64,000 nt of DNA, from assembly GCA_020402945.1 (NCBI GenBank), contig JADBYQ010000010.1, forward strand, positions 631-64,630. The letters are read 5' to 3'. Source of the stretch: Cytophagales bacterium. Lineage in GTDB: Bacteria; Bacteroidota; Bacteroidia; Cytophagales; Cyclobacteriaceae. The position numbers and the translations under genes were made by a program. A model generated the notes under the pieces. That model saw only the letters and a list, made by a program, of their open reading frames with translations. It was not told the origin of the DNA and ran no database searches. Positions within the stretch are counted from its first letter, which is position 1, and every line of letters begins with the position of its first letter. This document shows positions 1 to 64,000 of this stretch, piece by piece.

Positions 1-1628
1 TTCAGACCACCACCATATGTACCGATCCAAAGCGAGCCTGAGCGGTCTTGAAAGATTGAAGCTACAACATCGTTGCTAAGGCTCTTCGGATTATTTGGAT
101 TGTTGGTGAAATGCTCAAAAGTTTTGGCTTTGGGTTCAAATTTGTTGAGGCCTCCAGCTGTACCAATCCAAAGCTCGCCTAAACGGTCTTCATAAATTAA
201 GGAGACGTTATTGTTGCTCAGGCTATGCGGATTCTGGGGGTTGTTGGTAAAATGTTCAAAAGTTTTGGTTCTTGGGTCAAATTTGTTCAGTCCGCCATTA
301 TATGTGCCAACCCAAAGCGAGCCTGAACGGTCTTGATAGATTGAAACCACCGTATTACTACTGAGGCTATTGGGGTTCTTTGGGTCATTGGTGAAATGTT
401 CAAAAGACTTATTTGCAGGGTCAAATTTGTTCAGTCCGCCATCATATGTGCCAATCCAAAGCAAGGCTGAAGGGTCTTGATAGATTGAAACCACCATATT
501 ACCACTAAGGCTATTGCGATTCTTTGGGTCATTGGTAATATGATCAAAGGATTTTTTAACTAGGTCAAACTTATTCAGCCCACCAAAATAGGTACCCACC
601 CAAAGCGATTCTGAGCGGTCTTGATAGATTGTCCTGACGGAATTATTGCTAAGACTCTTTGGGTTTTTGGGGTCGCTGGTAAAATGTTCAAACGTTTTGG
701 TTGAAGGATCAAATTTGCTCAGTCCGCCCCCATCACTGCCTACCCAAAGCGAGCCTGAGCGGTCTCCATAAATGGAGGAAACGATATTATTACCAAGACT
801 ATTTGGGTTCTTGGGGTCGTTGATAAAATGTTCGAACAGTTGGGTTTTAGGATCAAACTTGTTAAGCCCACCTTGTGTGCCAATCCAAATTGAACCTGCA
901 CGGTCTTGGCTAATTGCCTTGATGTTGTTATTGCTAAGGCTCTTGGAGTTTTTGGGGTCGCTTTTGAAACACTCAAAGGATTTTGTTGCAGGGTCAAACT
1001 TGTTTAGCCCACCGCCATCTGTACCAACCCAAAGCGAACCTGAGCGGTCTTGATAGATTGTCCTGACGGAATTATTGCTAAGACTCTTTGGGTTCTTGGG
1101 GTCGCTGGTAAAATGTTCAAACGTTTTGGTTGAAGGATCAAATTTGCTCAGTCCGCCCCCATCACTGCCAACCCAAAGCGAGCCCGAGCGGTCTTGATAG
1201 ATTGCCCTGACGTAGTTGTTGCTAAGGCTCTGGGGTTTTTTAGGGTCGTTGGTGAAATGTTCAAAGGATTTGGTTGTGGGGTTGAATTTATTCAGCCCTC
1301 CGCCAAACGTGCCTATCCAGAGCGAGCCAGAGCGGTCTTCAAATAGGGAATAAATAGGGTAGCCGCTGATAGAGGTGCTATCCATGGCATCATTTCGGAA
1401 AACGGTAAAGCGGTAGCCATCATAGCAGTTTAGCCCATCATCAGTTCCGATCCAGATGTAGCCTTGCCGGTCTTGCAAAACGCTATGGGCTGAACTTTGA
1501 GACAGCCCTTGCTCCTGTGATAGGTGCTCGAAGCGGATGTCCTGATGCGCTTGTTGGCTAAATGTTTGTTGAGCAGTAAGCGCAAGCCAAATTAAAACGT
1601 AAAAGAGCAGCGCACGGCATTTATTCAT
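1..1628 (-). CDS. Two-component-regulator propeller (ligand-binding sensor) protein, N-terminal part; runs off the window edge
   Basis: Not in the ORF track. Manual translation from ATG at 1628 gives MNKCRALLFYVLIWLALTAQQTFSQQAHQDIRFEHLSQEQGLSQSSAHSVLQDRQGYIWIGTDDGLNCYDGY, then about 10 repeats of FEHFTxDPKxPxSLSNNxVxxIYQDRSGSLWVGTxGGGLxKFDP. No stop before position 1. Confidence 0.9.
   Translation of the reverse strand, partial: MNKCRALLFYVLIWLALTAQQTFSQQAHQDIRFEHLSQEQGLSQSSAHSVLQDRQGYIWIGTDDGLNCYDGYRFTVFRNDAMDSTSISGYPIYSLFEDRSGSLWIGTFGGGLNKFNPTTKSFEHFTNDPKKPQSLSNNYVRAIYQDRSGSLWVGSDGGGLSKFDPSTKTFEHFTSDPKNPKSLSNNSVRTIYQDRSGSLWVGTDGGGLNKFDPATKSFECFKSDPKNSKSLSNNNIKAISQDRAGSIWIGTQGGLNKFDPKTQLFEHFINDPKNPNSLGNNIVSSIYGDRSGSLWVGSDGGGLSKFDPSTKTFEHFTSDPKNPKSLSNNSVRTIYQDRSESLWVGTYFGGLNKFDLVKKSFDHITNDPKNRNSLSGNMVVSIYQDPSALLWIGTYDGGLNKFDPANKSFEHFTNDPKNPNSLSSNTVVSIYQDRSGSLWVGTYNGGLNKFDPRTKTFEHFTNNPQNPHSLSNNNVSLIYEDRLGELWIGTAGGLNKFEPKAKTFEHFTNNPNNPKSLSNDVVASIFQDRSGSLWIGTYGGGL
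611..1194 (-). repeat. Near-identical intragenic repeat pair, 611-765 and 1040-1194
   Basis: 152 of 155 nt identical by manual alignment; offset 429 nt (143 codons, three propeller blades). Confidence 0.85.
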
Positions 1629-1755
1629 CGTTGATGGAAATTTTGAGCTACAATATCGGGAATCTTGTTTGTAATTCTCTTAAACCCAAATTAATTTAAA
1701 AGGCGATTCTGTTGTACCTCCCTTGCTTGAGTAACCGCCAACCGATTCAATTTAT

Positions 1756-1974
1756 TTATTTCTCTTCTAACTTTAAATACAGGTTGAACGTGGTCTCTTT
1801 GCCCAACCTGCTCTCGGCCTCTATCCTACCGCCCATGGCCTCCTATTGGGTCTTTACCAAAAAAAGCCCCATCCCCTTGCCCTTTACCTGAAAATGAAAA
1901 CGGGCATATAGGGTGAACAATTTTCCTCCATCTCTTTCCATGTCTATCCCCAAACCATTATCCCAGATTATGCA
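1756..1974 (-). pseudogene. Histidine kinase HATPase_c C-terminal relic; a possible decayed TPR-type N-terminus extends to about 2545
   Basis: Manual translation 1962->1756: DNGLGIDMERDGGKLFTLYARFHFQVKGKGMGLFLVKTQ*EAMGGRIEAESRLGKETTFNLYLKLEEK*. This has the G1 (DNGLG) and G2 (GKGMGL) boxes with an in-frame TAG at 1843-1845 and no intact upstream frame. Confidence 0.8.
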
Positions 1975-2600
1975 TTAGAGAATTCAGTCGTTGATGCTTT
2001 TGCCTTACATAATCGATCAAACAAACAATCCATCCATATTCGTTTTTCTCGAGTAGCTGAGATGTTGAGTGTTGTTTTTCCTGCCTGTTTGGTGATCCAA
2101 CTTCCTTCCCGCCAAAGCGGCATGAATCGTAAGGTACTTAAAGTGACTTGAGCCTTACTTTGAGGTACTATTTCGCTAAACAAACTCATTAGATTGTAGC
2201 CCATTCTGCTGGTATGGAAGGCAGCTTCGGTGACCCAAAAAATTGCCCGTACAAAAACTGTCCAGGCCAAAATCATTTTCAAGTTCTTTGGCCAGGTTTT
2301 CAGCGCTTGCAAAGTCTTTTGTAACTAAGCCATACCTGTTCTGCAGGCACGTTGATATGCTGGACTTGTCCAGACAAGGGTCTAATCGCAGTTATTCATC
2401 CGATCAACTCATTAAGCAGTTTATGACCTGCGTGTAATGTGGTGCTAATAGATTTGAGCATACCGAAGTGCCCCGTCACGATGAAGCCTCAACAATAGAG
2501 ACACTTGTAATGGATGAATTAGTTGTTGCTGGCAAGAGGCCAAATCAATCTAATTCTAAAAGCCTCCGTTGTCTTTTAGGTTTTAGAGGTTTTCGCTAAA

Positions 2601-3749
2601 CTATTTCCCCAGTACTTCTTCCAATTTTTGTTCTAACGCAGCCCCTCTTAAATTCTTCGCAATGATCTTTCCGGTTTTATCCAAAAGAATTGAAAGTGGG
2701 ATAGCGTTGATGTTGTAATCTTTTGCCGCCTGGCATTCAAAGTATTTTAGGTCAGAGACGTGTGTCCAAGTGAGTCCATCCTCCGCTATCGCCTTGACCC
2801 AATCTTCTTTACTGCGATCTAGCGAAACACCATATACCTCAAAGCCCTTGCTTTTGAATCTATTGTAAGCTTTCACCACATTAGGGTTTTCCTGGCGGCA
2901 AGGGCCGCACCATTTTGCCCAAAAGTCAATTAACACATATTTTCCCTGAAGGGAAGAAAGTTTTACAACCTGTCCGGCAGGGTTCGCCAAAGCAATTTCA
3001 GGCGCTTGCTGACCCACCGCTGTGATCTTTATCTTTTCGGTCATCGCGCTTAGCTCTTTTGTAAACCGAGAGGTGGGCCAGGCCTTCTTAAATTTTTCTG
3101 TGGCCGTCAAAAACAGATCTATGTTCTTGTCTTTGTCAATTAAGTTGGGGTCTTGAAGTAAATTGAATAACGCCAGAGACGCAGGCTGTTGCGCCAAAAA
3201 CGCTGCCAACGATTTGGCATTTCTTTCGATAATCTTCACAGCACCCGCTCGTAGTTCCGCCACCTTTGCTTCGTTTTTTGCCGCTACTGCTTTTTCAAAC
3301 TCTGCTTGGAGTGCCATCATCTCTGCACCGCCTTGTGATTCGCCCATCATTCGCTGCACTGTGTTGATCAACTCGTGATCGGGTGAGCCCTTAATTTCCA
3401 CAAACCCTTGCTGGTTATTGCCATCTACATTGAGTTCTACGTTACTTCGATTCAACATTACATTAACCGCTTGCCTTCCAAAAAAATTAATATTGTAAAA
3501 GCCCGGTTCGGTTAAGCGCACTGTTTTGGCGAAAGTATAGTCTTTTCTCAACGTAATGGTATCACGTCTTCCAGAGCCATTCTGCACAATCTCCTGTATG
3601 GAAATTGGCCCTTGCTGGGGAAAACCCACTTTACCCGACAATACAATTGTCCACCCCGAATCGACAGCTTCTGCTTTTTTCTCGGGGGCGCAGTTTGTTA
3701 AAATTAACGCGAATAGGAAGTTAAACACGATCATAGTTTTTGTTTTCAT
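2601..3749 (-). CDS. TlpA-family thiol-disulfide oxidoreductase lipoprotein (DUF4369-like N-terminus plus AhpC/TSA redoxin domain)
   Basis: Lipoprotein-type signal; C-terminal IDFWAKWCGPCRQENP motif. Confidence 0.9.
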   Translation of the reverse strand: MKTKTMIVFNFLFALILTNCAPEKKAEAVDSGWTIVLSGKVGFPQQGPISIQEIVQNGSGRRDTITLRKDYTFAKTVRLTEPGFYNINFFGRQAVNVMLNRSNVELNVDGNNQQGFVEIKGSPDHELINTVQRMMGESQGGAEMMALQAEFEKAVAAKNEAKVAELRAGAVKIIERNAKSLAAFLAQQPASLALFNLLQDPNLIDKDKNIDLFLTATEKFKKAWPTSRFTKELSAMTEKIKITAVGQQAPEIALANPAGQVVKLSSLQGKYVLIDFWAKWCGPCRQENPNVVKAYNRFKSKGFEVYGVSLDRSKEDWVKAIAEDGLTWTHVSDLKYFECQAAKDYNINAIPLSILLDKTGKIIAKNLRGAALEQKLEEVLGK

Positions 3750-3766
3750 TCTTTTATCTCGATACT

Positions 3767-5224
3767 TTATTTATTAAGTTCTTGAACAATCAAATCTGTT
3801 GCCAGTTTTGGATCGGCTTTTCCTTTACTGCGTTTCATCACTTCTCCCATAAACATAGTTACAATTGCTTTCTTTCCTTTTTTATACTCATCAACCTTCT
3901 GCGGAAACGCGGCAATGACATCTTTAACGATGGGCAGGATGGAATCCATACTGCTGTCTTGCACTAAATTTAGTTCCTCGGCAAGCAGGGCTGCTGAATG
4001 GCTAGGTTTTTCAATTAAAGAAGGAAACAATTTTTGAGCCGCTACAGCAAAACTTAACTTTCCATCGTCAATCAACTGAATCATTTCGGCAACCTTGTTT
4101 GCCTCCAACGGAAACGCAGCTATTTCCAAATTCGTTTCGTTGAGGTACGATTTTATTGGACCCATCAACCAATTGGAAGCCGCTTTGTAGTTCTTCGTGT
4201 GGCTACACATCTGTTCAAAATAGGAAGCCAACTCTTTGGTTTCTGTAATGACATGCGCATCGTATGACGGAAGGTGATAGTTTGTAATTAACTTTTGATA
4301 CAACTCCTTTGGCAGAGTCGGCATAGAAGATTTAATGCGATCGAGCCATTCGTCTGATATTTCCAGCGGGCTGACGTCTGGATCCGGGAAATAGCGATAG
4401 TCATTTAGTTCTTCTTTTGTCCGCATGCTATAGGTCTTTCCATCAGCGGCATTGAACGTGCGTGTTTCAGAAATTACCAACTCACCTCGTTCCAGCAAAG
4501 TAGTCTGACGTTCTATCTCAAAATCAATTGCATGCTGCACGTTGCGAATTGAGTTCATGTTTTTAACCTCGACCTTTTTACCCAACACGGTTGCATCCTT
4601 CGGCATCATCGAAACATTCGCATCGCAACGCAACGACCCCTCTTCCATGTTTCCATCACAAATTTCCAGGTACCGTACCAGCTTTCGGATTTCAGCCATT
4701 AACGCCCCTGCATCTTCCGATGATTCAATCACAGGCTCTGTCACAATTTCTATCAAAGCAGTACCGGCTCGGTTAAAGTCGAGCAGCGTATCTGTTTCAC
4801 CTTCCAAGTGAATTGACTTGCCTGCGTCTTCTTCCAGATGAATTCGATTTAGAATAATATCTTTTTCAGCTCCGTCTTTTGTTGTGATCGTGACGAAACC
4901 ACCCACACAAATAGGAGTCCGATCTTGCGTAAGCTGGTAGCCTTTTGGTAGATCTGGATAGAAATAATTCTTACGATCGAAGATTTGAAATCTCGAAATC
5001 CTGGAGTGACAAGCCAAACCCATTTTAATGGCGTGTTCGACAGCCTTCTTATTCAATTTGGGCAACGTGCCGGGGTGCGCCAATGTAATGACACCCACGT
5101 TCGTATTGGGCGCACTGCCGTATTCGGCTAAATCTGAATTGAAGATTTTGCTATTCGTTAATAGTTGAGCATGGACTTCAAGACCGATGACTACTTTGTA
5201 TTTATTTTGCGATAGCGAACTCAC
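3767..5224 (-). CDS. gatB: Asp-tRNA(Asn)/Glu-tRNA(Gln) amidotransferase subunit B
   Basis: VIGLEVHAQL, RKNYFYPDLPKGYQ, RIHLEEDAGKS, EEGSLRCDANVS and YRYFPDPD motifs. Confidence 0.97.
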   Translation of the reverse strand: MSSLSQNKYKVVIGLEVHAQLLTNSKIFNSDLAEYGSAPNTNVGVITLAHPGTLPKLNKKAVEHAIKMGLACHSRISRFQIFDRKNYFYPDLPKGYQLTQDRTPICVGGFVTITTKDGAEKDIILNRIHLEEDAGKSIHLEGETDTLLDFNRAGTALIEIVTEPVIESSEDAGALMAEIRKLVRYLEICDGNMEEGSLRCDANVSMMPKDATVLGKKVEVKNMNSIRNVQHAIDFEIERQTTLLERGELVISETRTFNAADGKTYSMRTKEELNDYRYFPDPDVSPLEISDEWLDRIKSSMPTLPKELYQKLITNYHLPSYDAHVITETKELASYFEQMCSHTKNYKAASNWLMGPIKSYLNETNLEIAAFPLEANKVAEMIQLIDDGKLSFAVAAQKLFPSLIEKPSHSAALLAEELNLVQDSSMDSILPIVKDVIAAFPQKVDEYKKGKKAIVTMFMGEVMKRSKGKADPKLATDLIVQELNK

Positions 5225-7851
5225 TAATTCAACAATTCTTTGGCTTTCACTAAAACGCGATCCAACCCATTACTATTTTTCCCTCCGGCCGTAGCAAAAA
5301 AGGGTTGCCCTCCCCCACCGCCATCAATTTCCTTGGCCAGTTCTTTTACCATATTTCCAGCATGATACTTTTTTGTTGCTTCTAGCTTTTCACCAATCAT
5401 CACAGCAACCTGCGGTTTACCTTCAATGTCAGCAGCAAGTATCATTAACAGATCGTCAAATTGATTGCGCAGTGCATAGGCGATATTTTTTAAGGCATCC
5501 GCATTGGGCACACTCACTCGCTCCAATACCAGCGTGCAACCATTGGATTTTACAGCTTTAGTGGCAAGTATATCTTTCAGCGTATTGGCTTGTTGTTGGT
5601 AAATGATTTCCAATTTTTTTTCAAGGCCGTGCTTTTCGTCTACCAACGCTTGAATAGACGCAACGACATCTTTCGGGTTTTTGAGTTGTGCTTTGATCTG
5701 CCCCATCTCGTTGTAAAAACTGTTCAGGTATTCAAATGCTCCATCTGCTGTAACGGCTTCAATTCTGCGAACACCGGCAGCCACCGAACTCTCGGAAACA
5801 ATTTTTAGCAATCCGATATTTCCTGTGGCCTTCACATGAGTACCTCCACAAAGCTCGACCGAGAATTTCGGGTCAAATGTTATCACTCTAACAAACTCTC
5901 CGTATTTCTCACCAAACAATGCCATTGCGCCAAGCGACTTTGCTTTTTCAATGGGCACATTTCGTTGTTCATTCAACTGAATGTTCTCTCTGATTTTTTC
6001 ATTGACGATGGTTTCTACTCTCGAAACTTCTTCGCTTGTCATGGCTCCAAAATGAGAGAAATCAAAACGCAAGATCTTGTCATTCACCAAAGAACCTTTT
6101 TGCTCCACGTGCTTTCCTAGTACTTCTCGCAGTGCAGCATGAAGTAAATGCGTGGCCGAGTGATTAGCCATGGAAAGCCTGCGCTGATGAACATTTACTT
6201 TGGCTTGAACTACTCCTTCTAAATTGGCAGGAAGTTTCTCCACCCAGTGAACGATCAGATCATTCTCTTTCTTGGTATCAACGACTGTAATTTTTTCCTC
6301 TCCTATTTCCAGTGTACCTGTATCTCCCACCTGGCCTCCGCTCTCTGCATAGAATGGAGTTTTATCTAGCACCAACTGAAATAACTCTTTATTCTTTTGT
6401 TTTACTTTTCGGTAGCGTAAAATTTTTGACGTTGAAGTCAATTCATCGTATCCAATAAATTCTGGCCTGCCTGCCTGACCGGCAGGCAGGTCGCCTTCCA
6501 ACACCACCACCCAGTCTCCGGTTTCTTTGGCTGCATCGGCTTTCGAACGTGTTTTTTGTTTGGCCATTTCTTCAATGAACCCTTTTTCATCCACCAAAAA
6601 ACCACGTTCTCGCGCGATGAGCGAAGTTAGATCGAATGGAAAGCCGAAGGTATCATACAGTTCAAAAGCTTGCTCTCCAGAAATTGTCTTGTCAAAATTC
6701 TCAATCCGTTTCAAACCTTTTTCCAGTGTTCTCAAAAAAGAAATCTCTTCTTCATGCACAACCTTACTCACATACTCTAGTTGTTGGTGCAACTCCGGAA
6801 ACACATCTTTAAGCTGCAGCGCCAGCAAAGGCACCAAGCGATGGATGAATGGTTCTTTAAAATTCAAATAAGAAAATCCATAGCGCACTGCTCTCCTCAA
6901 AATTCTTCTGATCACATAGCCCGCACCTGTATTACTCGGCAACTGCCCATCGGAAATCGCAAAGGATACAGCACGAATATGATCGGCTATTACCCGGATC
7001 GCAATATCTGTTTTGATATTGTCTCCATATTTCACATTGGCATTGATGGCTATGAAATCAATCAACGGACTAAATACATCGGTATCATAGTTTGATGTCT
7101 TGGCCTGAATGGCCATGCACAACCGTTCGAAGCCCATTCCGGTATCTACATGTTTATCCGGCAGTGGCACCAAAGCACCAGAAGCTAGCCGGTTAAATTG
7201 TATGAACACCAAATTCCAAATCTCCACAACTTGCGGATGATCGCTATTGACTAAATCGCGACCTGCTTTCTTCATTCTTTCTTCCTCTGAACGAAGATCA
7301 ATGTGAATCTCTGAGCACGGGCCACATGGGCCGCTTTCGCCCATCTCCCAAAAATTGTCCTTTTTATTACCGTGGAGAATGCGATCCTCTTGTACAAAAC
7401 TGCGCCATAGGTCTTTGGCTTCTTCGTCCACGGGAAGGTTATCTCCTTTGTCGCCACCAAAAACGGTTACATACAACCTGTCTTTTGGCAGTCCATAGAC
7501 TTCCGTCAATAGCTCCCATGCCCAACTGATTGCCTCCTTCTTAAAGTAATCACCAAAGCTCCAGTTGCCAAGCATTTCGAACATGGTGTGGTGGTAGGTG
7601 TCCAGCCCCACATCTTCCAGGTCATTGTGCTTTCCGCTTACCCTAAGGCACTTTTGTGTGTCGGCTACACGTCTGTTAGTCGAAACTGAATTGCCCAAAA
7701 AGTAGTCCTTAAACTGTACCATGCCCGAGTTGGTAAACAGCAGCGAAGGGTCATTTTTAAGCACTAAAGGGGCAGAAGGAACGATTTTATGGCCTTTACT
7801 TTCAAAGAAATCCAGAAATTTTTGGCGGACGATTGCCGATGTCATATGCAT
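5224..7851 (-). CDS. alaS: Alanine--tRNA ligase
   Basis: LLFTNSGMVQFK, HHTMFEMLGNWSFGDYFK, TPFYAESGGQVGD, NHSATHLLH, ELCGGTHV and GGGGGQPFFA motifs; stop overlaps the gatB GTG start. Confidence 0.98.
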   Translation of the reverse strand: MHMTSAIVRQKFLDFFESKGHKIVPSAPLVLKNDPSLLFTNSGMVQFKDYFLGNSVSTNRRVADTQKCLRVSGKHNDLEDVGLDTYHHTMFEMLGNWSFGDYFKKEAISWAWELLTEVYGLPKDRLYVTVFGGDKGDNLPVDEEAKDLWRSFVQEDRILHGNKKDNFWEMGESGPCGPCSEIHIDLRSEEERMKKAGRDLVNSDHPQVVEIWNLVFIQFNRLASGALVPLPDKHVDTGMGFERLCMAIQAKTSNYDTDVFSPLIDFIAINANVKYGDNIKTDIAIRVIADHIRAVSFAISDGQLPSNTGAGYVIRRILRRAVRYGFSYLNFKEPFIHRLVPLLALQLKDVFPELHQQLEYVSKVVHEEEISFLRTLEKGLKRIENFDKTISGEQAFELYDTFGFPFDLTSLIARERGFLVDEKGFIEEMAKQKTRSKADAAKETGDWVVVLEGDLPAGQAGRPEFIGYDELTSTSKILRYRKVKQKNKELFQLVLDKTPFYAESGGQVGDTGTLEIGEEKITVVDTKKENDLIVHWVEKLPANLEGVVQAKVNVHQRRLSMANHSATHLLHAALREVLGKHVEQKGSLVNDKILRFDFSHFGAMTSEEVSRVETIVNEKIRENIQLNEQRNVPIEKAKSLGAMALFGEKYGEFVRVITFDPKFSVELCGGTHVKATGNIGLLKIVSESSVAAGVRRIEAVTADGAFEYLNSFYNEMGQIKAQLKNPKDVVASIQALVDEKHGLEKKLEIIYQQQANTLKDILATKAVKSNGCTLVLERVSVPNADALKNIAYALRNQFDDLLMILAADIEGKPQVAVMIGEKLEATKKYHAGNMVKELAKEIDGGGGGQPFFATAGGKNSNGLDRVLVKAKELLN
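6466..6490. repeat. Short palindromic element inside alaS (CCTGCCTGCC-TGACC-GGCAGGCAGG)
   Basis: Perfect 10 bp inverted repeat with a 5 nt loop; read in frame as part of EGD-LPAGQAG-RPEF. Confidence 0.8.
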
Positions 7852-7967
7852 TTGGTCAAATTAAACTTTTGATAAAGAGGACATTTTGCCTACTTTTATG
7901 AGTTCACAGTCTTAGAAACGCACAAAATTAACCCATTAGGGTCATTATAAAAGGAATTGAATAAAAG

Positions 7968-8945
7968 TTGGCAATGGCAGAAACAAAATTCAGGTACAAT
8001 CCAAAAACGCTGCGTTACGAAAGGGTTATCCCTTCGATCGTAAGCATCGCGTTTAGAGGATTTGGCTATTTGATCTTTGGCTGTATCTTTTTTGTGGGTT
8101 TAGTGATGCTTCAAAATTTTGTGATTGAAACCCCGCTTGAAAAATCGTTGCGTGCAGAAAACGAGGCTCTTCAACTTCATAAGAAAGTTTTGATGGCGAG
8201 TTTGCAAGAATCTAATGTGGGGATTCAAGCTCTTCGTAAAGAGGAGCAGCAGCTTCATGAAAGACTTTTTGAAACCAAGGTTGTAACTGAAAACGAAACA
8301 GACATCTATAAAAAAGATGAAATATTAACCGCTGAACCTACCCTATTTGCAGAATGGGAAAAATCGGTTCGTAACAACTTCACTTCTGTTTTTAAAAAGG
8401 CACAATTGAGAGATCAGTCATGGGCTCAACAGATTCATATCGACAAAACGAAGTTGAACAAATTAAAGCACCTACCCAGTATTTCGCCTATTCCTGAAAT
8501 TGAAGCAGACAAGTTGGTATCTGGTTTTGGTAAACGAATAAATCCTTTCCATAAGGGAATATATCAACATGATGGAATTGATTTCGCTATGCCTGCCGGA
8601 ACGACTGTTGTCGCTACTGCCCCCGGCACAATTTTACGGGCTAACACCAGCAACCAGGTAGCGGGTTTTGGCAACTATGTTGAAATAGATCATGGAAATG
8701 GAATTATCACGCGGTATGCTCATTTGGCGGACCTTAATGTAAGATATGGTCAATCGGTAGCCAAAGGGCAGAAAATTGGCACCGTTGGATCGAGTGGCGG
8801 CTCGATTGCACCCCACCTTCATTATGAGGTGATACGCGGTGGTGTTAACGTGAACCCTGTTCACTATGTGGTGGGTACTTACTCCAGCACATTTTATAAT
8901 AACCTTGTGCAGGCAAGTGAAAAAAGAAATCAGTCACTGGATTAA
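7968..8945 (+). CDS. M23 family metallopeptidase
   Basis: HDGIDF, YGN-like FGNYVEIDHGNG, TRYAHL and APHLHYEV; N-terminal TM segment and coiled coil. Confidence 0.92.
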   Translation: MAMAETKFRYNPKTLRYERVIPSIVSIAFRGFGYLIFGCIFFVGLVMLQNFVIETPLEKSLRAENEALQLHKKVLMASLQESNVGIQALRKEEQQLHERLFETKVVTENETDIYKKDEILTAEPTLFAEWEKSVRNNFTSVFKKAQLRDQSWAQQIHIDKTKLNKLKHLPSISPIPEIEADKLVSGFGKRINPFHKGIYQHDGIDFAMPAGTTVVATAPGTILRANTSNQVAGFGNYVEIDHGNGIITRYAHLADLNVRYGQSVAKGQKIGTVGSSGGSIAPHLHYEVIRGGVNVNPVHYVVGTYSSTFYNNLVQASEKRNQSLD

Positions 8946-9901
8946 TGACGAAGGTAAAGTATACATATAATCCGGTTACCTGTAAATACGAGCCAATTAT
9001 CGTATGCCCTCGCTTGTTAGGAAAGGCTACGCTACGCTTTCTAGCCGTTTCGTTTGTTATTGGCCTTGCTGGAAGCATTTATTTCCATTTTCAGTATCCG
9101 TATTTGGACGAGACGCTTCAGAGTCAGGAGAATGCCTATCTGAAAGCGGAGTGGAGACTACTTGGAAAACGTTTAAACAACAGTTCGGAGCAATTGAGCG
9201 CACTGGAAAAAAACGATGACCAAAATTTCCGTGTGATACTTGATCTGGATCCTTTGTCACCGTCCCAACGCGAAGCCGGTGTCGGTGGTCGTCCAAAAGA
9301 GAGCGAAACTATCACTTACCCGCTAATCAAATTAGCGTATGATAAGGCGGCAAAAATCAAAAATCGGCTAGATATACAGCGCCAGTCGATTGACCAATTA
9401 AAAACAGAACTTGGGAAAAAAGAGCGCATGTGGGCATCGCGACCTGCCATTCAGCCAATTAATAACAAAGATCTAAAGCAACTTCACACCATTTTTGGTA
9501 TGCGGATGCATCCGATTCTAGGGTATGTTCGCCCTCACAACGGACTTGATTTTACAGCACCGCATGGATCACCAGTGTACGCAACCGGTGACGCAGTGGT
9601 GATGTACACTGGATTTTCAACCTATGGAAATGTTATTTATCTGGATCATGGCTTTGGTTTTGAAACCCGATATGCCCACTTGACCCGCTATATTGTGGAA
9701 CCCGGACAAGTGATCAAAAGAGGTCAGATCATCGGATACGTAGGGAATACCGGTTTATCAGCAGCCCCACATCTTCATTATGAAGTGCACTATAAAAACG
9801 TAGCCATAAACCCGATCAATTTCTTCCAGCGCGATCTCAGCAACAAGGAATATGAAAAACTGATTGAGTTGGGTAGTAAGTCAACTACTTCACTCGATTA
9901 A
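8945..9901 (+). CDS. M23 family metallopeptidase (tandem paralog)
   Basis: HNGLDF, YGNVIYLDHGFG, TRYAHL and APHLHYEV; start overlaps the upstream stop. Confidence 0.92.
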   Translation: MTKVKYTYNPVTCKYEPIIVCPRLLGKATLRFLAVSFVIGLAGSIYFHFQYPYLDETLQSQENAYLKAEWRLLGKRLNNSSEQLSALEKNDDQNFRVILDLDPLSPSQREAGVGGRPKESETITYPLIKLAYDKAAKIKNRLDIQRQSIDQLKTELGKKERMWASRPAIQPINNKDLKQLHTIFGMRMHPILGYVRPHNGLDFTAPHGSPVYATGDAVVMYTGFSTYGNVIYLDHGFGFETRYAHLTRYIVEPGQVIKRGQIIGYVGNTGLSAAPHLHYEVHYKNVAINPINFFQRDLSNKEYEKLIELGSKSTTSLD

Positions 9902-9909
9902 TAAAATCA

Positions 9910-10740
9910 CTATTTCCTTTTTATTGCCAACAGTGGGATCGTGCCCAGATAGGCCAAAGTCCGTGTGACGCTTTTTGCAAATAGCTTTTCTTCCAGACTT
10001 AACTTGTGGGTAAAGGTAGTAAGTAGGTCGGCCTTTGTTTGTTTGATGTACTGATCAATGGCTTTGGGAATATCGTCATCCAGGATGAGCTTAAAATCCA
10101 ATTTGTCGTATTGCGTTTTTTTGATAATTGCTTCTAAGGACATTTTTGCAGCCTCCACCTTTTTGTCCATTGAAGGCACCACATGTATCATATGAACAGA
10201 TGATCCATAAATACGCGCAAATTCTACCACAATATCTAGCTCCTTTTGTGTGTCTTTCAAATCAGTGGCATACACGATGTGCTGTAAATTTTTGTACTGT
10301 GCGAATTCTGGTATTGCCAACACCGGGCAAGTGCAATCGTCAATTACCGACACGGTGGTGCCACCTAATCTCGCCTTCTTTAACGCAGAGGCTCCCCGAG
10401 AGCCCATCACCACAATATTCGTTTTGTTTTTTTCTGTATAACGCTTCACCATCTCAGCCACGGTGTGCGAGCGAATCGCTTTAAATTCAATTTGATAATC
10501 GCCTTTGACTGTACTTCGCAACTCTTCTATTAAGTTCCGCCCCTCCTCCTCGGTAATCTGGATGAGCGATTTTTCGATTTGTTTCATCTTAAGGTTTGCC
10601 TTTGGAACGCCCTCAAATCGCACAATATTCAATATTGTGAATTCCGCCTTCACAGGTGCTGCCATACGAAGCGCATAGGAAATAGCCACTTTGGACAAAG
10701 GAGAGAAATCGGTAAGAAGGACAATTTTGGGTACTGCCAT
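9910..10740 (-). CDS. Universal stress protein (tandem USP domains)
   Basis: IVLLTDFS, VVMGSRGAS-GGTT-VID-CPVLAIP, and a second IVYATD domain. Confidence 0.9.
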   Translation of the reverse strand: MAVPKIVLLTDFSPLSKVAISYALRMAAPVKAEFTILNIVRFEGVPKANLKMKQIEKSLIQITEEEGRNLIEELRSTVKGDYQIEFKAIRSHTVAEMVKRYTEKNKTNIVVMGSRGASALKKARLGGTTVSVIDDCTCPVLAIPEFAQYKNLQHIVYATDLKDTQKELDIVVEFARIYGSSVHMIHVVPSMDKKVEAAKMSLEAIIKKTQYDKLDFKLILDDDIPKAIDQYIKQTKADLLTTFTHKLSLEEKLFAKSVTRTLAYLGTIPLLAIKRK

Positions 10741-10831
10741 ACGATTAGGTTATAATCAAAAATAAACCATTCATCGCCATTAAAAAAGCGATTAAGAATG
10801 TAAATTTCCAATTCAAATCAATAACAAACCG

Positions 10832-12052
10832 ATGTCAAAAAAATCACTTCTATTATTTTGCCTTGCCCTCCTTGCTTTAATTGGACAGGCACAAGTCAAT
10901 TCAACGCTTATTCGATCTCACATCAAAATTCTTTCAAGCGATTCCCTGGAAGGTCGTGGCACTGGAACAGCTGGAGAAAAACTGGCAATTGCCTACATCC
11001 AATCGCAATGGAATAAGATCGGGCTATTGCCAAAAGGCGATGGAAAGTTATTTACCCAAAAATTCACTTTCAAAGGCGGAATTCATGGAACCGGTGAAGA
11101 GGGGACAGCTTACAATCTGGTTGGATTCATTGATAACCAAGCCGCCAACACAATTGTAATTGGTGCACACTTCGATCACCTCGGCTTGGGAAATCAAGGC
11201 AGCTCGTTGGATGCGAATCCGCAAAATAAAATACATAATGGCGCAGATGACAATGCATCAGGTGTTGCTGGTGTGATCGAATTGGCGCGGTATTTCCAAA
11301 TGAATAAAATCAAAGAGTCAACCAATTTTCTGTTCATCTGCTTCAGTGGCGAAGAGCTAGGGCTTTACGGTTCCAAGTACTTCACCGAGAATCCAACAAT
11401 TGACTTGACAAAGGTGAACTACATGATCAATATGGATATGATTGGCCGATTAGATCCTCAATCGAAAAATCTGGCGGTGAGTGGAACAGGAACGAGTGCC
11501 GCGTGGGAACCTCTTCTTAAAAAACTATCATCCGAAAAACTGTTGATAAAGACCGATTCAGCCGGAGTTGGGCCTTCAGATCACACTTCCTTTTATCTCA
11601 AAAATATTCCGGTGCTACATTTTTTTACAGGCTCCCATAGCGACTACCACAAACCATCGGATGACGCAGAAAAAATAAATTATGAGGGCGAAAAAGAAAT
11701 TCTTGAATTGATTATTCGCTTGGTTGAAAATCTTGACAAGCAACCAAAGCTTACTTTCCTTGCTACCAAAAATAAGTCGATGGGGTCGGCTCGTGCTTTT
11801 AAAGTTACCATGGGTGTGATGCCCAGTTACACGTCTAGCGAAGAGGGACTGAAGGTAGATGGCGTAACCGAAGGAAAGCCTGCTCAAAAAGCTGGTATTG
11901 CGGCAGGCGATGTGATCGTTCAGATTGCATCTTATCAAATAAAAGATATCCAGAGTTATATGGATGCATTAGGCAAATTTGAAAAAGGACAAGTAGTGCC
12001 GGTAAAACTAAAAAGGGAGAAAGAAATTATTACACTCAACGTTACCTTTTAA
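10832..12052 (+). CDS. M28 family aminopeptidase with C-terminal PDZ domain
   Basis: IGAHFDH, GADDNASG, FSGEELGL, NMDMIG, SDH and DYHKPSD; C-terminal MGVMP...PAQKAGI-GDVI PDZ. Confidence 0.92.
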   Translation: MSKKSLLLFCLALLALIGQAQVNSTLIRSHIKILSSDSLEGRGTGTAGEKLAIAYIQSQWNKIGLLPKGDGKLFTQKFTFKGGIHGTGEEGTAYNLVGFIDNQAANTIVIGAHFDHLGLGNQGSSLDANPQNKIHNGADDNASGVAGVIELARYFQMNKIKESTNFLFICFSGEELGLYGSKYFTENPTIDLTKVNYMINMDMIGRLDPQSKNLAVSGTGTSAAWEPLLKKLSSEKLLIKTDSAGVGPSDHTSFYLKNIPVLHFFTGSHSDYHKPSDDAEKINYEGEKEILELIIRLVENLDKQPKLTFLATKNKSMGSARAFKVTMGVMPSYTSSEEGLKVDGVTEGKPAQKAGIAAGDVIVQIASYQIKDIQSYMDALGKFEKGQVVPVKLKREKEIITLNVTF

Positions 12053-12074
12053 CGAGTTCAAACACGCGTAAATT

Positions 12075-12248
12075 GGGTGTATTTCAAATTATCGCAGTTA
12101 TTTTCTTCATTGCCCTCACCCATTTGAATTCTTCCATTCCTTATAGCTTGTAAGTCCCTCTCCCGAGGGAGAGGGGATGATGAACTGCGTGAACGTAGGA
12201 CCTCAATGGGGTGAGGGTAGAAAAGGCGCGTCAATTTGAAATACACCC
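12075..12248. mobile_element. MITE-like non-autonomous foldback element, 174 bp
   Basis: Perfect 16 bp terminal inverted repeats GGGTGTATTTCAAATT (12075-12090) and AATTTGAAATACACCC (12233-12248); identical 8 bp flanks CGTAAATT (12067-12074, 12249-12256); central hairpin CCCTCTCCC-GA-GGGAGAGGG (12156-12175). Confidence 0.85.
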
Positions 12249-12296
12249 CGTAAATTTGGAAGTTTGACAATCATTTTTAAAATCCATTTCTGACTC

Positions 12297-12304
12297 TATT
12301 TTTG
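12297..12304 (+). promoter_or_regulatory. Bacteroidota sigma-70 -7 element upstream of yebC
   Basis: TATTTTTG matches TAnnTTTG, 28 nt before the ATG. Confidence 0.55.
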
Positions 12305-12332
12305 CAGAAGAAAACAATCAATACAATTTGAC

Positions 12333-13040
12333 ATGGGACGCGTATTTGAAAAGAGAAAACATACCATGTTCGCTCGTTTTGACCGAATGGCCAAAGCGTT
12401 TACGCGAATAGGAAAAGATATTGCCATGGCCGTGAAAGCCAATGGCCCCAACCCAGATAACAATCCCAAGCTTCGAATGGCGATTCGAAATGCAAAGGGT
12501 GCGAATATGCCGAAAGATCGGGTTGATGCAGCTATCAAACGCGCATCTTCCAAAGAAGAAAAAGATTTTCAGGAAATAGTGTATGAAGGCTATGCCCCAC
12601 ACGGAGTGCCAGTGTTGGTAGAATGTGCTACTGACAATCCGACCCGAACGGTGGCAAATATCCGGTTGCAGTTCTCCAAAAATCATGGCACCATGGGCAA
12701 CTCCGGATCTGTCTCATTTATGTTTGAACGAAAGGGAGTATTTAAATTCGAACCATCTAAATTAAACTTAGATGAACTAGAATTAGACTTGATCGATGCT
12801 GGTGCGGAAGATATTCAACGGGACGCGGAAGAGACTGTCATCTACACCAAATTCACTGAGTTTGGCCATATGTCTAAATTCCTGGAATCTAAGAAGCTGG
12901 AGGCGAAAAGCTCTGAACTCAATTACATTCCCAACAGCACGAAAGAACTAACGGAGGCTGAGCAAGATGAGGTACTCAAGTGCATCGAAGCACTGGAAGC
13001 AGATGATGACGTGCAGAACGTTTATCATAATCTCGCTTAA
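12333..13040 (+). CDS. yebC: YebC/PmpR family DNA-binding transcriptional regulator
   Basis: MGRVFEKRK, NPKLRMAI-NAKGANMPKDRV, YEGYAPHGV, TDNPTRT and DDDVQNVYHN. Confidence 0.95.
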   Translation: MGRVFEKRKHTMFARFDRMAKAFTRIGKDIAMAVKANGPNPDNNPKLRMAIRNAKGANMPKDRVDAAIKRASSKEEKDFQEIVYEGYAPHGVPVLVECATDNPTRTVANIRLQFSKNHGTMGNSGSVSFMFERKGVFKFEPSKLNLDELELDLIDAGAEDIQRDAEETVIYTKFTEFGHMSKFLESKKLEAKSSELNYIPNSTKELTEAEQDEVLKCIEALEADDDVQNVYHNLA

Positions 13041-13049
13041 TAGATCAGT

Positions 13050-14279
13050 CGGAGAAAGTTTAATTTTTCTTCTTAGATAAAACGTCCAATTGACTTCCCT
13101 AGTGAGGTTGTCGTCTACCATACGATTATTGTATTGCTGTATAAGGGCTCTCAACCTTGCTTGCATCTCAGAAACCGTATCCGGTGGTACGTTCATTTCA
13201 TTATTCTTTAGAAATGGATCCGCTTTAAAATCAAAGAGCGCGATTGAATTCTGTCCATCAAATTGAAGAAGATAGTTCCCTTGAAAAAACTGGTAGGTAT
13301 TGTTTAGATAATTGAAGGCAAAAGGGCGGTCCTTGGAGCTAAATACATCGCGCCCAAACGCAACGTAGGGCTGATCATAACCCAAATAACCTAAGATGGA
13401 AGGCAAAATATCAACCTGCTGAACTAACTCATCCTTCATACCCATATCTTCTCGCCCCGGTTTATAAAAAATTAGGGGAATTGAAAAATAACCCCATACT
13501 GTATTGTATTGCGGATATTGAATTTCTTCAGTAGCATGATCTGCAGTGATCACAAATAGCGTATTTTTAAACCAATCCGCCTTAGCCGCTGTTTGAAAGA
13601 AACGCTTGAGCGCCCAATCTGAATATTCAATTGATCTATAAATCGGGAGTGAGCCGCCTTTAAATTTATCTTGATATTCTTCTGGCAACTGGTAAGGATG
13701 GTGAGAATACACCGTAAACAAGGTGGTAAAAAAAGGTTGCTTGAACTCACTCATCTTTTTGGGATAGTAATGAAGAAACTTCTCGTCCCAAATTCCCCAT
13801 ATCCCATCAAAGTCATCGTCATTACCATATTCACCTTTTCCAAAATAGTCGGCAAAACCACTTTGGTTGGCAAATGCATCAAAGCCCATTGATCCGTTGA
13901 AAGCGCCATGAAAAAAGGTAGTCTAATATGCTTTTTCCTTTAACAGAATCGGGAGGCTATTCAATTTGTTTCCCGAAAAATGCGAGAGCACATAAGGCAC
14001 TTCAATGGATGGAACAAAGCATATCGCAGAAAGCATTGCGTCAATCAGCTTGCGACCATTTGCCATTGAATACTTGAATGATCGGCTATGTGAAATACAG
14101 GCCACCCGCGGCAATGGTGAAGAATCGGTTGGCATCCATGCCCTGAGAAAACGCCCTGTTAAAAAGAAAAAAACTACTTTACTCGAAGAATAGAGTGCCC
14201 TGATTAACAATCTGCTGAGAACCAAAGCTAGATAGCTATTGCCACGAAGCTTGACTCGCCAAAATTGGCCAAAAGACAT
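13050..14279 (-). pseudogene. LTA-synthase/sulfatase family protein, decayed; the 3' end is approximate
   Basis: The family-like sequence FFHGAFNGSMGF...LFTVYSHHP...YSDWAL...VITADH is present. There is an in-frame TAG at 13923-13925 (KEKAY*TTFFHG), an apparent frameshift at the A7 run 14167-14173, and an N-terminal membrane segment joined directly to the catalytic domain near 14092-14096. Confidence 0.8.
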
Positions 14280-14385
14280 GATCGCAACATGGATTTGAAA
14301 CTGGCAAAATAGTGTAAACAGGCAAAAAAAGGACACAATGATTTCAGTATTTGTCTTAGTTTTGTTAATGAAGAAATATTGAAAA

Positions 14386-15330
14386 ATGGCCAAAAGTCTT
14401 CATTTTGAAGCTAAGAAATCAATCTTTGCAACAACGGTTGCTAAAGCAACCTTCTTGTTTGCGCTGGTTCTCTGCAATTCTCACACAAATGCCCAAGACG
14501 TAAAGGCTTTCGGAATCTACGGTGGGTTCAATTTCCCAATAACCCTAGACGAAGGACTTTCTAAAGATCTACGCTATTTTGGTCAGTTAACTTTTCGAGC
14601 TACGCCCATTGGGTTTTCTTATGGCTATGATAAAGTGGGTTTCGGCTACGTGCTTACACCCTGCTACCTGCAAGTCGGGCAGCAGTTCAGTATCAAGAAT
14701 TCGATTGGCGGAGACATCGGAACGCGCGATATTCAAATGGATTATATCAGTCTACCAGTAGCATTAAAACTCCATGTCAACGATATGGCTTTTTTCCGGA
14801 TGAGCGCGGTACTGGGTCTAAACATCAACTACTTGTTAAATGGCCGCGAAACAATTACCCATGCAGCATCAAAAGTAATTTATCCAGCTGGAATTACTAT
14901 CCCGACAGATCCAGCTTACTTACCTGTATACGATGGCGTATTCATCCCTTCGGTAAATAATTTAGAGTACGTTTCCAATGACAAATTTAATTCAATCCAA
15001 CTTTTTGCGGCATTAGGACTGCGCTCTGACTTCGATTTGAATGACGACTGGAGTATTAATTTTGACGGACGAGCAAACTTTGGACTTTTCGACTCACGCC
15101 AGGCTAGTTATGTTAATCAACTCAAGAACCCATCAGGAGGCGCAGACTTCAACGGAAACCCTGGAGCACCCGATCTTCCTGGTCAAAGGCGGGAGATTTA
15201 CTTAGCCGTTAGCATAGGAGTATCAAGAATCATACAAACAAAAAATAAGTTTAAAACAAAAAGAACGGGCATTACCAATCGAGGAGCCAAAAACATCCCC
15301 AGACCTCGCAATAAGAGGCCAAAGGGTTAA
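14386..15330 (+). CDS. Outer-membrane beta-barrel protein (PorT/OMP_b-brl-like)
   Basis: Signal peptide, FGIYGGFNF, MDYISLPVALK, DGRANFGLFD alternating strands; basic C-terminal tail. Confidence 0.7.
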   Translation: MAKSLHFEAKKSIFATTVAKATFLFALVLCNSHTNAQDVKAFGIYGGFNFPITLDEGLSKDLRYFGQLTFRATPIGFSYGYDKVGFGYVLTPCYLQVGQQFSIKNSIGGDIGTRDIQMDYISLPVALKLHVNDMAFFRMSAVLGLNINYLLNGRETITHAASKVIYPAGITIPTDPAYLPVYDGVFIPSVNNLEYVSNDKFNSIQLFAALGLRSDFDLNDDWSINFDGRANFGLFDSRQASYVNQLKNPSGGADFNGNPGAPDLPGQRREIYLAVSIGVSRIIQTKNKFKTKRTGITNRGAKNIPRPRNKRPKG

Positions 15331-15370
15331 TATTTCAGAGTCTGAAGAAAAATAATAGTAACTATTTTTA

Positions 15371-15808
15371 CTATGAAATTAAGAAAGCGACTCGTTTCAT
15401 TGCTTCCTCATGCCCTTGCCCGTGCAGAATATTACTTTGGATAGTATCCATCAATTCTTTGACCCTATCTCGGTTGTAGCCAAGTTTTACAGCAAATATG
15501 TGAGATAGCTTCAACTCTTCGCTGTTCACATTTTTATCGATAGTCATCATATGAACTAGATCATATAGTTGATGGAATTTTTCGGTTGGATCGGTTGGAA
15601 CTTCAAATATGACTTTGTTCGGGTTCTTTCGAATTTCCGTTAATTGCCCCTCGCTAATCCCATTCCTTTTCGCGATTGACTTCAGTAAATCATACTCTAC
15701 ATCATCAAAATTTCCGTCAATAGCGGCCATTTCAATGAGGTTTTTCATGTGGCTTTTAGCCGTGGATTTACCCTGACTAAAAGCACTCAACAAGTCTTTT
15801 AAATTCAT
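15371..15808 (-). CDS. TerB-family (tellurite resistance-like) protein
   Basis: KSHMKNLIEMAAIDG...EYDLLKSIAKRNGI...LYDLVHMMTIDK pattern. Confidence 0.75.
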   Translation of the reverse strand: MNLKDLLSAFSQGKSTAKSHMKNLIEMAAIDGNFDDVEYDLLKSIAKRNGISEGQLTEIRKNPNKVIFEVPTDPTEKFHQLYDLVHMMTIDKNVNSEELKLSHIFAVKLGYNRDRVKELMDTIQSNILHGQGHEEAMKRVAFLIS

Positions 15809-15883
15809 GTGAATCTGGTTTATGATAATAAAAATACTCGATTTTTTACAAAATCAAACAGAATTGATCCATGGGGTGAATTT

Positions 15884-16918
15884 TTATTTACTGAAGGTTT
15901 TGCGGGCAGCTGTAAACGCTTCAAACAGAGTCAACTGGTTTCTATTGCGTGCAAGATTCTGGCCTTCAAATTGAGCCCCGTAATAAACGTCATTATTCAG
16001 ATAATCTGTCAAAAAACGCAGTGCCTGCATATAAATCAAGAATTGCCCGGCCAAGAAAAATGAGTTTTGCTCGTCTTTGGACAATGCACCTTTCATCTCG
16101 TCCGAATATCCTTGCACAATGGCATGGTAGAACATAGGTCTGACCTCGATTTTGGAGAAATCCGTTTCCTCTTCGTTGGTCGGTGACAAATACGTTCGCA
16201 TCATATCGCCCACATCGCTAAAGAAGTAGCCCGGCATTACGGTATCCAAGTCGATTACGCAAATGCCTTTATTGTCCAGATCGAACAACACGTTGCTGAT
16301 TTTAGTATCATGGTGAGTGACGCGCAGTTTGAATGCTGGATTCATGCGGATGCGATTGTATTCATCCACTAAGTTCGCGTAACTCCTTATTTGATTTATC
16401 TCTTCGGAACATGCGCTTACCCTTTGTGGATTCCCAGTTAGAAGCGCATTCTCAAATTGTTTGTAGCGATACGCCAAGTCATGAAAATTGGGAATCGTGA
16501 CGTGAAGCTGTGCGGCATCGAAATCAGAAAAACTACTAGAGAATCTTCCAAACTGTAGCGCGGCTTCGTAGGCCTGTTCGGGTGTTTCAACTACTTGTAT
16601 GGTCTTAGAGTTTTTAACAAACGGAGTGAGTCTGAAGTACCCCTTGCCCGTTTCGTAAGCTAACTCTTCGCCACTTTCTGTTTTAATTGCCGATACCAGA
16701 AAATAGTCAGACTCGATTGCCGTTAGATGATCTGCCAGCAAGCGAACATTAGTGGCGATTTTCCCAGGCTCTTTAAAAACGTTATCGTTGATGCGTTGAA
16801 GAATGAAGTTCTTCCCTTTTGCTGTTACCTTCCACGTTTGGTTAATCAATCCACCCGAAATTACTTCTAAGGAAGCGTTTTGAAATTGGGGGCTATACTG
16901 TTGAAGGATGCTGTTCAT
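15884..16918 (-). CDS. Aminoglycoside-phosphotransferase-family kinase (N-acetylhexosamine kinase-like)
   Basis: GGLINQTW, FILQRIN, VTHHDTKISNVLF, VIDLDTVMPG and LRFLTDYLNNDVYY. Confidence 0.85.
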   Translation of the reverse strand: MNSILQQYSPQFQNASLEVISGGLINQTWKVTAKGKNFILQRINDNVFKEPGKIATNVRLLADHLTAIESDYFLVSAIKTESGEELAYETGKGYFRLTPFVKNSKTIQVVETPEQAYEAALQFGRFSSSFSDFDAAQLHVTIPNFHDLAYRYKQFENALLTGNPQRVSACSEEINQIRSYANLVDEYNRIRMNPAFKLRVTHHDTKISNVLFDLDNKGICVIDLDTVMPGYFFSDVGDMMRTYLSPTNEEETDFSKIEVRPMFYHAIVQGYSDEMKGALSKDEQNSFFLAGQFLIYMQALRFLTDYLNNDVYYGAQFEGQNLARNRNQLTLFEAFTAARKTFSK

Positions 16919-17017
16919 ACACTAATTCACACAATGGCGTTAACCAAATCTTAGCCTATCCTAAAAATCCGCTGTCAGGTTGAATATAAAAATATTAATT
17001 CAGACACGTCCAGAAAC

Positions 17018-17049
17018 AAAATTGAGCCACTTATATGTGGCTCAATTTT
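17018..17049 (-). terminator. Rho-independent terminator (possibly bidirectional) after the VPS10-like gene
   Basis: AAAATTGAGCCAC-TTATAT-GTGGCTCAATTTT, a perfect 13 bp inverted repeat. Confidence 0.8.
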
Positions 17050-17069
17050 ATTGCATACAAGACTAAACT

Positions 17070-20000
17070 TTAGTTTCGCTTCAGCGGCTGGTAATTCTTG
17101 AAAGGAGATATGCTTACTTTTTCCATCAGTGTACGATACCCCGGCCAGGTTTTCTCATAAAAGAGATTGACCCGTTGCATCAGTTTATTGATTTGCTGCT
17201 CCGCCTGTTGAAATACCCGTTGATCGGTAGCGCTAATTGCATCTTTAGATGATCTTATAAAAGACTGAGCTGTCCCCACATAAGAAAGGGGCGTGGGTGT
17301 AGGCTGGCGTACAATGCCCTGTCGTTTGTCCTCTTTACCAACAATATAATCCATCAGTGCGCCAATTGAATCCTTAATCGCCTTTGTTTTTTCTGTCGCT
17401 TCTTTCAAATCATCTCTTTTTGCTTCCTTCATCTTCTTTTCAAATTCCTCAGCGATTTCTTTCGATTCGCGCAACTGATTCATTGCCTCGGTGCCAACTG
17501 CAGTCATTTTTTGTAAATCCTTCAGCAAATTATAGCGTTCTTCAATAACTGAAGATGGCGTTGCATACCGAGGGTCAGGTTTTACATTAATCATTGCCGA
17601 ATCTTTCGCACCACCAAAGGTTATTCTAAGCTTGTAGGCACCAGGCAGTACTTGTGTACCTGATGGCTCTGCAGCTCCGGCTTTTGCCTTTTCCCTAGAT
17701 GGCTGGCGAACACCTTTCTCATTCAGCGACCAAGTAGTACGATTAAGCCCGTTGTCTTCCGGGGCTTTTTGTTTAATGGTTCGGATTTTCTCACCCTTAC
17801 CATTGAATACTTCAAGTGTTAGCGAATCATACTTTGGCTTTTTGTCATCCTTCGTGTCCTCCTTTTTTTCGTCCTTCTTGTCAACCGGTTTCGCGTCTTT
17901 CTTTGCGTCAACTTTCTTAACGTCTGATTTTAGCTCGTCTTTCTTTACTTCCGGCTTATTGATCACAAAGGAAATCATCGCGTTTGTTGTCCGGTTTTCT
18001 CCTTGAAACATGGCATTGCCGGGGAACAAAATTCCAGCAGGATCCTGTGTTTCTACCTGGTAGGCGTCTGGCGCGTCAAAAACATGTACTATCTTATTCA
18101 AAACCTGTATTCCTTCCTTTACCATCTCACGTAGTGGACGAATATCATCGAGGATATAAAGGGCACGGCCAAAAGTACCGATTGCCAAATCGTGCTCACG
18201 TGGATGAATGACCAAATCCATGGTAGGTACTCCGGCAGGGTAGCCGTTTGTCCAACGTGTGTACGTCTTGCCTTCATCTAAAGTAACCCACAACCCATTT
18301 TCTGTTCCCAGGAAAATAAGTTTAGGTTCCACCACGTCTTGCACCACAGCGAGTGTGTAATTGTTCTCTCCCACTTGCGATGGCGTTATTATGTTTTCCC
18401 AGGTTTGGCCGTAGTCTTTGGAACGAAACAAATACGGCTTGAAATCAAACTGTCTGTAGTTGTTTACCACCACGAATACTTCGGCTGCATTGTAAGTAGA
18501 AGCTTGTATCTGTGGTATCCAGGCGCCTTTGGGCATTCCAGTAATTTTAGAGGTCAGGTTAGTCCACGTTTTCCCTCCATCTCTCGACAGTTGCACTTGT
18601 CCATCATCAGTACCTACCCACAACACACCTTTTTCTTTCGGGCTGGGCGCTATGGCTAAAATCGTGCAATGATTTTCAGCACCAGTGGCATCCATCGTGA
18701 TCCCTCCGCTCTCATGTTGTTTTTGTTTTTCCTTATCATCAGTTGTCAAGTCCCCTGAAATGATCTCCCAGGTTGTTCCTTTGTCGCTAGACTTGTGAAC
18801 AAATTGACTTCCATAATAAATGGTTCCCTTATCAAAAGGATCGAGGGCTAGTGCTGAATTCCAATTGAACCTCAACTTAAATGTAGCATCCGGATGAGTG
18901 GGTCGAATAATTTTTGTGTGACCAGTCTTGCGATCATATCTTCCAAGAAATCCTCCTTGTGACATGGCATAGCCGTATCGGTTATCTTCCGGGTCGGCTT
19001 GCACGTCAAAGCCATCGCCAAACATAACTGCTTGCCAATACGTGTTTTGGATTCCACCGTCTTTCCAGGTATAAGCTGGGCCAACCCATGAGCCGTTATC
19101 CTGTAATCCTCCGTACACATTATAGGGCTGATCCATGTCCACACTCACATGGTAAAACTGACCGACCGGTATGTTCTCTACGAAACGCCAATTCTTTCCA
19201 TAATCATGAGTGATGTTTAATCCGCCATCATTGCCGTCAACCATAAAAGAAGGGTCTTCCGGACTGATCCACCATGCGTGGTGATCGGGGTGAACACCTG
19301 AATACGGCAATAATTTTTGAAACGATTTGCCGCCATCTTCACTCACGTTCACTTCAGAATAAATGGTGTACAGTCTGTTTTCGTTTTTAGGATCGGCATG
19401 AATCTCGCAATAGTAAAAAGGTCGATCACCAATTTCACTCATCTTGTCATTGATCATCGACCACTTGAACCCACCATCGGTAGATCTATAGAGTGCATTT
19501 TTTTTGTTTTCGATAAGTGCATAGACCACGTCTGGTTTGTTGGCAGAAATAGCTAAGCCCATGCGGCCCAGCTCTCCTTCAGGCAATCCGTCTTTGTCTG
19601 TTTTCTTTGTCCATGTTTTGCCACCATCAAAAGTGATATGAAGACCAGAACCCGGGCCTCCTGACTTAAATGTCCACGGCCAACGTTTGTGTTGCCACAT
19701 GGCTGCGATCAATTTATTCGGATTTGATGGATCCATGATCAGCTCTGCGCAACCTGTTTTGTCATCCACAAACAAAACCCTTTCCCAGTTTGCTCCGCCA
19801 TCAACAGTTTTGTAAACACCGCGCTCAGGATGTTCGCCCCAAGGGGAACCAATAGCCGCCACATAAACCACATTTGAATTTCTCGGATCAATAATAATTC
19901 GGTGTATGTTCCGCGTTTTTTCCAAGCCCATCACTTTCCAATTCTTGCCTCCGTCCAGACTTCTATAAATGCCATAGCCACCGTTCAAACTATTTCGTGG

Positions 20001-20336
20001 GTTACCTTCACCGGTTCCAACCCACAATACAGATGGATTATCTTGTTGAATGGCAATAGCGCCAATCGAAAGAACGTTTTCTTTGTCGAAAATGGGTTCC
20101 CAATTGATGCCTCCACTTGTTGTTTTCCAGAGACCACCAGATGCAGACCCAGCATACATAATGTCAGTGTTGTTGCGAACCACATCGATTGAGGTAATCC
20201 GCCCGCTCATGCCGCCCGGCCCAATGGAACGGGGCTTCATGCCCTTTAACTTTTCCATATCAAGCTTCTGTGCAAACGCAGCCTGGCTAAAAAGCCCTAT
20301 CGCAAGGGCAAAAAGAAAGAGTAATTTTTTTCTCAT
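17070..20336 (-). CDS. Secreted VPS10/BNR-repeat glycosyl-hydrolase-like protein
   Basis: Signal peptide, RSIGPGGMSGRI, many S/TxDGGxTW Asp-boxes, HPDHHAWWI and GGLQDNGSW. Confidence 0.85.
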   Translation of the reverse strand: MRKKLLFLFALAIGLFSQAAFAQKLDMEKLKGMKPRSIGPGGMSGRITSIDVVRNNTDIMYAGSASGGLWKTTSGGINWEPIFDKENVLSIGAIAIQQDNPSVLWVGTGEGNPRNSLNGGYGIYRSLDGGKNWKVMGLEKTRNIHRIIIDPRNSNVVYVAAIGSPWGEHPERGVYKTVDGGANWERVLFVDDKTGCAELIMDPSNPNKLIAAMWQHKRWPWTFKSGGPGSGLHITFDGGKTWTKKTDKDGLPEGELGRMGLAISANKPDVVYALIENKKNALYRSTDGGFKWSMINDKMSEIGDRPFYYCEIHADPKNENRLYTIYSEVNVSEDGGKSFQKLLPYSGVHPDHHAWWISPEDPSFMVDGNDGGLNITHDYGKNWRFVENIPVGQFYHVSVDMDQPYNVYGGLQDNGSWVGPAYTWKDGGIQNTYWQAVMFGDGFDVQADPEDNRYGYAMSQGGFLGRYDRKTGHTKIIRPTHPDATFKLRFNWNSALALDPFDKGTIYYGSQFVHKSSDKGTTWEIISGDLTTDDKEKQKQHESGGITMDATGAENHCTILAIAPSPKEKGVLWVGTDDGQVQLSRDGGKTWTNLTSKITGMPKGAWIPQIQASTYNAAEVFVVVNNYRQFDFKPYLFRSKDYGQTWENIITPSQVGENNYTLAVVQDVVEPKLIFLGTENGLWVTLDEGKTYTRWTNGYPAGVPTMDLVIHPREHDLAIGTFGRALYILDDIRPLREMVKEGIQVLNKIVHVFDAPDAYQVETQDPAGILFPGNAMFQGENRTTNAMISFVINKPEVKKDELKSDVKKVDAKKDAKPVDKKDEKKEDTKDDKKPKYDSLTLEVFNGKGEKIRTIKQKAPEDNGLNRTTWSLNEKGVRQPSREKAKAGAAEPSGTQVLPGAYKLRITFGGAKDSAMINVKPDPRYATPSSVIEERYNLLKDLQKMTAVGTEAMNQLRESKEIAEEFEKKMKEAKRDDLKEATEKTKAIKDSIGALMDYIVGKEDKRQGIVRQPTPTPLSYVGTAQSFIRSSKDAISATDQRVFQQAEQQINKLMQRVNLFYEKTWPGYRTLMEKVSISPFKNYQPLKRN

Positions 20337-20562
20337 GAATTGAATTTTTTGGTGGCCAAATATAGCCTAATGACCAGTTCCATATGCGCGAACCTTTATA
20401 AAAGCGCGGTTTTAATGATAGATGGCAAACTAGATGCAATATCGGCTTGAAAGTCGCGGTCAAGCCCATTTTTCGAACCTCCCAAATTTTCAACACACCA
20501 ACAGCCAAATTCCTTTGCGATAAAAAATGAATTGGACTCTAAGAAAATCGGTCAAATACGGC

Positions 20563-20570
20563 TATTTTTG
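20563..20570 (+). promoter_or_regulatory. Bacteroidota -7 element upstream of the PDH E2 gene
   Basis: TATTTTTG matches TAnnTTTG. Confidence 0.5.
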
Positions 20571-20606
20571 ACATTCAGATTAAAGTAGAACTTAAAGAAA
20601 ATTGCG

Positions 20607-22232
20607 ATGGCTGAGATTGTACGTATGCCCAAGATGAGCGACACGATGACCGAAGGGGTGATCGCCAAATGGCATAAAAAAGTGGGTGACGCTGTGAAGA
20701 CAGGCGAGTTAATGGCAGAAATCGAAACAGATAAAGCCACGATGGATTACGAATCGTTTAACGCAGGAACTGTCCTGTACCTAGGGGCGAAAGAGGGCGA
20801 ACCCGTTCAAATAAATGGTGTGCTTGCCATTGTGGGAAACAAAGGCGAAGACTATTCCGCTCTTTTGGCTGGTGCAAATTCTGCAGCAGTCAGTGGTGGC
20901 GCAAAAGCGGAACAGCCAAAACAAGAAGTAAAAACCGAATCATCTGCACCTTCTAACGTCATCGACACCTCGGGAATAAAAGCAGAGATTGCGTTGATGC
21001 CTAAGATGAGCGATACCATGACCGAAGGTGTCATAGCGGTATGGCATAAAAAGGTGGGCGATCAAGTAAAGACTGGGGAGTTATTGGCTGAAATCGAGAC
21101 GGACAAAGCTACGATGGACTACGAATCCTACAGCACCGGAACTCTATTGTACGTTGGCGCAAACGCGAAAGAGGCGGTAAAGATCAACGGAGTTCTCGCC
21201 ATTGTTGGAGAAAAAGGCGCTGACTGGCAAACATTATTGAAAGCCCATGAGCAAAAAAATTCAGCGATAACTACAGCTGCTGCCTCTTCACCCAAAGCTG
21301 TTTCTGCTCCTGCGGCAAACGCCTCTAACAGCACATCCGATTCTTCGGCCAATGGAAGAGTAAAAGCTTCTCCACTAGCCAAAAGTATTGCAAAAGAACT
21401 AGGTTACGATATTAGCAAAATTACTGGCACGGGAGATAATGGTCGAGTGACCAAACAGGATGTAGAAAACTACAAACCTTCTGCTCAAACGGCTACTGCC
21501 ACTCCATCAAAATCAGCAGCACCTGTTGTGTTGCCGCAAGTAGTTGGCAAAGAAAGCTTTGAAGAAATTCCGGTTTCTCAGATGAGAAAAACCATCGCGA
21601 AGCGCTTGGCAGAGAGTAAATTCTCTGCACCTCATTTCTATCTCACGATGGAAATCAACATGGACAAAGCGATCGAAGCACGCAAAAGCATGAATGAAAT
21701 TGCTCCGGTAAAAATTTCCTTCAATGACATGGTGATCAAAGCGGTGGCTGCTGCTCTTCGCCAAAACTCAGATGTAAACGTAAGTTGGCTGGGCGATAAA
21801 ATGCGCAAGAATCATCACATCCATATCGGTGTGGCTGTGGCCGTAAAAGATGGCTTGCTTGTTCCTGTCATCCGCTTTGCCGATAACAAATCACTCTCGC
21901 ACATTGCGATGGAAGTAAAAGACCTCGCACAAAAAGCACACGATAAGAAATTGCAACCCAGCGATTGGGAAGGAAGCACATTTACTATTTCAAATCTAGG
22001 TATGTTCGGCATTGAAGATTTCACTGCCATCATCAACCCTCCGGATGCATGCATTTTAGCTATTGGTGGAATCAAAGAAACAGCGGTTGTGAAAAACGGC
22101 CAACTGGTTCCCGGTAGCGTGATGAAAGTGACCATGTCTTGTGATCACCGCGCTGTAGACGGAGCAGTTGGTGCTGCCTTCTTGAAAACGTTGAAAGGGT
22201 TGCTGGAAGATCCGGTAAGGATATTGATTTGA
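20607..22232 (+). CDS. pdhC: Pyruvate dehydrogenase E2 (dihydrolipoamide acetyltransferase) with two lipoyl domains
   Basis: Two MPKMSDTMTEG...EIETDKAT domains, ASPLAK E3-binding domain, catalytic DHRAVDGA. Confidence 0.95.
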   Translation: MAEIVRMPKMSDTMTEGVIAKWHKKVGDAVKTGELMAEIETDKATMDYESFNAGTVLYLGAKEGEPVQINGVLAIVGNKGEDYSALLAGANSAAVSGGAKAEQPKQEVKTESSAPSNVIDTSGIKAEIALMPKMSDTMTEGVIAVWHKKVGDQVKTGELLAEIETDKATMDYESYSTGTLLYVGANAKEAVKINGVLAIVGEKGADWQTLLKAHEQKNSAITTAAASSPKAVSAPAANASNSTSDSSANGRVKASPLAKSIAKELGYDISKITGTGDNGRVTKQDVENYKPSAQTATATPSKSAAPVVLPQVVGKESFEEIPVSQMRKTIAKRLAESKFSAPHFYLTMEINMDKAIEARKSMNEIAPVKISFNDMVIKAVAAALRQNSDVNVSWLGDKMRKNHHIHIGVAVAVKDGLLVPVIRFADNKSLSHIAMEVKDLAQKAHDKKLQPSDWEGSTFTISNLGMFGIEDFTAIINPPDACILAIGGIKETAVVKNGQLVPGSVMKVTMSCDHRAVDGAVGAAFLKTLKGLLEDPVRILI

Positions 22233-22343
22233 TGGCCTGAAAAAACAAAAGTGGCGGCAAGGAAAAAAATCAGTAGGAATATTCTTCTGGCTTTTTTGAA
22301 GTCATTTGAATGAACAAGATTTATTGCATTTAAGCGCAAATCT

Positions 22344-22934
22344 ATGGAGGTTAGAGAACCAATTGTAGCTTACAATAAAAAACACCTTACCATTGAGGAG
22401 TACTTAGACTTCGAAGAATCTTCTGAGGAAAAACATGAGTATTTTCAAGGAGAGGTATTTGCAATGGCTGGGGCAGGAGACCCTCATAGCGAGATTTTCT
22501 CAAATTTATTTCTTGAACTTGGAAGCCAACTAAAAGGAAAAGGCTGTCGCCCTTACGGTAGTGACAAACGCCTTCACATTCCTGAGAATACTCTTTTCAC
22601 TTATCCCGATATCTCGATTTATTGTGGTGAAAAAAAGAAATTCGAAAAGAACGAAAACACATCCCTAATGCCCACGGTTCTCATTGAAATCTTATCACCA
22701 AGCACAAAAAACTATGACCGAGGCGGAAAATTCAAATTGTATCGCGATATCCCTTCCTTAAAAGAATACGTTCTTGTTGATTCAGAATCTATCAGTGTAG
22801 AGATTTTTAGATTAAATTCAGTCAATCATTGGGAGTTGGAAGAATACAAATCAATAGAACAAAGCCTTTTGATTGAAGCCTTGAGCGTGACATTACCCTT
22901 ACGCGACATCTACGAACATACCGAACTTCATTAA
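22344..22934 (+). CDS. Uma2 family (PD-(D/E)XK-like) putative endonuclease
   Basis: [55 protein letters not shown]. Confidence 0.92.
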
Positions 22935-22981
22935 ATGACCGAAATGCACTCTACAGCTATTGTGAATAATAATGCTCGATA

Positions 22982-23374
22982 ATGACTAAGGAAGATCACA
23001 TTAAGTATTGGGTTACTACCTCCAAGAATGATTGGAAAAGAGCTGAGTCATTGTTGAAATTAAAAGACTATGCCTTTGCCCTTTTCTGCTTGCATTTAAG
23101 GATTGAAAAATTGGCGAAAGCGTTGTGGATAAAAGAACACGAAACTGATTATCCTCCACGAATCCACAATCTCATTACGCTTTTCTCAAAAACATCTTTC
23201 AGCGCAAATGACGATCAACTTTCACTGATGAATGAACTTAACTTTTTTCAAATGGAAGGGCGTTACCCTGAACACGCGAAGAAAATTCATCGAATAGCAA
23301 GGGCTGCTTACACAAAGGATTTATTTGTAAAAACGAAAGAACTAAAGCTATGCGCACTAAAGATGCTGCGATAA
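22982..23374 (+). CDS. HEPN domain protein (HEPN-MNT module)
   Basis: YW...DWKRAE-LL...ALFCLHL-IEKLAKAL...PPRIHNL...RYP. Confidence 0.88.
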   Translation: MTKEDHIKYWVTTSKNDWKRAESLLKLKDYAFALFCLHLRIEKLAKALWIKEHETDYPPRIHNLITLFSKTSFSANDDQLSLMNELNFFQMEGRYPEHAKKIHRIARAAYTKDLFVKTKELKLCALKMLR

Positions 23375-23670
23375 GGTACGCACAAAAATATCTGTTGATG
23401 ACTAAAACACTCAATATTAAAGTTGAGAAGGCCATTCTATTTGGCTCTTACACCAATAATTCACAAAATCAATACTCGGATATTGATTTGGCTATCATTT
23501 CCAAAGACTTCACAGAGAATCCGTTAGAAAATTGGAAAAAAGTTGGATTGGCCACGATTAAATATCACCGCATAGAGCCACACCTATTCACCTGGAAAGA
23601 CTATCAGGGGAATAGTCCATTTTTGATTGACGAGATTTTAAAAACAGGAATTGAAATTCCTATACCATAA
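23350..23670 (+). CDS. Minimal nucleotidyltransferase (MNT), partner of the HEPN gene
   Basis: ILFGSY-x9-SDIDLAII motif; overlaps the HEPN gene. Confidence 0.88.
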
Positions 23671-23671
23671 G

Positions 23672-24211
23672 ATGCAAAAAATACACGCTACCACCATCCT
23701 TGCTGTGCAGCACAATGGCCAAGTCGCCATCGGGGGCGATGGGCAAGCAACCATGGGCAACACGATTGCCAAGAGTAATGTAAAAAAAATTCGGAGGCTG
23801 CAAGATGGGAAAGTACTCACCGGTTTTGCAGGATCCACTGCGGATGCGTTTACACTACTCGATCGATTTGACGAGAAACTAAACGCGTATAGCGGCAACA
23901 TGAAGCGTGCAGCTATTGAGCTAGCCAAAGACTGGCGCACTGATCGCTTCCTTAGAAGACTCGAAGCCATGTTGATTGCGGTGAACAAAGATGAAATTCT
24001 GGTTATATCTGGAACAGGAGATGTATTGGAGCCCGATCATCAGGTGGCGGCTATTGGTTCGGGGTCCATGTATGCGCAATCGGCAGCGTTAGCTTTGAAA
24101 AAACATGCTCCTCATTTGACGGCTGAGGAAATGGTGCGTGAGAGTTTAACCATTGCTGCTGACATTTGCATTTATACCAATCATAACTTGGTGATAGAGA
24201 AAATCGGCTAG
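23672..24211 (+). CDS. hslV: ATP-dependent protease peptidase subunit HslV
   Basis: [41 protein letters not shown] and ICIYTN; likely start is the ATG at 23672. Confidence 0.97.
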
Positions 24212-25278
24212 TCGGTTTTTTCAGGTATTTCTTCGACCACTTCTTCCGCTGGTAGCTCGGGGTGTTTATCTTCCAATAGAATAACAAACGGCTTTAGTGA
24301 AGTCGAGTAGGAAAGTAAAATTTTCAAAATTCCGACAGCTGGTACAGCTAGAATCATTCCTGCAATACCCCAAATCTTTCCTCCCACCAGTAATGCCACA
24401 ATAGCTGCCAGTGCGTTGATGCTGATTTTCGAACCCGTTATTTTGGGGGTAATAAAATTTCCCTCTAAAAACTGAACAAAACTATGCACGGCAATTACAC
24501 CAACTGCATACCAACCACTGTCTTTGGTAACCAAGGCCAACAATGTGGGCAGCGCAGCTCCAATCGTAATACCTACATAGGGAATCATCGTTAATGTGCC
24601 TGAAAGAAACCCAAAGAAAATGGCATGTTCAATACCTAATAGTAATAGTCCAATGCTGTTTAGTACCGCTGCTATCAAAGTAACCAGTGTCAGTCCTGAG
24701 ATATAGCCGCGAATGACAGCCTGAATCTCTGACTTCCATGACAAACTTGAGGTAGGCCAAACGGCCAACAAGAAATCATTGAATCGTTCGCGGTACAGCA
24801 AAAACAGAAAAATATAAATCGGTACCTGTATAAAGAAATAGGCGAAATACGATGTGGAAAGTAACAGCGAGCCAAAATAGGATGAAAAGTTCTTCAAGCC
24901 ATCTTTCAAAAGCTGAGTTTGCTCATGCGTGTCTATTCTAAGAATAGTATTTGCCTGCTCGCTGACCGAGTTGATCAAGGCCATAAACCGTCCCTCCAGA
25001 TCAGGAAGACTATCTGAAAGACTAGCAAGTTGTGCAGCCACAAACCAAAAAATAAGGAGCATTACAAAAAACGCAAACAGCAGTACAAGTACGATTGAAA
25101 AAATTCTACCAGTCCTGCTTTCAAATCGCTTCGCCAGTGGCAACAACACCATCGAAAAGAGCGCACCAAAAGCAATTGGCATTACAATATCCTTGGCGAA
25201 AATAAGACCCGCAATAGCCAGCCCAATCACGGCCAATGTTTTATAAATTCTGTCTAGTTTGTCGTGAGTTGCCTCCAT
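24208..25278 (-). CDS. AI-2E family transporter
   Basis: Polytopic membrane protein; IPYVGITIG and [20 protein letters not shown]. Confidence 0.9.
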
Positions 25279-25289
25279 TTTATTTGTTT

Positions 25290-26474
25290 TTAAGAATTAT
25301 CAATAGCTTGTAAGATAATAGCACAAGCTTCCCTGATTTCAGCTTCGGTAATAGTGAGCGGAGGCGCAATACGAAAACTGTTTGGATGTGAGAGAAACCA
25401 ATAACAAATCACCCCGTGCTCCTTCGCATATTGCACAATTCGATTTACTCTTTCTTCTGAGTCAAAATCAAATGCGAAGAGTAATCCAAATCTTCTTACT
25501 TCCTTTACTTTAGAATGGCGCAACAAGTCTTCAATCAGTTTACCCTTTGCCTCTACCGTTGTCAATAAATTTTCTTCCTCAATAATTTCTAACACCGCCA
25601 GTGCAGATGCGCAACACACCGGATTGCCACCAAAGGTTGTAATGTGACCTAACATCGGTTTTGAAGCCAGCGTTTGCATATTCTCAAAACTTGAAATGAA
25701 ACTGCCAATCGGCAACCCTCCGCCAAATGATTTGGCAAGTGTTAAAATATCTGGCACCACATCAAAATGCTCAAAGGCGAACAACTTTCCTGTTCGTCCC
25801 ATACCACATTGTATCTCATCGAAAATCAACAACGTTCCGGTAGCTGTGCATTTTTTTCTTACGGCTTGCAAGTATTCTTTACTAGGAATGCGTACACCTG
25901 CGTCTCCCTGTATCGTCTCCATGATCACGCAAGCCGTTCGCTCCGTGATTTGATCGAGATCACCAGGATTGTTAAAATCAATAAAGTTTACATCGGGAAG
26001 TAACGGGCGAAAAGCGCGCTTCTTAACTTCGTTGCCGGAGATACTCAACGAACCATGAGTACTACCATGATAACTCTTGCGGCACGCAATCATTTCCGTT
26101 CTGCCGGTCACTCGCTTCGCTAACTTCAAAGCGGCTTCATTGGCCTCCGTCCCGGAATTCACAAAATAACAGCAATTTAAATTGGGAGGAAGTAAACTCG
26201 TCAATTTCTCAGCAAGCAAATTGGACGGGGATTGAATGTACTCACCATACACCATTACGTGCAAATACTTATCGACCTGATCTTTAATGGCTTTTACAAT
26301 TTTTGGATGACGGTGACCGACATTACTTACGGCAATACCCGAAATCATATCGATGTATCTCTTGCCGGTGGCACTGTACAGATAAACTCCTTCTGCTCGT
26401 TCTACAGAAATTAAAAAGGGGTGCGGAGAAGTAGGCGCTAGCTTCTTAAAAAATGTGTCCTCGCTATAATCCAT
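25290..26474 (-). CDS. Class III PLP-dependent aminotransferase (acetylornithine aminotransferase-like)
   Basis: NSGTEANEAALK, SYHGST, FDEIQCGMGRTG, LAKSFGGG and TTFGGNP. Confidence 0.92.
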   Translation of the reverse strand: MDYSEDTFFKKLAPTSPHPFLISVERAEGVYLYSATGKRYIDMISGIAVSNVGHRHPKIVKAIKDQVDKYLHVMVYGEYIQSPSNLLAEKLTSLLPPNLNCCYFVNSGTEANEAALKLAKRVTGRTEMIACRKSYHGSTHGSLSISGNEVKKRAFRPLLPDVNFIDFNNPGDLDQITERTACVIMETIQGDAGVRIPSKEYLQAVRKKCTATGTLLIFDEIQCGMGRTGKLFAFEHFDVVPDILTLAKSFGGGLPIGSFISSFENMQTLASKPMLGHITTFGGNPVCCASALAVLEIIEEENLLTTVEAKGKLIEDLLRHSKVKEVRRFGLLFAFDFDSEERVNRIVQYAKEHGVICYWFLSHPNSFRIAPPLTITEAEIREACAIILQAIDNS

Positions 26475-26515
26475 TCGGTAAATCTGCTCATCAAGTTGTG
26501 AAAAAGTAAAGGAAT

Positions 26516-26549
26516 AAAAAAAGCCCCGATGATTTTACTCACCGAGGCT
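26516..26549 (-). terminator. Rho-independent terminator
   Basis: Minus strand AGCCTCGGTGA-GTAAAA-TCATCGGGGCT followed by a U tract. Confidence 0.75.
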
Positions 26550-26568
26550 CACACTAAACACCCAATCT

Positions 26569-26943
26569 TTAATTTTCTTGTACTACACCCTGTTGATTAT
26601 TGTCAGACTGGGCTACTAAAACCGGCTTATAATTGATGCGAACATACGAAGGAGCATCGATTTCAGCCTGTGGCTTATACTTTACTGGCTTCGGCTTTCC
26701 TTGGAGAAAAGCAAAAAATGGTTGCCTCGGTTCTTGGGCTCTTTTCTTGGCCAAGATAAAACACACCTTGCTGTTTATTTTTATTTGTGATTTGTATTTG
26801 CTCTTGAAATGCTTTGCCTTCGATGTATGAAAGTCTTGCGCCTGCAAAGATTGTGATATCACGATTCCGGCAAGAATCAATGCGGCTAGCACTGTTATTT
26901 GTTTTACTCGGCTTCTCAGGTTGATGTTCATTGGCTTTTCCAT
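26569..26943 (-). CDS. Hypothetical secreted basic protein
   Basis: Signal-peptide-like segment after the probable start MEKPMNIN; followed by a terminator. Confidence 0.6.
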   Translation of the reverse strand: MEKPMNINLRSRVKQITVLAALILAGIVISQSLQAQDFHTSKAKHFKSKYKSQIKINSKVCFILAKKRAQEPRQPFFAFLQGKPKPVKYKPQAEIDAPSYVRINYKPVLVAQSDNNQQGVVQEN

Positions 26944-27111
26944 ACTCCTCGGGTTAACTGGAACAAATGTCAGAGTCTGCCGGGTCTCAATTTTGATGGA
27001 TTTATTTGAAATCCTACATCCGTACAATAGGAAACCAAAAGGGGCTTAGGTCATTTTCTACTTGTGGAGATGGGGGTAAATCCCAAAAAAATGTGCTCGT
27101 CTAGCGAAAAG

Positions 27112-27534
27112 CTAGCTTTTCTGAAGTTTTAAGAAGTCAATCACCTCTTTTCTTACATTCTCATGTGATGTGCGGTCAAATTCTATCGTTGCAATGGACT
27201 TAAATAAATCCCCCACCATACCCTCCTTGAAGCCCAACCGGGAAGCATAAATAGATGCTACTTCCAATTCTGAGTCCTCCACCATTTGATCCAAATATAT
27301 CATGTGAACAAGATGATAAACAGACTCCAATCTGTCTATTTCGCTTGCGGGCGGAACATAAGGAGCGTGAAGCCCTTTTCCAATGACATCAACATCGTGT
27401 ACACTGATGTTTAGGTGTATACCCCATTTCAAAATGCAACGCATGTGAGATCCGCGAATATGCTCTTGTTCGAAAAAAACTGACAATAGATTAAAGTAGC
27501 TATCCTTAATCGGTTTTACATCTTCGTTTTTCAC
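27112..27534 (-). CDS. Hypothetical TerB-like protein
   Basis: C-terminal half (VYHLVHMIYLDQMVEDSELEVASIYASRLGF) resembles the 15371-15808 protein (LYDLVHMMTIDKNVNSEELKLSHIFAVKLGY). Confidence 0.6.
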   Translation of the reverse strand: MKNEDVKPIKDSYFNLLSVFFEQEHIRGSHMRCILKWGIHLNISVHDVDVIGKGLHAPYVPPASEIDRLESVYHLVHMIYLDQMVEDSELEVASIYASRLGFKEGMVGDLFKSIATIEFDRTSHENVRKEVIDFLKLQKS

Positions 27535-27687
27535 ATTCTAATGGATTGTGTGGCCGCAAGTTAGTTGAAAAATAGTAGCTCGCTGTTAAAAACGATCAGG
27601 TTTTTGGTTTTGAGTTACTACTGTAAATGTCAGCCAAGTGACTCACAAAAAGGCCTGAAAAAAGCACATTTGAGGAAAACCAATTCT

Positions 27688-28270
27688 ATGAGTGGTAAAT
27701 TGATTGCGCTGGTGCTATTGGGATGTTTTTCTTGCATTGGGGTAGATAAAAAAGACGCAGTGCCTCGCGATCCCATATTAATTTTGTTAGCCGGAGGAAA
27801 ACTAACCACCACCGACAAAAGTGGTGTGCCGATGGAGAAAGGAAATATGGGCATTCTTGCCCTTCAGGTGGGTGAAAAACAAACGGTTTCGATTGAATTT
27901 TTTAATCAATGTGAAAAGTAACATTCTCAAATTCAATGTGGGTGCAGTGGCAGGCGTGAGAACCGGAACGTTTCAAAGTGCTGGCGGATACTCGACTGTA
28001 GGCTCCGTAACGGTCGAAGAATTGGGCGGCAAGTTGGTTGTGAAATTGAGCAATAACTTCCAAGCTAGTGTAGCACCGGGAACCTTTATCTATTTGGCCA
28101 ACTCTACTTCAGGTGGAAATGTGAAGTCAGCCGGACTTGATTTGGGGCAGTGGAGCAGTGGAGCCCGAAATTTTGACGTACCTGGAGTTACATTAAATCA
28201 GTACAAATATGTAGTCGTCCTTTGTAAGCCTGCCGGCATCACATTTGGATTCGCTGAATTCAAACCCTAA
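27688..28270 (+). pseudogene. DM13-domain lipoprotein, frameshifted
   Basis: Lipobox N-terminus (LLGCFSC) in one frame ends EFFNQCEK* at 27921. The DM13-like domain (GTFQSAGGY...PGTFIYLA...YVVVLCKPAGITFG) continues in another frame from about 27911; T6 run at 27898-27903. Confidence 0.7.
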
Positions 28271-28277
28271 TTTTTTT

Positions 28278-29126
28278 ATGAAGAAGCATCTTATTTTAAT
28301 CTTGATTTATTTTACTGTCGCATCTATTGCAATAGCCGGAGGGGGGTGGCCGCAACCCAAAAACAAAGGTTATTTCAAACTGTCGCAGTCTTATATTTTG
28401 TCTTCCAGAATTTTTGATGGCAATGGGAATGTGATTGACCTCACTCCTTCTTACGGATACTTTGCAACAAGTTTTTATGGCGAATATGGATTCACTGATC
28501 GCTTAACCGGAATTATATATATGCCTTTTTTTGCACGAGCGACAAAAACTGAACTGCAATACAATCAACCCGGTGTTCCCACCGAACCTGGTGCCGCATT
28601 TAATTCATTTGGTGATACCGATATTGCCATCAAGTATGGCTTGCTTGTAAACAAACCGATTGTTGTTAGCGCTACCATTTTGTTTGGACTACCTTTTGGT
28701 GACAACGGTGCAACCAACGCCAATGCATTGCAAACAGGAGATGGTGAGTTTAATCAAATGCTTCGCGTTGACGCGAGCCATTCGTTTTATCCAAAGAAAT
28801 TCTACGTCTCAGCCTATGCCGCTTTCAATAACCGCACGAAGGGATTTTCGGATGAAGTTCGTTTTGGCGCGGAGATTGGGTGGACGTTAAAAAAATTCAT
28901 TCCCATTCTGAAAGTAAGTACCGTGCACTCACTTTTCAATGGAGATGTTGGCGTGGTACAAAATGGCGTTTTCTCAAACAACATTGAATATATCTCGCCC
29001 GCATTAGAATTGAATTATCAATTGACAGAGAAAGTAGGCATTTCAGGCTCCATGGCAACTGCATTGGCCGCCAGTAACATTTTGGCCTCCCCTAATTTTG
29101 GACTTGGCGTGTATTTGAAGTTGTAG
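28278..29126 (+). CDS. Hypothetical outer-membrane beta-barrel protein
   Basis: Signal peptide, GGWPQPKNKGYFK, amphipathic strands and C-terminal GLGVYLKL. Confidence 0.65.
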   Translation: MKKHLILILIYFTVASIAIAGGGWPQPKNKGYFKLSQSYILSSRIFDGNGNVIDLTPSYGYFATSFYGEYGFTDRLTGIIYMPFFARATKTELQYNQPGVPTEPGAAFNSFGDTDIAIKYGLLVNKPIVVSATILFGLPFGDNGATNANALQTGDGEFNQMLRVDASHSFYPKKFYVSAYAAFNNRTKGFSDEVRFGAEIGWTLKKFIPILKVSTVHSLFNGDVGVVQNGVFSNNIEYISPALELNYQLTEKVGISGSMATALAASNILASPNFGLGVYLKL

Positions 29127-29214
29127 TAGGCTGGGTGAGGGATAAAGCAAAAAGGCCGAAGCACGTTATGCAAAACGCCAGAAAGTAGGGGCTTTCTAGT
29201 TTTGTAATTCATGT

Positions 29215-29985
29215 TTATTCCCCACCTCCGCCTGTACTTCCTTCATAAGAAGTCATCATGGCTCCTAAATATTCACGGTTCATGCGAGCAATGTTAGCTA
29301 CTTTTATTCCTTTGGGGCACTCGGCTTCACACGCATAGGTGTTTGTGCATGAGCCAAACCCTTCTGCATCCATCTGCGCCACCATTTTCTCTGCCCGTTC
29401 CTTTCGCTCTACCTGGCCTTGTGGCAACAATGCAAACTGGGAGACCTTAGCACTTACAAAAAGCATGGCAGACGCATTTTTGCAAGCTGCTACACAGGCT
29501 CCACAACCAATGCAAGTGGCTGCATCAAATGCTTCTTCAGCAACTCGTTTTGGGATAGGTATTTCGTTGGCATCGGGGACACCACCTGTATTTACGTTTA
29601 CGTAGCCGCCTGCTTGTTGTATTCGATCGAAAGCTGAACGATCTACTACTAAGTCCTTAATAACGGGGAACGCTTTAGCTCTCCATGGTTCAACAGTGAT
29701 TGTTTCTCCGTCTTTAAAGGTGCGCATGTGCAATTGGCAGGTAGTAGTTTGTAGAGGCCCATGCGGATGGCCATTGATATACAAACTACACATTCCACAA
29801 ATCCCCTCTCTGCAATCATGATCAAAGGCAATGGACTCCTCCCCCTTTTTTATTAACTCAGTATTTAAAACATCGATCATCTCCAGAAAAGACATATCAG
29901 GTGACGCATGATCTACATTGTATGTCTTAAAAGCACCTTTGGTGTCTTTATTCTTTTGTCTCCAAACCTTTAACTTAATTTTCAT
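29215..29985 (-). CDS. sdhB: Succinate dehydrogenase/fumarate reductase iron-sulfur subunit
   Basis: [16 protein letters not shown] and [12 protein letters not shown] Fe-S motifs. Confidence 0.97.
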
Positions 29986-30037
29986 AGTGATTTTCTTTTG
30001 GATATAAATTAAATCATCGAATCATCCGATGGCCAAA

Positions 30038-31960
30038 TTATTTATAACTACGTTGTGTCAATTTTACATTTTCAAATCGCAGTTCCTCTTTGTGAAGTTC
30101 TTCCGGTTGGTTCTCTCCCTTAAACTCCCAAGCAGACACAAAGGCATATTCATCGTCTTTACGCAACGCCTCTCCTTCTGGTGTCTGTGATTCTTCGCGG
30201 AAATGTCCACCACATGATTCGCCACGAGCTAATGCATCATCAACCATCAATTCACCGAGTTCAATAAAATCAGCAACCCGGTTTGCTTTTTCCAACTCTT
30301 GGTTGAGTTCATTGTTGCCACCCAGCACACAGACGTTTGTCCAAAATTCCTTTTTAATATCTTGAATAATCTGCTTTGCTTTTTTCAACCCTTGTTCACT
30401 ACGTGACATTCCGCAATACTCCCACATGGTCAATCCCAATTGGCGGTGGAATTCGTCTACCGTTTTCTTCCCTTTGATACTTACCAATTTATTCATTCTG
30501 TCGGTAGAACTTTGAATGGCTTCTTTGAAGGCTGGATGATCGGTTCCGATTTTATCAGCCCAACCAATATTAGCCAAGTAATCTCCAATCGTGTAAGGGA
30601 TAACAAAGTATCCGTCCGCCAGACCTTGCATGAGCGCACTTGCCCCTAATCTATTCGCACCGTGGTCTGAAAAATTCGCTTCACCCAAAGCATAGAGGCC
30701 AGGGATGTTTGTCATCAGGTTGTAATCCACCCACAGTCCACCCATGGTGTAATGCACAGCAGGATAAATCATCATCGGGCCTTTGTACGGATTCTCTCCT
30801 GTAATCTGAGCGTACATATCAAACAAGTTGCCATACTTCGCACGGATCGTTGCCTCTCCATCTCGCTTGATAGCATCTGTGAAATCAAGAAATACGGCTA
30901 AGCCAGAACCTACGCCTCGTCCCTCATCGCAAACAATTTTGGCATTGCGCGAAGCCACATCGCGTGGAACCAGGTTTCCAAAAGAAGGATATTTTCTTTC
31001 CAAGAAATAATCACGGTCGGCCTCTGGCAACTTCATGGCATCAATGCCTTTTAAACCCGGCATTGCCTTTTTCGGCACCCACACACGACCATCGTTCCGC
31101 AACGACTCTGACATCAAAGTAAGCTTCGATTGGTGATCGCCAGAGACTGGAATGCAAGTGGGGTGAATCTGTGTGAAACAAGGATTGCCAAACAAGGCGC
31201 CTTTCTTATGTGCTCGCCAAGCAGCTGTCACATTTGATCCTTTCGCATTTGTCGAAAGATAAAACACGTTTCCATATCCTCCGGTACACAGCAAAACTGC
31301 ATGCGCACTATGCGACTCAATCTTTCCGGTTAACAAATCACGGGTAATTATTCCGCGAGCCTTACCATCTACTACCACCACGTCCAACATTTCAGACCTA
31401 TTATACATGGTCACTTTACCATTTGCAATTTGACGGTTCAAGGCACCATAGGCACCCAATAACAATTGCTGTCCCGTTTGGCCACGAGCATAAAACGTTC
31501 TGGAAACTTGTGCGCCACCAAACGAACGATTCGCTAATAGTCCACCGTATTCACGGGCAAAAGGCACACCTTGAGCAACACACTGGTCAATAATACTCAC
31601 GCTTGTCTCAGCCAATCGATATACGTTTGCTTCGCGCGCTCTATAATCTCCCCCTTTAATCGTATCATAAAAAAGGCGATACACGCTATCGCCATCGTTT
31701 TGATAATTCTTAGCGGCATTGATACCTCCTTGTGCAGCAATACTATGTGCTCTCCGCGGGCTATCTTGAAAACAGAATGCTTTCACATTATAGCCCAACT
31801 CACCCAGCGCAGCAGCAGCCGATGCCCCTGCCAAACCGGTTCCAACCACAATCACTTCATACTTTCTTTTATTGGCAGGATTCACCAATTTCAAATTGAA
31901 CTTGTGCTTGGTCCACTTCTCTGCTAAGGGTCCTTCCGGGATTTTTGAATCGAGCTTCAT
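30038..31960 (-). CDS. sdhA: Succinate dehydrogenase/fumarate reductase flavoprotein subunit
   Basis: [39 protein letters not shown] and ESCGGHFR. Confidence 0.97.
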
Positions 31961-32000
31961 GATAAGTGATTAATAAGTTAATGTGATTTCAAACTTTTCG

Positions 32001-32711
32001 TTAAACAAAAAACATTACGATGGGGATTAGGGCAAATAATGCCGGAATCACAATAGAGAATGCTTTACCAACAAAACTAATAACAGGATTATACTTCATA
32101 TGGTTTAAGCCAAGTGTCTGAAATGCGCTTGCAAAGCCATGCCACAAATGGAAAGCGATCGCCACCATTGAAATACAATACAAGGCGACATACCACCATT
32201 GCGTAAACGCTGAGCCAACTACAGTGAAAAGATCTTTCACCTCATGATCGCCATACGTTTTGGTAGGCATTTCACCAAAATGCATCTGCCCCCAAAAATC
32301 TTTCATGTGGATCACCAGAAAAACTAAAATAATTGTTCCCAAAATACCCATGTTGCGTGCTGACCAAATCGATGACTTGGAGCTAGTGACAGCATAGCCT
32401 TCAGTCCCCCGGGCTTGACGATTCTTAATGGTGAGAAGCAAGGCCCAGCCTATGTGGAACAAGAAGAAGGCATAGTTCACATACGACACCATTTTAATAA
32501 GTGGATTATGCGTCATGAAATAGGCATAAACGTTAAACGCTTCGCCTCCATCATCTTTCAGAAGCTGAAGATTGCCAATTAAGTGAACCGTTAAAAAAAG
32601 GATAATAAAAAGACCGGTCAGAGCCATCACAACTTTACGACCGATGGAACTGGAAAAAAGGTCAATGAGCCATTTCATTTGAGAATATTTTTGTGTGATT
32701 GATACGATCAA
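32001..32711 (-). CDS. sdhC: Succinate dehydrogenase cytochrome b subunit
   Basis: SSIGRKVVMALTG...HLIGNL, five TM helices, FHLWHGF; first gene of the sdh operon. Confidence 0.95.
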   Translation of the reverse strand: MIVSITQKYSQMKWLIDLFSSSIGRKVVMALTGLFIILFLTVHLIGNLQLLKDDGGEAFNVYAYFMTHNPLIKMVSYVNYAFFLFHIGWALLLTIKNRQARGTEGYAVTSSKSSIWSARNMGILGTIILVFLVIHMKDFWGQMHFGEMPTKTYGDHEVKDLFTVVGSAFTQWWYVALYCISMVAIAFHLWHGFASAFQTLGLNHMKYNPVISFVGKAFSIVIPALFALIPIVMFFV

Positions 32712-32816
32712 AAATACTCCGCAAAGGATTACGAAACAATTATCTTTTTAAACCCACAGGCTACAAAATGGCACCAGGCCAAAAAAATCCGGGTGTCAGT
32801 CGACTATACCAAAACT

Positions 32817-32924
32817 TTAACTTAACTCGAAAAGAATGACAATCAAGGCGATTGTCGCTACCATTATCAAAAGGAACCATTCTCTCTGCACGAAGGCCAC
32901 AATCTTGTTAATCAGGGTTTTCAT
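32817..32924 (-). CDS. Putative 35 aa single-pass membrane protein
   Basis: Manual translation MKTLINKIVAFVQREWFLLIMVATIALIVILFELS*; below the ORF-track cutoff. Confidence 0.55.
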   Translation of the reverse strand: MKTLINKIVAFVQREWFLLIMVATIALIVILFELS

Positions 32925-33116
32925 TGTTGTTAAGTTGAACATGCATGGTATATAGCCAACTGGAAACCAAAAAATTAAAATATCTGATTATCTGATAGTT
33001 ATGATAAAATGTATCTGGTGTTTATTCATTAATGGGATATCATTCCACATATGGGACAATTGGCGTGCTCGTATGTATATTCTATTTTTACCGCTTACAA
33101 CCACTAATTGTAAAAC

Positions 33117-36100
33117 ATGTATTTGATTTTCGACACGGAAACCACCGGGCTTCCGAGAAATAAGAACGCGCCTTTAACTGATTTCGAAAATTGGCCTCGC
33201 CTGGTGCAGCTCGCCTGGCAGTTGCATGATGGGAAAGGTAATCTTCTGTCGCAACAAAATTTTATCATCAAGCCCGAGGGATTTGACATACCCTTTAAGG
33301 CAGAGCAGGTGCATGGAATCTCCACCAGCCGTGCTATAGAAGAAGGGCACGACTTAAAGTCGGTGCTCGCTCACTTCTCGTCAGATGTCGAAAAAACAGA
33401 AGTACTCGTTGGGCATAACATTGAATTTGACATCTCCATCATTGGCGCAGAGTTACTCCGATCTCTCCTTTCAACCGAGCGTTTTCTCTCACTTCAAAAG
33501 GTGGATACCGGGCTTTCATCGATTGAATTCTGTCAATTAGCGGGAGGCGTGGGTGGCAGATTGAAAATGCCGCGCCTTTCAGAGTTGTATGAAAAACTTT
33601 TTGGCGAGAACTTTCAAGATGCCCACGATGCAGCCTACGATGTAGACGCAACGGCCAAATCGTTCTTTGGGCTGCTCGAAAACAGAGTTCTTTCCCCATA
33701 TGATGCAACTGACATTAACGATATCGTCTACCAGCATCCAACGCTAGATGCAGGTAATTCAACAAAAAGGGTAAAAGCAAAAGGGGTCGATTACAGTGAC
33801 GCGAAGGAAACTCAACTGACAAACAAACCATTTGTTCACCTCCATGTTCATTCACAGTATTCCGTATTGCAAGCTGTACCCGATGTAGCTGAATTAGTAG
33901 CGAAAGCGAAAGCCAATCACATGGAGTCGTTGGCTCTCACCGACTTTGGCAATATGTATGGCGCTTTCAAATTTGTTAGCGAGGCCTTGAAGCACAATAT
34001 CAAACCCATTGTAGGTTGTGAGTTTTTTGTATCTGAAGAAAGGAAGACACTTAAGTTTACAAAAGACAATCCAGACAAAAGATTTCAGCAGGTACTATTC
34101 GCAAAAAACAAAGCAGGCTATCAACATCTGGCAAAACTAAGTTCGATCGGGTTTATCGAAGGGCTTTATGGAATTTATCCGCGTATCGACAGGCAACTTA
34201 TCACTCAATACAAGGACGGATTGATCGCTACCACCGGAAGTCTGCTAGGAGAAGTTCCGTATCTGATTTTACACGTAGGCGAGCGCCAGGCAGAAGAAGC
34301 ATTCAAATGGTGGCACCAACTATTCGGGGCTGATTTTTATATTGAACTGAACCGGCATGGGATGCCTGAAGAAGATCGGGTGAACGAAACCCTTCTAAAG
34401 TTCGCTCATAAATACAACGTCCGCTACTTCGCTGCCAACGAGTGTTTCTATTTGGAAAAAGAAGAATCGAATGCCCATGACGTACTCCTTTGCATCAAAG
34501 AAGGCGAATTTCAGTCAACACCCATTGGGCACGGAAGGGGAACCCGGTACGGGTTAACTAACAATCAATTCTATTTCAAATCGCAGGATGAAATGAAATC
34601 GCTTTTTCGCGATATGCCGGAAGCGATTGAAACCATCAACGAAATCATAGATAAGGTAGAGAAATATGAGCTCAAGAGAGATGTGCTTCTTCCGAAGTTT
34701 ACCATCCCTGCTGAATTCTCTACTGAAGACGAGTATCTCCGCTTTCTCACTTACGAAGGAGCTAAGAAACGATATCCCACACTAACACCAGAAACGAAAG
34801 AAAGAATTGATTTTGAATTAGAAACGATAAAGAAAACCGGCTACCCCGGCTATTTTTTGATCGTTCAGGATTTCACTTCGAAAGCACGCGAAATGGGCGT
34901 GTCCGTTGGCCCGGGACGTGGATCGGCAGCAGGATCAGCCGTTGCCTATTGCATCGGAATTACTAATGTAGACCCCATTGCTTACGATCTACTCTTTGAG
35001 CGTTTTCTAAATCCCGATCGTGTTTCTCTGCCAGATATTGATATTGACTTTGACGATGAAGGACGCGACAAAGTATTGCAATACGTGATCGAAAAGTATG
35101 GCCACAACCAAGTGGCACAAATCATTACCTACGGCACCATGGCAGCCAAGTCATCCATTCGCGACTGCGCGCGTGTGATGGAATTACCGCTGACAGAATC
35201 GAACAATTTGGCCAAGCTCGTCCCCGAGCGCCCGGGCACTACGCTGGCAAAGGCGTTTGAAGAAGTAAAAGAACTCAGCGATGTAAAAAAGGGAACCGAC
35301 TTAAAGGCACAGGTTTTAAAGCAAGCCGTCATCCTAGAAGGCTCTCTTCGCAATACAGGAACGCATGCCTGTGGTGTCATCATTACACCCGATGATCTCA
35401 CCAAGTTTGTACCGGTTTCTACCGCTAAAGATTCTTCGATGCTGGTCACTCAATTCGACAACAGCGTGGTAGAAAGTGCAGGCATGTTGAAAATGGACTT
35501 TTTAGGGTTGACTACCCTCACCATTATTACTACCGCGATTAGAAACATAAAGAAGCGCAAGGGAATCAGCATCGACATCGATCAGATTCCCTTGAACGAT
35601 TTAAAAACGTATCAACTCTACCAACGTGGAGAAACCACCGGCACCTTTCAGTTCGAATCGGATGGTATGCAAGCCTATCTAAAAGGGTTAAAGCCAGATA
35701 AGTTTGAAGACCTCATCGCGATGAATGCCTTGTACCGGCCTGGTCCGATGGAATACATCCCTAATTTCATTGCTAGAAAGCATGGTCGTGAGCCCATCAA
35801 ATACGACTTACCAGAAATGGAGGAGTATTTGAAAGATACCTATGGCATTACCGTTTATCAGGAACAGGTGATGTTGCTTTCGCAAAAGCTTGCCAATTTT
35901 TCAAAGGGCGATGCCGATGTGTTGCGTAAAGCGATGGGAAAGAAGCAGAAAGACGTTCTCGATAAAATGAAAAGCAAGTTTGTCGAAGGATGTAAAAAGA
36001 ACAATCACGATGAGCGCATCTCTGAAAAAATATGGAAAGACTGGGAAGCTTTTGCACAATATGCGTTCAACAAATCACACTCTACCTGCTACTCATTAGT

Positions 36101-37403
36101 TGCCTATCACACGGCTTTTCTAAAAGCCAACTACCCGGCTGAGTACATGGCGGCTGTGTTAACGCATTCACAAAGCAACCTGGATAGCGTTACCTATTTT
36201 ATTGAAGAATGTAGAAAACAAAATATAGAAGTACTAGGCCCACACGTGAACGAATCGGGTGTTTACTTTGAAGTAAATAAAGAAGGGAAAATTAGATTTG
36301 GTTTGGGCGCGATCAAAGGCGCAGGGGATGCGGCAGTTGAGGCCATCATTCAAGAGCGCGAAGCCAAAGGTGCTTTCAAAGATATTTTTGAATTTGCGAA
36401 ACGACTCAGTCAACGAGCGGTTAATAAAAAAACATTTGAATGCCTCGCGTTGTCGGGAGCGTTTGATTGCTTCCCGGAATATCACAGGAGACAATATATT
36501 GCCGCGAAGGACGGAGATATCTCACTGACGGAGAAAGTCATTAAGTACTCCGCCAAAATACAACAAGAATCGCAGAGCGCACAGGCTAGTTTATTTGGCG
36601 GTGCCAGCGGCACACAAATGCCGCTACCAAAGATTGACCCCATCGAGCCTTTCAGCGAAATCGAAAAACTACATTTTGAAAAAGAAGTAGTGGGCGTATA
36701 TATCTCAGGACATCCACTCGACAATTTCAAGTTTGAGATGGAAGTTTTCTGCAATACACCGGTGGCTTCCCTAACTGAACTTGAGGGTAACGAAGGCAAA
36801 GAATGTAAAGTGGGTGGAAATGTAGCTTCTGTAGAACATCGCATGACAAAAACGGGGCGGCCTTTTGGAAAGTTATTCTTAGAAGACTACAGTGGAAAAA
36901 GTGAGATCGTGCTGTGGAGTGACGATTACCTGAAGTTCAAATCGTTTTTGATGCCCGGTCTGTTCTTATTTATTGAGGGTAACATCGTCCGCAAATCCTG
37001 GGGCGAACAAAACCTGGAGTTTAAAATCCGGTCTGTCGATTTGCTCAATGAACTCGCAACTAAAAAGGTAAACGGCCTTGCTCTTCGATTTGACGTGCAG
37101 TCAGTGACATCACAATTCATAGACTCGATCGACAAGCTATGTAAAAAGAATGCGGGTAGTGCTGCACTGCGGATGTATTTGAAAGACGAAGGCGCTTCGC
37201 TACAAGCAGAGGTTCTTTCCCGTTCTGCCCGGATTAAACCAACCAATTTACTGATCAACGAATTAAAACGTTTGGCGGATGTCGGTGTAGTAACCGACAA
37301 ACAAGAAGTAAGGTGGCTGACCGAGCAACCGCTAAAGCTGAGTCAAAAAACGGAGGTTGGGACAATCTCTCCTGACTTTGTCTTGGAGGAAGTTGAGGTT
37401 TAA
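33117..37403 (+). CDS. dnaE: DNA polymerase III alpha subunit with N-terminal DnaQ-like 3'-5' exonuclease
   Basis: DTETTG...HNIEFD...HDAAYDV exonuclease; HLHVHSQYS PHP domain; GPGRGSAAGS, PDIDIDFD, KMDFLGL and YAFNKSH. Confidence 0.98.
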   Translation: MYLIFDTETTGLPRNKNAPLTDFENWPRLVQLAWQLHDGKGNLLSQQNFIIKPEGFDIPFKAEQVHGISTSRAIEEGHDLKSVLAHFSSDVEKTEVLVGHNIEFDISIIGAELLRSLLSTERFLSLQKVDTGLSSIEFCQLAGGVGGRLKMPRLSELYEKLFGENFQDAHDAAYDVDATAKSFFGLLENRVLSPYDATDINDIVYQHPTLDAGNSTKRVKAKGVDYSDAKETQLTNKPFVHLHVHSQYSVLQAVPDVAELVAKAKANHMESLALTDFGNMYGAFKFVSEALKHNIKPIVGCEFFVSEERKTLKFTKDNPDKRFQQVLFAKNKAGYQHLAKLSSIGFIEGLYGIYPRIDRQLITQYKDGLIATTGSLLGEVPYLILHVGERQAEEAFKWWHQLFGADFYIELNRHGMPEEDRVNETLLKFAHKYNVRYFAANECFYLEKEESNAHDVLLCIKEGEFQSTPIGHGRGTRYGLTNNQFYFKSQDEMKSLFRDMPEAIETINEIIDKVEKYELKRDVLLPKFTIPAEFSTEDEYLRFLTYEGAKKRYPTLTPETKERIDFELETIKKTGYPGYFLIVQDFTSKAREMGVSVGPGRGSAAGSAVAYCIGITNVDPIAYDLLFERFLNPDRVSLPDIDIDFDDEGRDKVLQYVIEKYGHNQVAQIITYGTMAAKSSIRDCARVMELPLTESNNLAKLVPERPGTTLAKAFEEVKELSDVKKGTDLKAQVLKQAVILEGSLRNTGTHACGVIITPDDLTKFVPVSTAKDSSMLVTQFDNSVVESAGMLKMDFLGLTTLTIITTAIRNIKKRKGISIDIDQIPLNDLKTYQLYQRGETTGTFQFESDGMQAYLKGLKPDKFEDLIAMNALYRPGPMEYIPNFIARKHGREPIKYDLPEMEEYLKDTYGITVYQEQVMLLSQKLANFSKGDADVLRKAMGKKQKDVLDKMKSKFVEGCKKNNHDERISEKIWKDWEAFAQYAFNKSHSTCYSLVAYHTAFLKANYPAEYMAAVLTHSQSNLDSVTYFIEECRKQNIEVLGPHVNESGVYFEVNKEGKIRFGLGAIKGAGDAAVEAIIQEREAKGAFKDIFEFAKRLSQRAVNKKTFECLALSGAFDCFPEYHRRQYIAAKDGDISLTEKVIKYSAKIQQESQSAQASLFGGASGTQMPLPKIDPIEPFSEIEKLHFEKEVVGVYISGHPLDNFKFEMEVFCNTPVASLTELEGNEGKECKVGGNVASVEHRMTKTGRPFGKLFLEDYSGKSEIVLWSDDYLKFKSFLMPGLFLFIEGNIVRKSWGEQNLEFKIRSVDLLNELATKKVNGLALRFDVQSVTSQFIDSIDKLCKKNAGSAALRMYLKDEGASLQAEVLSRSARIKPTNLLINELKRLADVGVVTDKQEVRWLTEQPLKLSQKTEVGTISPDFVLEEVEV
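37317..37403 (+). repeat. dnaE 3'-end direct repeat, copy 1 (in the active gene)
   Basis: Encodes LTEQPLKLSQKTEVGTISPDFVLEEVEV*; 72 of 87 nt identical to 39663-39749. Confidence 0.92.
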
Positions 37404-37501
37404 CAACTATTTGCGGTGCAACTCGAGTTGGCACCTTTACAAACGCACATCAACAGGGAGGATGTGACTTAGGTCAGCATCGCATGAATGTAATGTTAAA
37501 T

Positions 37502-37861
37502 TCAACTTATTTTGCCAATACCCAATTGGAAACATAAAGCATCCAATATTTCGAATTGAAGTTTGGACTCTGTTATTTGTCCGTAGATTTTGCTCAATCT
37601 TCTTTTATCAACCGTTCGGATTTGATGGCACAGTACGATGGACTCATTTGACAAACCAAATTGACCCGCAGTAACCAATGCTTCATTTGGATAAATCAAT
37701 CTGCCTGGCTTTCTCGAAGTAATCGGTAGCACGTTAACGATATTCAGAAGCTCATTAATTTGGTCTTCACTGATAATCAATACTGGCCTAGATTTCCCTT
37801 GCTCAGAGCCTACTACCGGATCAAGATCTGCTTTACAAATAGACCATTTTTTGAAAATCAT
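37502..37861 (-). CDS. PemK/MazF family endoribonuclease toxin
   Basis: ADLDPVVGSEQGKSRPVLIIS, VLPITS, LCHQIRTVDKRRL. Confidence 0.93.
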   Translation of the reverse strand: MIFKKWSICKADLDPVVGSEQGKSRPVLIISEDQINELLNIVNVLPITSRKPGRLIYPNEALVTAGQFGLSNESIVLCHQIRTVDKRRLSKIYGQITESKLQFEILDALCFQLGIGKIS

Positions 37862-38082
37862 TAACCCTCATTGTCGATCGGGCTGAAATCATTCCTTACC
37901 GCCTCTACATCTGCCAAAAAAAGTGGGTCGGTAGCTGCCTGTTTTAACAACAATAACTTGGTGGCTGTACTATCCGTAACATCATCTATAGTGACAAGTA
38001 CTTTCATCTTGTTTTTGAATTGCTTAGGCAGGTGAATGATAAGCTGGTTATCGATTACCTCGTATATGCTTCTATGGCTCAT
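37861..38082 (-). CDS. Putative antitoxin of the MazF-family toxin
   Basis: 73 aa, coupled to the toxin start, AbrB-like IIHLPKQF...VLVTI N-terminus and acidic C-terminus. Confidence 0.7.
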   Translation of the reverse strand: MSHRSIYEVIDNQLIIHLPKQFKNKMKVLVTIDDVTDSTATKLLLLKQAATDPLFLADVEAVRNDFSPIDNEG

Positions 38083-38118
38083 TTGTTTTTTTCTGGAACA
38101 AAGTTAAAGAATTTTCGC

Positions 38119-38307
38119 TTACGTCTTGGTAATACATTGCTGCGCCAATAGTTTTCGTAAACTGTTTTCTTCGCGGTTCCTTATACGCGGAGTCCCCGAA
38201 GCGGGAGACTCCGCTGCGAAGTGGATCCCATAGATCAAATTCAAGACCCTATCATCAGCATGGTTAATGTACTCATGCAATGCTTCTCTGATTTGTGCTG
38301 ATCCCAT
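38119..38307 (-). pseudogene. Probable truncated antitoxin-like gene fused to a hairpin element
   Basis: N-terminal MGSAQIREALHEYINHADDRVLNLIYG looks like a real helical protein; the rest reads through the 38187-38214 inverted repeat. Confidence 0.45.
38187..38214. repeat. REP-like GC-rich hairpin
   Basis: GCGGAGTC-CCC-GAAGC-GGG-A-GACTCCGC. Confidence 0.6.
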
Positions 38308-38400
38308 AACCTATTTGTTTGATACTACAAAAATAGCGATTTCATGATTCTTCCAGATTTCAGGTGCATCTGCGTCTTATGATTCATTATCATCAATTGA

Positions 38401-38778
38401 TCACTGTAGTGCATAGGGATTAATCAATTGCAAACCTTCAATGTTTTGAAAGTCACTGGTATTTCTAGAAATCAATATCTGATTATTAACCAGGGCGGTG
38501 GCTGCAATAATGGAATCGGGTAATTTGATGTTATGCTGTTGCCTTATACCTATAGCCCTTAAGGCAATAGCTTGATTGATGTTATCGTAAACGGTGGAGG
38601 TATTAACGAAACCTTCCAATGCCCTCCTCTCCTTGTCGGGAATCTTACTGCTTGCAAAAAGTTCAATGCGAGTAATCACAGACATGGCAGGATCAATTCC
38701 ATTCAATAAATTTCTAGCCTTTGAAGGGAGCTTTGCATTGCAAAAATCGATTACTACATTGGTATCCAGCAAGTACAT
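38401..38778 (-). CDS. PIN-domain (VapC-like) toxin
   Basis: YLLDTNVVID, SVITRIEL, LPDSIIAATA and LISRNTSDF. Confidence 0.93.
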   Translation of the reverse strand: MYLLDTNVVIDFCNAKLPSKARNLLNGIDPAMSVITRIELFASSKIPDKERRALEGFVNTSTVYDNINQAIALRAIGIRQQHNIKLPDSIIAATALVNNQILISRNTSDFQNIEGLQLINPYALQ

Positions 38779-38783
38779 AATCG

Positions 38784-39032
38784 TCAAAGCTGCTTTTTGA
38801 GTCTGCCTTCCCAACTATCGCGACTTTCGGTCACTGCATTATGCAACTCATCAGCAGTTTCATCGCTTAAGGTTCCCCAAAAGTCGGACATTTTCATTTT
38901 TGGTTCTACACTTTTTTCTTTCGACACCTCATCTACCGCATAAAACAATATTTCTATTTCCTTGCCGATGTAGCTGGCGGGTATAGCCAATTGGTAGCTA
39001 TTGGTTTTTGGTATGGCGATGGTCTTGATCAT
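38784..39032 (-). CDS. Putative VapB-like antitoxin
   Basis: 82 aa directly upstream of the PIN toxin; LAIPASYIGKEIEIL and SDFWGTLS...SRDSW. Confidence 0.75.
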   Translation of the reverse strand: MIKTIAIPKTNSYQLAIPASYIGKEIEILFYAVDEVSKEKSVEPKMKMSDFWGTLSDETADELHNAVTESRDSWEGRLKKQL

Positions 39033-39191
39033 ATTATCTGCTTATTTAATTAATAGTTGTTACTGTAAATCTACTAAATAAATGCCTCTTGAACGGGTAC
39101 CTTTCTGACAGGCAACAAAGGAGGCTTTGTCGGAATTCAGTTAGCAAAAGCGCGCATTGCAGAGGCTGCGCGAAAATGAAGAAAAGTTTAA

Positions 39192-39494
39192 CTATTGTTT
39201 CAAATCCAAATCTCTTTTTAGAAAATCAGCAAGCGCGATATGATAGAGCGATTTTCCTTTTTTCACTTGCCTGGCATACTGCTTCTGCATGGAAACATCT
39301 GCTAATACAGATCGCGCATAGCTTACGGCTTGCTTAAATCGTTTGTTTGCCTTTTTTTGGTTGGCGGTTAGCTTTACCTTTCTTCTGTCCGGCATCTTGG
39401 ATACTACCGTTCCATATTTATACTGTTCAAAAAGCAGCCGGTCAATACGACCGCTAAAGCCCTCTACCAATACATTAGTTTTCAATCGTGCCAT
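39192..39494 (-). CDS. Small basic hypothetical protein
   Basis: MARLKTNVLVEGFSGRI...QKKANKRFKQAVSYARSVL...SLYHIALADFL; strongly basic. Confidence 0.75.
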   Translation of the reverse strand: MARLKTNVLVEGFSGRIDRLLFEQYKYGTVVSKMPDRRKVKLTANQKKANKRFKQAVSYARSVLADVSMQKQYARQVKKGKSLYHIALADFLKRDLDLKQ

Positions 39495-39542
39495 ATAGCC
39501 ATGACTTTAGTTAAGGTACGTACAATTCGGGTAATATCCAAT

Positions 39543-39575
39543 CATAAGCCGTTCGTTAACCGTTCATAAGCCGTT
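39543..39575. repeat. Three tandem 11 bp units
   Basis: CATAAGCCGTT / CGTTAACCGTT / CATAAGCCGTT. Confidence 0.7.
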
Positions 39576-39662
39576 ATTGCTGGCTATTCCTCCCTTGCGA
39601 ACCACCTGTAAAAACCCTAGAAAGATGTAGCAAGTCGAGCCTGACGGATGACCTTCATGACG

Positions 39663-39749
39663 CTGACTGAACAACCACTAAAGTTGAGCCAAAAAACAGA
39701 GGTTGGAACAATTTCTCCTACCTTTGTGTTGGATGAAGTAGAAATTTAA
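39663..39749 (+). repeat. dnaE 3'-end direct repeat, copy 2 (orphan, next to trxA)
   Basis: Encodes [28 protein letters not shown]; ends 26 nt before the trxA ATG. Confidence 0.92.
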
Positions 39750-39775
39750 AAACATACTATAAATTCAATACCGTT

Positions 39776-40099
39776 ATGGGAAAAACCTTAGAACTAACTG
39801 ATGCAACATTTGACGAAACCTTAAAAAGCGATAAACCTGTTTTAGTGGATTTTTGGGCTGAATGGTGCGGCCCATGTAAAATGATTGGCCCCGTTGTAGA
39901 AGAACTGGCTAATGACTATGAAGGAAAGGCAGTGATTGCGAAGTTAAATGTGGATGAAAACCCGCAAGTGACTGCTCGCTTTGGCGTGCGCTCAATCCCT
40001 ACATTGTTGGTTTTTAAAAACGGCCAAATTGTAGACAAACAAGTGGGCGCTGTGCCTAAATCTGTTTTAGCTGGAAAATTGCAAGCTCAAGTAGCTTGA
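39776..40099 (+). CDS. trxA: Thioredoxin
   Basis: [18 protein letters not shown]. Confidence 0.97.
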
Positions 40100-40128
40100 C
40101 AATTTGAAAATTAGTCGATTTGAGAATT

Positions 40129-40157
40129 AGCCAATGATGAAAGTCGTTGGCTTTTTT
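40129..40157 (+). terminator. Probable terminator after trxA
   Basis: AGCCAATGA-TGAAAG-TCGTTGGCT followed by a T tract. Confidence 0.6.
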
Positions 40158-40164
40158 ATTCAAC

Positions 40165-40665
40165 TCAACCAGCGCCTTTTGCAGGTAATACTTTCTTTAA
40201 CCTCTCGACCATTTCCAACACCGCAGGACACACCAGTGTGTTTTTAAAAGTCAAGTCAAGGATTTGCACCATCTTTTTTCGATTGGTGTGTGGATACTCG
40301 CGACACGCTTTCGGTCTATCTTCATAAACGCTGCAATAGTTTTCAGCGTCCAAGAACGGGCAGGGAGAAGATTTTAAAACAAAGTCCTTGTCTTCATCTA
40401 TACGCAAATATTTTTCAATAAAATCGCCCGGCTTCATGCGAAGCGATTTGGCCACGCGCTCTATGTCGGTTTGGTAAAAAATGGGGCTTGTCGTTTTGCA
40501 GCAATTGGCGCACGACAGACAATCTATCTCTTCGAAAACCGAGTCATGCAATTGGTGAAAGGCATCATCAATTACTCTCGCATTTTTGCTTTTTAGTTTC
40601 TGTAAAAACGTGCGGTTCTCGGCCGACTTCTTCTTTGCTTCAACAGCGAATTTTGATAGATCCAT
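40165..40665 (-). CDS. YkgJ family cysteine-cluster protein
   Basis: CLSCANCC, CPFL-CSVYEDRPKACREYP and CP motifs. Confidence 0.9.
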   Translation of the reverse strand: MDLSKFAVEAKKKSAENRTFLQKLKSKNARVIDDAFHQLHDSVFEEIDCLSCANCCKTTSPIFYQTDIERVAKSLRMKPGDFIEKYLRIDEDKDFVLKSSPCPFLDAENYCSVYEDRPKACREYPHTNRKKMVQILDLTFKNTLVCPAVLEMVERLKKVLPAKGAG

Positions 40666-40667
40666 GA

Positions 40668-43235
40668 TCAGGCGGAGTTGCGGGCAGCATTGATGATTCC
40701 GAACATGCTTCGAATGATCAGTTTACGATAACGCTGTTCGTGCTTTTTGTTGTGCTCATTTAAATTTCGAAGATTCATGAGTGAGGATTGTTGGATCGCA
40801 ATAAGTGGCAAAACGATTTGTTCTCGCAAATGCACCGATTGCCGAATCGTTGGATTGTTTCCCATCAATTCGCTAAGCCCAGAAATATCCAACGTCTGGC
40901 TGCTTGATAATAAAAACTCCGCATGCATCTTTTTCCAAAATTCACCGAATTCCGGATCATCACCCAAATAGGCAGTTGCTTCGTAAAAAGTCTTCGTCAG
41001 TGACATCATGCTATTCCCGAGCAGTGTTCTAAAAAACAAAGAGTTTTGATAGAGCTCTTTCAACTGATCGCCCTTTCCTTCTTTTTGCAACTCATTGAGC
41101 GCGCTTCCAACTCCATAGAAACCCGGAATGTTCTGTTTCATCATTGCCCATGAGCCCACGAATGGTATCGCACGTAGATCTTCAAACTTCAAACCTTCAG
41201 CACCATTTCGTTTCACGGGCCTTGAACCAATATTCGTGTCGCCAAAAAACGAAAGGGGTGTTACTTTCTCTAAGTAAGGAACAAACTTGGGATGATGCTT
41301 TAAATCCAGATAAGCCAAATACGCAAGTTCTGCCAAATGATCCAGCAAATTTTTATCGGCTTCGGTCATTTGCATTTCAGTTCGTGCAAAAACAGAGCCC
41401 TCCAAGCCGGCAGAGATCAACTGCTCTAAATTGTATTTACTGGAAACTATTTTGCCGAAATTTGAACTAATCGTTTGGCCCTGCACTGTCACTTGTACTT
41501 CTTCATGTTCAATCGTATCGCCCAAGGAGGCATAAAAGTCGTGCGTATTGCCGCCTCCACGTGCCGGTGGTCCTCCCCTGCCATCAAAGAATAATGCCTT
41601 TAAATCAAATCTTCTTGATACAGCCGTCAAGTCTTCTTTGGCCCGGAAAATTGACCAATTCGCACGCAAGTATCCCCCATCCTTAGTGCCATCCGAAAAG
41701 CCAAGCATAATCGTTTGGTGGTTTTTTCGTCTCGCCAAGTGTTCACGATAGGCTGGAATAGCGTATAGCTCTTCCATAATAGCGGGTGCGTGAGCGAGGT
41801 CATCGATGGTTTCAAATAAAGGAACGATATCCAAATCCAATACCTCTTCTTTTCCAATCAATAGCCGGGCCAGTACAAAAACTTCCATCAGATGCAACGC
41901 GCTTTGGCAATTGCTGATTACATACCGATGGCAACCTGCTGCGCCATTCTCCTGCTGGATTTTTCTGATCGCCAAAACACTCTGAATGGTTTCATTCACC
42001 AATGCATCGTCAAAGTCAACAAAGACTAAATTCGCTTTCAAGGAAAGCAAATAGTTAATCTGTTCGTGAGATGGCAGTTTTTGGAATTCTGCTGAAGAGA
42101 TACTTTTTTTAGAAGCACTCAATTTATCTAGGATTGACATCCAAACGTAATCGTGTTTTCGGCTGTCCTGCCGGATATCAAGTGCCGCAAAGTGGAATCC
42201 AAAAATTCTCACTTTGATGATGAGCGCATCTAACAGTTCCAAAAACAAACCATCGTGCTCGGCAACGAGTCGATTTCTCACTTCATTTAGTTCCACCAAC
42301 AACTCATCGGATGACGTATAATTTTTTTGCTGGCGGAAGACCAACCCATACACTTTTTGCTCAATAGCTGTGATCCGTTCTGCTATTCCATGAAAGGTAA
42401 GTCGTCTTCGCAGCAAGCGGATATCTTTGTAATAACATTTCAATATCGATTCCTGTAGCCGTGATGCAACCTTTACAGTAATCTCACTCGTTACAAATGG
42501 ATTCCCATCGCGATCGCCACCTGGCCAAAATCCAATAACAATCAATCGATTGTTTTTCCATTCAGGCAAGGGTATTTCTAATCCAGCAGCAAGCGAATTA
42601 ACAATTTCAGGAATGGAATGATAGAAAACGTTCTCCAGATACCAACACAAGCTCAACGCTTCATCATAAGGAGTCGGTTTGTTTTGGTTGATAAACCCCG
42701 TCTTCCCTAGCTGTTGCAGCAGTAAATTGATTTGATTGACATCGCTCACACGAATGGCATTTTCCAAGTCAGTTAGGATGCCCAACACGTTGCCTGGGTA
42801 AAATTGAGTCGGGTGCGCAGTAAGCACTATTCGAAGGCTAAACTGATCGAGTCGGGATTTTAGATCAGCCTCTTTCTTCTCGATTTTTGTGCGAAGTAAC
42901 AAAGCAGGTACCGTGCCTTTTCCGTTGAGGTTGTGCACTTGCTCAAACGCTGCGTCTTCTACGGAGTCAAATAGTGCCACCTGTCGCTCGATGTATTGAA
43001 TAAAACTAAACAACAAGTCAAACTGCTCTTCTTCGGTAAGTGTAGGTACCAACTCCTTAAAAAACACCTTAAGAATTTCATCAGCCGATTTGCCTTTGGC
43101 GAAGCCGGTTGTACAGTATTGCTGCAAAAGCGGCAACAAGATTCCCGTGCGACTCACATTTCGGAAAGGCAAGTTGAGAAATAAGCTATTGTAGATATGA
43201 TAGCGAGAACCTACCGTCTGGTCATAATTGGGCAT
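40668..43235 (-). CDS. ppc: Phosphoenolpyruvate carboxylase
   Basis: VLTAHPT, GGDRDGNP, VPLFET, MLGFSDGTKDGG, FDGRGGPPARGGG, LRAIPF and ARNSA. Confidence 0.97.
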   Translation of the reverse strand: MPNYDQTVGSRYHIYNSLFLNLPFRNVSRTGILLPLLQQYCTTGFAKGKSADEILKVFFKELVPTLTEEEQFDLLFSFIQYIERQVALFDSVEDAAFEQVHNLNGKGTVPALLLRTKIEKKEADLKSRLDQFSLRIVLTAHPTQFYPGNVLGILTDLENAIRVSDVNQINLLLQQLGKTGFINQNKPTPYDEALSLCWYLENVFYHSIPEIVNSLAAGLEIPLPEWKNNRLIVIGFWPGGDRDGNPFVTSEITVKVASRLQESILKCYYKDIRLLRRRLTFHGIAERITAIEQKVYGLVFRQQKNYTSSDELLVELNEVRNRLVAEHDGLFLELLDALIIKVRIFGFHFAALDIRQDSRKHDYVWMSILDKLSASKKSISSAEFQKLPSHEQINYLLSLKANLVFVDFDDALVNETIQSVLAIRKIQQENGAAGCHRYVISNCQSALHLMEVFVLARLLIGKEEVLDLDIVPLFETIDDLAHAPAIMEELYAIPAYREHLARRKNHQTIMLGFSDGTKDGGYLRANWSIFRAKEDLTAVSRRFDLKALFFDGRGGPPARGGGNTHDFYASLGDTIEHEEVQVTVQGQTISSNFGKIVSSKYNLEQLISAGLEGSVFARTEMQMTEADKNLLDHLAELAYLAYLDLKHHPKFVPYLEKVTPLSFFGDTNIGSRPVKRNGAEGLKFEDLRAIPFVGSWAMMKQNIPGFYGVGSALNELQKEGKGDQLKELYQNSLFFRTLLGNSMMSLTKTFYEATAYLGDDPEFGEFWKKMHAEFLLSSSQTLDISGLSELMGNNPTIRQSVHLREQIVLPLIAIQQSSLMNLRNLNEHNKKHEQRYRKLIIRSMFGIINAARNSA

Positions 43236-43354
43236 AATTCGAATGTGTGTACAACGACTTTATCTTTATTCACATCAACCTGATGAATAATTCACATCCA
43301 TCCTTTGCAGTTCGCTTCAATTTAGCTTATCTTTTCATTTCGGATATCACAACT

Positions 43355-43924
43355 ATGAAGAAAATATTTTGGTATTTTATCGCATTACTGCTAGTTAGTT
43401 CTTGTTTGGGTTACAAGGAATTGCCGGTGGAATATGATTACAGCTATAGAGGTAATTTCAAACGATACCGGACATTCAGCATCATGAAACCGCTTGGTGT
43501 TGTTGATTCAACCATGACCAATGCCGTAATTGAAAAATCAATCATCGCTCGCATGAAATTTCTGGGATACCGGCAAACGGCCAGCAAGCCACACTTAATT
43601 GTCGGTTTCAAAATGTACTCGGATAGCTTGAAGTTCAACGGCTATAACCAGCCCGAAATTGAAGAGTGGGCGAAAAGACAAGACGAAAATCTGAATTACG
43701 ATTCCAAAAACCTAGATATGAAAAGCGGAACGCTGCTCATTCAATTTTTTGACAGGCGTCAAAATCGCTCCGTCTGGCAGGGATACGCCACCACACTTTA
43801 TGGCAATATTGATTTTAATAACCAACGGCATCTCCGTAATGCGGTGATCTCCATTCTAGATAAATATCGTTTTTGGGCCGAGGGCTTTGTAGAGGGTCAG
43901 GAAGTAAAAGAGACTGAACTTTAG
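43355..43924 (+). CDS. DUF4136-like lipoprotein
   Basis: Lipobox LVSSC, VEYDY-F-RY-TF, GTLLIQFFD...SVWQG. Confidence 0.75.
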   Translation: MKKIFWYFIALLLVSSCLGYKELPVEYDYSYRGNFKRYRTFSIMKPLGVVDSTMTNAVIEKSIIARMKFLGYRQTASKPHLIVGFKMYSDSLKFNGYNQPEIEEWAKRQDENLNYDSKNLDMKSGTLLIQFFDRRQNRSVWQGYATTLYGNIDFNNQRHLRNAVISILDKYRFWAEGFVEGQEVKETEL

Positions 43925-43985
43925 CTACGGCCAAAAAACCCTTAAAATCGACTAAAATTCAGTTTTCGCTTTTGGAAATTAGTTT

Positions 43986-43993
43986 TACCTTTG
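43986..43993 (+). promoter_or_regulatory. Bacteroidota -7 element for tRNA-Gln/prs
   Basis: TACCTTTG matches TAnnTTTG, about 22 nt before the tRNA. Confidence 0.65.
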
Positions 43994-44015
43994 CACACCT
44001 TTTTAAGGGATAGAA

Positions 44016-44086
44016 TGTCCTATGGTGTAATGGTAACACTGCAGATTTTGATTCTGCCTTTCTAGGTTCGAATCCTAGTAGGACAA
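44016..44086 (+). tRNA. tRNA-Gln (TTG)
   Basis: Acceptor TGTCCTA/TAGGACA, D-arm GGTGTAATGGTAACAC, anticodon arm GCAGA-TTTTGAT-TCTGC, T-arm CTAGGTTCGAATCCTAG; CCA not encoded. Confidence 0.95.
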
Positions 44087-44092
44087 CAATAG

Positions 44093-44123
44093 AAAACCCG
44101 CCTCCTCAACTGGTGCGGGTTTT
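44093..44123 (+). terminator. Terminator-like hairpin after tRNA-Gln
   Basis: AAAACCCGC...GCGGGTTTT. Confidence 0.65.
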
Positions 44124-44133
44124 TACTTAAAAT

Positions 44134-45063
44134 ATGTCAGTAAAGATATTTTCCGGGCGGGCCACTACTTATTTGGCAGAAAAGATTGCTAATGCATATG
44201 GCGAGCGCTTGGGTACGGTTGACTACCAGCAATTTAGCGATGGCGAAATGTCACCGCTGATTGGCGAGTCCGTTCGCGGACATGACGTATTCATTGTTCA
44301 ATCAACGTTTGCGCCCGCTGATAACTTTCTAGAACTTTTACTCTTAATTGATGCCGCAAAACGAGCGAGCGCACTCAATGTAAATGTCATCATCCCGTAT
44401 TTTGGGTATGCTCGTCAAGACAGAAAAGACAAGCCGAGGGTGGCTATTGCGGCAAAGCTTATTGCCAATCTCATATCAGCATCGGGTGCAAGTCGCATCA
44501 TGACGTGTGATCTTCATGCCGATCAGATTCAGGGATTTTTTGACATTCCGGTAGATCACCTGGATGGCAATTACATATTTGTGCCCTACGTGAAGTCGCT
44601 GAATCTTCCCAACATCATGTTTGCCACTCCCGATGTAGGGGGAATTAAGAGAGCTCGGAGCTTTGCCAAATTTTTTAATGCTGAGCTTGCTGTTTGTGAT
44701 AAGTACAGAAAAGAAGCCAATAAAATAGAATCCATGCGATTGATTGGCGAGGTGGAAGGGAAGGATGTTATTTTGATTGATGATTTAGTGGATACGGCCG
44801 GCACCATTTGCAAGGCAGCCGCATTGTTGAAAGAAAAAGGAGCCAGTTCAGTACGCGCCATTTGCACCCATGCCGTCCTATCTGGAAAGGCATATGAGAA
44901 TATTCAAGGATCAGTACTGGAAGAGTTGGTCGTTTCTGACACAATTCCGTTGAAACAGCAAACTTCAAAAATTAAAGTATTGAGTGTCTCGGATCTTTTC
45001 GCAAAAGCGATTCGCAAAATTCATGATCATGAATCAATCAGTTCATTATTTATCCGTTTGTAA
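44134..45063 (+). CDS. prs: Ribose-phosphate pyrophosphokinase
   Basis: FSDGE, YFGYARQDRK, DLHADQIQGFF and IDDLVDTAGT. Confidence 0.97.
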   Translation: MSVKIFSGRATTYLAEKIANAYGERLGTVDYQQFSDGEMSPLIGESVRGHDVFIVQSTFAPADNFLELLLLIDAAKRASALNVNVIIPYFGYARQDRKDKPRVAIAAKLIANLISASGASRIMTCDLHADQIQGFFDIPVDHLDGNYIFVPYVKSLNLPNIMFATPDVGGIKRARSFAKFFNAELAVCDKYRKEANKIESMRLIGEVEGKDVILIDDLVDTAGTICKAAALLKEKGASSVRAICTHAVLSGKAYENIQGSVLEELVVSDTIPLKQQTSKIKVLSVSDLFAKAIRKIHDHESISSLFIRL

Positions 45064-45091
45064 ACAATTTAAACTAAAACAATAAACAATT

Positions 45092-45769
45092 ATGAAAACC
45101 ATCGAGATTATAGGGTATCGCAGAGCAAATCTCGGCAAGACTGACTCTCAAAAAATCCGTGAAGAAGGCAATGTGCCATGTGTACTTTACGGAGGTAATG
45201 ACCAGATTCATTTCTACTCGCCAGTGATTTTATTCCGTGACTTAGTGTACACCAATGAGGCACACTTTGTGCACTTGAATATTGAGGGAGAAGAGTGCCA
45301 AGCCATCATGCAAGAAATTCAATTTCACCCGGTAAGTGAGATTATTCTTCATGTGGACTTTTTACGCATTACAGACGCACGCAAAATTAAAATGGACATA
45401 CCCGTTCGCTTAGTTGGACAAGCACCTGGTGTTGCCAAAGGAGGCGCGCTCGTACGTAAGCGTGCATCGCTAAAGATTTATGGCTTTGCGAAAGACATGC
45501 CTGACCATATTGATGTTGATTGTTCATCTCTTGATTTTCACCACGCGGTAAAAGTCGGAGACATGAAAATGGCTAATCTTGAATTCCTCGATCCTAAGAT
45601 GGCGGCCATTGCCTCTGTTGAAGTGCCACGCGCTGCTAAGTTAGCTGAAGAAGCTCCTGCTGCTACACCTGCTGCTGGAGCCGCTGCTGCGCCTGCTGCT
45701 GGAGCTGCTGCGCCTGCTGCTGATGCGAAGAAAGCCGAAGCACCAAAGAAAGATGAGAAGAAGAAGTAA
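45092..45769 (+). CDS. rplY: 50S ribosomal protein L25/general stress protein Ctc
   Basis: REEGNVPCVLYG, QFHPVS-ILHVDF, PVRLVG-APGV-KGG; Ala/Pro/Lys-rich tail. Confidence 0.95.
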   Translation: MKTIEIIGYRRANLGKTDSQKIREEGNVPCVLYGGNDQIHFYSPVILFRDLVYTNEAHFVHLNIEGEECQAIMQEIQFHPVSEIILHVDFLRITDARKIKMDIPVRLVGQAPGVAKGGALVRKRASLKIYGFAKDMPDHIDVDCSSLDFHHAVKVGDMKMANLEFLDPKMAAIASVEVPRAAKLAEEAPAATPAAGAAAAPAAGAAAPAADAKKAEAPKKDEKKK

Positions 45770-45786
45770 TCAACTTTCGATAATTG

Positions 45787-45823
45787 AAATAAAAAATCCC
45801 GCCCATGGCGGGATTTTTTATTT
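45787..45823 (+). terminator. Rho-independent terminator after rplY
   Basis: AAATAAAAAATCCCGCC-CAT-GGCGGGATTTTTTATTT, a perfect 17 bp inverted repeat. Confidence 0.85.
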
Positions 45824-45859
45824 ACGTAATTTGCAAGAGATCTAATTTGCATCGCTATT

Positions 45860-46420
45860 ATGAAGTATCTGATTGCCGGCTTGGGAAATATCGGCCCGGA
45901 ATATGAACTTACACGGCATAACATTGGTTTTCTAACATTGGATAGATTGGCTGATCTTCATAAAATTAATTTTACAACTGATCGTCTGGCAAACAAAGCA
46001 GAACTCAAGTATAAGGGAAAACAGTTGCACCTCATCAAGCCCAACACATTTATGAACTTGAGTGGAAAAGCGATTGCGTATTGGTTGCAAGACTTGAAAA
46101 TTCCCAAAGAAAATTTACTGGTGGTGGTTGACGAACTTGCGTTGCCTTTTGGGAGTTTACGGATGCGTACGAAGGGAGGCGCGGCAGGTCACAATGGGTT
46201 GAAAAATATTGAACAACTGTTGGGCGGACAAGACTACTGCAGATTGCGCATGGGGGTGGGAAATGATTTCGCAAAAGGGCAACAAGTGGATTTTGTATTG
46301 AGTAACTTTAGCCAAGATCAGTTTAAAGAGCTGCCAACAATCATGGATAAAGCAGGTGAAATGATACTTTCCTTTTGTACGATTGGCGCAGAACGAACAA
46401 TGAATTTTTTTAACACCTAA
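45860..46420 (+). CDS. pth: Peptidyl-tRNA hydrolase
   Basis: GLGNIG-Y-TRHNIGF, KPNTFMNLSG, GHNGLK and RLRMGVG. Confidence 0.97.
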   Translation: MKYLIAGLGNIGPEYELTRHNIGFLTLDRLADLHKINFTTDRLANKAELKYKGKQLHLIKPNTFMNLSGKAIAYWLQDLKIPKENLLVVVDELALPFGSLRMRTKGGAAGHNGLKNIEQLLGGQDYCRLRMGVGNDFAKGQQVDFVLSNFSQDQFKELPTIMDKAGEMILSFCTIGAERTMNFFNT

Positions 46421-46425
46421 CATCT

Positions 46426-46686
46426 ATGGATTGGATTCAAATTGCTGGACATGTTGGTGCATTCTTAAGCAGCATCACGTTTATTCCACAAGTTTATAAA
46501 GTCTGGAAAACGAAGAGCGTTCAAGATCTCAGCTTGGCTATGATGTTGATTGTCGCTTCTAGCACGCTAATTTGGCTCGTCTACGGAATTGCATTAATGC
46601 TTTGGCCGGTGATCTTAGCGAACGGCTTCATCTTTTTTCTAAGTCTGTTGCTGATCTATTTCAAGTTTGCTTATTCGAAGAAATAA
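46426..46686 (+). CDS. SemiSWEET (PQ-loop) transporter
   Basis: 86 aa, three TMs, FIPQVYKVWKTKS-DLS and WLVYGI...WPVILAN. Confidence 0.9.
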   Translation: MDWIQIAGHVGAFLSSITFIPQVYKVWKTKSVQDLSLAMMLIVASSTLIWLVYGIALMLWPVILANGFIFFLSLLLIYFKFAYSKK

Positions 46687-46827
46687 GTAAAGGCAAATAG
46701 TCATCGATAGATTGAAATCTTCCGATAACTACTAACCAATCACACAAATCGGGTGATGACGATGGTTACAGAATTATGTCTAATTTTACTTGAACACAAA
46801 GTCTATATCAACACGTCCCCCATTTCT

Positions 46828-47631
46828 ATGAAACAAGTTCCTTTTTATTTCTCAATTTTTATCATCGCGATGTTGATCAGTTGCAGAAATCAACCAGGCA
46901 AAACACTGATTTGGGCAGACGAGTTTGACTACGTAGGGGCGCCCGATTCAACGAAATGGAACTTCGACTTGGGCGATGGTTGCCCAAATGCTTGTGGTTG
47001 GGGAAATAATGAGGCGCAGTTCTATACGAAAGACCTTAAAAATGCGCGGGTGGAAAACGGTCGGTTGATCATTGAGGCTCGAAAAGATTCGCAGGGCGGA
47101 AAGGTGTTCACTTCTGCTCGTATGGTCACAAAAATGAAAGGCGATTGGCGGTATGGCCGCATTGAAGTCAAAGCAAAGCTGCCCCGTGGCAAAGGCACCT
47201 GGCCTGCGATTTGGATGCTTTCTACTGATTGGAAATATGGAGGCTGGCCTGAGAGTGGTGAGATCGATATTATGGAGCATGTAGGTTATGATCCAGGAGT
47301 GATCCACGGAACGATTCATACTGACTTCTACAATCAACATTTTGAGGACCCGCAAAAAGGAGGTAAGGTAATGGTTGCAGATGCACAAGATGAATTTCAT
47401 GTTTACGCCATTCGCTGGACGGTCGATAAATTAGAGTTTTTGGTCGATGATAAAAGATATCATGTGGTAAACAAAGGGGCAAATGATACGTTTAGAAAAT
47501 GGCCGTTTGATCAGCGTTTTCATTTGATATTGAATATTGCTGTGGGAGGAAATTGGGGCGGGAAAGAAGGAATCGATGATTTGATTTGGCCACAACAAAT
47601 GGAGGTGGATTGGGTGAGGGTTTATCAGTAA
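46828..47631 (+). CDS. Glycoside hydrolase family 16 lipoprotein (beta-glucanase-like)
   Basis: WADEFD, GWGNNEAQFY, GTWPAIWML, catalytic EIDIME, FHLILNIAVGGNWGG. Confidence 0.93.
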   Translation: MKQVPFYFSIFIIAMLISCRNQPGKTLIWADEFDYVGAPDSTKWNFDLGDGCPNACGWGNNEAQFYTKDLKNARVENGRLIIEARKDSQGGKVFTSARMVTKMKGDWRYGRIEVKAKLPRGKGTWPAIWMLSTDWKYGGWPESGEIDIMEHVGYDPGVIHGTIHTDFYNQHFEDPQKGGKVMVADAQDEFHVYAIRWTVDKLEFLVDDKRYHVVNKGANDTFRKWPFDQRFHLILNIAVGGNWGGKEGIDDLIWPQQMEVDWVRVYQ

Positions 47632-47635
47632 AAAA

Positions 47636-47698
47636 TACGAGGTAAGAATTACGAAGTACGAGGCCGAAGGTTAGATTCTCGAACGTTGAAGGTTGGAA
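47636..47698. repeat. Degenerate heptamer tandem repeat
   Basis: TACGAGG TAAGAAT TACGAAG TACGAG GCCGAAG GTTAGAT ... GTTGAAG GTTGGAA. Confidence 0.55.
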
Positions 47699-47795
47699 CG
47701 TGTATGCAACTTTTGACGTGAATACGACATATCAACCATTTGCATAAAACCACAAAGTGAAACGCTTTGTATATTCGCAAACAACATCTAAAAAA

Positions 47796-48443
47796 ATGAA
47801 AAAATACTTCACTCACATTCTCGCCATAACGATTTCTTTAACGCTCGCTTCTTGCAATGCACAATCGGGTAAGAAGCAACAAGGTGATTTAAAAATGAAT
47901 CTGGTTCCGCCTACTGGCAAAGCAGTAGCTGCCTTCGCGGAAGGGTGCTTTTGGTGCTCAGAACATATTTTCGAAGCAGTAGAAGGTGTAGATGCTGCGA
48001 TATCAGGCTATGCTGGTGGCAACGCAATAAATCCAACTTATGAATTGGTCAACACTGAAACGACTGGTCATGCAGAAACTGTACTGGTGTATTACGATCC
48101 GAAAAAAGTGAGCTATGCTGAGTTACTGAATGTGTTTTTTACCTCGCAAGATCCAACCACGCCCGATCAACAAGGGCCTGATCGCGGCAACTCATATCGC
48201 TCCATCATATTTTATAGCACAGCCGAAGAAAAAGAGTTGGCAGAGAAGGCCAAGGCTGCTTATGCCCCAAAGTTTAAAAAACCAATTGTATCAGAGATAA
48301 AACCATTAACGGCTTTCTACAAGGCAGAAGAATATCATCAGGATTACATTGAGCACAATCCATATAGTCCGTACGTTATGGGTGTGTCTATTCCCCGATA
48401 CGAATTGTTTAAAAAAACGTACCTGGGAAAATTAAAGCGATAG
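47796..48443 (+). CDS. msrA: Peptide-methionine (S)-S-oxide reductase, lipoprotein
   Basis: GCFWC, SGYAGG-NPTYE-TGHAE, FYKAEEYHQDY. Confidence 0.95.
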   Translation: MKKYFTHILAITISLTLASCNAQSGKKQQGDLKMNLVPPTGKAVAAFAEGCFWCSEHIFEAVEGVDAAISGYAGGNAINPTYELVNTETTGHAETVLVYYDPKKVSYAELLNVFFTSQDPTTPDQQGPDRGNSYRSIIFYSTAEEKELAEKAKAAYAPKFKKPIVSEIKPLTAFYKAEEYHQDYIEHNPYSPYVMGVSIPRYELFKKTYLGKLKR

Positions 48444-48452
48444 GCATTCTTT

Positions 48453-49088
48453 CTACAATATAGTCTGAGTGGAGCTCATTGGTTTTATTGTGAATACTGG
48501 CGCCCGCTCCGAAGCAATTCGATTGCGTTCCGTCTGAAGCTCCCGGGAAAGCTTGGCTTGTTTTTCGAGTGATTTCTTTTTGTATTCTTCGAACTCATGA
48601 GTTGAGAAATTCAATAATTCCCTAGTCTCATTTGCCTCACTTGAAATCAACCTTAGCTTTCCCAAAAGACCGCCCAAAAGAAATAGCAGACCTAAAAACA
48701 CGATTAAGACTCCCGACACAAATAGTGTCTTGCCGAATGAAACTCCAAAAACAGAAATATGAGTGCTGTGATATTCCAACCCTTGCTGCGAAGCTCGCAC
48801 CTTCTCGATTAAACTACGTTCGTCTGAGAGGGATTTTTCCAATTGAGCAATGGATGCTCTTTGAGTTGCTAGAGCTCCTTTTAAACGGTTGACAGAGTCT
48901 TGCGAAATTTTCCAAACACCATCTAGCACAACTTCTTTGATTACTTTGTAATCTTGAAACGTCTGTGATGTCGTTTTCATTAAATTACAACGATCTTGTA
49001 GATTGATCTCCTTCGGTTTTGCTGAATCAGGCTGACAGGATGCGGTAGTGCCAACCAACGCAATACATACAAGGAATAGATACTTCAT
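48453..49088 (-). CDS. Hypothetical coiled-coil membrane lipoprotein
   Basis: Signal peptide, coiled coil, one TM, then EFEEYKKKSLEKQAKLSRELQTERN. Confidence 0.7.
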   Translation of the reverse strand: MKYLFLVCIALVGTTASCQPDSAKPKEINLQDRCNLMKTTSQTFQDYKVIKEVVLDGVWKISQDSVNRLKGALATQRASIAQLEKSLSDERSLIEKVRASQQGLEYHSTHISVFGVSFGKTLFVSGVLIVFLGLLFLLGGLLGKLRLISSEANETRELLNFSTHEFEEYKKKSLEKQAKLSRELQTERNRIASERAPVFTIKPMSSTQTIL

Positions 49089-49280
49089 AAAATCTTTTTG
49101 AGCACACTAAACTAGCTTTTCTCGGTAGACTTACTCTTAACGAAGAAGCTAAACCGCCAGAAATAGCGGTAGATGAATTTCTAGCGGTGTTGAAATAAAA
49201 GAACTTCTGCTTTTAAAATCGGTATTACAAGGTAAGTTTGCTAGGCGTTTTTGATTCTCTTTATCGGAAATCCTTTTTTG

Positions 49281-50603
49281 ATGACAAAAGTTCTACTTTC
49301 CATTTCTCTTTTCCTGGTCGGTTTCGTCAGCTATTCGCAAGTACCAACTATAAGCGACAGTACTATAAATGCAAACACCAACTTTCACTTTCAGTTGACG
49401 AGTGTAACACAATATAAATTTGCACTACCTCCAACTTATGAAGGAGCCAACAGTCTTTCTGTGGGCGATGAATCGGCCAGCACATTAACGGCCACCATCT
49501 TTTGGGGTACCAAACTCTGGAAGGGAGCTGCTGTCTATATTAACCCCGAAGTAGCAGGCGGCAGTGGAATCAGCAGTGCCAAAGGAATCGCTGCCTTTAC
49601 AAATGGAGAAGCTTTTCGGGTAGGCGACCCAGAACCGAAAATTTATGCCGCTCGGGCTTTTTTGAAGCAAATCATCAACCTTGGAGGGGAATTAGACTAC
49701 ATCGGAGAAGGCGCCAACGAAGTATATAAAACCAGATCAAGAAAATATCTAATGGCGGTAGCGGGAAAATTCAGTATTGCCGACTTTTTTGATAACAACT
49801 CGTACAGTCACGACCCCCGATCACAATTTCTCAACTGGGGTCTGATGAGTAACGGAGCGTGGGACTATCCTGCAAATGTGAGAGGATACACCTTGGGCGC
49901 AATGCTTGAGTATGGAGATAAAAACTTCAAAATACGAGGAGCAACGACTTTGGTTCCAAAAGAGGCAAATGGAAACGATCTTGATTTGAATATCGGCCAA
50001 GCAAACTCAAGCGTGATCGAGTTTGAAAAGCCAATAAAACTAGTTGAAAGGAAAGGTATTATCAGGGTACTCGGCTTCTACACCTCTGCCAAAATGGGTG
50101 TCTATAATCAGGCTACAAGTCAATCCCCCATCAACCCAGATATTACAAGCACGCGTAAATACGGTAGAAATAAGTATGGAATGGGAATCAACTTGGAACA
50201 AGAAATTGCAAAAGGAATAGGTTTTTTTACTCGAGCCAGTTGGAACGATGGTAAAAATGAAACGTGGGCGTTTACTGAAATCGATCATTCGGCAAGTGCT
50301 GGCGTTGTAATACAGGGTGTGCGCTGGAAAAGAGCTAACGATGTTTTCGGAATTGGATCGGTGGCTAGCGGGCTATCGCAAGAGCACAAAAACTACCTGG
50401 CCGCAGGTGGGTATGGATTTATTATTGGCGATGGACGATTAACCTATGGAGCTGAATGGATTACTGAACTCTACTATAAAGCAAAGTTATTCTCTGATAC
50501 GTTTTACCTAACTGCGAATTACCAATATGTAACTAACCCGGGCTATAATATGGAACGTGGACCCGCACACGTTATCGGTCTTCGCGCTCACGTTGAATTT
50601 TAA
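49281..50603 (+). CDS. Carbohydrate/Mn2+ porin (OprB/MnoP-like)
   Basis: HFQLTSVTQ, INPEVAGG-GIS-GIAAFTNGE, AWDYPANVRGYT, NPGYN-RGP and terminal VEF; TAAGTTTG -7 element at 49233-49240. Confidence 0.8.
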   Translation: MTKVLLSISLFLVGFVSYSQVPTISDSTINANTNFHFQLTSVTQYKFALPPTYEGANSLSVGDESASTLTATIFWGTKLWKGAAVYINPEVAGGSGISSAKGIAAFTNGEAFRVGDPEPKIYAARAFLKQIINLGGELDYIGEGANEVYKTRSRKYLMAVAGKFSIADFFDNNSYSHDPRSQFLNWGLMSNGAWDYPANVRGYTLGAMLEYGDKNFKIRGATTLVPKEANGNDLDLNIGQANSSVIEFEKPIKLVERKGIIRVLGFYTSAKMGVYNQATSQSPINPDITSTRKYGRNKYGMGINLEQEIAKGIGFFTRASWNDGKNETWAFTEIDHSASAGVVIQGVRWKRANDVFGIGSVASGLSQEHKNYLAAGGYGFIIGDGRLTYGAEWITELYYKAKLFSDTFYLTANYQYVTNPGYNMERGPAHVIGLRAHVEF

Positions 50604-50639
50604 ATGAGGGAGCAATTGTCGGAAATAGCGTGGGTAAAA

Positions 50640-51098
50640 CTAGCCAACCGCCAATTTAACTTTTACAGCATTTGGCCCTTTGTGGCCCATCTCTACTTCA
50701 AAAGTTACTTTGTTGTTGTCTTTGATAGGATCTAGTAAACCATTTGCGTGCACAAAAATGCTTTCCTGTGTTTCAGAATCTTTAATAAAGCCGTAGCCCT
50801 TAGAATCATTAAAGAAGGTAACAATTCCCTTGCGTAGGGTGTCTTGCACTACATCAACCCGCTTTGGTACTCCAATTTGAATATCCTCAGCGCGGACAGT
50901 ATCCTTTCTGCGAATGGCAGATGGAGGTGTAGAACTTAGATTTCCATACTCATCCACGTAGGCGATCATATCGTCAAAACTGGTACTTTCCTTGGCATTG
51001 GCTTTCCGCTCCTCTTTCTTTTGTTCCTTGTCCTGCCTTTTCTTCAGGCGCTTCTTCTCCATTTCCTTTTTGTTCCAGGTGTCTTGCGATTTAGCCAT
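50640..51098 (-). CDS. Cold-shock domain protein with charged N-terminal extension
   Basis: MAKSQDTWNKKEMEKK start; GIVTFFNDSKGYGFI...FVH RNP motifs. Confidence 0.92.
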   Translation of the reverse strand: MAKSQDTWNKKEMEKKRLKKRQDKEQKKEERKANAKESTSFDDMIAYVDEYGNLSSTPPSAIRRKDTVRAEDIQIGVPKRVDVVQDTLRKGIVTFFNDSKGYGFIKDSETQESIFVHANGLLDPIKDNNKVTFEVEMGHKGPNAVKVKLAVG

Positions 51099-51349
51099 AG
51101 TTAATAGTAGAGGTTGATTTACTGCAAGGTACGATTTCAAACAGAAATCTCTATCATTCGAGGAAAAGTAGGTCGCTATTTGAACATAAAGCCAAAAATA
51201 GTTTCGGAAGGCCAAACGAAATAACAAAATAAGCCCCTCTCGAACCTTCAGTATGAAGCTAAGTTCGCAACCAGCACCATTTAAGGCGAATTGAATCGGT
51301 TGGACTTCTAAATCTCTACTAGTCGACTTTGCGCAACCGATCCACTACC

Positions 51350-53602
51350 TCAATACATATAACCCAACGAAAAGAAGAACGTTCTTCCATCGCCTGGCAA
51401 AAGGCCTGGCCCCGGATAGCCGCCAGACCTTCTGGTAAAGTAATGCACGTCTCCCAGATTATTGGCGCCTACTTTTATCTTCACACCCGTTTTGTGCTGG
51501 TAGCTGATCGTAAGATCATCAACGGTATACCCAGGGATTATCCCATTTTGTCCATTGGCGGTCGGTGTTACAGTATTATTTGCATCTGTAAACACTTTAT
51601 CAGTATAGCTGCGCTGGAGCGTGGCAGAAAAACTTTTATAGCTATAAGTTAACCCGGCACGGAAAATATTTTCGGGTGCATAGTCCACTTTTCTGTCTTT
51701 GTAGTTGCTTTCCGATAGCTGATTGTCGACAACCGTTACTACTCTGAAGCTATTGTAGCGAGCGTTGTTGTAGGCATAAGAAACAAAGAAAGAGAGATTC
51801 CCAAACATAGCTGGAATACCCATCGACTCGCTGATATCGTTCTCAGCAAAAATCTCTACACCGGTGGTTGTGGTGCTGCCCACATTTGTTCGGAGATTAA
51901 AAAAAGATCCATCTTGCCGCTGCTGCCGAATGGTGCCAATTCTGTTTTGGTAGTCGAGCAAAAACAAACTTACGTCAAATTTCAAATACTGCTTTACATT
52001 ACCGCGATATCCTACATCAACATTTAAGCCTTTTGCATCCGTCAGGTTAGTATCAATTACATCAGTGGTTGGTGCAGCTGTGAGATCAGCAAATTGAACT
52101 GCCCTATACGATTGAGTTGCATTTGCATAAAGTGAAGTAGTACGTGAAATAGAATATTCTGCTCCCAGACCAGCCAACAAAAATCCTCTGCTACGAGATT
52201 GATCTTGTATGGCAACAGGAACATTATTGTTCAATCCATTATAGCCACTCGCTTGAGAGGTAATGTATTCGTACCGAATGCCGGGCACCAACAGCAACTT
52301 ATCGGTTAGCTGAAAAAGATTTTCAGCAAAAACAGCCACGTTCCCACTTTGATAGTTGATGTCGCTAACCCAAAGAGTACCTTCTTTGCGATCGATTGAA
52401 TAGTCTGTCCCCGTTGTGCCAACACCACCTCGATATCTTAGTGTATTACCTCGGTACAGACGCAAACCAGCACTTAAATTACTTTGTTGTTTGCCAATAT
52501 TGTATTGAAGAAGGTACCGTGCCTCTGCGCCAAAATTTCTGTACTTATCAATATCAACGGTGCGTGAGTTATAGGTGCCGATCGTTGTGTTGATCGTATC
52601 TTTCACCAAGATGCCTCCACTTGGAAAGAAGCCCACACTATTTCTGTCGGCTACTATCCCGAACACTTTTACATTCAGGTGTTGATTACGGTTTATTTTA
52701 TATTCCGCAGTTATACCCGGGGTGAGCCAATCTAAGTCAAACCAATTTCTGGCTCTTAGACTTAGCTTAACATTTTGCAAAAACTGACTATCGGTAAGGC
52801 CACCTGCCTGCTGGCTACGACTAGCCCATTTTGTTATTTCTGTTGTTAGCGAGAATCGGTTAGAAATTTTATAAGTGATGGTACCAGATAAAGTGCCGCT
52901 AATGAATTGACTGTTGTCACGCCAACCATTGCCCGATCGGTGATCATAAAATGCGTAGTAGTTTATTTTTTTTGTGTTGCCACCTATCGCGTTGTAAGAA
53001 TTGAATAGACCATTGCTTCCCACTGTCTGGTTCGTCTCAAATTGAAATGGCTTCGTAAAGTCACTACCGTTCTTCAATATATAATTGACCATCCCACCCA
53101 ATTGAGGTCCGTATTGCAAAGAGCCATGTCCTCGCACAATTTCTATTCGCTGCACCGATTGAAGCTGTGGATTGTAGTAAGCCTCGGGATATCCAAATGG
53201 ATCGGCAGCAATGTCAAAACCATTTTGACGTATGTTGAATTCCCATGATCGGTTGGGACTTAAGCCTCTCGCAGCTATTCCTATTTGAATGCCGCTACTT
53301 TCACTTTCCCAAACAAAAATACCCGGAACCTTCCCTAACACCTGGCGCATTGTATTCGAGACAATGTTTCCTTGCACATTGTCCATCACCACCAGCGAGC
53401 TTTTTTTTCCGGCATAAATGGAAGTGCCAACGATCTGAGGAAGCTGATGAATATCTGACTTACTACCACGACCAACGAAGGTCAGCTCGGGAAGTATCTG
53501 TGTAGTTAATGTATCATTTTTAGTTACATCTTTTTGAGCGAAGCTGTAAGAAGTGATCAATGCAAAGGCCAGCGCAGCCAGGTGTCCATTTGGCAATTTC
53601 AT
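51350..53602 (-). CDS. TonB-dependent receptor (FecA-like)
   Basis: Plug IAARGLSPNRS, RIEIVRG-SLQYG-GGMVN; C-terminal VGANNLGD-YF...PGDGRTFFFSLGYMY. Confidence 0.93.
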   Translation of the reverse strand: MKLPNGHLAALAFALITSYSFAQKDVTKNDTLTTQILPELTFVGRGSKSDIHQLPQIVGTSIYAGKKSSLVVMDNVQGNIVSNTMRQVLGKVPGIFVWESESSGIQIGIAARGLSPNRSWEFNIRQNGFDIAADPFGYPEAYYNPQLQSVQRIEIVRGHGSLQYGPQLGGMVNYILKNGSDFTKPFQFETNQTVGSNGLFNSYNAIGGNTKKINYYAFYDHRSGNGWRDNSQFISGTLSGTITYKISNRFSLTTEITKWASRSQQAGGLTDSQFLQNVKLSLRARNWFDLDWLTPGITAEYKINRNQHLNVKVFGIVADRNSVGFFPSGGILVKDTINTTIGTYNSRTVDIDKYRNFGAEARYLLQYNIGKQQSNLSAGLRLYRGNTLRYRGGVGTTGTDYSIDRKEGTLWVSDINYQSGNVAVFAENLFQLTDKLLLVPGIRYEYITSQASGYNGLNNNVPVAIQDQSRSRGFLLAGLGAEYSISRTTSLYANATQSYRAVQFADLTAAPTTDVIDTNLTDAKGLNVDVGYRGNVKQYLKFDVSLFLLDYQNRIGTIRQQRQDGSFFNLRTNVGSTTTTGVEIFAENDISESMGIPAMFGNLSFFVSYAYNNARYNSFRVVTVVDNQLSESNYKDRKVDYAPENIFRAGLTYSYKSFSATLQRSYTDKVFTDANNTVTPTANGQNGIIPGYTVDDLTISYQHKTGVKIKVGANNLGDVHYFTRRSGGYPGPGLLPGDGRTFFFSLGYMY

Positions 53603-53605
53603 GTA

Positions 53606-53665
53606 TTATTTAGAATGATTATAAACAATGCAAGGTAGCTCATTATTCATAACTATTCTAAATAA
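53606..53665 (-). promoter_or_regulatory. Two inverted Fur-box-like operators upstream of the TonB receptor
   Basis: TTATTTAGAATGATTATAAA (53606-53625) and the reverse complement of 53646-53665, TTATTTAGAATAGTTATGAA. Confidence 0.5.
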
Positions 53666-53824
53666 TGCAATAAAAATACGTTAACTATCACTTAATGAAT
53701 AGTTTGCATTTTTTTGGCAGTAAGTATCCTTTCTAAGTGTTGAACGCTTCTTCGGCTATCTGGCCAACAAGGACAACAGAAAAAGACAAAATAAAAACCG
53801 TCTCCTGAACTATAGCCTAACTGT

Positions 53825-56800
53825 TCATTTCTTCTTGTCAATAATCGCTTTCATTTGTTTATTCATCAATACAGGATTGATCGCATCGATGCCTGTCTTG
53901 AGTGTGGTTTCCAATTTTCCAAGATGGCTATCCAGTTCTTTGTTAAGTTCTTCAAAAACTTTGTACGCACCAGCTGTAGGTTTGCCATCGCCTGTCTCCA
54001 AACTTCTTCTTAAAGCAGAAAGACGATTACCTAACTTGATGGGGAAGTTCAGTGGGTCCTGGCCGCTGCGGTTTTTGGTCTGATACAAATCTTCTTCGAT
54101 AGTAGTTATCTTGGCAATCAGTTCTTTCGCTGATGCTGAGAAAGTTGGATCGTTGACTTCTTTGGCTCGCTCTTCAATTTGCTTTTTCAAATCTCGTATG
54201 CGGATCACGGCTTCGTTGGCAGCCGATTCGCGGTCACGGATCTTAATCGCTAAGTCGAACGTCTCTTTCAAATCTGCGTCACTCACTCCCTTTACGTTCG
54301 GATTCATTTTTACATTGAATGAATATGTTTGCGAATAGCTCCCAGCTTTAAAGCGAACCTGATATTTTCCAATGGGTGCCTCAGGTCCATTCTGCGGACG
54401 GGCGCCCCAGATGATGATGCCATCAAAAATAGTTGCGCCTTCATAACGGCCATTCCATCTAAAAGTATTCAATCCCGCGGCAGCGGTTGGCTTGCTGTCG
54501 CCACCACCCCAAAAGTCTCCGGCAATCGGTTTCTCTTCGGACTTTGTGCCAATGAACTTGCGCACCAGATTTCCATTGGCGTCTAAAATTTCAATTTTAA
54601 CCGTGTCGACTTTGTCTTTTAGATAATATTGAAAAGCCGCATCGTACACACCGCGAATCGCATCACTCGGCTGAAACAGAATCGCATTTTGTTTCATCAA
54701 CTCAGGTGTGAGTTGACGCAGTGGATTGATGTCATCCAAAATCCAAAACCCACGACCGTGTGTTCCTAATACCACATCATCGTTCTTGACTACTAAATCG
54801 CGAATAGGTGTATCGGGTAAATTTAATTGAAGTGGTTGCCAGTTATCGCCCGCGTTGAACGACACATACGCTCCATGTTCTGTTCCTAGAAACAAAAGTC
54901 CAGGACGGACATGGTCTTCACGAACTGATCTGGAGAAATGCCCGTCTTTAATTCCGGTTACAATCTTCGCCCATGTTTTCCCAAAATCTGTCGTTCTAAA
55001 AACATAAGGCTGGCGATCATCTACTTGATAACGGAACGCAGCGACATACGCAGTGCCTGCCTTGTGCCGAGATTCATCGATGATGGCAACCACAGAATTT
55101 TTAGGCAAATCTTTTGGTGTGATGTTCGTCCAGCTTTTTCCGCCATCGCGCGTGATGTTTATTTTTCCGTCATCAGAGCCGGCCCAAATGGTATTCACAT
55201 CGTGAAACGAAGGAGCAAGTGCAAATACAGTCGCATAAATTTCCGGACCGTTCATATCGCGCGTGATTTCTCCACCAGATATTCCTAATGTCTCGGGATC
55301 AGCATAGGTTAAGTCGGGAGAAATTTTTTCCCAGCTCTGCCCGTCATCGGTTGTTTTCCACACGTGCTGCGAGCAGGTATATAAAATTTTTGAATCCTTT
55401 GGTGAAAATACAATTGGGAATGTCCATTGCCAACGCTCGGGAAGTGAACTCGCAGGCTCTCCAGAAAAAAATCTTGGATAAACTTGAATGTCGCGTGTCT
55501 GTCCAGTCGAAACATCTTTACGCGTGAGTAATGCACCCTGACTACCGGCATAATAAATATTTGGATTATCAGGATGAGAAGTGATGTAGCCACTTTCACC
55601 ACCGCCCACATCGTAACCCCAGGCACCCAGTACGTTCATGTGATTCCATCCTTCGCTTGGAACTGCAATGGTTGAGTTATCTTGTTGCGCGCCTGCCACA
55701 TGATAGGGAACATGGTTGGTGGTGGTAACATGATAAAATTGCGTGGTGATGTAATCTTCGTCTGTCCAGCTCTTACCTCCATTAACAGAAACGGAACCAC
55801 CTCCATCGTTGGACGTAATCATCCGTTGCGGATTGTTCGGGTCAATCCACAAATCGTGGTTGTCACCGTGAGGCACTTTTATCTCCGTGTCGAACTTCAC
55901 ACCGCCATCGGTCGATTTCCAAAAATCCACGTTCAAACAATAGACGGTCTCGCGATCAAATGGATCGGCATAAATGCGCGAATAGTAAAATGCCCGTTGG
56001 CGTAACTTCCTTTCATCATTTGTTTTCTTCCACGTGGCACCGGCATCATCACTTCGGTAGACTCCACCATCGTTCGCCTCTACAATTGCCCACAGTCTTT
56101 TGTTGTCAGCCGGTGAAACGGTGATTCCAATTTTGCCTAATGGTCCTTCCGGCATGCCGGGGTTTTTGGTCAATTCATTCCAAGTCTCTCCACCATTCTC
56201 AGATTTCCATAATTTACAGTCAGGCCCACCGCCCCACATCTTCCACGTTCTCCGGTAGACTTGCCAGGTTGACGCGTATAAGATTTTTGGATTCGTTCGA
56301 TCAATAATCAAATCAGCAGCTCCTGCTTTTGGGCTTACATATAAAACCTTCTTCCATGTGTTACCTCCATCGACAGATTTAAAAACACCTCGCTCTTCAT
56401 TATCACCGTAAGGATGACCAAGTGCAGCCACATAAACAATGTCAGGATTGGTAGGATGTACACGAATTCGAGAAATCGCTTGTGTTTCTTTCAGGGCGAG
56501 AGAGCGCCATGTTTTTCCACCATCGGTCGTTTTATATACCCCGTCACCTTGTGTGATGCTTCCACGAAGTTGTGTCTCTCCTCCCCCGATGTAGACAACA
56601 TCAGGATTGGTCTCGGCAACCGCCACAGCACCTATAGATGAAGAAGAAATTTGTCCGTCAGTTACAGGAGCCCATTCTTGTCCACCATCGGTCGTCTTCC
56701 AAAGTCCACCACCGGTGGCGCCAAAGTAATATTCATTGATTCTACCCGGGCTTCCGGACGCGCCCAAAGAACGCCCCCCTCGTGCCGGGCCAATGTTGCG

Positions 56801-56923
56801 CCATTTCAGTTTGTCGTAGTATTTGGGATCAACGGTACTGCCGCTTGCAGAAGCCTGTGTCTGGGCTTGAAGCAAAGGGATGGCAAACAGAAAAAAGAGG
56901 AGGAAAAGACCTGAGTTTTTCAT
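53825..56923 (-). CDS. Secreted VPS10/BNR-repeat glycosyl-hydrolase-like protein (second paralog)
   Basis: WRNIGPARGGRS, repeated TxDGGxTW Asp-boxes, PHGDNHDLWIDP and GAQQDNST. Confidence 0.85.
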   Translation of the reverse strand: MKNSGLFLLFFLFAIPLLQAQTQASASGSTVDPKYYDKLKWRNIGPARGGRSLGASGSPGRINEYYFGATGGGLWKTTDGGQEWAPVTDGQISSSSIGAVAVAETNPDVVYIGGGETQLRGSITQGDGVYKTTDGGKTWRSLALKETQAISRIRVHPTNPDIVYVAALGHPYGDNEERGVFKSVDGGNTWKKVLYVSPKAGAADLIIDRTNPKILYASTWQVYRRTWKMWGGGPDCKLWKSENGGETWNELTKNPGMPEGPLGKIGITVSPADNKRLWAIVEANDGGVYRSDDAGATWKKTNDERKLRQRAFYYSRIYADPFDRETVYCLNVDFWKSTDGGVKFDTEIKVPHGDNHDLWIDPNNPQRMITSNDGGGSVSVNGGKSWTDEDYITTQFYHVTTTNHVPYHVAGAQQDNSTIAVPSEGWNHMNVLGAWGYDVGGGESGYITSHPDNPNIYYAGSQGALLTRKDVSTGQTRDIQVYPRFFSGEPASSLPERWQWTFPIVFSPKDSKILYTCSQHVWKTTDDGQSWEKISPDLTYADPETLGISGGEITRDMNGPEIYATVFALAPSFHDVNTIWAGSDDGKINITRDGGKSWTNITPKDLPKNSVVAIIDESRHKAGTAYVAAFRYQVDDRQPYVFRTTDFGKTWAKIVTGIKDGHFSRSVREDHVRPGLLFLGTEHGAYVSFNAGDNWQPLQLNLPDTPIRDLVVKNDDVVLGTHGRGFWILDDINPLRQLTPELMKQNAILFQPSDAIRGVYDAAFQYYLKDKVDTVKIEILDANGNLVRKFIGTKSEEKPIAGDFWGGGDSKPTAAAGLNTFRWNGRYEGATIFDGIIIWGARPQNGPEAPIGKYQVRFKAGSYSQTYSFNVKMNPNVKGVSDADLKETFDLAIKIRDRESAANEAVIRIRDLKKQIEERAKEVNDPTFSASAKELIAKITTIEEDLYQTKNRSGQDPLNFPIKLGNRLSALRRSLETGDGKPTAGAYKVFEELNKELDSHLGKLETTLKTGIDAINPVLMNKQMKAIIDKKK

Positions 56924-56970
56924 TTCATTCTTAGTTTAGGTAATTAACAGAAACAAAGTAATCAAAAGGC

Positions 56971-57816
56971 GTGAATGAAAAAACGAGTATTTTTGGAGCC
57001 GTGGCTACAAAAAAAATCATCAAACGGATGCTCCTCATTCTTGCCTCATTGGCTTCGCTGGTCATAGCCTCCTCAGAACTATTCTATCTCTTTCCAGAAA
57101 AATTTGTTTTCCAACCTAAGATGCTGGCTGTTGACCACGTCTTTCAATTCGATCAGCCATTTGAAGAGCATTTTATAAAAACACCCGATGGCGAAACCTT
57201 AAACGCACTTCTCTTTAAATCCCCCACCCCATCTAAAGGGTTCATTCTATACTTTCATGGTAATTCGGGTAATTTGCAGCGTTGGGGGAAATATGCCATT
57301 GACTTCACTCAACTCGGTTATGATATTCTAATGGTAGAGTACAGAGGCTATGGAAAAAGTACAGGCAGGCCAAGCGAAGTCGACTTTTATGCAGATGCTC
57401 AAGTTGTTTTAGATTGGGCAAAAGGGAACATCCCTTTTTCACGTCTCGTCATCTATGGACGATCACTAGGCTCTGGCGTAGCCACTCAACTAGCTGTCAA
57501 GAATACCCCAGAACTCCTTATACTTGAAACACCGTTTAATGAATTGAGAGGCGCGATCAACACTCCGTTGCAGCCATTGCTATCTCTTTTCCCAGCACGG
57601 TACCACTTCCCGAACGATAAAAACATCTCGCTTCTCAAATGCAAAAAAGTAATTTTTCACGGAACACTTGATTGGGTTGTTCCCTTGTCATCAGCTCTCA
57701 AGTTAAAACCATTGTTGAGTCAGGGAGATCGCTTTTTTATTATTGAAGGTGGTGGACATAGAAACCTAAATAAGTTCAAAGAATTTCAAACCGGACTAGC
57801 AGAAGTACTGAATTGA
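56971..57816 (+). CDS. Alpha/beta hydrolase
   Basis: LYFHGNSGN, EYRGYGKS, nucleophile GRSLG, HGTLD and GGGH. Confidence 0.9.
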   Translation: MNEKTSIFGAVATKKIIKRMLLILASLASLVIASSELFYLFPEKFVFQPKMLAVDHVFQFDQPFEEHFIKTPDGETLNALLFKSPTPSKGFILYFHGNSGNLQRWGKYAIDFTQLGYDILMVEYRGYGKSTGRPSEVDFYADAQVVLDWAKGNIPFSRLVIYGRSLGSGVATQLAVKNTPELLILETPFNELRGAINTPLQPLLSLFPARYHFPNDKNISLLKCKKVIFHGTLDWVVPLSSALKLKPLLSQGDRFFIIEGGGHRNLNKFKEFQTGLAEVLN

Positions 57817-57918
57817 ATTTCCACTCTAAAAAGTTAGGTCTGCGTAAGACTGGCCTAATCGAAGTCGTTTAGCAACTCCAATTTCAACGACCATTTTCTT
57901 CCGGAAATATTTCCTATC

Positions 57919-58737
57919 TTGGCTTTAATGGTGTGGCTATTTTCTATCGCGGGTATCTATATAGGCTTCTGCCTATTCTTTTATTTTTTCCAACATCTCT
58001 TTTTTTTTCGTCCAGAAAAACTAACCAGAGCTTTTGAATATAAGTATGCTTTCCCCTTCGAAGAATTAGATTTTGAAATGGAAGATGGCGGGCGAATCAA
58101 TGCTATTTATTTTAAGGTGCCTAATTCAAGGGGAGTTGTTTATTACTTAAAGGGAAACTCTAAAAGCATCAAAGGGTGGGGAAAGTTTGCGAAAGATTTT
58201 TTGAGTAACGGGTATGATTTTTTTATGATGGACTATCGTGGCTTTGGTAAGAGCCAGGGGAAGCGAAGTCAGGAAAAAGTATTCAACGATGCTCAGTTTA
58301 TCTACAAATGGCTAACAAAAAGCTATCCTGAAGAAAAAATAGTTTTATACGGAAGATCTTGGGGCAGTGGTATTGCAGCGCGAATTTCCTCTTGGAATAA
58401 ACCTCGCATGCTCATTCTGGATTCTCCTTATTTTAGTTTCTTCTACAACATTAATCGGTATATATTTTTTACTCCTCTTCGGTGGATGCTAAAATATGAT
58501 ATCCGAACAGACCAATATTTAAAAACAACGGAATGCCCCATACATATCATCCACGGCACCAAAGATCGGCTCGTTTCTTTTGAACAGAGTGAAAAGCTAA
58601 AATCCCTGTACCCAGCTAAAATTGAGTTGCACGCAATAGAAGGCGCCCGCCACAACAACCTGCCCGATTACTCGGAATTTTTTGAAATCCTCTATTCGGT
58701 TCTGTATGTGAAACCCAAATCAGAAAAAGCAGAATAG
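57919..58737 (+). CDS. Alpha/beta hydrolase (tandem paralog)
   Basis: DYRGFGKS, GRSWG, HGTKD and GARHNNL. Confidence 0.9.
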   Translation: MALMVWLFSIAGIYIGFCLFFYFFQHLFFFRPEKLTRAFEYKYAFPFEELDFEMEDGGRINAIYFKVPNSRGVVYYLKGNSKSIKGWGKFAKDFLSNGYDFFMMDYRGFGKSQGKRSQEKVFNDAQFIYKWLTKSYPEEKIVLYGRSWGSGIAARISSWNKPRMLILDSPYFSFFYNINRYIFFTPLRWMLKYDIRTDQYLKTTECPIHIIHGTKDRLVSFEQSEKLKSLYPAKIELHAIEGARHNNLPDYSEFFEILYSVLYVKPKSEKAE

Positions 58738-58739
58738 AT

Positions 58740-60539
58740 ATGGCTATCGTAACAAAAAAAGTTGATTTCACCCGTGTCTTTGAATTGATTCATTATCAAA
58801 AAGAAAAATACCCTAATCAAAAAGCTTTCAATTCATTTTCACAAGGTCAATGGAAAAGTCAATCCACCGAGGAAATTCAAAACCGAATGAATGCACTATC
58901 CTGCTGGTTTTTGGCAAATCAATTTAAAGCAGGAGAAAAAATTATTTTCGTTCCTGTCATTGGCAGTCCCGACTGGGTAATATTAGATTTTGCCTGCCAG
59001 CAAGTAGGTCTTATAGTAGTACCTATTCATCCCACATTAAACGAAAATGAATTTAATGCGATTGTTACCGAAACGGAAGCGCGACTGTGCATCACACTGG
59101 ATGAAGGTCTGTACTTTAAATTCTTCTCCTTCAAAGAAAAAATAAATGCTGGCCTTCAACTATTTCATCTGCAACCCGAAAAAGTAAATTTTTTTAAACC
59201 TATTCAAGAGTCTAAAACCAGTCACGACCTAATGACCGTTGTAACTTCCTTCCGAAACACCATCGGTGAAGACGATATTGTTACCCTACTTTACACATCG
59301 GGAAGCACTGGATTATCAAAGGGTGTAATGCTATCTCATCGGAACATTGTGCATAACATCAAAGCAGTTTTAACCATCCTTCCACTTGAGCCAGGAGATC
59401 GGGTGTTAAGCTTCCTGCCTTTCAGTCACATCTTTGAAAGAGCTTCCTGCTATGTATACATCGCTTTTGGCACTTCACTCTATTTCAGTCAAAGTAAAGA
59501 AAGTTTTGTAAACGACTTCAGAACGGTTCGTCCCATTTTCTGCAGTAGCGTTCCGCGCGTACTCGAAAAGATGTACGACTATATGGAAGAGCAAACATTG
59601 GGAAAAAATATTCTTAAAAAGAAACTCATCACGTGGGCTATGAATGTAGGCAAGCACTACGGTCCTGAAAAGAAGCTAAAACCTATATACCAGTTGGAGC
59701 TGATTATTGCACGTTTACTAATCTTGCGGCAATGGAGAAAACGTTTGGGCGGAAAAATAAAATACATGGCAGTAGGTGCTGCCTCTCTACGACCGGAAAT
59801 AGGAAGGCTCTTTTCTGCTGCCGGTATATATATCGTTGAAGGATATGGTATGACGGAGGCCGCTCCACTTATTTCTATGAACCGATTTGAGCCAGGCCTC
59901 AATCGATTTGGTACGGTTGGATTGGCATTACCAGGTATCGAAGTTAGAATTGACAACCCAAACGAAAACAACGAAGGAGAAATTCTCGTGAAAGGCCCCA
60001 ACGTAATGAAAGGCTATTATAAAAAACCAGAATTAACAGCTGAGACAATCACACCCGATGGCTGGTTTCATACAGGTGACATCGGTAAATTCGTTTATCA
60101 GCGCTTCCTAAAAATTACTGATCGAAAGAAGGACATTTTTAAAACTTCTTCAGGTAAATACGTTGCACCGCAACAACTTGAAAACCATTTAAAGCAATCG
60201 CTCTTTATTGAACGCAGTATTGTCATTGGATTTCAACGTCCTTACGTGACGGCATTAATTGTACCACAATTCGACATCGTAAGGTCCTGGTGCGAAGAGA
60301 ATGACATTCACTGGACGGCACCGCAATTTATGGTTCACAATATTAAAGTGCGTGCAAAATTTCAATTGGAGATCGACAAACTCAACGAAGAACTACCCCA
60401 CTACGAAACCATTAGAAATTTTGTTTTATGTCATCAGGATTGGAGTATCGAGAAAGGAGAAGTAACGCCCACCTGGAAACCCATCAGAAGTCAATTAGAG
60501 AAAAACTATCAAGTGGATATTGACAAGATGTACCAATAA
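58740..60539 (+). CDS. Long-chain fatty-acid--CoA ligase (AMP-dependent synthetase)
   Basis: YTSGSTGLSKG, GYGMTE, GWFHTGDIG and DRKKDIFKTSSGKYVAP. Confidence 0.93.
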   Translation: MAIVTKKVDFTRVFELIHYQKEKYPNQKAFNSFSQGQWKSQSTEEIQNRMNALSCWFLANQFKAGEKIIFVPVIGSPDWVILDFACQQVGLIVVPIHPTLNENEFNAIVTETEARLCITLDEGLYFKFFSFKEKINAGLQLFHLQPEKVNFFKPIQESKTSHDLMTVVTSFRNTIGEDDIVTLLYTSGSTGLSKGVMLSHRNIVHNIKAVLTILPLEPGDRVLSFLPFSHIFERASCYVYIAFGTSLYFSQSKESFVNDFRTVRPIFCSSVPRVLEKMYDYMEEQTLGKNILKKKLITWAMNVGKHYGPEKKLKPIYQLELIIARLLILRQWRKRLGGKIKYMAVGAASLRPEIGRLFSAAGIYIVEGYGMTEAAPLISMNRFEPGLNRFGTVGLALPGIEVRIDNPNENNEGEILVKGPNVMKGYYKKPELTAETITPDGWFHTGDIGKFVYQRFLKITDRKKDIFKTSSGKYVAPQQLENHLKQSLFIERSIVIGFQRPYVTALIVPQFDIVRSWCEENDIHWTAPQFMVHNIKVRAKFQLEIDKLNEELPHYETIRNFVLCHQDWSIEKGEVTPTWKPIRSQLEKNYQVDIDKMYQ

Positions 60540-60560
60540 TCTAGCAAAAGAAGCAAAACA

Positions 60561-63500
60561 CTAATTCTTTTTTTTACCTATTTGCATCTCTAGCTCAACA
60601 ATCGTTTTCTCATACTCCGATCTTTTCCGAGTAAAGTCCTCTTGAATAGATTGCATTTCTTCCAGATTTTGTTGTAACTCTTCTTCACGCACTTTCATTT
60701 CTTCCGCTTGTTGCTTAGCCTCAGTCAACAGCTGAGAAGTGTGCTGAGCCAGTTGGGTGGTATGAACAGTGGTTGTCAATTGGGAAGACAATAATTCAAT
60801 GAATTTGATCTTGTGTGCAGGGATCATTCTAAATGCAGCCAACTCGATTACTCCTACACATACGTCTTCATGCACCAATGGGACCAAGACAAGAACTTCT
60901 GGAGAAGCCTCGCCTAAACCGGAAGTTATCCGCTGATAGGAGGGCGGTAGATTCGGAATAATAACTGTTTTTCTGTCAGTGTAGCACGCCCCTACCTGGC
61001 CGGATTCCGAAGAAATGCGCATACGAGCATTTTCAAAACCATAATTGGCTCTCTTTACAAGTTCAGTGCTTGACTCCTCAAACAAATATATTGCACCAGC
61101 CATTACTTCACATCGCTTAACCAATGCAGAAATAATCCCTTGGCACAGCTTATCCACATTGTCTTTGCTACTACTCAAAATGGTACTTATCTGCAACATT
61201 GATTGATCAATCCATGCCTTTTCTATGTTTTTGTTCTGTTCAGCCAATACGGCTCTTCTCTCTAAATCTAACTCATTGTGAACTTTGTTAAGCTCTGCTT
61301 GTAGGGTCTGGCGAATCAGTTCTTTATCACGTTTGATGCTTTGGTTGCGGAGTCGAACGACTAAATAAACCACAAAAAGCGCCACCAGAAACACGAACAA
61401 ATAAAACCACCATGTTCGCCAAAACGGAGGAATGATTTTTACCTTTAACGAAATACCCTTCTCGTTCCAAACGCCATCATTGTTAGACCCTTTGATGTGC
61501 AGTATATAATTTCCTGGGCTTAAATTAGTGTACGATATACTTCTCTTATCTCCAATGTAGTTCCAATCTTTATCAAAGTTTTCTAAATAGTAAGCATATA
61601 AGTTTTTTTCGGTTGAGTTAAAATTGAGGGAGGCAAATTGAAAACTTATAACGTTTTGGTCATAATTCAATCTTAACTCGTTAATAAAATTGATATTTTG
61701 ATCTAACAAGGAATTGGGCTTCACACTCAGTGGCTTATTAAAAATCTCGACATCCGTAATCACAACTGGTGGCACAGTTGCATTGTCGGTAATTTCATTT
61801 GGGTTGAATACGTTAAGACCATTCACACCTCCAAACAACATGGTGCCATCTTTTGTCTTACAAGCAGCACCCCAATAAAATTCATTACCCTGCAAGCCTT
61901 CAGTTGCATCGTAGTTTCGAAACATGCGACTCGTTGGGTTAAACCGTGATAAACCATTGTTTGTACTAAGCCATAAGTTTCCCATATCATCTTGCTTGAT
62001 ACCGAAAATAGTATTGTTGGGTAATCCATTGTCTTCTGTAAAGGACGAGATGGATTGATCGTTCAGATTCAAACAATTCAGCCCACCGCCAAACGTACCG
62101 ATCCAAAGAAGTTTTTTATTTTTATCCAAACACAAAGAAATGACGTGTTCGCTGGACAAATAACTTGCCGCTGTGGTATCTGCTGTATAGTAATTGATTG
62201 CTTTGCGGTCAGCTGAGATTTGATTTAATCCAAACCAAGTACCGATCCATATGCTTCCATCGTCTGTTTCCACAAATGCCTGTCCTTGCACATTGCTTCC
62301 TTTTAAACTGATCGGGAATTGAGGCTGTTGAAATGGTTTCCATAATGCATTGCTTTCATCGAACTGACTTAGTCCATTTTCAGTTCCCACCCACAAAATA
62401 CCGGTCTTGTCACGATGAACAATTTGGATTCGATCATCGGGCAAAGAATTTAAATCCCCTTCATGTCGATAAGCAATACTTTTCTTTGTTATTGGATTAT
62501 AGTGAAACAGGCCCGCGCCCCAACTGCCAATCCAGAAAGTTCCGTCTTGATCCTCAAAAATATTGGATATCTCTTTGCCGCCCAGAGGAAATACAGTAAA
62601 GGTATTTGTGTTACGGTCTAACACATTTAATCCACCTCCCTGTGTGCCAACCCATAGTTTACCTTTCTTGTCTTCAAAGATCGAACGGATTAAATTATGA
62701 CTGATTGACCCCGCCAGAGCCGAATGCTGATAAAGTTGAAAACTCTTTTTAGAAAATAGTTTATTTACACCGCCACCCTCATGACCTACCCAAGTCGTTC
62801 CCGTGTTGTCTGTATAAAGAGCACGAACCGAGTTTGTTGAGAGGCTATACTTATCGGATGGGCTAAATTTTGAAGAGATTAGTTTTCCATCGTTCAAAAT
62901 GGTGATGCCTTCATTGCTACCTATCCACAGCCCTCGCGATGGCTCATGGTGCAACGCATAGATGGAGTTCAAAGATGATGTAGTATTCTTCGGTTCAAAT
63001 TTGGAATATTCTGCAGACTCTTCGCTAAATTGAAAGAGTCCAGCATTTTCTGTCCCAATCCAAATTTTTCCTGTACCATCTTGAAACAAAGCTCTAATGC
63101 CGCCTTCAGAAAGTGAGCGGGGCGACCCCGCTCCTGGGACAAAATTCCTAACAGAAAGGCTAGCTGTATCCACTCGATTGATGCCAGCTGAACTAAACCA
63201 GATGGATCCATTCTTATCTTCCAGAATAGCCAGAACAGGAACATATTTATTTTCAGCAATTCGAGTAAACTTGTTGGTATGAGGATCTAATCGATTAAGA
63301 CCATTTGACCAGGTTCCAGCCCAAACCATTCCTTTGGCATCAACATGTAATGACCATACTGCATTTCCGCTGATAGTTGTTTGATCCTCCGGTAAGTTGC
63401 GATAGTGGGTAAATTGCTCAGTACGAATATTGAACTTATCTAGACCACCACCCTGAGTAGCAATCCAGAGATTCCCTTTCTTGTCGATCTTTAAAGCTCT

Positions 63501-63794
63501 GACATTATTGTCACCCAACGAGTTTTTATCCTTTAATATGTTCTTATAAACGCGGGTTTCATAGCCGTCAAATCGAATCAAACCATCTTGCGTTCCAAAC
63601 CACAAAAAGCCAATACTATCTTGAACGATGGCTGAAATAGACCGGTTTTCGAGCCCCTTAACTTGGGCTAATCTATCGAACTGAATTTGATCTTGACCAA
63701 AAGCAATGTAGAGGTTGGTAACCATCAAAAGGCTGACCAGTTGCAGGGAGCATTTGATGTTAGAAATGAAGTAATCTTTTAGCATCCGTAACAA
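60561..63794 (-). CDS. Periplasmic propeller + Y_Y_Y sensor with TM, GAF and coiled coil; no visible catalytic output domain
   Basis: QDSIGFLWFGTQDGL blades, YTNLSPGNYILHIKGSNNDGVW, PPFWRTWWF TM, GAF (GQVGACY...LVPL...GVIELAA), C-terminal EEELQQNLEEM. Confidence 0.88.
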   Translation of the reverse strand: MLRMLKDYFISNIKCSLQLVSLLMVTNLYIAFGQDQIQFDRLAQVKGLENRSISAIVQDSIGFLWFGTQDGLIRFDGYETRVYKNILKDKNSLGDNNVRALKIDKKGNLWIATQGGGLDKFNIRTEQFTHYRNLPEDQTTISGNAVWSLHVDAKGMVWAGTWSNGLNRLDPHTNKFTRIAENKYVPVLAILEDKNGSIWFSSAGINRVDTASLSVRNFVPGAGSPRSLSEGGIRALFQDGTGKIWIGTENAGLFQFSEESAEYSKFEPKNTTSSLNSIYALHHEPSRGLWIGSNEGITILNDGKLISSKFSPSDKYSLSTNSVRALYTDNTGTTWVGHEGGGVNKLFSKKSFQLYQHSALAGSISHNLIRSIFEDKKGKLWVGTQGGGLNVLDRNTNTFTVFPLGGKEISNIFEDQDGTFWIGSWGAGLFHYNPITKKSIAYRHEGDLNSLPDDRIQIVHRDKTGILWVGTENGLSQFDESNALWKPFQQPQFPISLKGSNVQGQAFVETDDGSIWIGTWFGLNQISADRKAINYYTADTTAASYLSSEHVISLCLDKNKKLLWIGTFGGGLNCLNLNDQSISSFTEDNGLPNNTIFGIKQDDMGNLWLSTNNGLSRFNPTSRMFRNYDATEGLQGNEFYWGAACKTKDGTMLFGGVNGLNVFNPNEITDNATVPPVVITDVEIFNKPLSVKPNSLLDQNINFINELRLNYDQNVISFQFASLNFNSTEKNLYAYYLENFDKDWNYIGDKRSISYTNLSPGNYILHIKGSNNDGVWNEKGISLKVKIIPPFWRTWWFYLFVFLVALFVVYLVVRLRNQSIKRDKELIRQTLQAELNKVHNELDLERRAVLAEQNKNIEKAWIDQSMLQISTILSSSKDNVDKLCQGIISALVKRCEVMAGAIYLFEESSTELVKRANYGFENARMRISSESGQVGACYTDRKTVIIPNLPPSYQRITSGLGEASPEVLVLVPLVHEDVCVGVIELAAFRMIPAHKIKFIELLSSQLTTTVHTTQLAQHTSQLLTEAKQQAEEMKVREEELQQNLEEMQSIQEDFTRKRSEYEKTIVELEMQIGKKKN

Positions 63795-63906
63795 TTATAT
63801 CAAGCCAAGGCACAAACTATTTATAAGCAAAAAGCCGAAATATGAATATGCGTCAATAACTTTATAAATAAATTCCTTTAAGGAATCTCGTTTAATAAAG
63901 AAAGAT

Positions 63907-64000
63907 ATGAATAAAATATTCTCCGAAAAAGCACCAAAAGCGATTGGTCCTTACTCACATGCGATTCAATCGGGTAACTTAATTTTTTGTTCGGGTCAAA
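63907..64000 (+). CDS. RidA/YjgF family protein, 5' part; runs off the window edge
   Basis: Manual translation [31 protein letters not shown]. Confidence 0.9.

Follow-up and report, generated by a model that had tools for sequence, protein, structure and literature searches.

The window, by which we mean the whole 64,000-nucleotide stretch of DNA analysed here, corresponds to positions 631-64630 of contig C2 of a freshwater Cytophagales MAG (G000, the source genome; 4.38 Mb, 136 contigs, 41.8% G+C). Genomes of the same genus are referred to below by G-numbers, and the loci or contigs that were compared by L-numbers. Between an M28 peptidase gene and a gene of the YebC/TACO1 family, the window holds an element of 174 bp (12075-12248), which is bounded by terminal inverted repeats (TIRs) and flanked by a target-site duplication (TSD). 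The features of this interval, in window coordinates, are the following.

10832-12052, plus strand: M28 peptidase gene with a C-terminal PDZ domain (Pfam), the stop codon of which lies 22 nt before the element.
12067-12074, no strand: left copy of the 8-bp TSD, CGTAAATT (sequence reading and repeat finder), present once in the empty-site contigs L034-L038.
12075-12096, plus strand: left TIR, GGGTGTATTTCAAATTATCGCA, an 18/22 match to the end of an insertion sequence (IS, see below), with perfect pairing to the right end over its first 16 nt.
12075-12090, complement at 12233-12248: perfect TIR core, GGGTGTATTTCAAATT (repeat finder).
12113-12217, no strand: interior "cargo", a nested G-rich palindrome of the form CCCTCACCC...CCCTCTCCC-GA-GGGAGAGGG...GGGTGAGGG, without similarity to the IS interior.
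12113-12121 and 12209-12217: outer pair of the palindrome, CCCTCACCC and GGGTGAGGG, paired in the predicted fold.
12156-12175, no strand: central perfect 9+9 palindrome, CCCTCTCCC GA GGGAGAGGG (repeat finder).
12227-12248, minus strand: right TIR, inward reading GGGTGTATTTCAAATTGACGCG, matching either end of the 1254-bp IS at 21/22 positions.
12249-12256, no strand: right copy of the 8-bp TSD, CGTAAATT (sequence reading and repeat finder).
12297-12304, plus strand: TATTTTTG box upstream of yebC, 49 nt past the right end of the element and conserved in the closest relative (G001).
12333-13040, plus strand: YebC/TACO1-family gene (Pfam), the start codon of which lies 84 nt after the element.

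The 174-bp element and its surroundings

A first-pass annotation of this DNA had described TIRs that are perfect over 16 bp and extend to 21 bp with two mismatches, exact 8-bp direct flanks, and an interior that is itself a nested palindrome. The repeat finder returned 16/16 pairs for the TIRs and 19/21 when they were extended, at the coordinates that had been given; the flanks are indeed exact copies of CGTAAATT, and the TTTTCT segment, the outer pair and the central pair around -GA- were all found as described, TTTTCT/AGAAAA being also paired in the predicted fold. RNA folding, one of the checks that had been proposed, turns the whole element into one long hairpin of -80.5 kcal/mol (z = -10.0 against 200 shuffles), and the corresponding DNA fold reaches -41.5 kcal/mol (z = -8.9 against shuffles). 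The sole ORF across the element (12058-12270, minus strand, 70 aa, TTG start) had no match in a Pfam search, in agreement with the earlier statement that the element has no transposase. We are dealing with a sequence that is short and non-coding, has TIRs and a TSD with an empty site, is present in several copies, and has its termini and TSD length in common with an IS, all of them features by which a MITE is recognised.

As for the flanking region, the TATTTTTG box fits TAnnTTTG, the -7 promoter consensus of Bacteroidota known from Bacteroides, and on the strength of that consensus the box may be a putative yebC promoter; it was left intact by the insertion. A TTGACA hexamer lies 15 bp from the right end of the element. 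Several relatives (G001, G067, G020, G047 and G044) have an additional gene between the M28 peptidase and yebC, encoding a 287-aa PF04228 Zn-metallopeptidase, as seen when window 12053-12332 is compared with positions 953-1911 of L015 (G001:C14). This gene is absent from G000 (tblastn against the whole genome), and the M28-yebC interval also lacks it in G175 and in all empty-site contigs; its loss is older than the MITE insertion and unrelated to it. Because the PF04228 gene occupies their M28-yebC interval, the closest species representatives are uninformative with regard to the empty site. Farther downstream, the 3' end of yebC (plus strand) overlaps by 93 nt (12948-13040) the 3' end of a convergent 313-aa ORF with a sulfatase domain (minus strand, 12948-13889), in which the sulfatase match is limited to positions 111-301 of the Pfam profile, its C-terminal two-thirds.

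Empty sites, filled alleles and other copies

We looked for empty sites among public contigs whose YebC protein is identical to that of the window (exact-protein look-up). The filled allele was present in one NCBI record (GCA_020402915.1), while five independent contigs with an identical YebC (L034-L038, from JGI, ENA and Logan freshwater metagenomes of different samples) carry the empty allele, in which the M28-yebC spacer measures 98 nt versus 280 nt in the filled allele. When aligned to the window, all five read ...TCAAACACG CGTAAATT TGGAAG..., i.e. the 8-mer is present once and exactly 174+8 = 182 bp are missing, with flanks of 94-98% (left) and 99.0-99.8% (right) identity. It is these alleles, lacking exactly 174+8 bp, and not a statistical argument, that directly establish an insertion beyond chance. 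When the complete source genome was searched by BLAST with the element, a second full-length copy emerged at C59:647-820 (95.4% identical), and its site is empty in both G175 and G081, which read ...TCTATCCC GTAACGTA TAGAAC... with GTAACGTA present once, whereas G000 reads ATTAGGTA, the element, and then GTAAGGTA. The C59 copy would be an older insertion with a drifted duplication, which is consistent with the eight differences between the two G000 copies. The opposite possibility, that the "empty" alleles represent precise deletions, is unlikely, since one 8-mer remains at two different sites.

In G175 the same M28-yebC site is filled by an element that is identical at 174/174 positions. Overall, G175 and the window are 93.4% identical over 7 kb, and there are three differences in 12058-12500, none of them in the element; this near-identical filled allele points to a single recent insertion, probably shared through descent or recombination. 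Divergence from G175:C23 is mosaic within window 11900-12500, with 17 mismatches in 11900-12057 and only three in 12058-12500, and the boundary lies just left of the element. This pattern suggests recent recombination or gene flow that may have carried the filled allele between two GTDB species.

Of the 177 species that make up the genus, four contain the 174-bp subfamily, with two copies in G000, four in G175, two in G081 and four, all decayed, in G044, so that ten copies fall outside G000, in three other species, and most of these have 8-bp duplications of their own. Together the copies occupy six or more distinct sites. Independent exact 8-bp TSDs flank one copy in G175 (GGCCAATT) and two in G081 (AACGGAAG and AGGGATCC), the AGGGATCC copy being orthologous to one of the G175 copies. 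With only two copies, the source genome gives no sign of a burst of activity. Beyond this subfamily, a search of the genus for the terminus pattern yielded matches in 29 of 151 genomes, comprising pairs about 1.25 kb apart as well as many pairs 148-273 bp apart. The latter represent other MITE subfamilies of the genus, which have only the ~24-nt ends in common and are unrelated in their interiors, and among which exact 8-bp duplications were again found (TAATGGGG, TACCTAAC, TTCGCACG and GAATAACT). The 22-nt terminus is also found across Bacteroidota (Cytophagales, Chitinophagales, Bacteroidales and Sphingobacteriales), as are MITE subfamilies with the same termini. All IS and MITE insertions that we examined are intergenic, which may simply be a reflection of selection. 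Among the checks that the first-pass annotation had proposed were a genome-wide search for further copies of the element and its TIR and a search for an empty site in relatives, and both gave the outcome that it anticipated: there is a second copy in G000 with ten more in three species, and single-CGTAAATT alleles lacking the 182 bp were recovered from contigs with an identical YebC, in addition to the empty C59 site.

The partner insertion sequence and the interior palindrome

IS ends (GGGTGCATTTCAAATTGACGCG) were found at eight contig edges of G000, 120-160 nt from the edge. Four of these are end A, which continues into the ORF start MSKEEFLAVAEQRYDALQKLNQLDSFY..., and four are end B, which is the reverse complement of the ORF end (...RWTKRGAQNMLNLRVTHMNGQWDKVVKLVQTEFKAAA and the stop codon). 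Edges could be paired by their outer flanks with exact 8-bp TSDs in three cases, C28 with C128 (AAATTGAC), C69 with C96 (AATTAATC) and C75 with C55 (AATAAAAA). G000 carries at least four copies of an IS that has the termini of the element and makes 8-bp duplications. When the body of the IS was sought in the G000 assembly, only its last 37 codons at contig edges were found; the IS of about 1.25 kb is missing at these contig breaks because it is repeated and was dropped, the shortest contig of the assembly being 2548 bp. Complete copies could be retrieved from G131 and from Logan/ENA contigs; they show an IS of 1254 bp with inverted repeats (IRs) of 22-24 bp that run 5'-GGG...CCC-3'. In the single-contig genome G131, the copies are 1253-1254 bp long with a 363-aa ORF, and an exact 8-bp direct repeat (DR) was found at one of them. 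The first-pass annotation had asked for a transposase flanked by the terminal repeat of the element, and this IS, with the same 22-nt ends (21/22), answers that description.

In six of eight public contigs with a near-identical IS, the two ORFs, orfA of 67 aa and orfB of 328 aa, share an A10 run where they overlap, which puts orfB in the -1 frame, and two IS copies (among L085-L092 and L030) have A9 instead of A10. Single-ORF homologues of 391-392 aa (P0032 and P0041) read RRKKN across the position of the A-run, and a full-length transposase would be produced from the two-ORF copies if the reading frame slipped by -1 at the A10 run. Among the G000 copies, the one at C28 (C28:25088-25249) has a TAC-to-TAA nonsense change at orfA codon 27, while the copies at C69, C75 and C124 keep TAC. 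The G131 copies include an inverted pair (C1:753936-755188 and 1199740-1200993; L029 and L030) with swapped duplication halves: their left flanks, TAAACCAA and TTGGTTTA, are reverse complements of each other, and the same holds for the right flanks over 7 nt. Judged from these flanks, the swapped halves are the signature of an inversion of roughly 445 kb via recombination between the two copies.

The best match of the transposase is the NCBIfam model NF033572 (ISKra4), with E-values of 4e-56 to 2.5e-58 and 190-198 bits against a cut-off of 205, and the full-length single-ORF homologues likewise score 190-198 bits, under the same cut-off. For the 363-aa ORF of G131 the values are 4e-56 and 190.8 bits. 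The next NCBIfam match, ISLre2, reaches 105-116 bits, and in Pfam the transposase matches UPF0236 (PF06782) above the cut-off of that family. By its sequence the IS very likely belongs to the ISKra4 family, with a score just under the formal threshold. The first-pass annotation had put forward the IS1595 family, as an assignment still to be verified, on account of the 8-bp duplication; this suggestion fell, as no IS1595 model is among the Pfam and NCBIfam matches of the transposase, and an 8-bp TSD alone does not tell IS families apart. The ISKra4 family is the "p-MULT 4" group of prokaryotic Mutator-like transposases (Guerillot et al. 2014, PMC3942029). In elements of the p-MULT groups the IRs measure 18-39 bp and have a terminal C, the DRs are 8 or 9 bp long, and the ISMich2 group within p-MULT 4 has two ORFs, from which a -1 frameshift restores the full transposase (PMC3942029). 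The partner IS shows the same IR length, 8-bp DRs and two-ORF layout with a -1 shift, and, from gene organisation only, it can be assigned provisionally to the ISMich2 rather than the ISKra4 subgroup. For the ISKra4 group, insertion 13-17 bp upstream of the promoter -35 has been reported (PMC3942029); the TTGACA hexamer near the right end of the element recalls such targeting, but the five insertion sites revealed no common motif or spacing.

The interior of the element has a different distribution from its ends. The nested palindrome is free-standing, without IS ends and in a compact form of about 56 nt, at two places in G000 (C35:~20387-20442 and C96:~12623-12684), and other genomes contain compact forms or "extended" forms of about 110 nt with the spacing seen in the element; no outer TIRs were found around the free-standing extended palindromes of those genomes. 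Matches to the central motif CCCTCTCCC-NN-GGGAGAGGG were obtained in 57 of the 177 genomes of the genus, at 1-17 sites each, and the reversed control gave none. Since the interior is unrelated to the IS and the palindrome occurs on its own, the term "hairpin as cargo" used in the first-pass annotation is reasonable as a description.

Individual copies of the palindrome differ in their setting. At C35:20387-20449 (about 985-1047 of L082), a 63-nt palindrome, CCCCTCACCCC-TTC-CCCTCTCCC-GA-GGGAGAGGGG-...-GGGGTGAGGG, lies in frame in a Type ISP restriction-enzyme gene (PF18135), with TTTA on both sides in G000. The G041 orthologue, which is 97% identical, lacks it, as do G165, G020, G130 and G120, and in G143 and G132 related palindromes of other lengths are present at the same spot. 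At C96:12623-12684 (about 974-1035 of L083), a DUF559 endonuclease-like gene has a compact palindrome directly after its stop codon, and this palindrome overlaps the called ORF start of the next gene (amidohydrolase). In G170 (C128:7054-7571) there are five CCCTCTCCC-NN-GGGAGAGGG palindromes with a spacing of ~125 nt and loops alternating between AC and GT, which is a tandem array of a palindromic module with a period too long for a typical CRISPR array. The window itself also contains a perfect GC-rich palindrome, CCTGCCTGCCTGACCGGCAGGCAGG, at 6466-6490, whose sequence is unrelated to the CCCTCTCCC family. A tentative idea, to which we give rather less than even odds, is that the palindrome family could be an independent mobile RPE/REP-like element of Cytophagales that is able to sit in frame in genes, in which case the MITE would be a chimera of IS ends with a captured palindrome. 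If this is true, the palindrome gains a second, DDE-driven way to spread, a prokaryotic counterpart of cargo capture in the style of Pack-MULEs.

Proposed mobilisation, rival explanations and known systems

Taken as a whole, the sequence comparisons indicate, with a probability of about 0.93, that we have here a genuine MITE of recent insertion, which the resident ISKra4-family (Mutator-like) IS most likely mobilises in trans. The termini and the duplication length agree, G000 itself contains the IS, the element has inserted independently at several sites, and at two sites it is present in some genomes and absent from others; this upholds the core of the first-pass annotation, namely a recent non-autonomous TIR-plus-TSD insertion by DDE transposition. 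In the mechanism that we propose, the IS transposase, supplied in trans, would bind both terminal repeats of the element, excise or copy it, and integrate it at a staggered 8-bp cut, the repair of which would produce the CGTAAATT duplication. That the IS transposase is the mobilising enzyme, and that it is active, we infer. As to its origin, the element would most likely have arisen when two IS ends came to flank a dispersed G-rich palindrome, since such palindromes are dispersed on their own in the genus. The insertion in the 98-nt M28-yebC spacer was most probably neutral or nearly so.

One may also consider explanations in which the IS plays no part or a different one. The element could be a palindrome of the REP/BIME or RPE type, spread by a Y1 (RAYT-like) transposase or by some other route, with an incidental likeness to IS ends; the free-standing interior palindromes without TIRs would fit this, as would the Y1_Tnp homologues encoded in the genome. 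REP elements, however, lack 8-bp target duplications, whereas here there is one, proven by the empty site, and the 22-nt ends agree at 21/22 positions with the ends of a resident DDE IS that makes 8-bp duplications and are all that the sister MITE subfamilies have in common, which together make such an origin very improbable. Slightly less so, though still improbable, is that the element arose from the 1254-bp IS simply by internal deletion. This would readily account for the common termini, but similarity to the IS stops 22-24 nt in from each end, with none in the interior, which instead matches the dispersed palindrome family; because the similarity is confined to these ends, the element does not appear to be a deletion derivative. 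Nor did we see, in 177 genomes, any IS variant that has a palindromic interior between its ends together with a transposase gene. An assembly or binning artefact might come to mind, given a MAG of 136 contigs and two Logan contigs that break inside the element, but the identical filled allele at the same site in the independent G175 assembly (174/174) and in the NCBI record, and the presence of the element's ends on the very contigs that are broken inside it, reduce the chance of this to a negligible level.

A further suggestion would add to the MITE status of the element rather than replace it: that its structure, as RNA or DNA, has been co-opted for regulation in cis, acting as a transcription barrier for the M28 gene, as a stabiliser of its 3' end, or as a modulator of the yebC promoter. 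The very stable 174-nt hairpin, which begins 22 nt after the M28 stop and ends ~49 nt upstream of the TATTTTTG box, is in favour of such a role, and so is the invariance of the G-rich arms GGGTGAGGG and CCCTCACCC in the decayed G044 copies, whose TIRs erode. Against it, a terminator scan of the element region found no terminator-like site, and there is no T-run after the stem; a promoter scan gave one sigma-70-like site (12256-12283), no more than shuffles give. An Rfam scan of the element returned no family at threshold, only whalefall-1 (RF01762) with 17.3 bits against a gathering score of 37 (19.4 bits for the free-standing palindromes) and sub-threshold, chance-level matches to Antizyme_FSE and U2. 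Across ten copies the hairpin is kept in 90% of cells, and covariation is indistinguishable from shuffles (three double-sided changes versus a shuffled mean of 3.0). Moreover, since the insertion is polymorphic among near-identical strains, the element is dispensable. We regard co-option as unlikely, and nothing points to a role of the element beyond that of a mobile element. The influence on termination or mRNA stability that the first-pass annotation thought possible thus gains no support from these scans.

A MITE is in itself ordinary biology; what is less usual is how complete the case has become from sequence alone, with filled and empty alleles at two sites, the IS identified and the duplication length matching. 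A non-autonomous partner can now be assigned to the little-studied ISKra4/p-MULT 4 transposases in Bacteroidota, and the 22-nt signature GGGTGYATTTCAAATTGWCGCG marks IS and MITE copies across the phylum, which can help both in annotation and in accounting for the places where contigs of MAGs break. The IS and the MITE also form a natural substrate pair for trans-mobilisation and for frameshift-controlled transposase expression. The more unusual lead, however, is the family of cargo palindromes, including its in-frame copies in genes.

Known bacterial MITEs include Correia/NEMIS in Neisseria, RUP in Streptococcus pneumoniae and Nezha in cyanobacteria. Like these, the element is shorter than 300 bp, non-coding, intergenic, multi-copy and polymorphic among strains, it forms a long hairpin, and its TIRs and duplication length match those of a resident IS. 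Unlike them, its partner is an IS of the ISKra4 family, its copy number is low (two per genome), and its interior is a separately dispersed nested palindrome that is not derived from the IS. Our literature search found no description of MITEs for the ISKra4 family. Within ISKra4/p-MULT 4, the partner IS is ISMich2-like: at 1254 bp it falls in the reported size range (from 1.1 kb; PMC3942029), it likewise has IRs of ~22-24 bp ending in C, 8-bp DRs and a Bacteroidetes host, and it has two overlapping ORFs from which a -1 shift on the A-run would restore a transposase of ~391 aa. The 174-bp element differs from the members of this group in having no coding part at all. Among eukaryotes, the closest parallel is offered by MULE-derived MITEs and Pack-MULEs, the transposase of which belongs to the same superfamily as that of the partner IS (PMC3942029), and which likewise have TIRs, duplications of ~8-9 bp and foreign, non-transposase cargo, and lie near gene ends; the analogy is one of architecture only, and, unlike Pack-MULEs, the element is prokaryotic and much smaller, with a palindromic repeat as cargo instead of a gene fragment. 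With REP/BIME sequences and Rickettsia palindromic elements (RPE), finally, it is only the interior that can be compared, as a GC-rich nested palindrome at 1-17 sites per genome with one in-frame genic copy; taken by itself, this palindrome might count as REP/BIME-like. The interior is unrelated in sequence to the known REPs, mobility of the palindrome being seen at one site only, and the whole element, unlike REP/BIME, has a target duplication and TIRs of the IS type.

Follow-up and report, generated by a model that had tools for sequence, protein, structure and literature searches.

In Escherichia coli, e14 and phage 21 integrate in icd, with insertion at the 3' end of the gene and duplication of the gene end. 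A comparable arrangement is present in a 64-kb stretch of Cytophagales DNA (hereafter the window, meaning the whole stretch analysed), where direct repeats of the dnaE 3' end flank an insert and dnaE stays intact.

The duplicated dnaE tail and the genes it encloses

The dnaE gene (DNA polymerase III alpha subunit, 1428 aa; 33117–37403, plus strand) is open up to its stop at 37403, and an identical gene on contig L136 carries the Pfam families PHP, DNA_pol3_alpha, HHH_6 and others. Its tail, comprising the last 28 codons and the stop (in-gene copy A, 37317–37403, plus strand), recurs on the same strand as an orphan detached from dnaE (copy B, 39663–39749), which was recognised by alignment and by the matrix scan given below. 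The orphan ends 26 nt ahead of the ATG (39776) of the thioredoxin gene trxA (107 aa; 39776–40099, plus strand; PF00085, E = 3.2e-34), and a terminator scan placed a terminator-like hairpin 3' of trxA (40129–40152). In direct pairwise alignment, the two copies are identical at 72 of 87 nt, and the differences fall in 14 codons, 11 with one synonymous change and 3 with non-synonymous changes (D/T, involving 2 nt, E/D and V/I), so that the peptides match at 25 of 28 residues. Outside the repeat, identity falls to chance level (44/150 upstream and 33/100 downstream), as in unrelated sequences. The ungapped score of the pair, ~99 at +2/−3, compares with a mean of 20.9 and a maximum of 30 for shuffled tails against the islet. 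With no exact run above 8 nt, the pair escaped the repeat search. The tail duplication around a toxin-antitoxin (TA) block, as described in the initial annotation, is thus real.

The copies are separated by a 2,259-nt block in which every gene lies on the minus strand. Each predicted TA module consists of a gene with a toxin-family domain and an adjacent small upstream ORF. The first pairs a MazF/PemK-family toxin gene (119 aa; 37502–37861, minus strand; PF02452, E = 3e-25) with a 73-aa ORF (37861–38082, minus strand) that overlaps the mazF start by 1 nt and is, by position and size only, a putative MazE-type antitoxin gene. The second comprises a VapC-type PIN-domain toxin gene (125 aa, ATG at 38778; 38401–38778, minus strand; PF01850, E = 2.9e-13) and, 5 nt upstream of it, an 82-aa ORF (38784–39032, minus strand), named a putative VapB-type antitoxin on the same grounds. 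Matches of the two toxins to the NCBIfam MazF and VapC models were below the cut-offs, and profile searches with the 73-aa and 82-aa ORFs returned no family match. Between the modules, a doubtful 62-aa ORF (38119–38307) encloses a REP-like GC-rich hairpin repeat (38175–38221), which has nine further copies in the genome, spread over seven other contigs, and others in the islands of relatives. The block closes with a basic 100-aa ORF (MARLK...; 39192–39494, minus strand) and non-coding island DNA (39495–39662), which, as judged from alignment to relatives, ends in a deletion junction at about 39655–39662.

Island variants at the dnaE–trxA junction

Among 80 related genomes, 72 have trxA directly after dnaE, at a distance of 11–253 nt. 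The closest relative, G001, whose dnaE is ~92% identical to that of the window, has an empty site, with the dnaE stop followed by trxA 26 nt on; the empty site that the initial annotation proposed to look for thus exists, as does different cargo at the same site. Relatives and metagenomes contain ~7 island versions between the two genes, with cargo including TA modules, Rhs toxins, a LuxR-type regulator and T9SS proteins, and at least five cargo layouts are found at flank identities of 92–96%. The first module after dnaE is MazEF with VapBC, MazEF with a DUF433 gene, or a DUF5615/DUF433 pair; it is followed by the 100-aa ORF, optional further genes, the orphan and trxA. The optional genes may be missing altogether or may include Rhs, T9SS, TonB-like, RAYT-like or response-regulator genes. 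The 100-aa ORF is the one module common to all island variants examined in the species complex of the window, and the region around it (39184–39654) is 87–90% identical to L130, L131, L133 and L134; it belongs to a small family whose more distant members reside in ordinary chromosomal contexts. An identical MazF adjoins dnaE in every contig with genes listed (22 contigs read), and dnaE itself is a recombination mosaic in the complex. Variable content between the same conserved flanks is the hallmark of a flexible genomic island or hot spot, and by gene order and sequence the 2.26-kb block appears to be one.

A promoter-like block in the dnaE end

A conserved block, GAAC-N9/10-TAnnTTTG(C/T)GTT, lies 54–80 nt upstream of the trxA ATG in 73 of 86 Cytophagales loci. 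Distant relatives have it between genes, and in the clade of the window it sits inside dnaE codons, the last ~15 of which overlap it. Across 40 island-free genomes, pairwise identity at third codon positions is 0.83 in the 10 block codons versus 0.36 in the 98 codons before the block, or 0.42 at well-conserved residues. Orphan copy B retains the block (GGAAC at 39705–39709, TACCTTTG at 39719–39726 and GTT at 39728–39730), and in copy A it is degenerate (GGGAC at 37359–37363 and TGACTTTG at 37373–37380, then GTCTT). With the full matrix, the orphan scores 48.1 bits versus 19.6 bits for copy A. An independent matrix, built from 34 intergenic-only blocks and scanned over both strands of the whole 64-kb window, gave 18.6 bits for the orphan, the best match in the 64 kb, and 3.3 bits for copy A. 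The in-gene copies of G041, G042 and G043 reach −13.1, 1.9 and 6.6, respectively, with the full matrix, and all four two-tail genomes (these three and the window) have kept the block in the orphan and lost it in the gene. In G004, G009 and G013, where the block is intergenic and dnaE and trxA are apart, the block remains by trxA and no tail duplication was found.

The canonical −33 TTTG element lies about 19–21 nt upstream of the −7 box, a spacing that the conserved GAAC, at 9–10 nt, does not share. The −7 position itself is well matched: TACCTTTG, ~50 nt ahead of the trxA ATG, fits TAnnTTTG, the −7 consensus of Bacteroidetes sigma-A (PMC9723704). From this match and the conservation, we infer that the block is the trxA promoter; alternatively, it could be bound by a regulator or serve as a promoter of the ECF type (GAAC-N17-CGTT). 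Conservation of the orphan would then be explained by the promoter-like block that it carries. The orphan stop codon TAA has become GAA in G041 and L133, indicating that the orphans are not kept as coding sequence.

The direction of change is consistent with this division. The in-gene tail of G001 differs from copy B at 6 of 87 positions versus 15 of 87 from copy A, so the orphan is, on this comparison, the native or ancestral type, and the copy now terminating dnaE is the diverged one. Of the 15 differences between the copies, 9 are derived in A, 1 is derived in B and 5 are ambiguous. At one of these sites L129 still has the ancestral GTG, suggesting that change in A is continuing in place, and we infer that copy A diverged where it stands. 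The synonymous bias between the copies follows from at least 9 of the 15 changes having fallen in the copy that is still translated. The view that both tails had been selected as protein, and that one came from another dnaE allele, is not needed, since the orphan appears to be kept for its promoter-like block and the changes are mostly in A.

Origin of the duplication and relation to known systems

We consider it probable that the locus is a reduced form of an old flexible island, and that the duplication at its flanks divided a segment with coding and promoter roles between two copies, each left with one function. At 2.26 kb, the block would be the shortest variant known of this modular, non-autonomous island, which is found between dnaE and trxA in a species complex of uncultured Cytophagales. 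In this clade the dnaE 3' end would be bifunctional, encoding the DnaE C-terminus and providing an upstream element for trxA, which would be why two dnaE tails bracket the island: DNA between dnaE and trxA would be tolerated only if both functions survive, that is, with the tail duplicated. In copy A the reading frame would have survived but not the promoter-like block; in copy B the block would have been preserved at the nucleotide level and the coding role given up. Such complementary functions would yield mostly synonymous differences without a foreign dnaE allele. The window version would have been derived from a longer island of the L132/L137 type by a deletion that starts shortly beyond the right end of the 100-aa ORF and reaches into the orphan on its 5' side. 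MazEF and VapBC would be cargo, perhaps with a stabilising effect on the region. For the first duplication, we favour either a Campbell-type single crossover of circular DNA carrying a copy of the tail or an integrase that has since been lost. No dedicated dnaE-targeting mobile element would be needed to account for the islet.

Such an element was nevertheless the original proposal: it would target the dnaE 3' end and, like e14 and phage 21 in icd, supply a recoded tail as its attP, with the window holding a decayed or trans-mobilised remnant whose integrase was lost or is encoded elsewhere. We regard this as unlikely, even though the topology is as predicted (direct repeats, a native-type copy displaced to trxA and a diverged copy at the end of dnaE) and G001 has an empty site. 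Three or four in-gene tail types, each tied to a different adjacent cassette, and the strong recoding of the G041/G042 and G043 tails also fit it, and the six tyrosine recombinases (PF00589) of the genome, which lie on six contigs other than that of the window, could in principle act in trans. However, the ~7 island variants, among them the complete 15.6-kb island of G043, yielded no integrase, excisionase or relaxase, and the search for integrase-bearing versions thus came back empty. Within the islet there are no further displaced tails in series, its genome has the islet only once, and a search of viral contigs turned up no copy of the tail. Cargo of ordinary chromosomal gene types, the constant presence of the identical MazF by dnaE in the contigs with genes listed, and an orphan conservation explained by the trxA block also count against a site-specific element.

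The abrupt start of homology at GCTGAC does not mark an att core. L130, L132 and L133 align with the window as far as about 39660, where similarity breaks off, and in G042 and L133 the orphan is longer than that of the window by at least 21 nt on the upstream side. Since the sequence up to ~39660 matches internal island DNA of relatives and these two orphans are longer, the boundary is a deletion endpoint of secondary origin. The orphan start is also inconstant among relatives, at −87 in the window, about the same in G041, −108 or beyond in G042 and L133, and ~−70 in G043. What stands of the earlier proposal includes the insertion of foreign DNA at the dnaE 3' end; an integrase and a fixed att boundary are both missing from the variants examined. 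In the distant past, the duplication may still have had an integrase-mediated origin.

The in-gene tails of G041/G042 and G043 count against the split of functions proposed above. They differ from the B type at ~16 of 30 positions, which in a complex of 92–93% identity exceeds neutral drift and calls for an old duplication whose alleles branch deeply, positive selection or import. In the second case, which we judge improbable, the duplication would be the same, with positive selection rather than relaxed constraint recoding copy A, either to silence a promoter whose antisense transcripts would run into the TA or Rhs genes of the minus strand, or to make A and B too dissimilar for RecA to delete the island. 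The changes in A do alter the three sub-motifs that carry most information (GGAAC to GGGAC, TA to TG and GTT to CTT), the recoding in G041/G042 and G043 clusters around the −7 box at a density far above that of dnaE elsewhere, and the island genes adjoining dnaE are all on the opposite strand. Against this, 29 codons give no statistical power to tell selection from relaxed constraint, and L129 retains one ancestral motif base.

A further reading has a family of integrase-less cassettes, with TA modules first, that repeatedly enter the dnaE 3' end with their own recoded, promoter-dead tails, by a RecA-dependent Campbell-type crossover or a trans-acting recombinase. Another point against the proposed split is that tail type tracks the first cassette, the window-type tail occurring with MazEF and the G041-type tail with DUF5615/DUF433, and a cassette bringing its own tail would give the same linkage; were this so, the linkage would reflect cassette-borne tails and not mere proximity. 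We give this reading, too, a low probability.

The window sequence recurs at 99–100% identity in independent assemblies (Logan and JGI) of other runs: L142 and L143 contain the left junction (dnaE, MazEF), L147, L148, L150 and L154 the right one (VapBC, 100-aa ORF, orphan, trxA), and L149 the interior, from within copy A to within copy B. A chimera stitched from two strains with different dnaE alleles, a concern because the genome is a MAG in 136 contigs and Logan unitigs end within each copy (at 37368 and 39718), is therefore extremely improbable, given that both junctions recur in several runs (L142, L143, L147–L154), that G043 and L133 show the two-tail layout on single contigs, and that a k-mer assembler would not be confused by copies with no common run above 8 nt.

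Returning to the probable split of a coding-plus-promoter segment, the locus shares features with several described systems. With respect to Bacteroidetes sigma-A promoters, TACCTTTG matches the −7 box and homologous blocks are conserved order-wide, whereas GAAC is only 9–10 nt away rather than at −33 and the block also fits GAAC-N17-CGTT. As in chromosomal MazEF and VapBC modules, both toxins match Pfam families and come with small upstream ORFs at the usual overlap or 5-nt spacing, but the putative antitoxin ORFs match no known family. With e14 and phage 21 in icd, the locus has in common the 3' end of a core gene, a duplicated end, mostly synonymous in-gene changes and an orphaned native end; unlike in that system, none of the island variants has phage genes or a gene for an integrase or excisionase, the boundary of the repeat shifts between genomes, the cargo consists of TA, Rhs and regulator genes, and the orphan appears to be under nucleotide-level selection as the upstream element of the neighbouring gene. 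Like flexible islands and hot spots between core genes, one locus holds differing, mosaic and modular cargo in strains 92–96% identical, but such islands, which are exchanged through homologous recombination in their flanks, normally come without a duplicated piece of the flanking gene, whereas the duplication is constant here in the clade whose dnaE codons contain the promoter-like block. Finally, as in the duplication-degeneration-complementation model, a bifunctional segment would have been duplicated and one function lost per copy, the promoter role being the putative one; here, however, the unit is not a whole gene but a coding-end/promoter overlap of 87 to ~150 nt, and its duplication would have come together with the insertion of the island.

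Two copies of the dnaE tail around a toxin-antitoxin islet

The dnaE gene (33117-37403, 1,428 aa) ends in a stretch that occurs twice in the window: its last 28 codons and stop form copy A (37317-37403), and an orphan copy B (39663-39749) ends 26 nt before trxA (39776-40099, PF00085). The pair is absent from an exact-seed repeat search, sharing no exact 9-nt seed (the longest common exact run is 8 nt), and was compared by direct alignment instead, which yielded 72 identical positions out of 87, with unrelated sequence flanking both copies, left and right alike. The ungapped score of ~99 (+2/−3) compares with a maximum of 30 for shuffled tails. The differences fall in 14 codons, of which 11 have one synonymous substitution each and 3 specify a different residue. 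The duplicated tail reported in the initial annotation, with a toxin-antitoxin (TA) block of 2,259 nt between the copies, is thus confirmed; a chimera of two strains, which had been raised as an alternative, is not, because both junctions recur in independent assemblies of several sequencing runs at 99-100% identity and exact runs shared by A and B do not exceed 8 nt. The layout of the window is no assembly chimera. Logan unitigs L149, L151 and L152 stop within A and B (37368 and 39718), at the points where the sequence turns identical to the tails of other island types, which suggests that the same samples contain several island variants.

All genes of the islet lie on the minus strand: a PemK/MazF toxin gene (37502-37861) with an overlapping 73-aa ORF, a PIN/VapC toxin gene (38401-38778) with an 82-aa ORF 5 nt upstream, and a basic 100-aa ORF (39192-39494). 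A called 62-aa ORF (38119-38307, minus strand) overlaps a REP-like GC-rich hairpin (38175-38221, GCGGAGTCCCCGAAGCGGGAGACTCCGC) and is probably not a gene. Nine more copies of the hairpin occur in the same genome, spread over seven other contigs, and it recurs in the islands of relatives, which also carry ORFs with weak Y1_Tnp (RAYT-like) similarity, of 175 and 198 aa (loci L132 and L133). Upstream of the 100-aa ORF, the direct repeat CATAAGCCGTT occurs twice in tandem, 22 nt apart (39535-39575); conserved across the homologous regions of loci L130-L133, it may be an operator. The islet is single-copy in its genome, contains neither a recombinase domain nor a response-regulator remnant, and harbors no further decayed or displaced tails scoring above the shuffle null; an Rfam scan of 37000-40300 returned nothing relevant. 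The 100-aa ORF was considered as a hidden recombination factor and rejected, its family being tiny and its distant members residing in ordinary chromosomal neighborhoods.

Empty and occupied sites in related genomes

The window comes from an uncultured member of the Cytophagales whose relatives are labeled Cyclobacteriaceae or Ohtaekwangia-like. Of 80 related genomes, 72 have trxA directly after dnaE, 11-253 nt downstream. G001, the closest relative at species level (dnaE ~92% identical), has an empty site, in which the dnaE stop codon is followed by 26 nt and then trxA. Its tail differs from copy B at 6 of 87 positions, as against 15 from copy A, and polarization of the 15 A/B differences with outgroups assigned 9 changes to A, 1 to B and left 5 ambiguous. 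The orphan is therefore the ancestral-type copy and the translated copy A the changed one, in agreement with the initial annotation on this point. At one of the changed sites of A, a single contig (L129) still carries the ancestral GTG, indicating that A is probably diverging in place and that the process is ongoing.

Along dnaE (33117-37316), identity to G001 and to two further relatives, G041 and G042, swings between 83% and 98% per 300-nt window and the closest partner shifts along the gene, which is thus a recombination mosaic within the species complex.

In G041, G042 and a third relative, G043, dnaE and trxA are apart and an orphan tail adjoins trxA. The islands (>10 kb in G041 and 15.6 kb in G043) carry a LuxR-type response regulator abutting the orphan, Rhs/DUF6443/SpvB-type toxin genes, outer-membrane and MORN proteins and a DUF5615/DUF433 TA pair; dnaE of G043 is only ~77% identical, and this genome has the response-regulator island too. 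More layouts were drawn from metagenome contigs and exact-protein look-ups. MazEF, VapBC and the 100-aa ORF are followed by 592-aa, T9SS-signal (CHU_C), TonB_C/MORN, RAYT-like (weak Y1_Tnp) and Rhs genes in L132, L137 and L139; MazEF is combined with a DUF433 gene and the 100-aa ORF in L140, L141, L144 and L145; and L133 has a 3.2-kb island of DUF5615/DUF433, the 100-aa ORF, a RAYT-like gene and a response regulator, then the orphan and trxA. Identical MazF adjoins dnaE in every contig with listed genes. The 100-aa ORF with its flank (39184-39654) is 87-90% identical across metagenome variants, and the islands are therefore modular relatives, that of the window being the shortest. This marks the dnaE-trxA junction as a site where, in this lineage, TA and Rhs toxin genes have repeatedly settled.

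Three relatives that are more distant and in which dnaE and trxA lie apart (G013, G009 and L087) showed no tail duplication. Another distant relative, L089, was rejected as a duplicated-tail case, containing low-complexity repeats only: short tandem repeats rich in GAACTC/GGAACT fill its dnaE-trxA spacer of 726 nt (L089 10950-11470) and resemble the GAAC half of the trxA-upstream block described below.

A conserved block upstream of trxA

Of 86 non-redundant loci, 73 have the consensus (T/G)GAAC-N9/10-TAnnTTTG(C/T)GTT 54-80 nt before the trxA ATG. This block is intergenic in distant relatives, whose spacers are long; in the clade of the window, with spacers of 11-50 nt, it falls within the last ~15 codons of dnaE (…VGTISPTFVLE…). 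A matrix built from 34 intergenic-only blocks has its single best match on both strands of the 64-kb window in copy B (18.6 bits at 39717), as against 3.3 bits for copy A. In 40 island-free genomes, identity at third codon positions reaches 0.83 across the block codons, compared with 0.36 over the 98 codons upstream of them and 0.42 at residues that are well conserved. In every case in which dnaE and trxA no longer adjoin, the block has remained beside trxA, and it is gone from the in-gene copy in all four two-tail genomes (full-matrix scores of 48.1 for B, 49.5 for G001, and 19.6, −13.1, 1.9 and 6.6 for the in-gene copies). The matrix, the frozen third positions and the fidelity of the block to trxA support a nucleotide-level function overlapping the coding end of dnaE. 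In the G041 and L133 orphans even the stop codon has mutated, from TAA to GAA, so that neither is preserved as coding sequence. In the window, the deletion junction left an in-frame ATG (39657-39659) immediately 5′ of copy B, creating a 30-codon frame (39657-39749) that amounts to a free copy of the DnaE C-terminus; this is probably a coincidence.

Proposed separation of two functions and alternative origins

We propose that the dnaE tail is bifunctional in this clade, serving both as the DnaE C-terminus and as the upstream element of trxA. DNA between the two genes would be tolerated only where both functions are kept, as they are when the tail is duplicated, and each copy would then retain one function: copy B would be frozen by the cis-element, and changes in copy A would be mostly synonymous because protein selection filters them. 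This model reproduces the 11 synonymous of 15 changes without a foreign allele, making unneeded the earlier inference that one copy derives from another dnaE allele. The feature is accordingly viewed as a reduced flexible island with a subfunctionalized coding/promoter duplication, its promoter part being predicted. It would offer a clean natural experiment separating overlapping functions, a protein C-terminus and the promoter of a neighboring gene.

About 16 of 30 positions are recoded in the in-gene tails of G041/G042 and of G043, with the rest of dnaE differing by only 7-8% within the complex. To account for this, either the duplication is old and its alleles branch deeply, or positive selection acted on the in-gene tails, silencing the block or suppressing A-to-B recombination, or the tails were imported.

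The initial annotation proposed an integrative element targeting dnaE, a reading that finds support in part. The duplication, the empty site and the native-type orphan stand in its favor. Against it, no integrase was found in any island variant examined, and the abrupt start of homology at GCTGAC, taken as the integration site, is a secondary deletion endpoint and not an att core, because the window aligns up to ~39660 with DNA internal to L130, L132 and L133, immediately to the right of the 100-aa ORF, before jumping into the orphan at −87, and because other orphans reach further upstream (at least 21 nt more in G042 and L133, with decayed similarity to about −150). The G043 orphan is recognizable only from about −70. 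The most likely origin of the islet is a deletion in an island of the L132 type, with two TA modules retained. The genome has six tyrosine recombinases, none of them on this contig, neither tail type has a match in viral contigs, and a literature search found no report of an element inserted at the dnaE 3′ end. A dnaE-targeting integrative element is not demonstrable here; the first duplication could have arisen by a Campbell-type crossover or through a long-lost integrase. Duplicated gene ends that differ mostly at synonymous sites do not in themselves prove that an allele was imported or that a mobile element targets the gene, and copy B should be annotated as a regulatory region or pseudogene fragment rather than an att site.

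The TAnnTTTG of the block matches the −7 box of Bacteroidetes sigma-A promoters, located at −12 to −5 (PMC9723704). We infer that the block is the trxA promoter. A scan with a sigma-70 pattern, unsuited to Bacteroidetes, performed at chance level. The GAAC element lies too near the −7 box for a −33 box. Alternatively, the block may represent an ECF-type promoter, GAAC-N17-CGTT, that overlaps the −7 box of sigma-A (39705-39730, and the trxA upstream regions of L004-L108), which would point to a stress response of trxA in Cytophagales. The motif GAAC-N9/10-TAnnTTTG(C/T)GTT, conserved order-wide upstream of trxA, is open to direct testing as a sigma-A or stress/ECF promoter.
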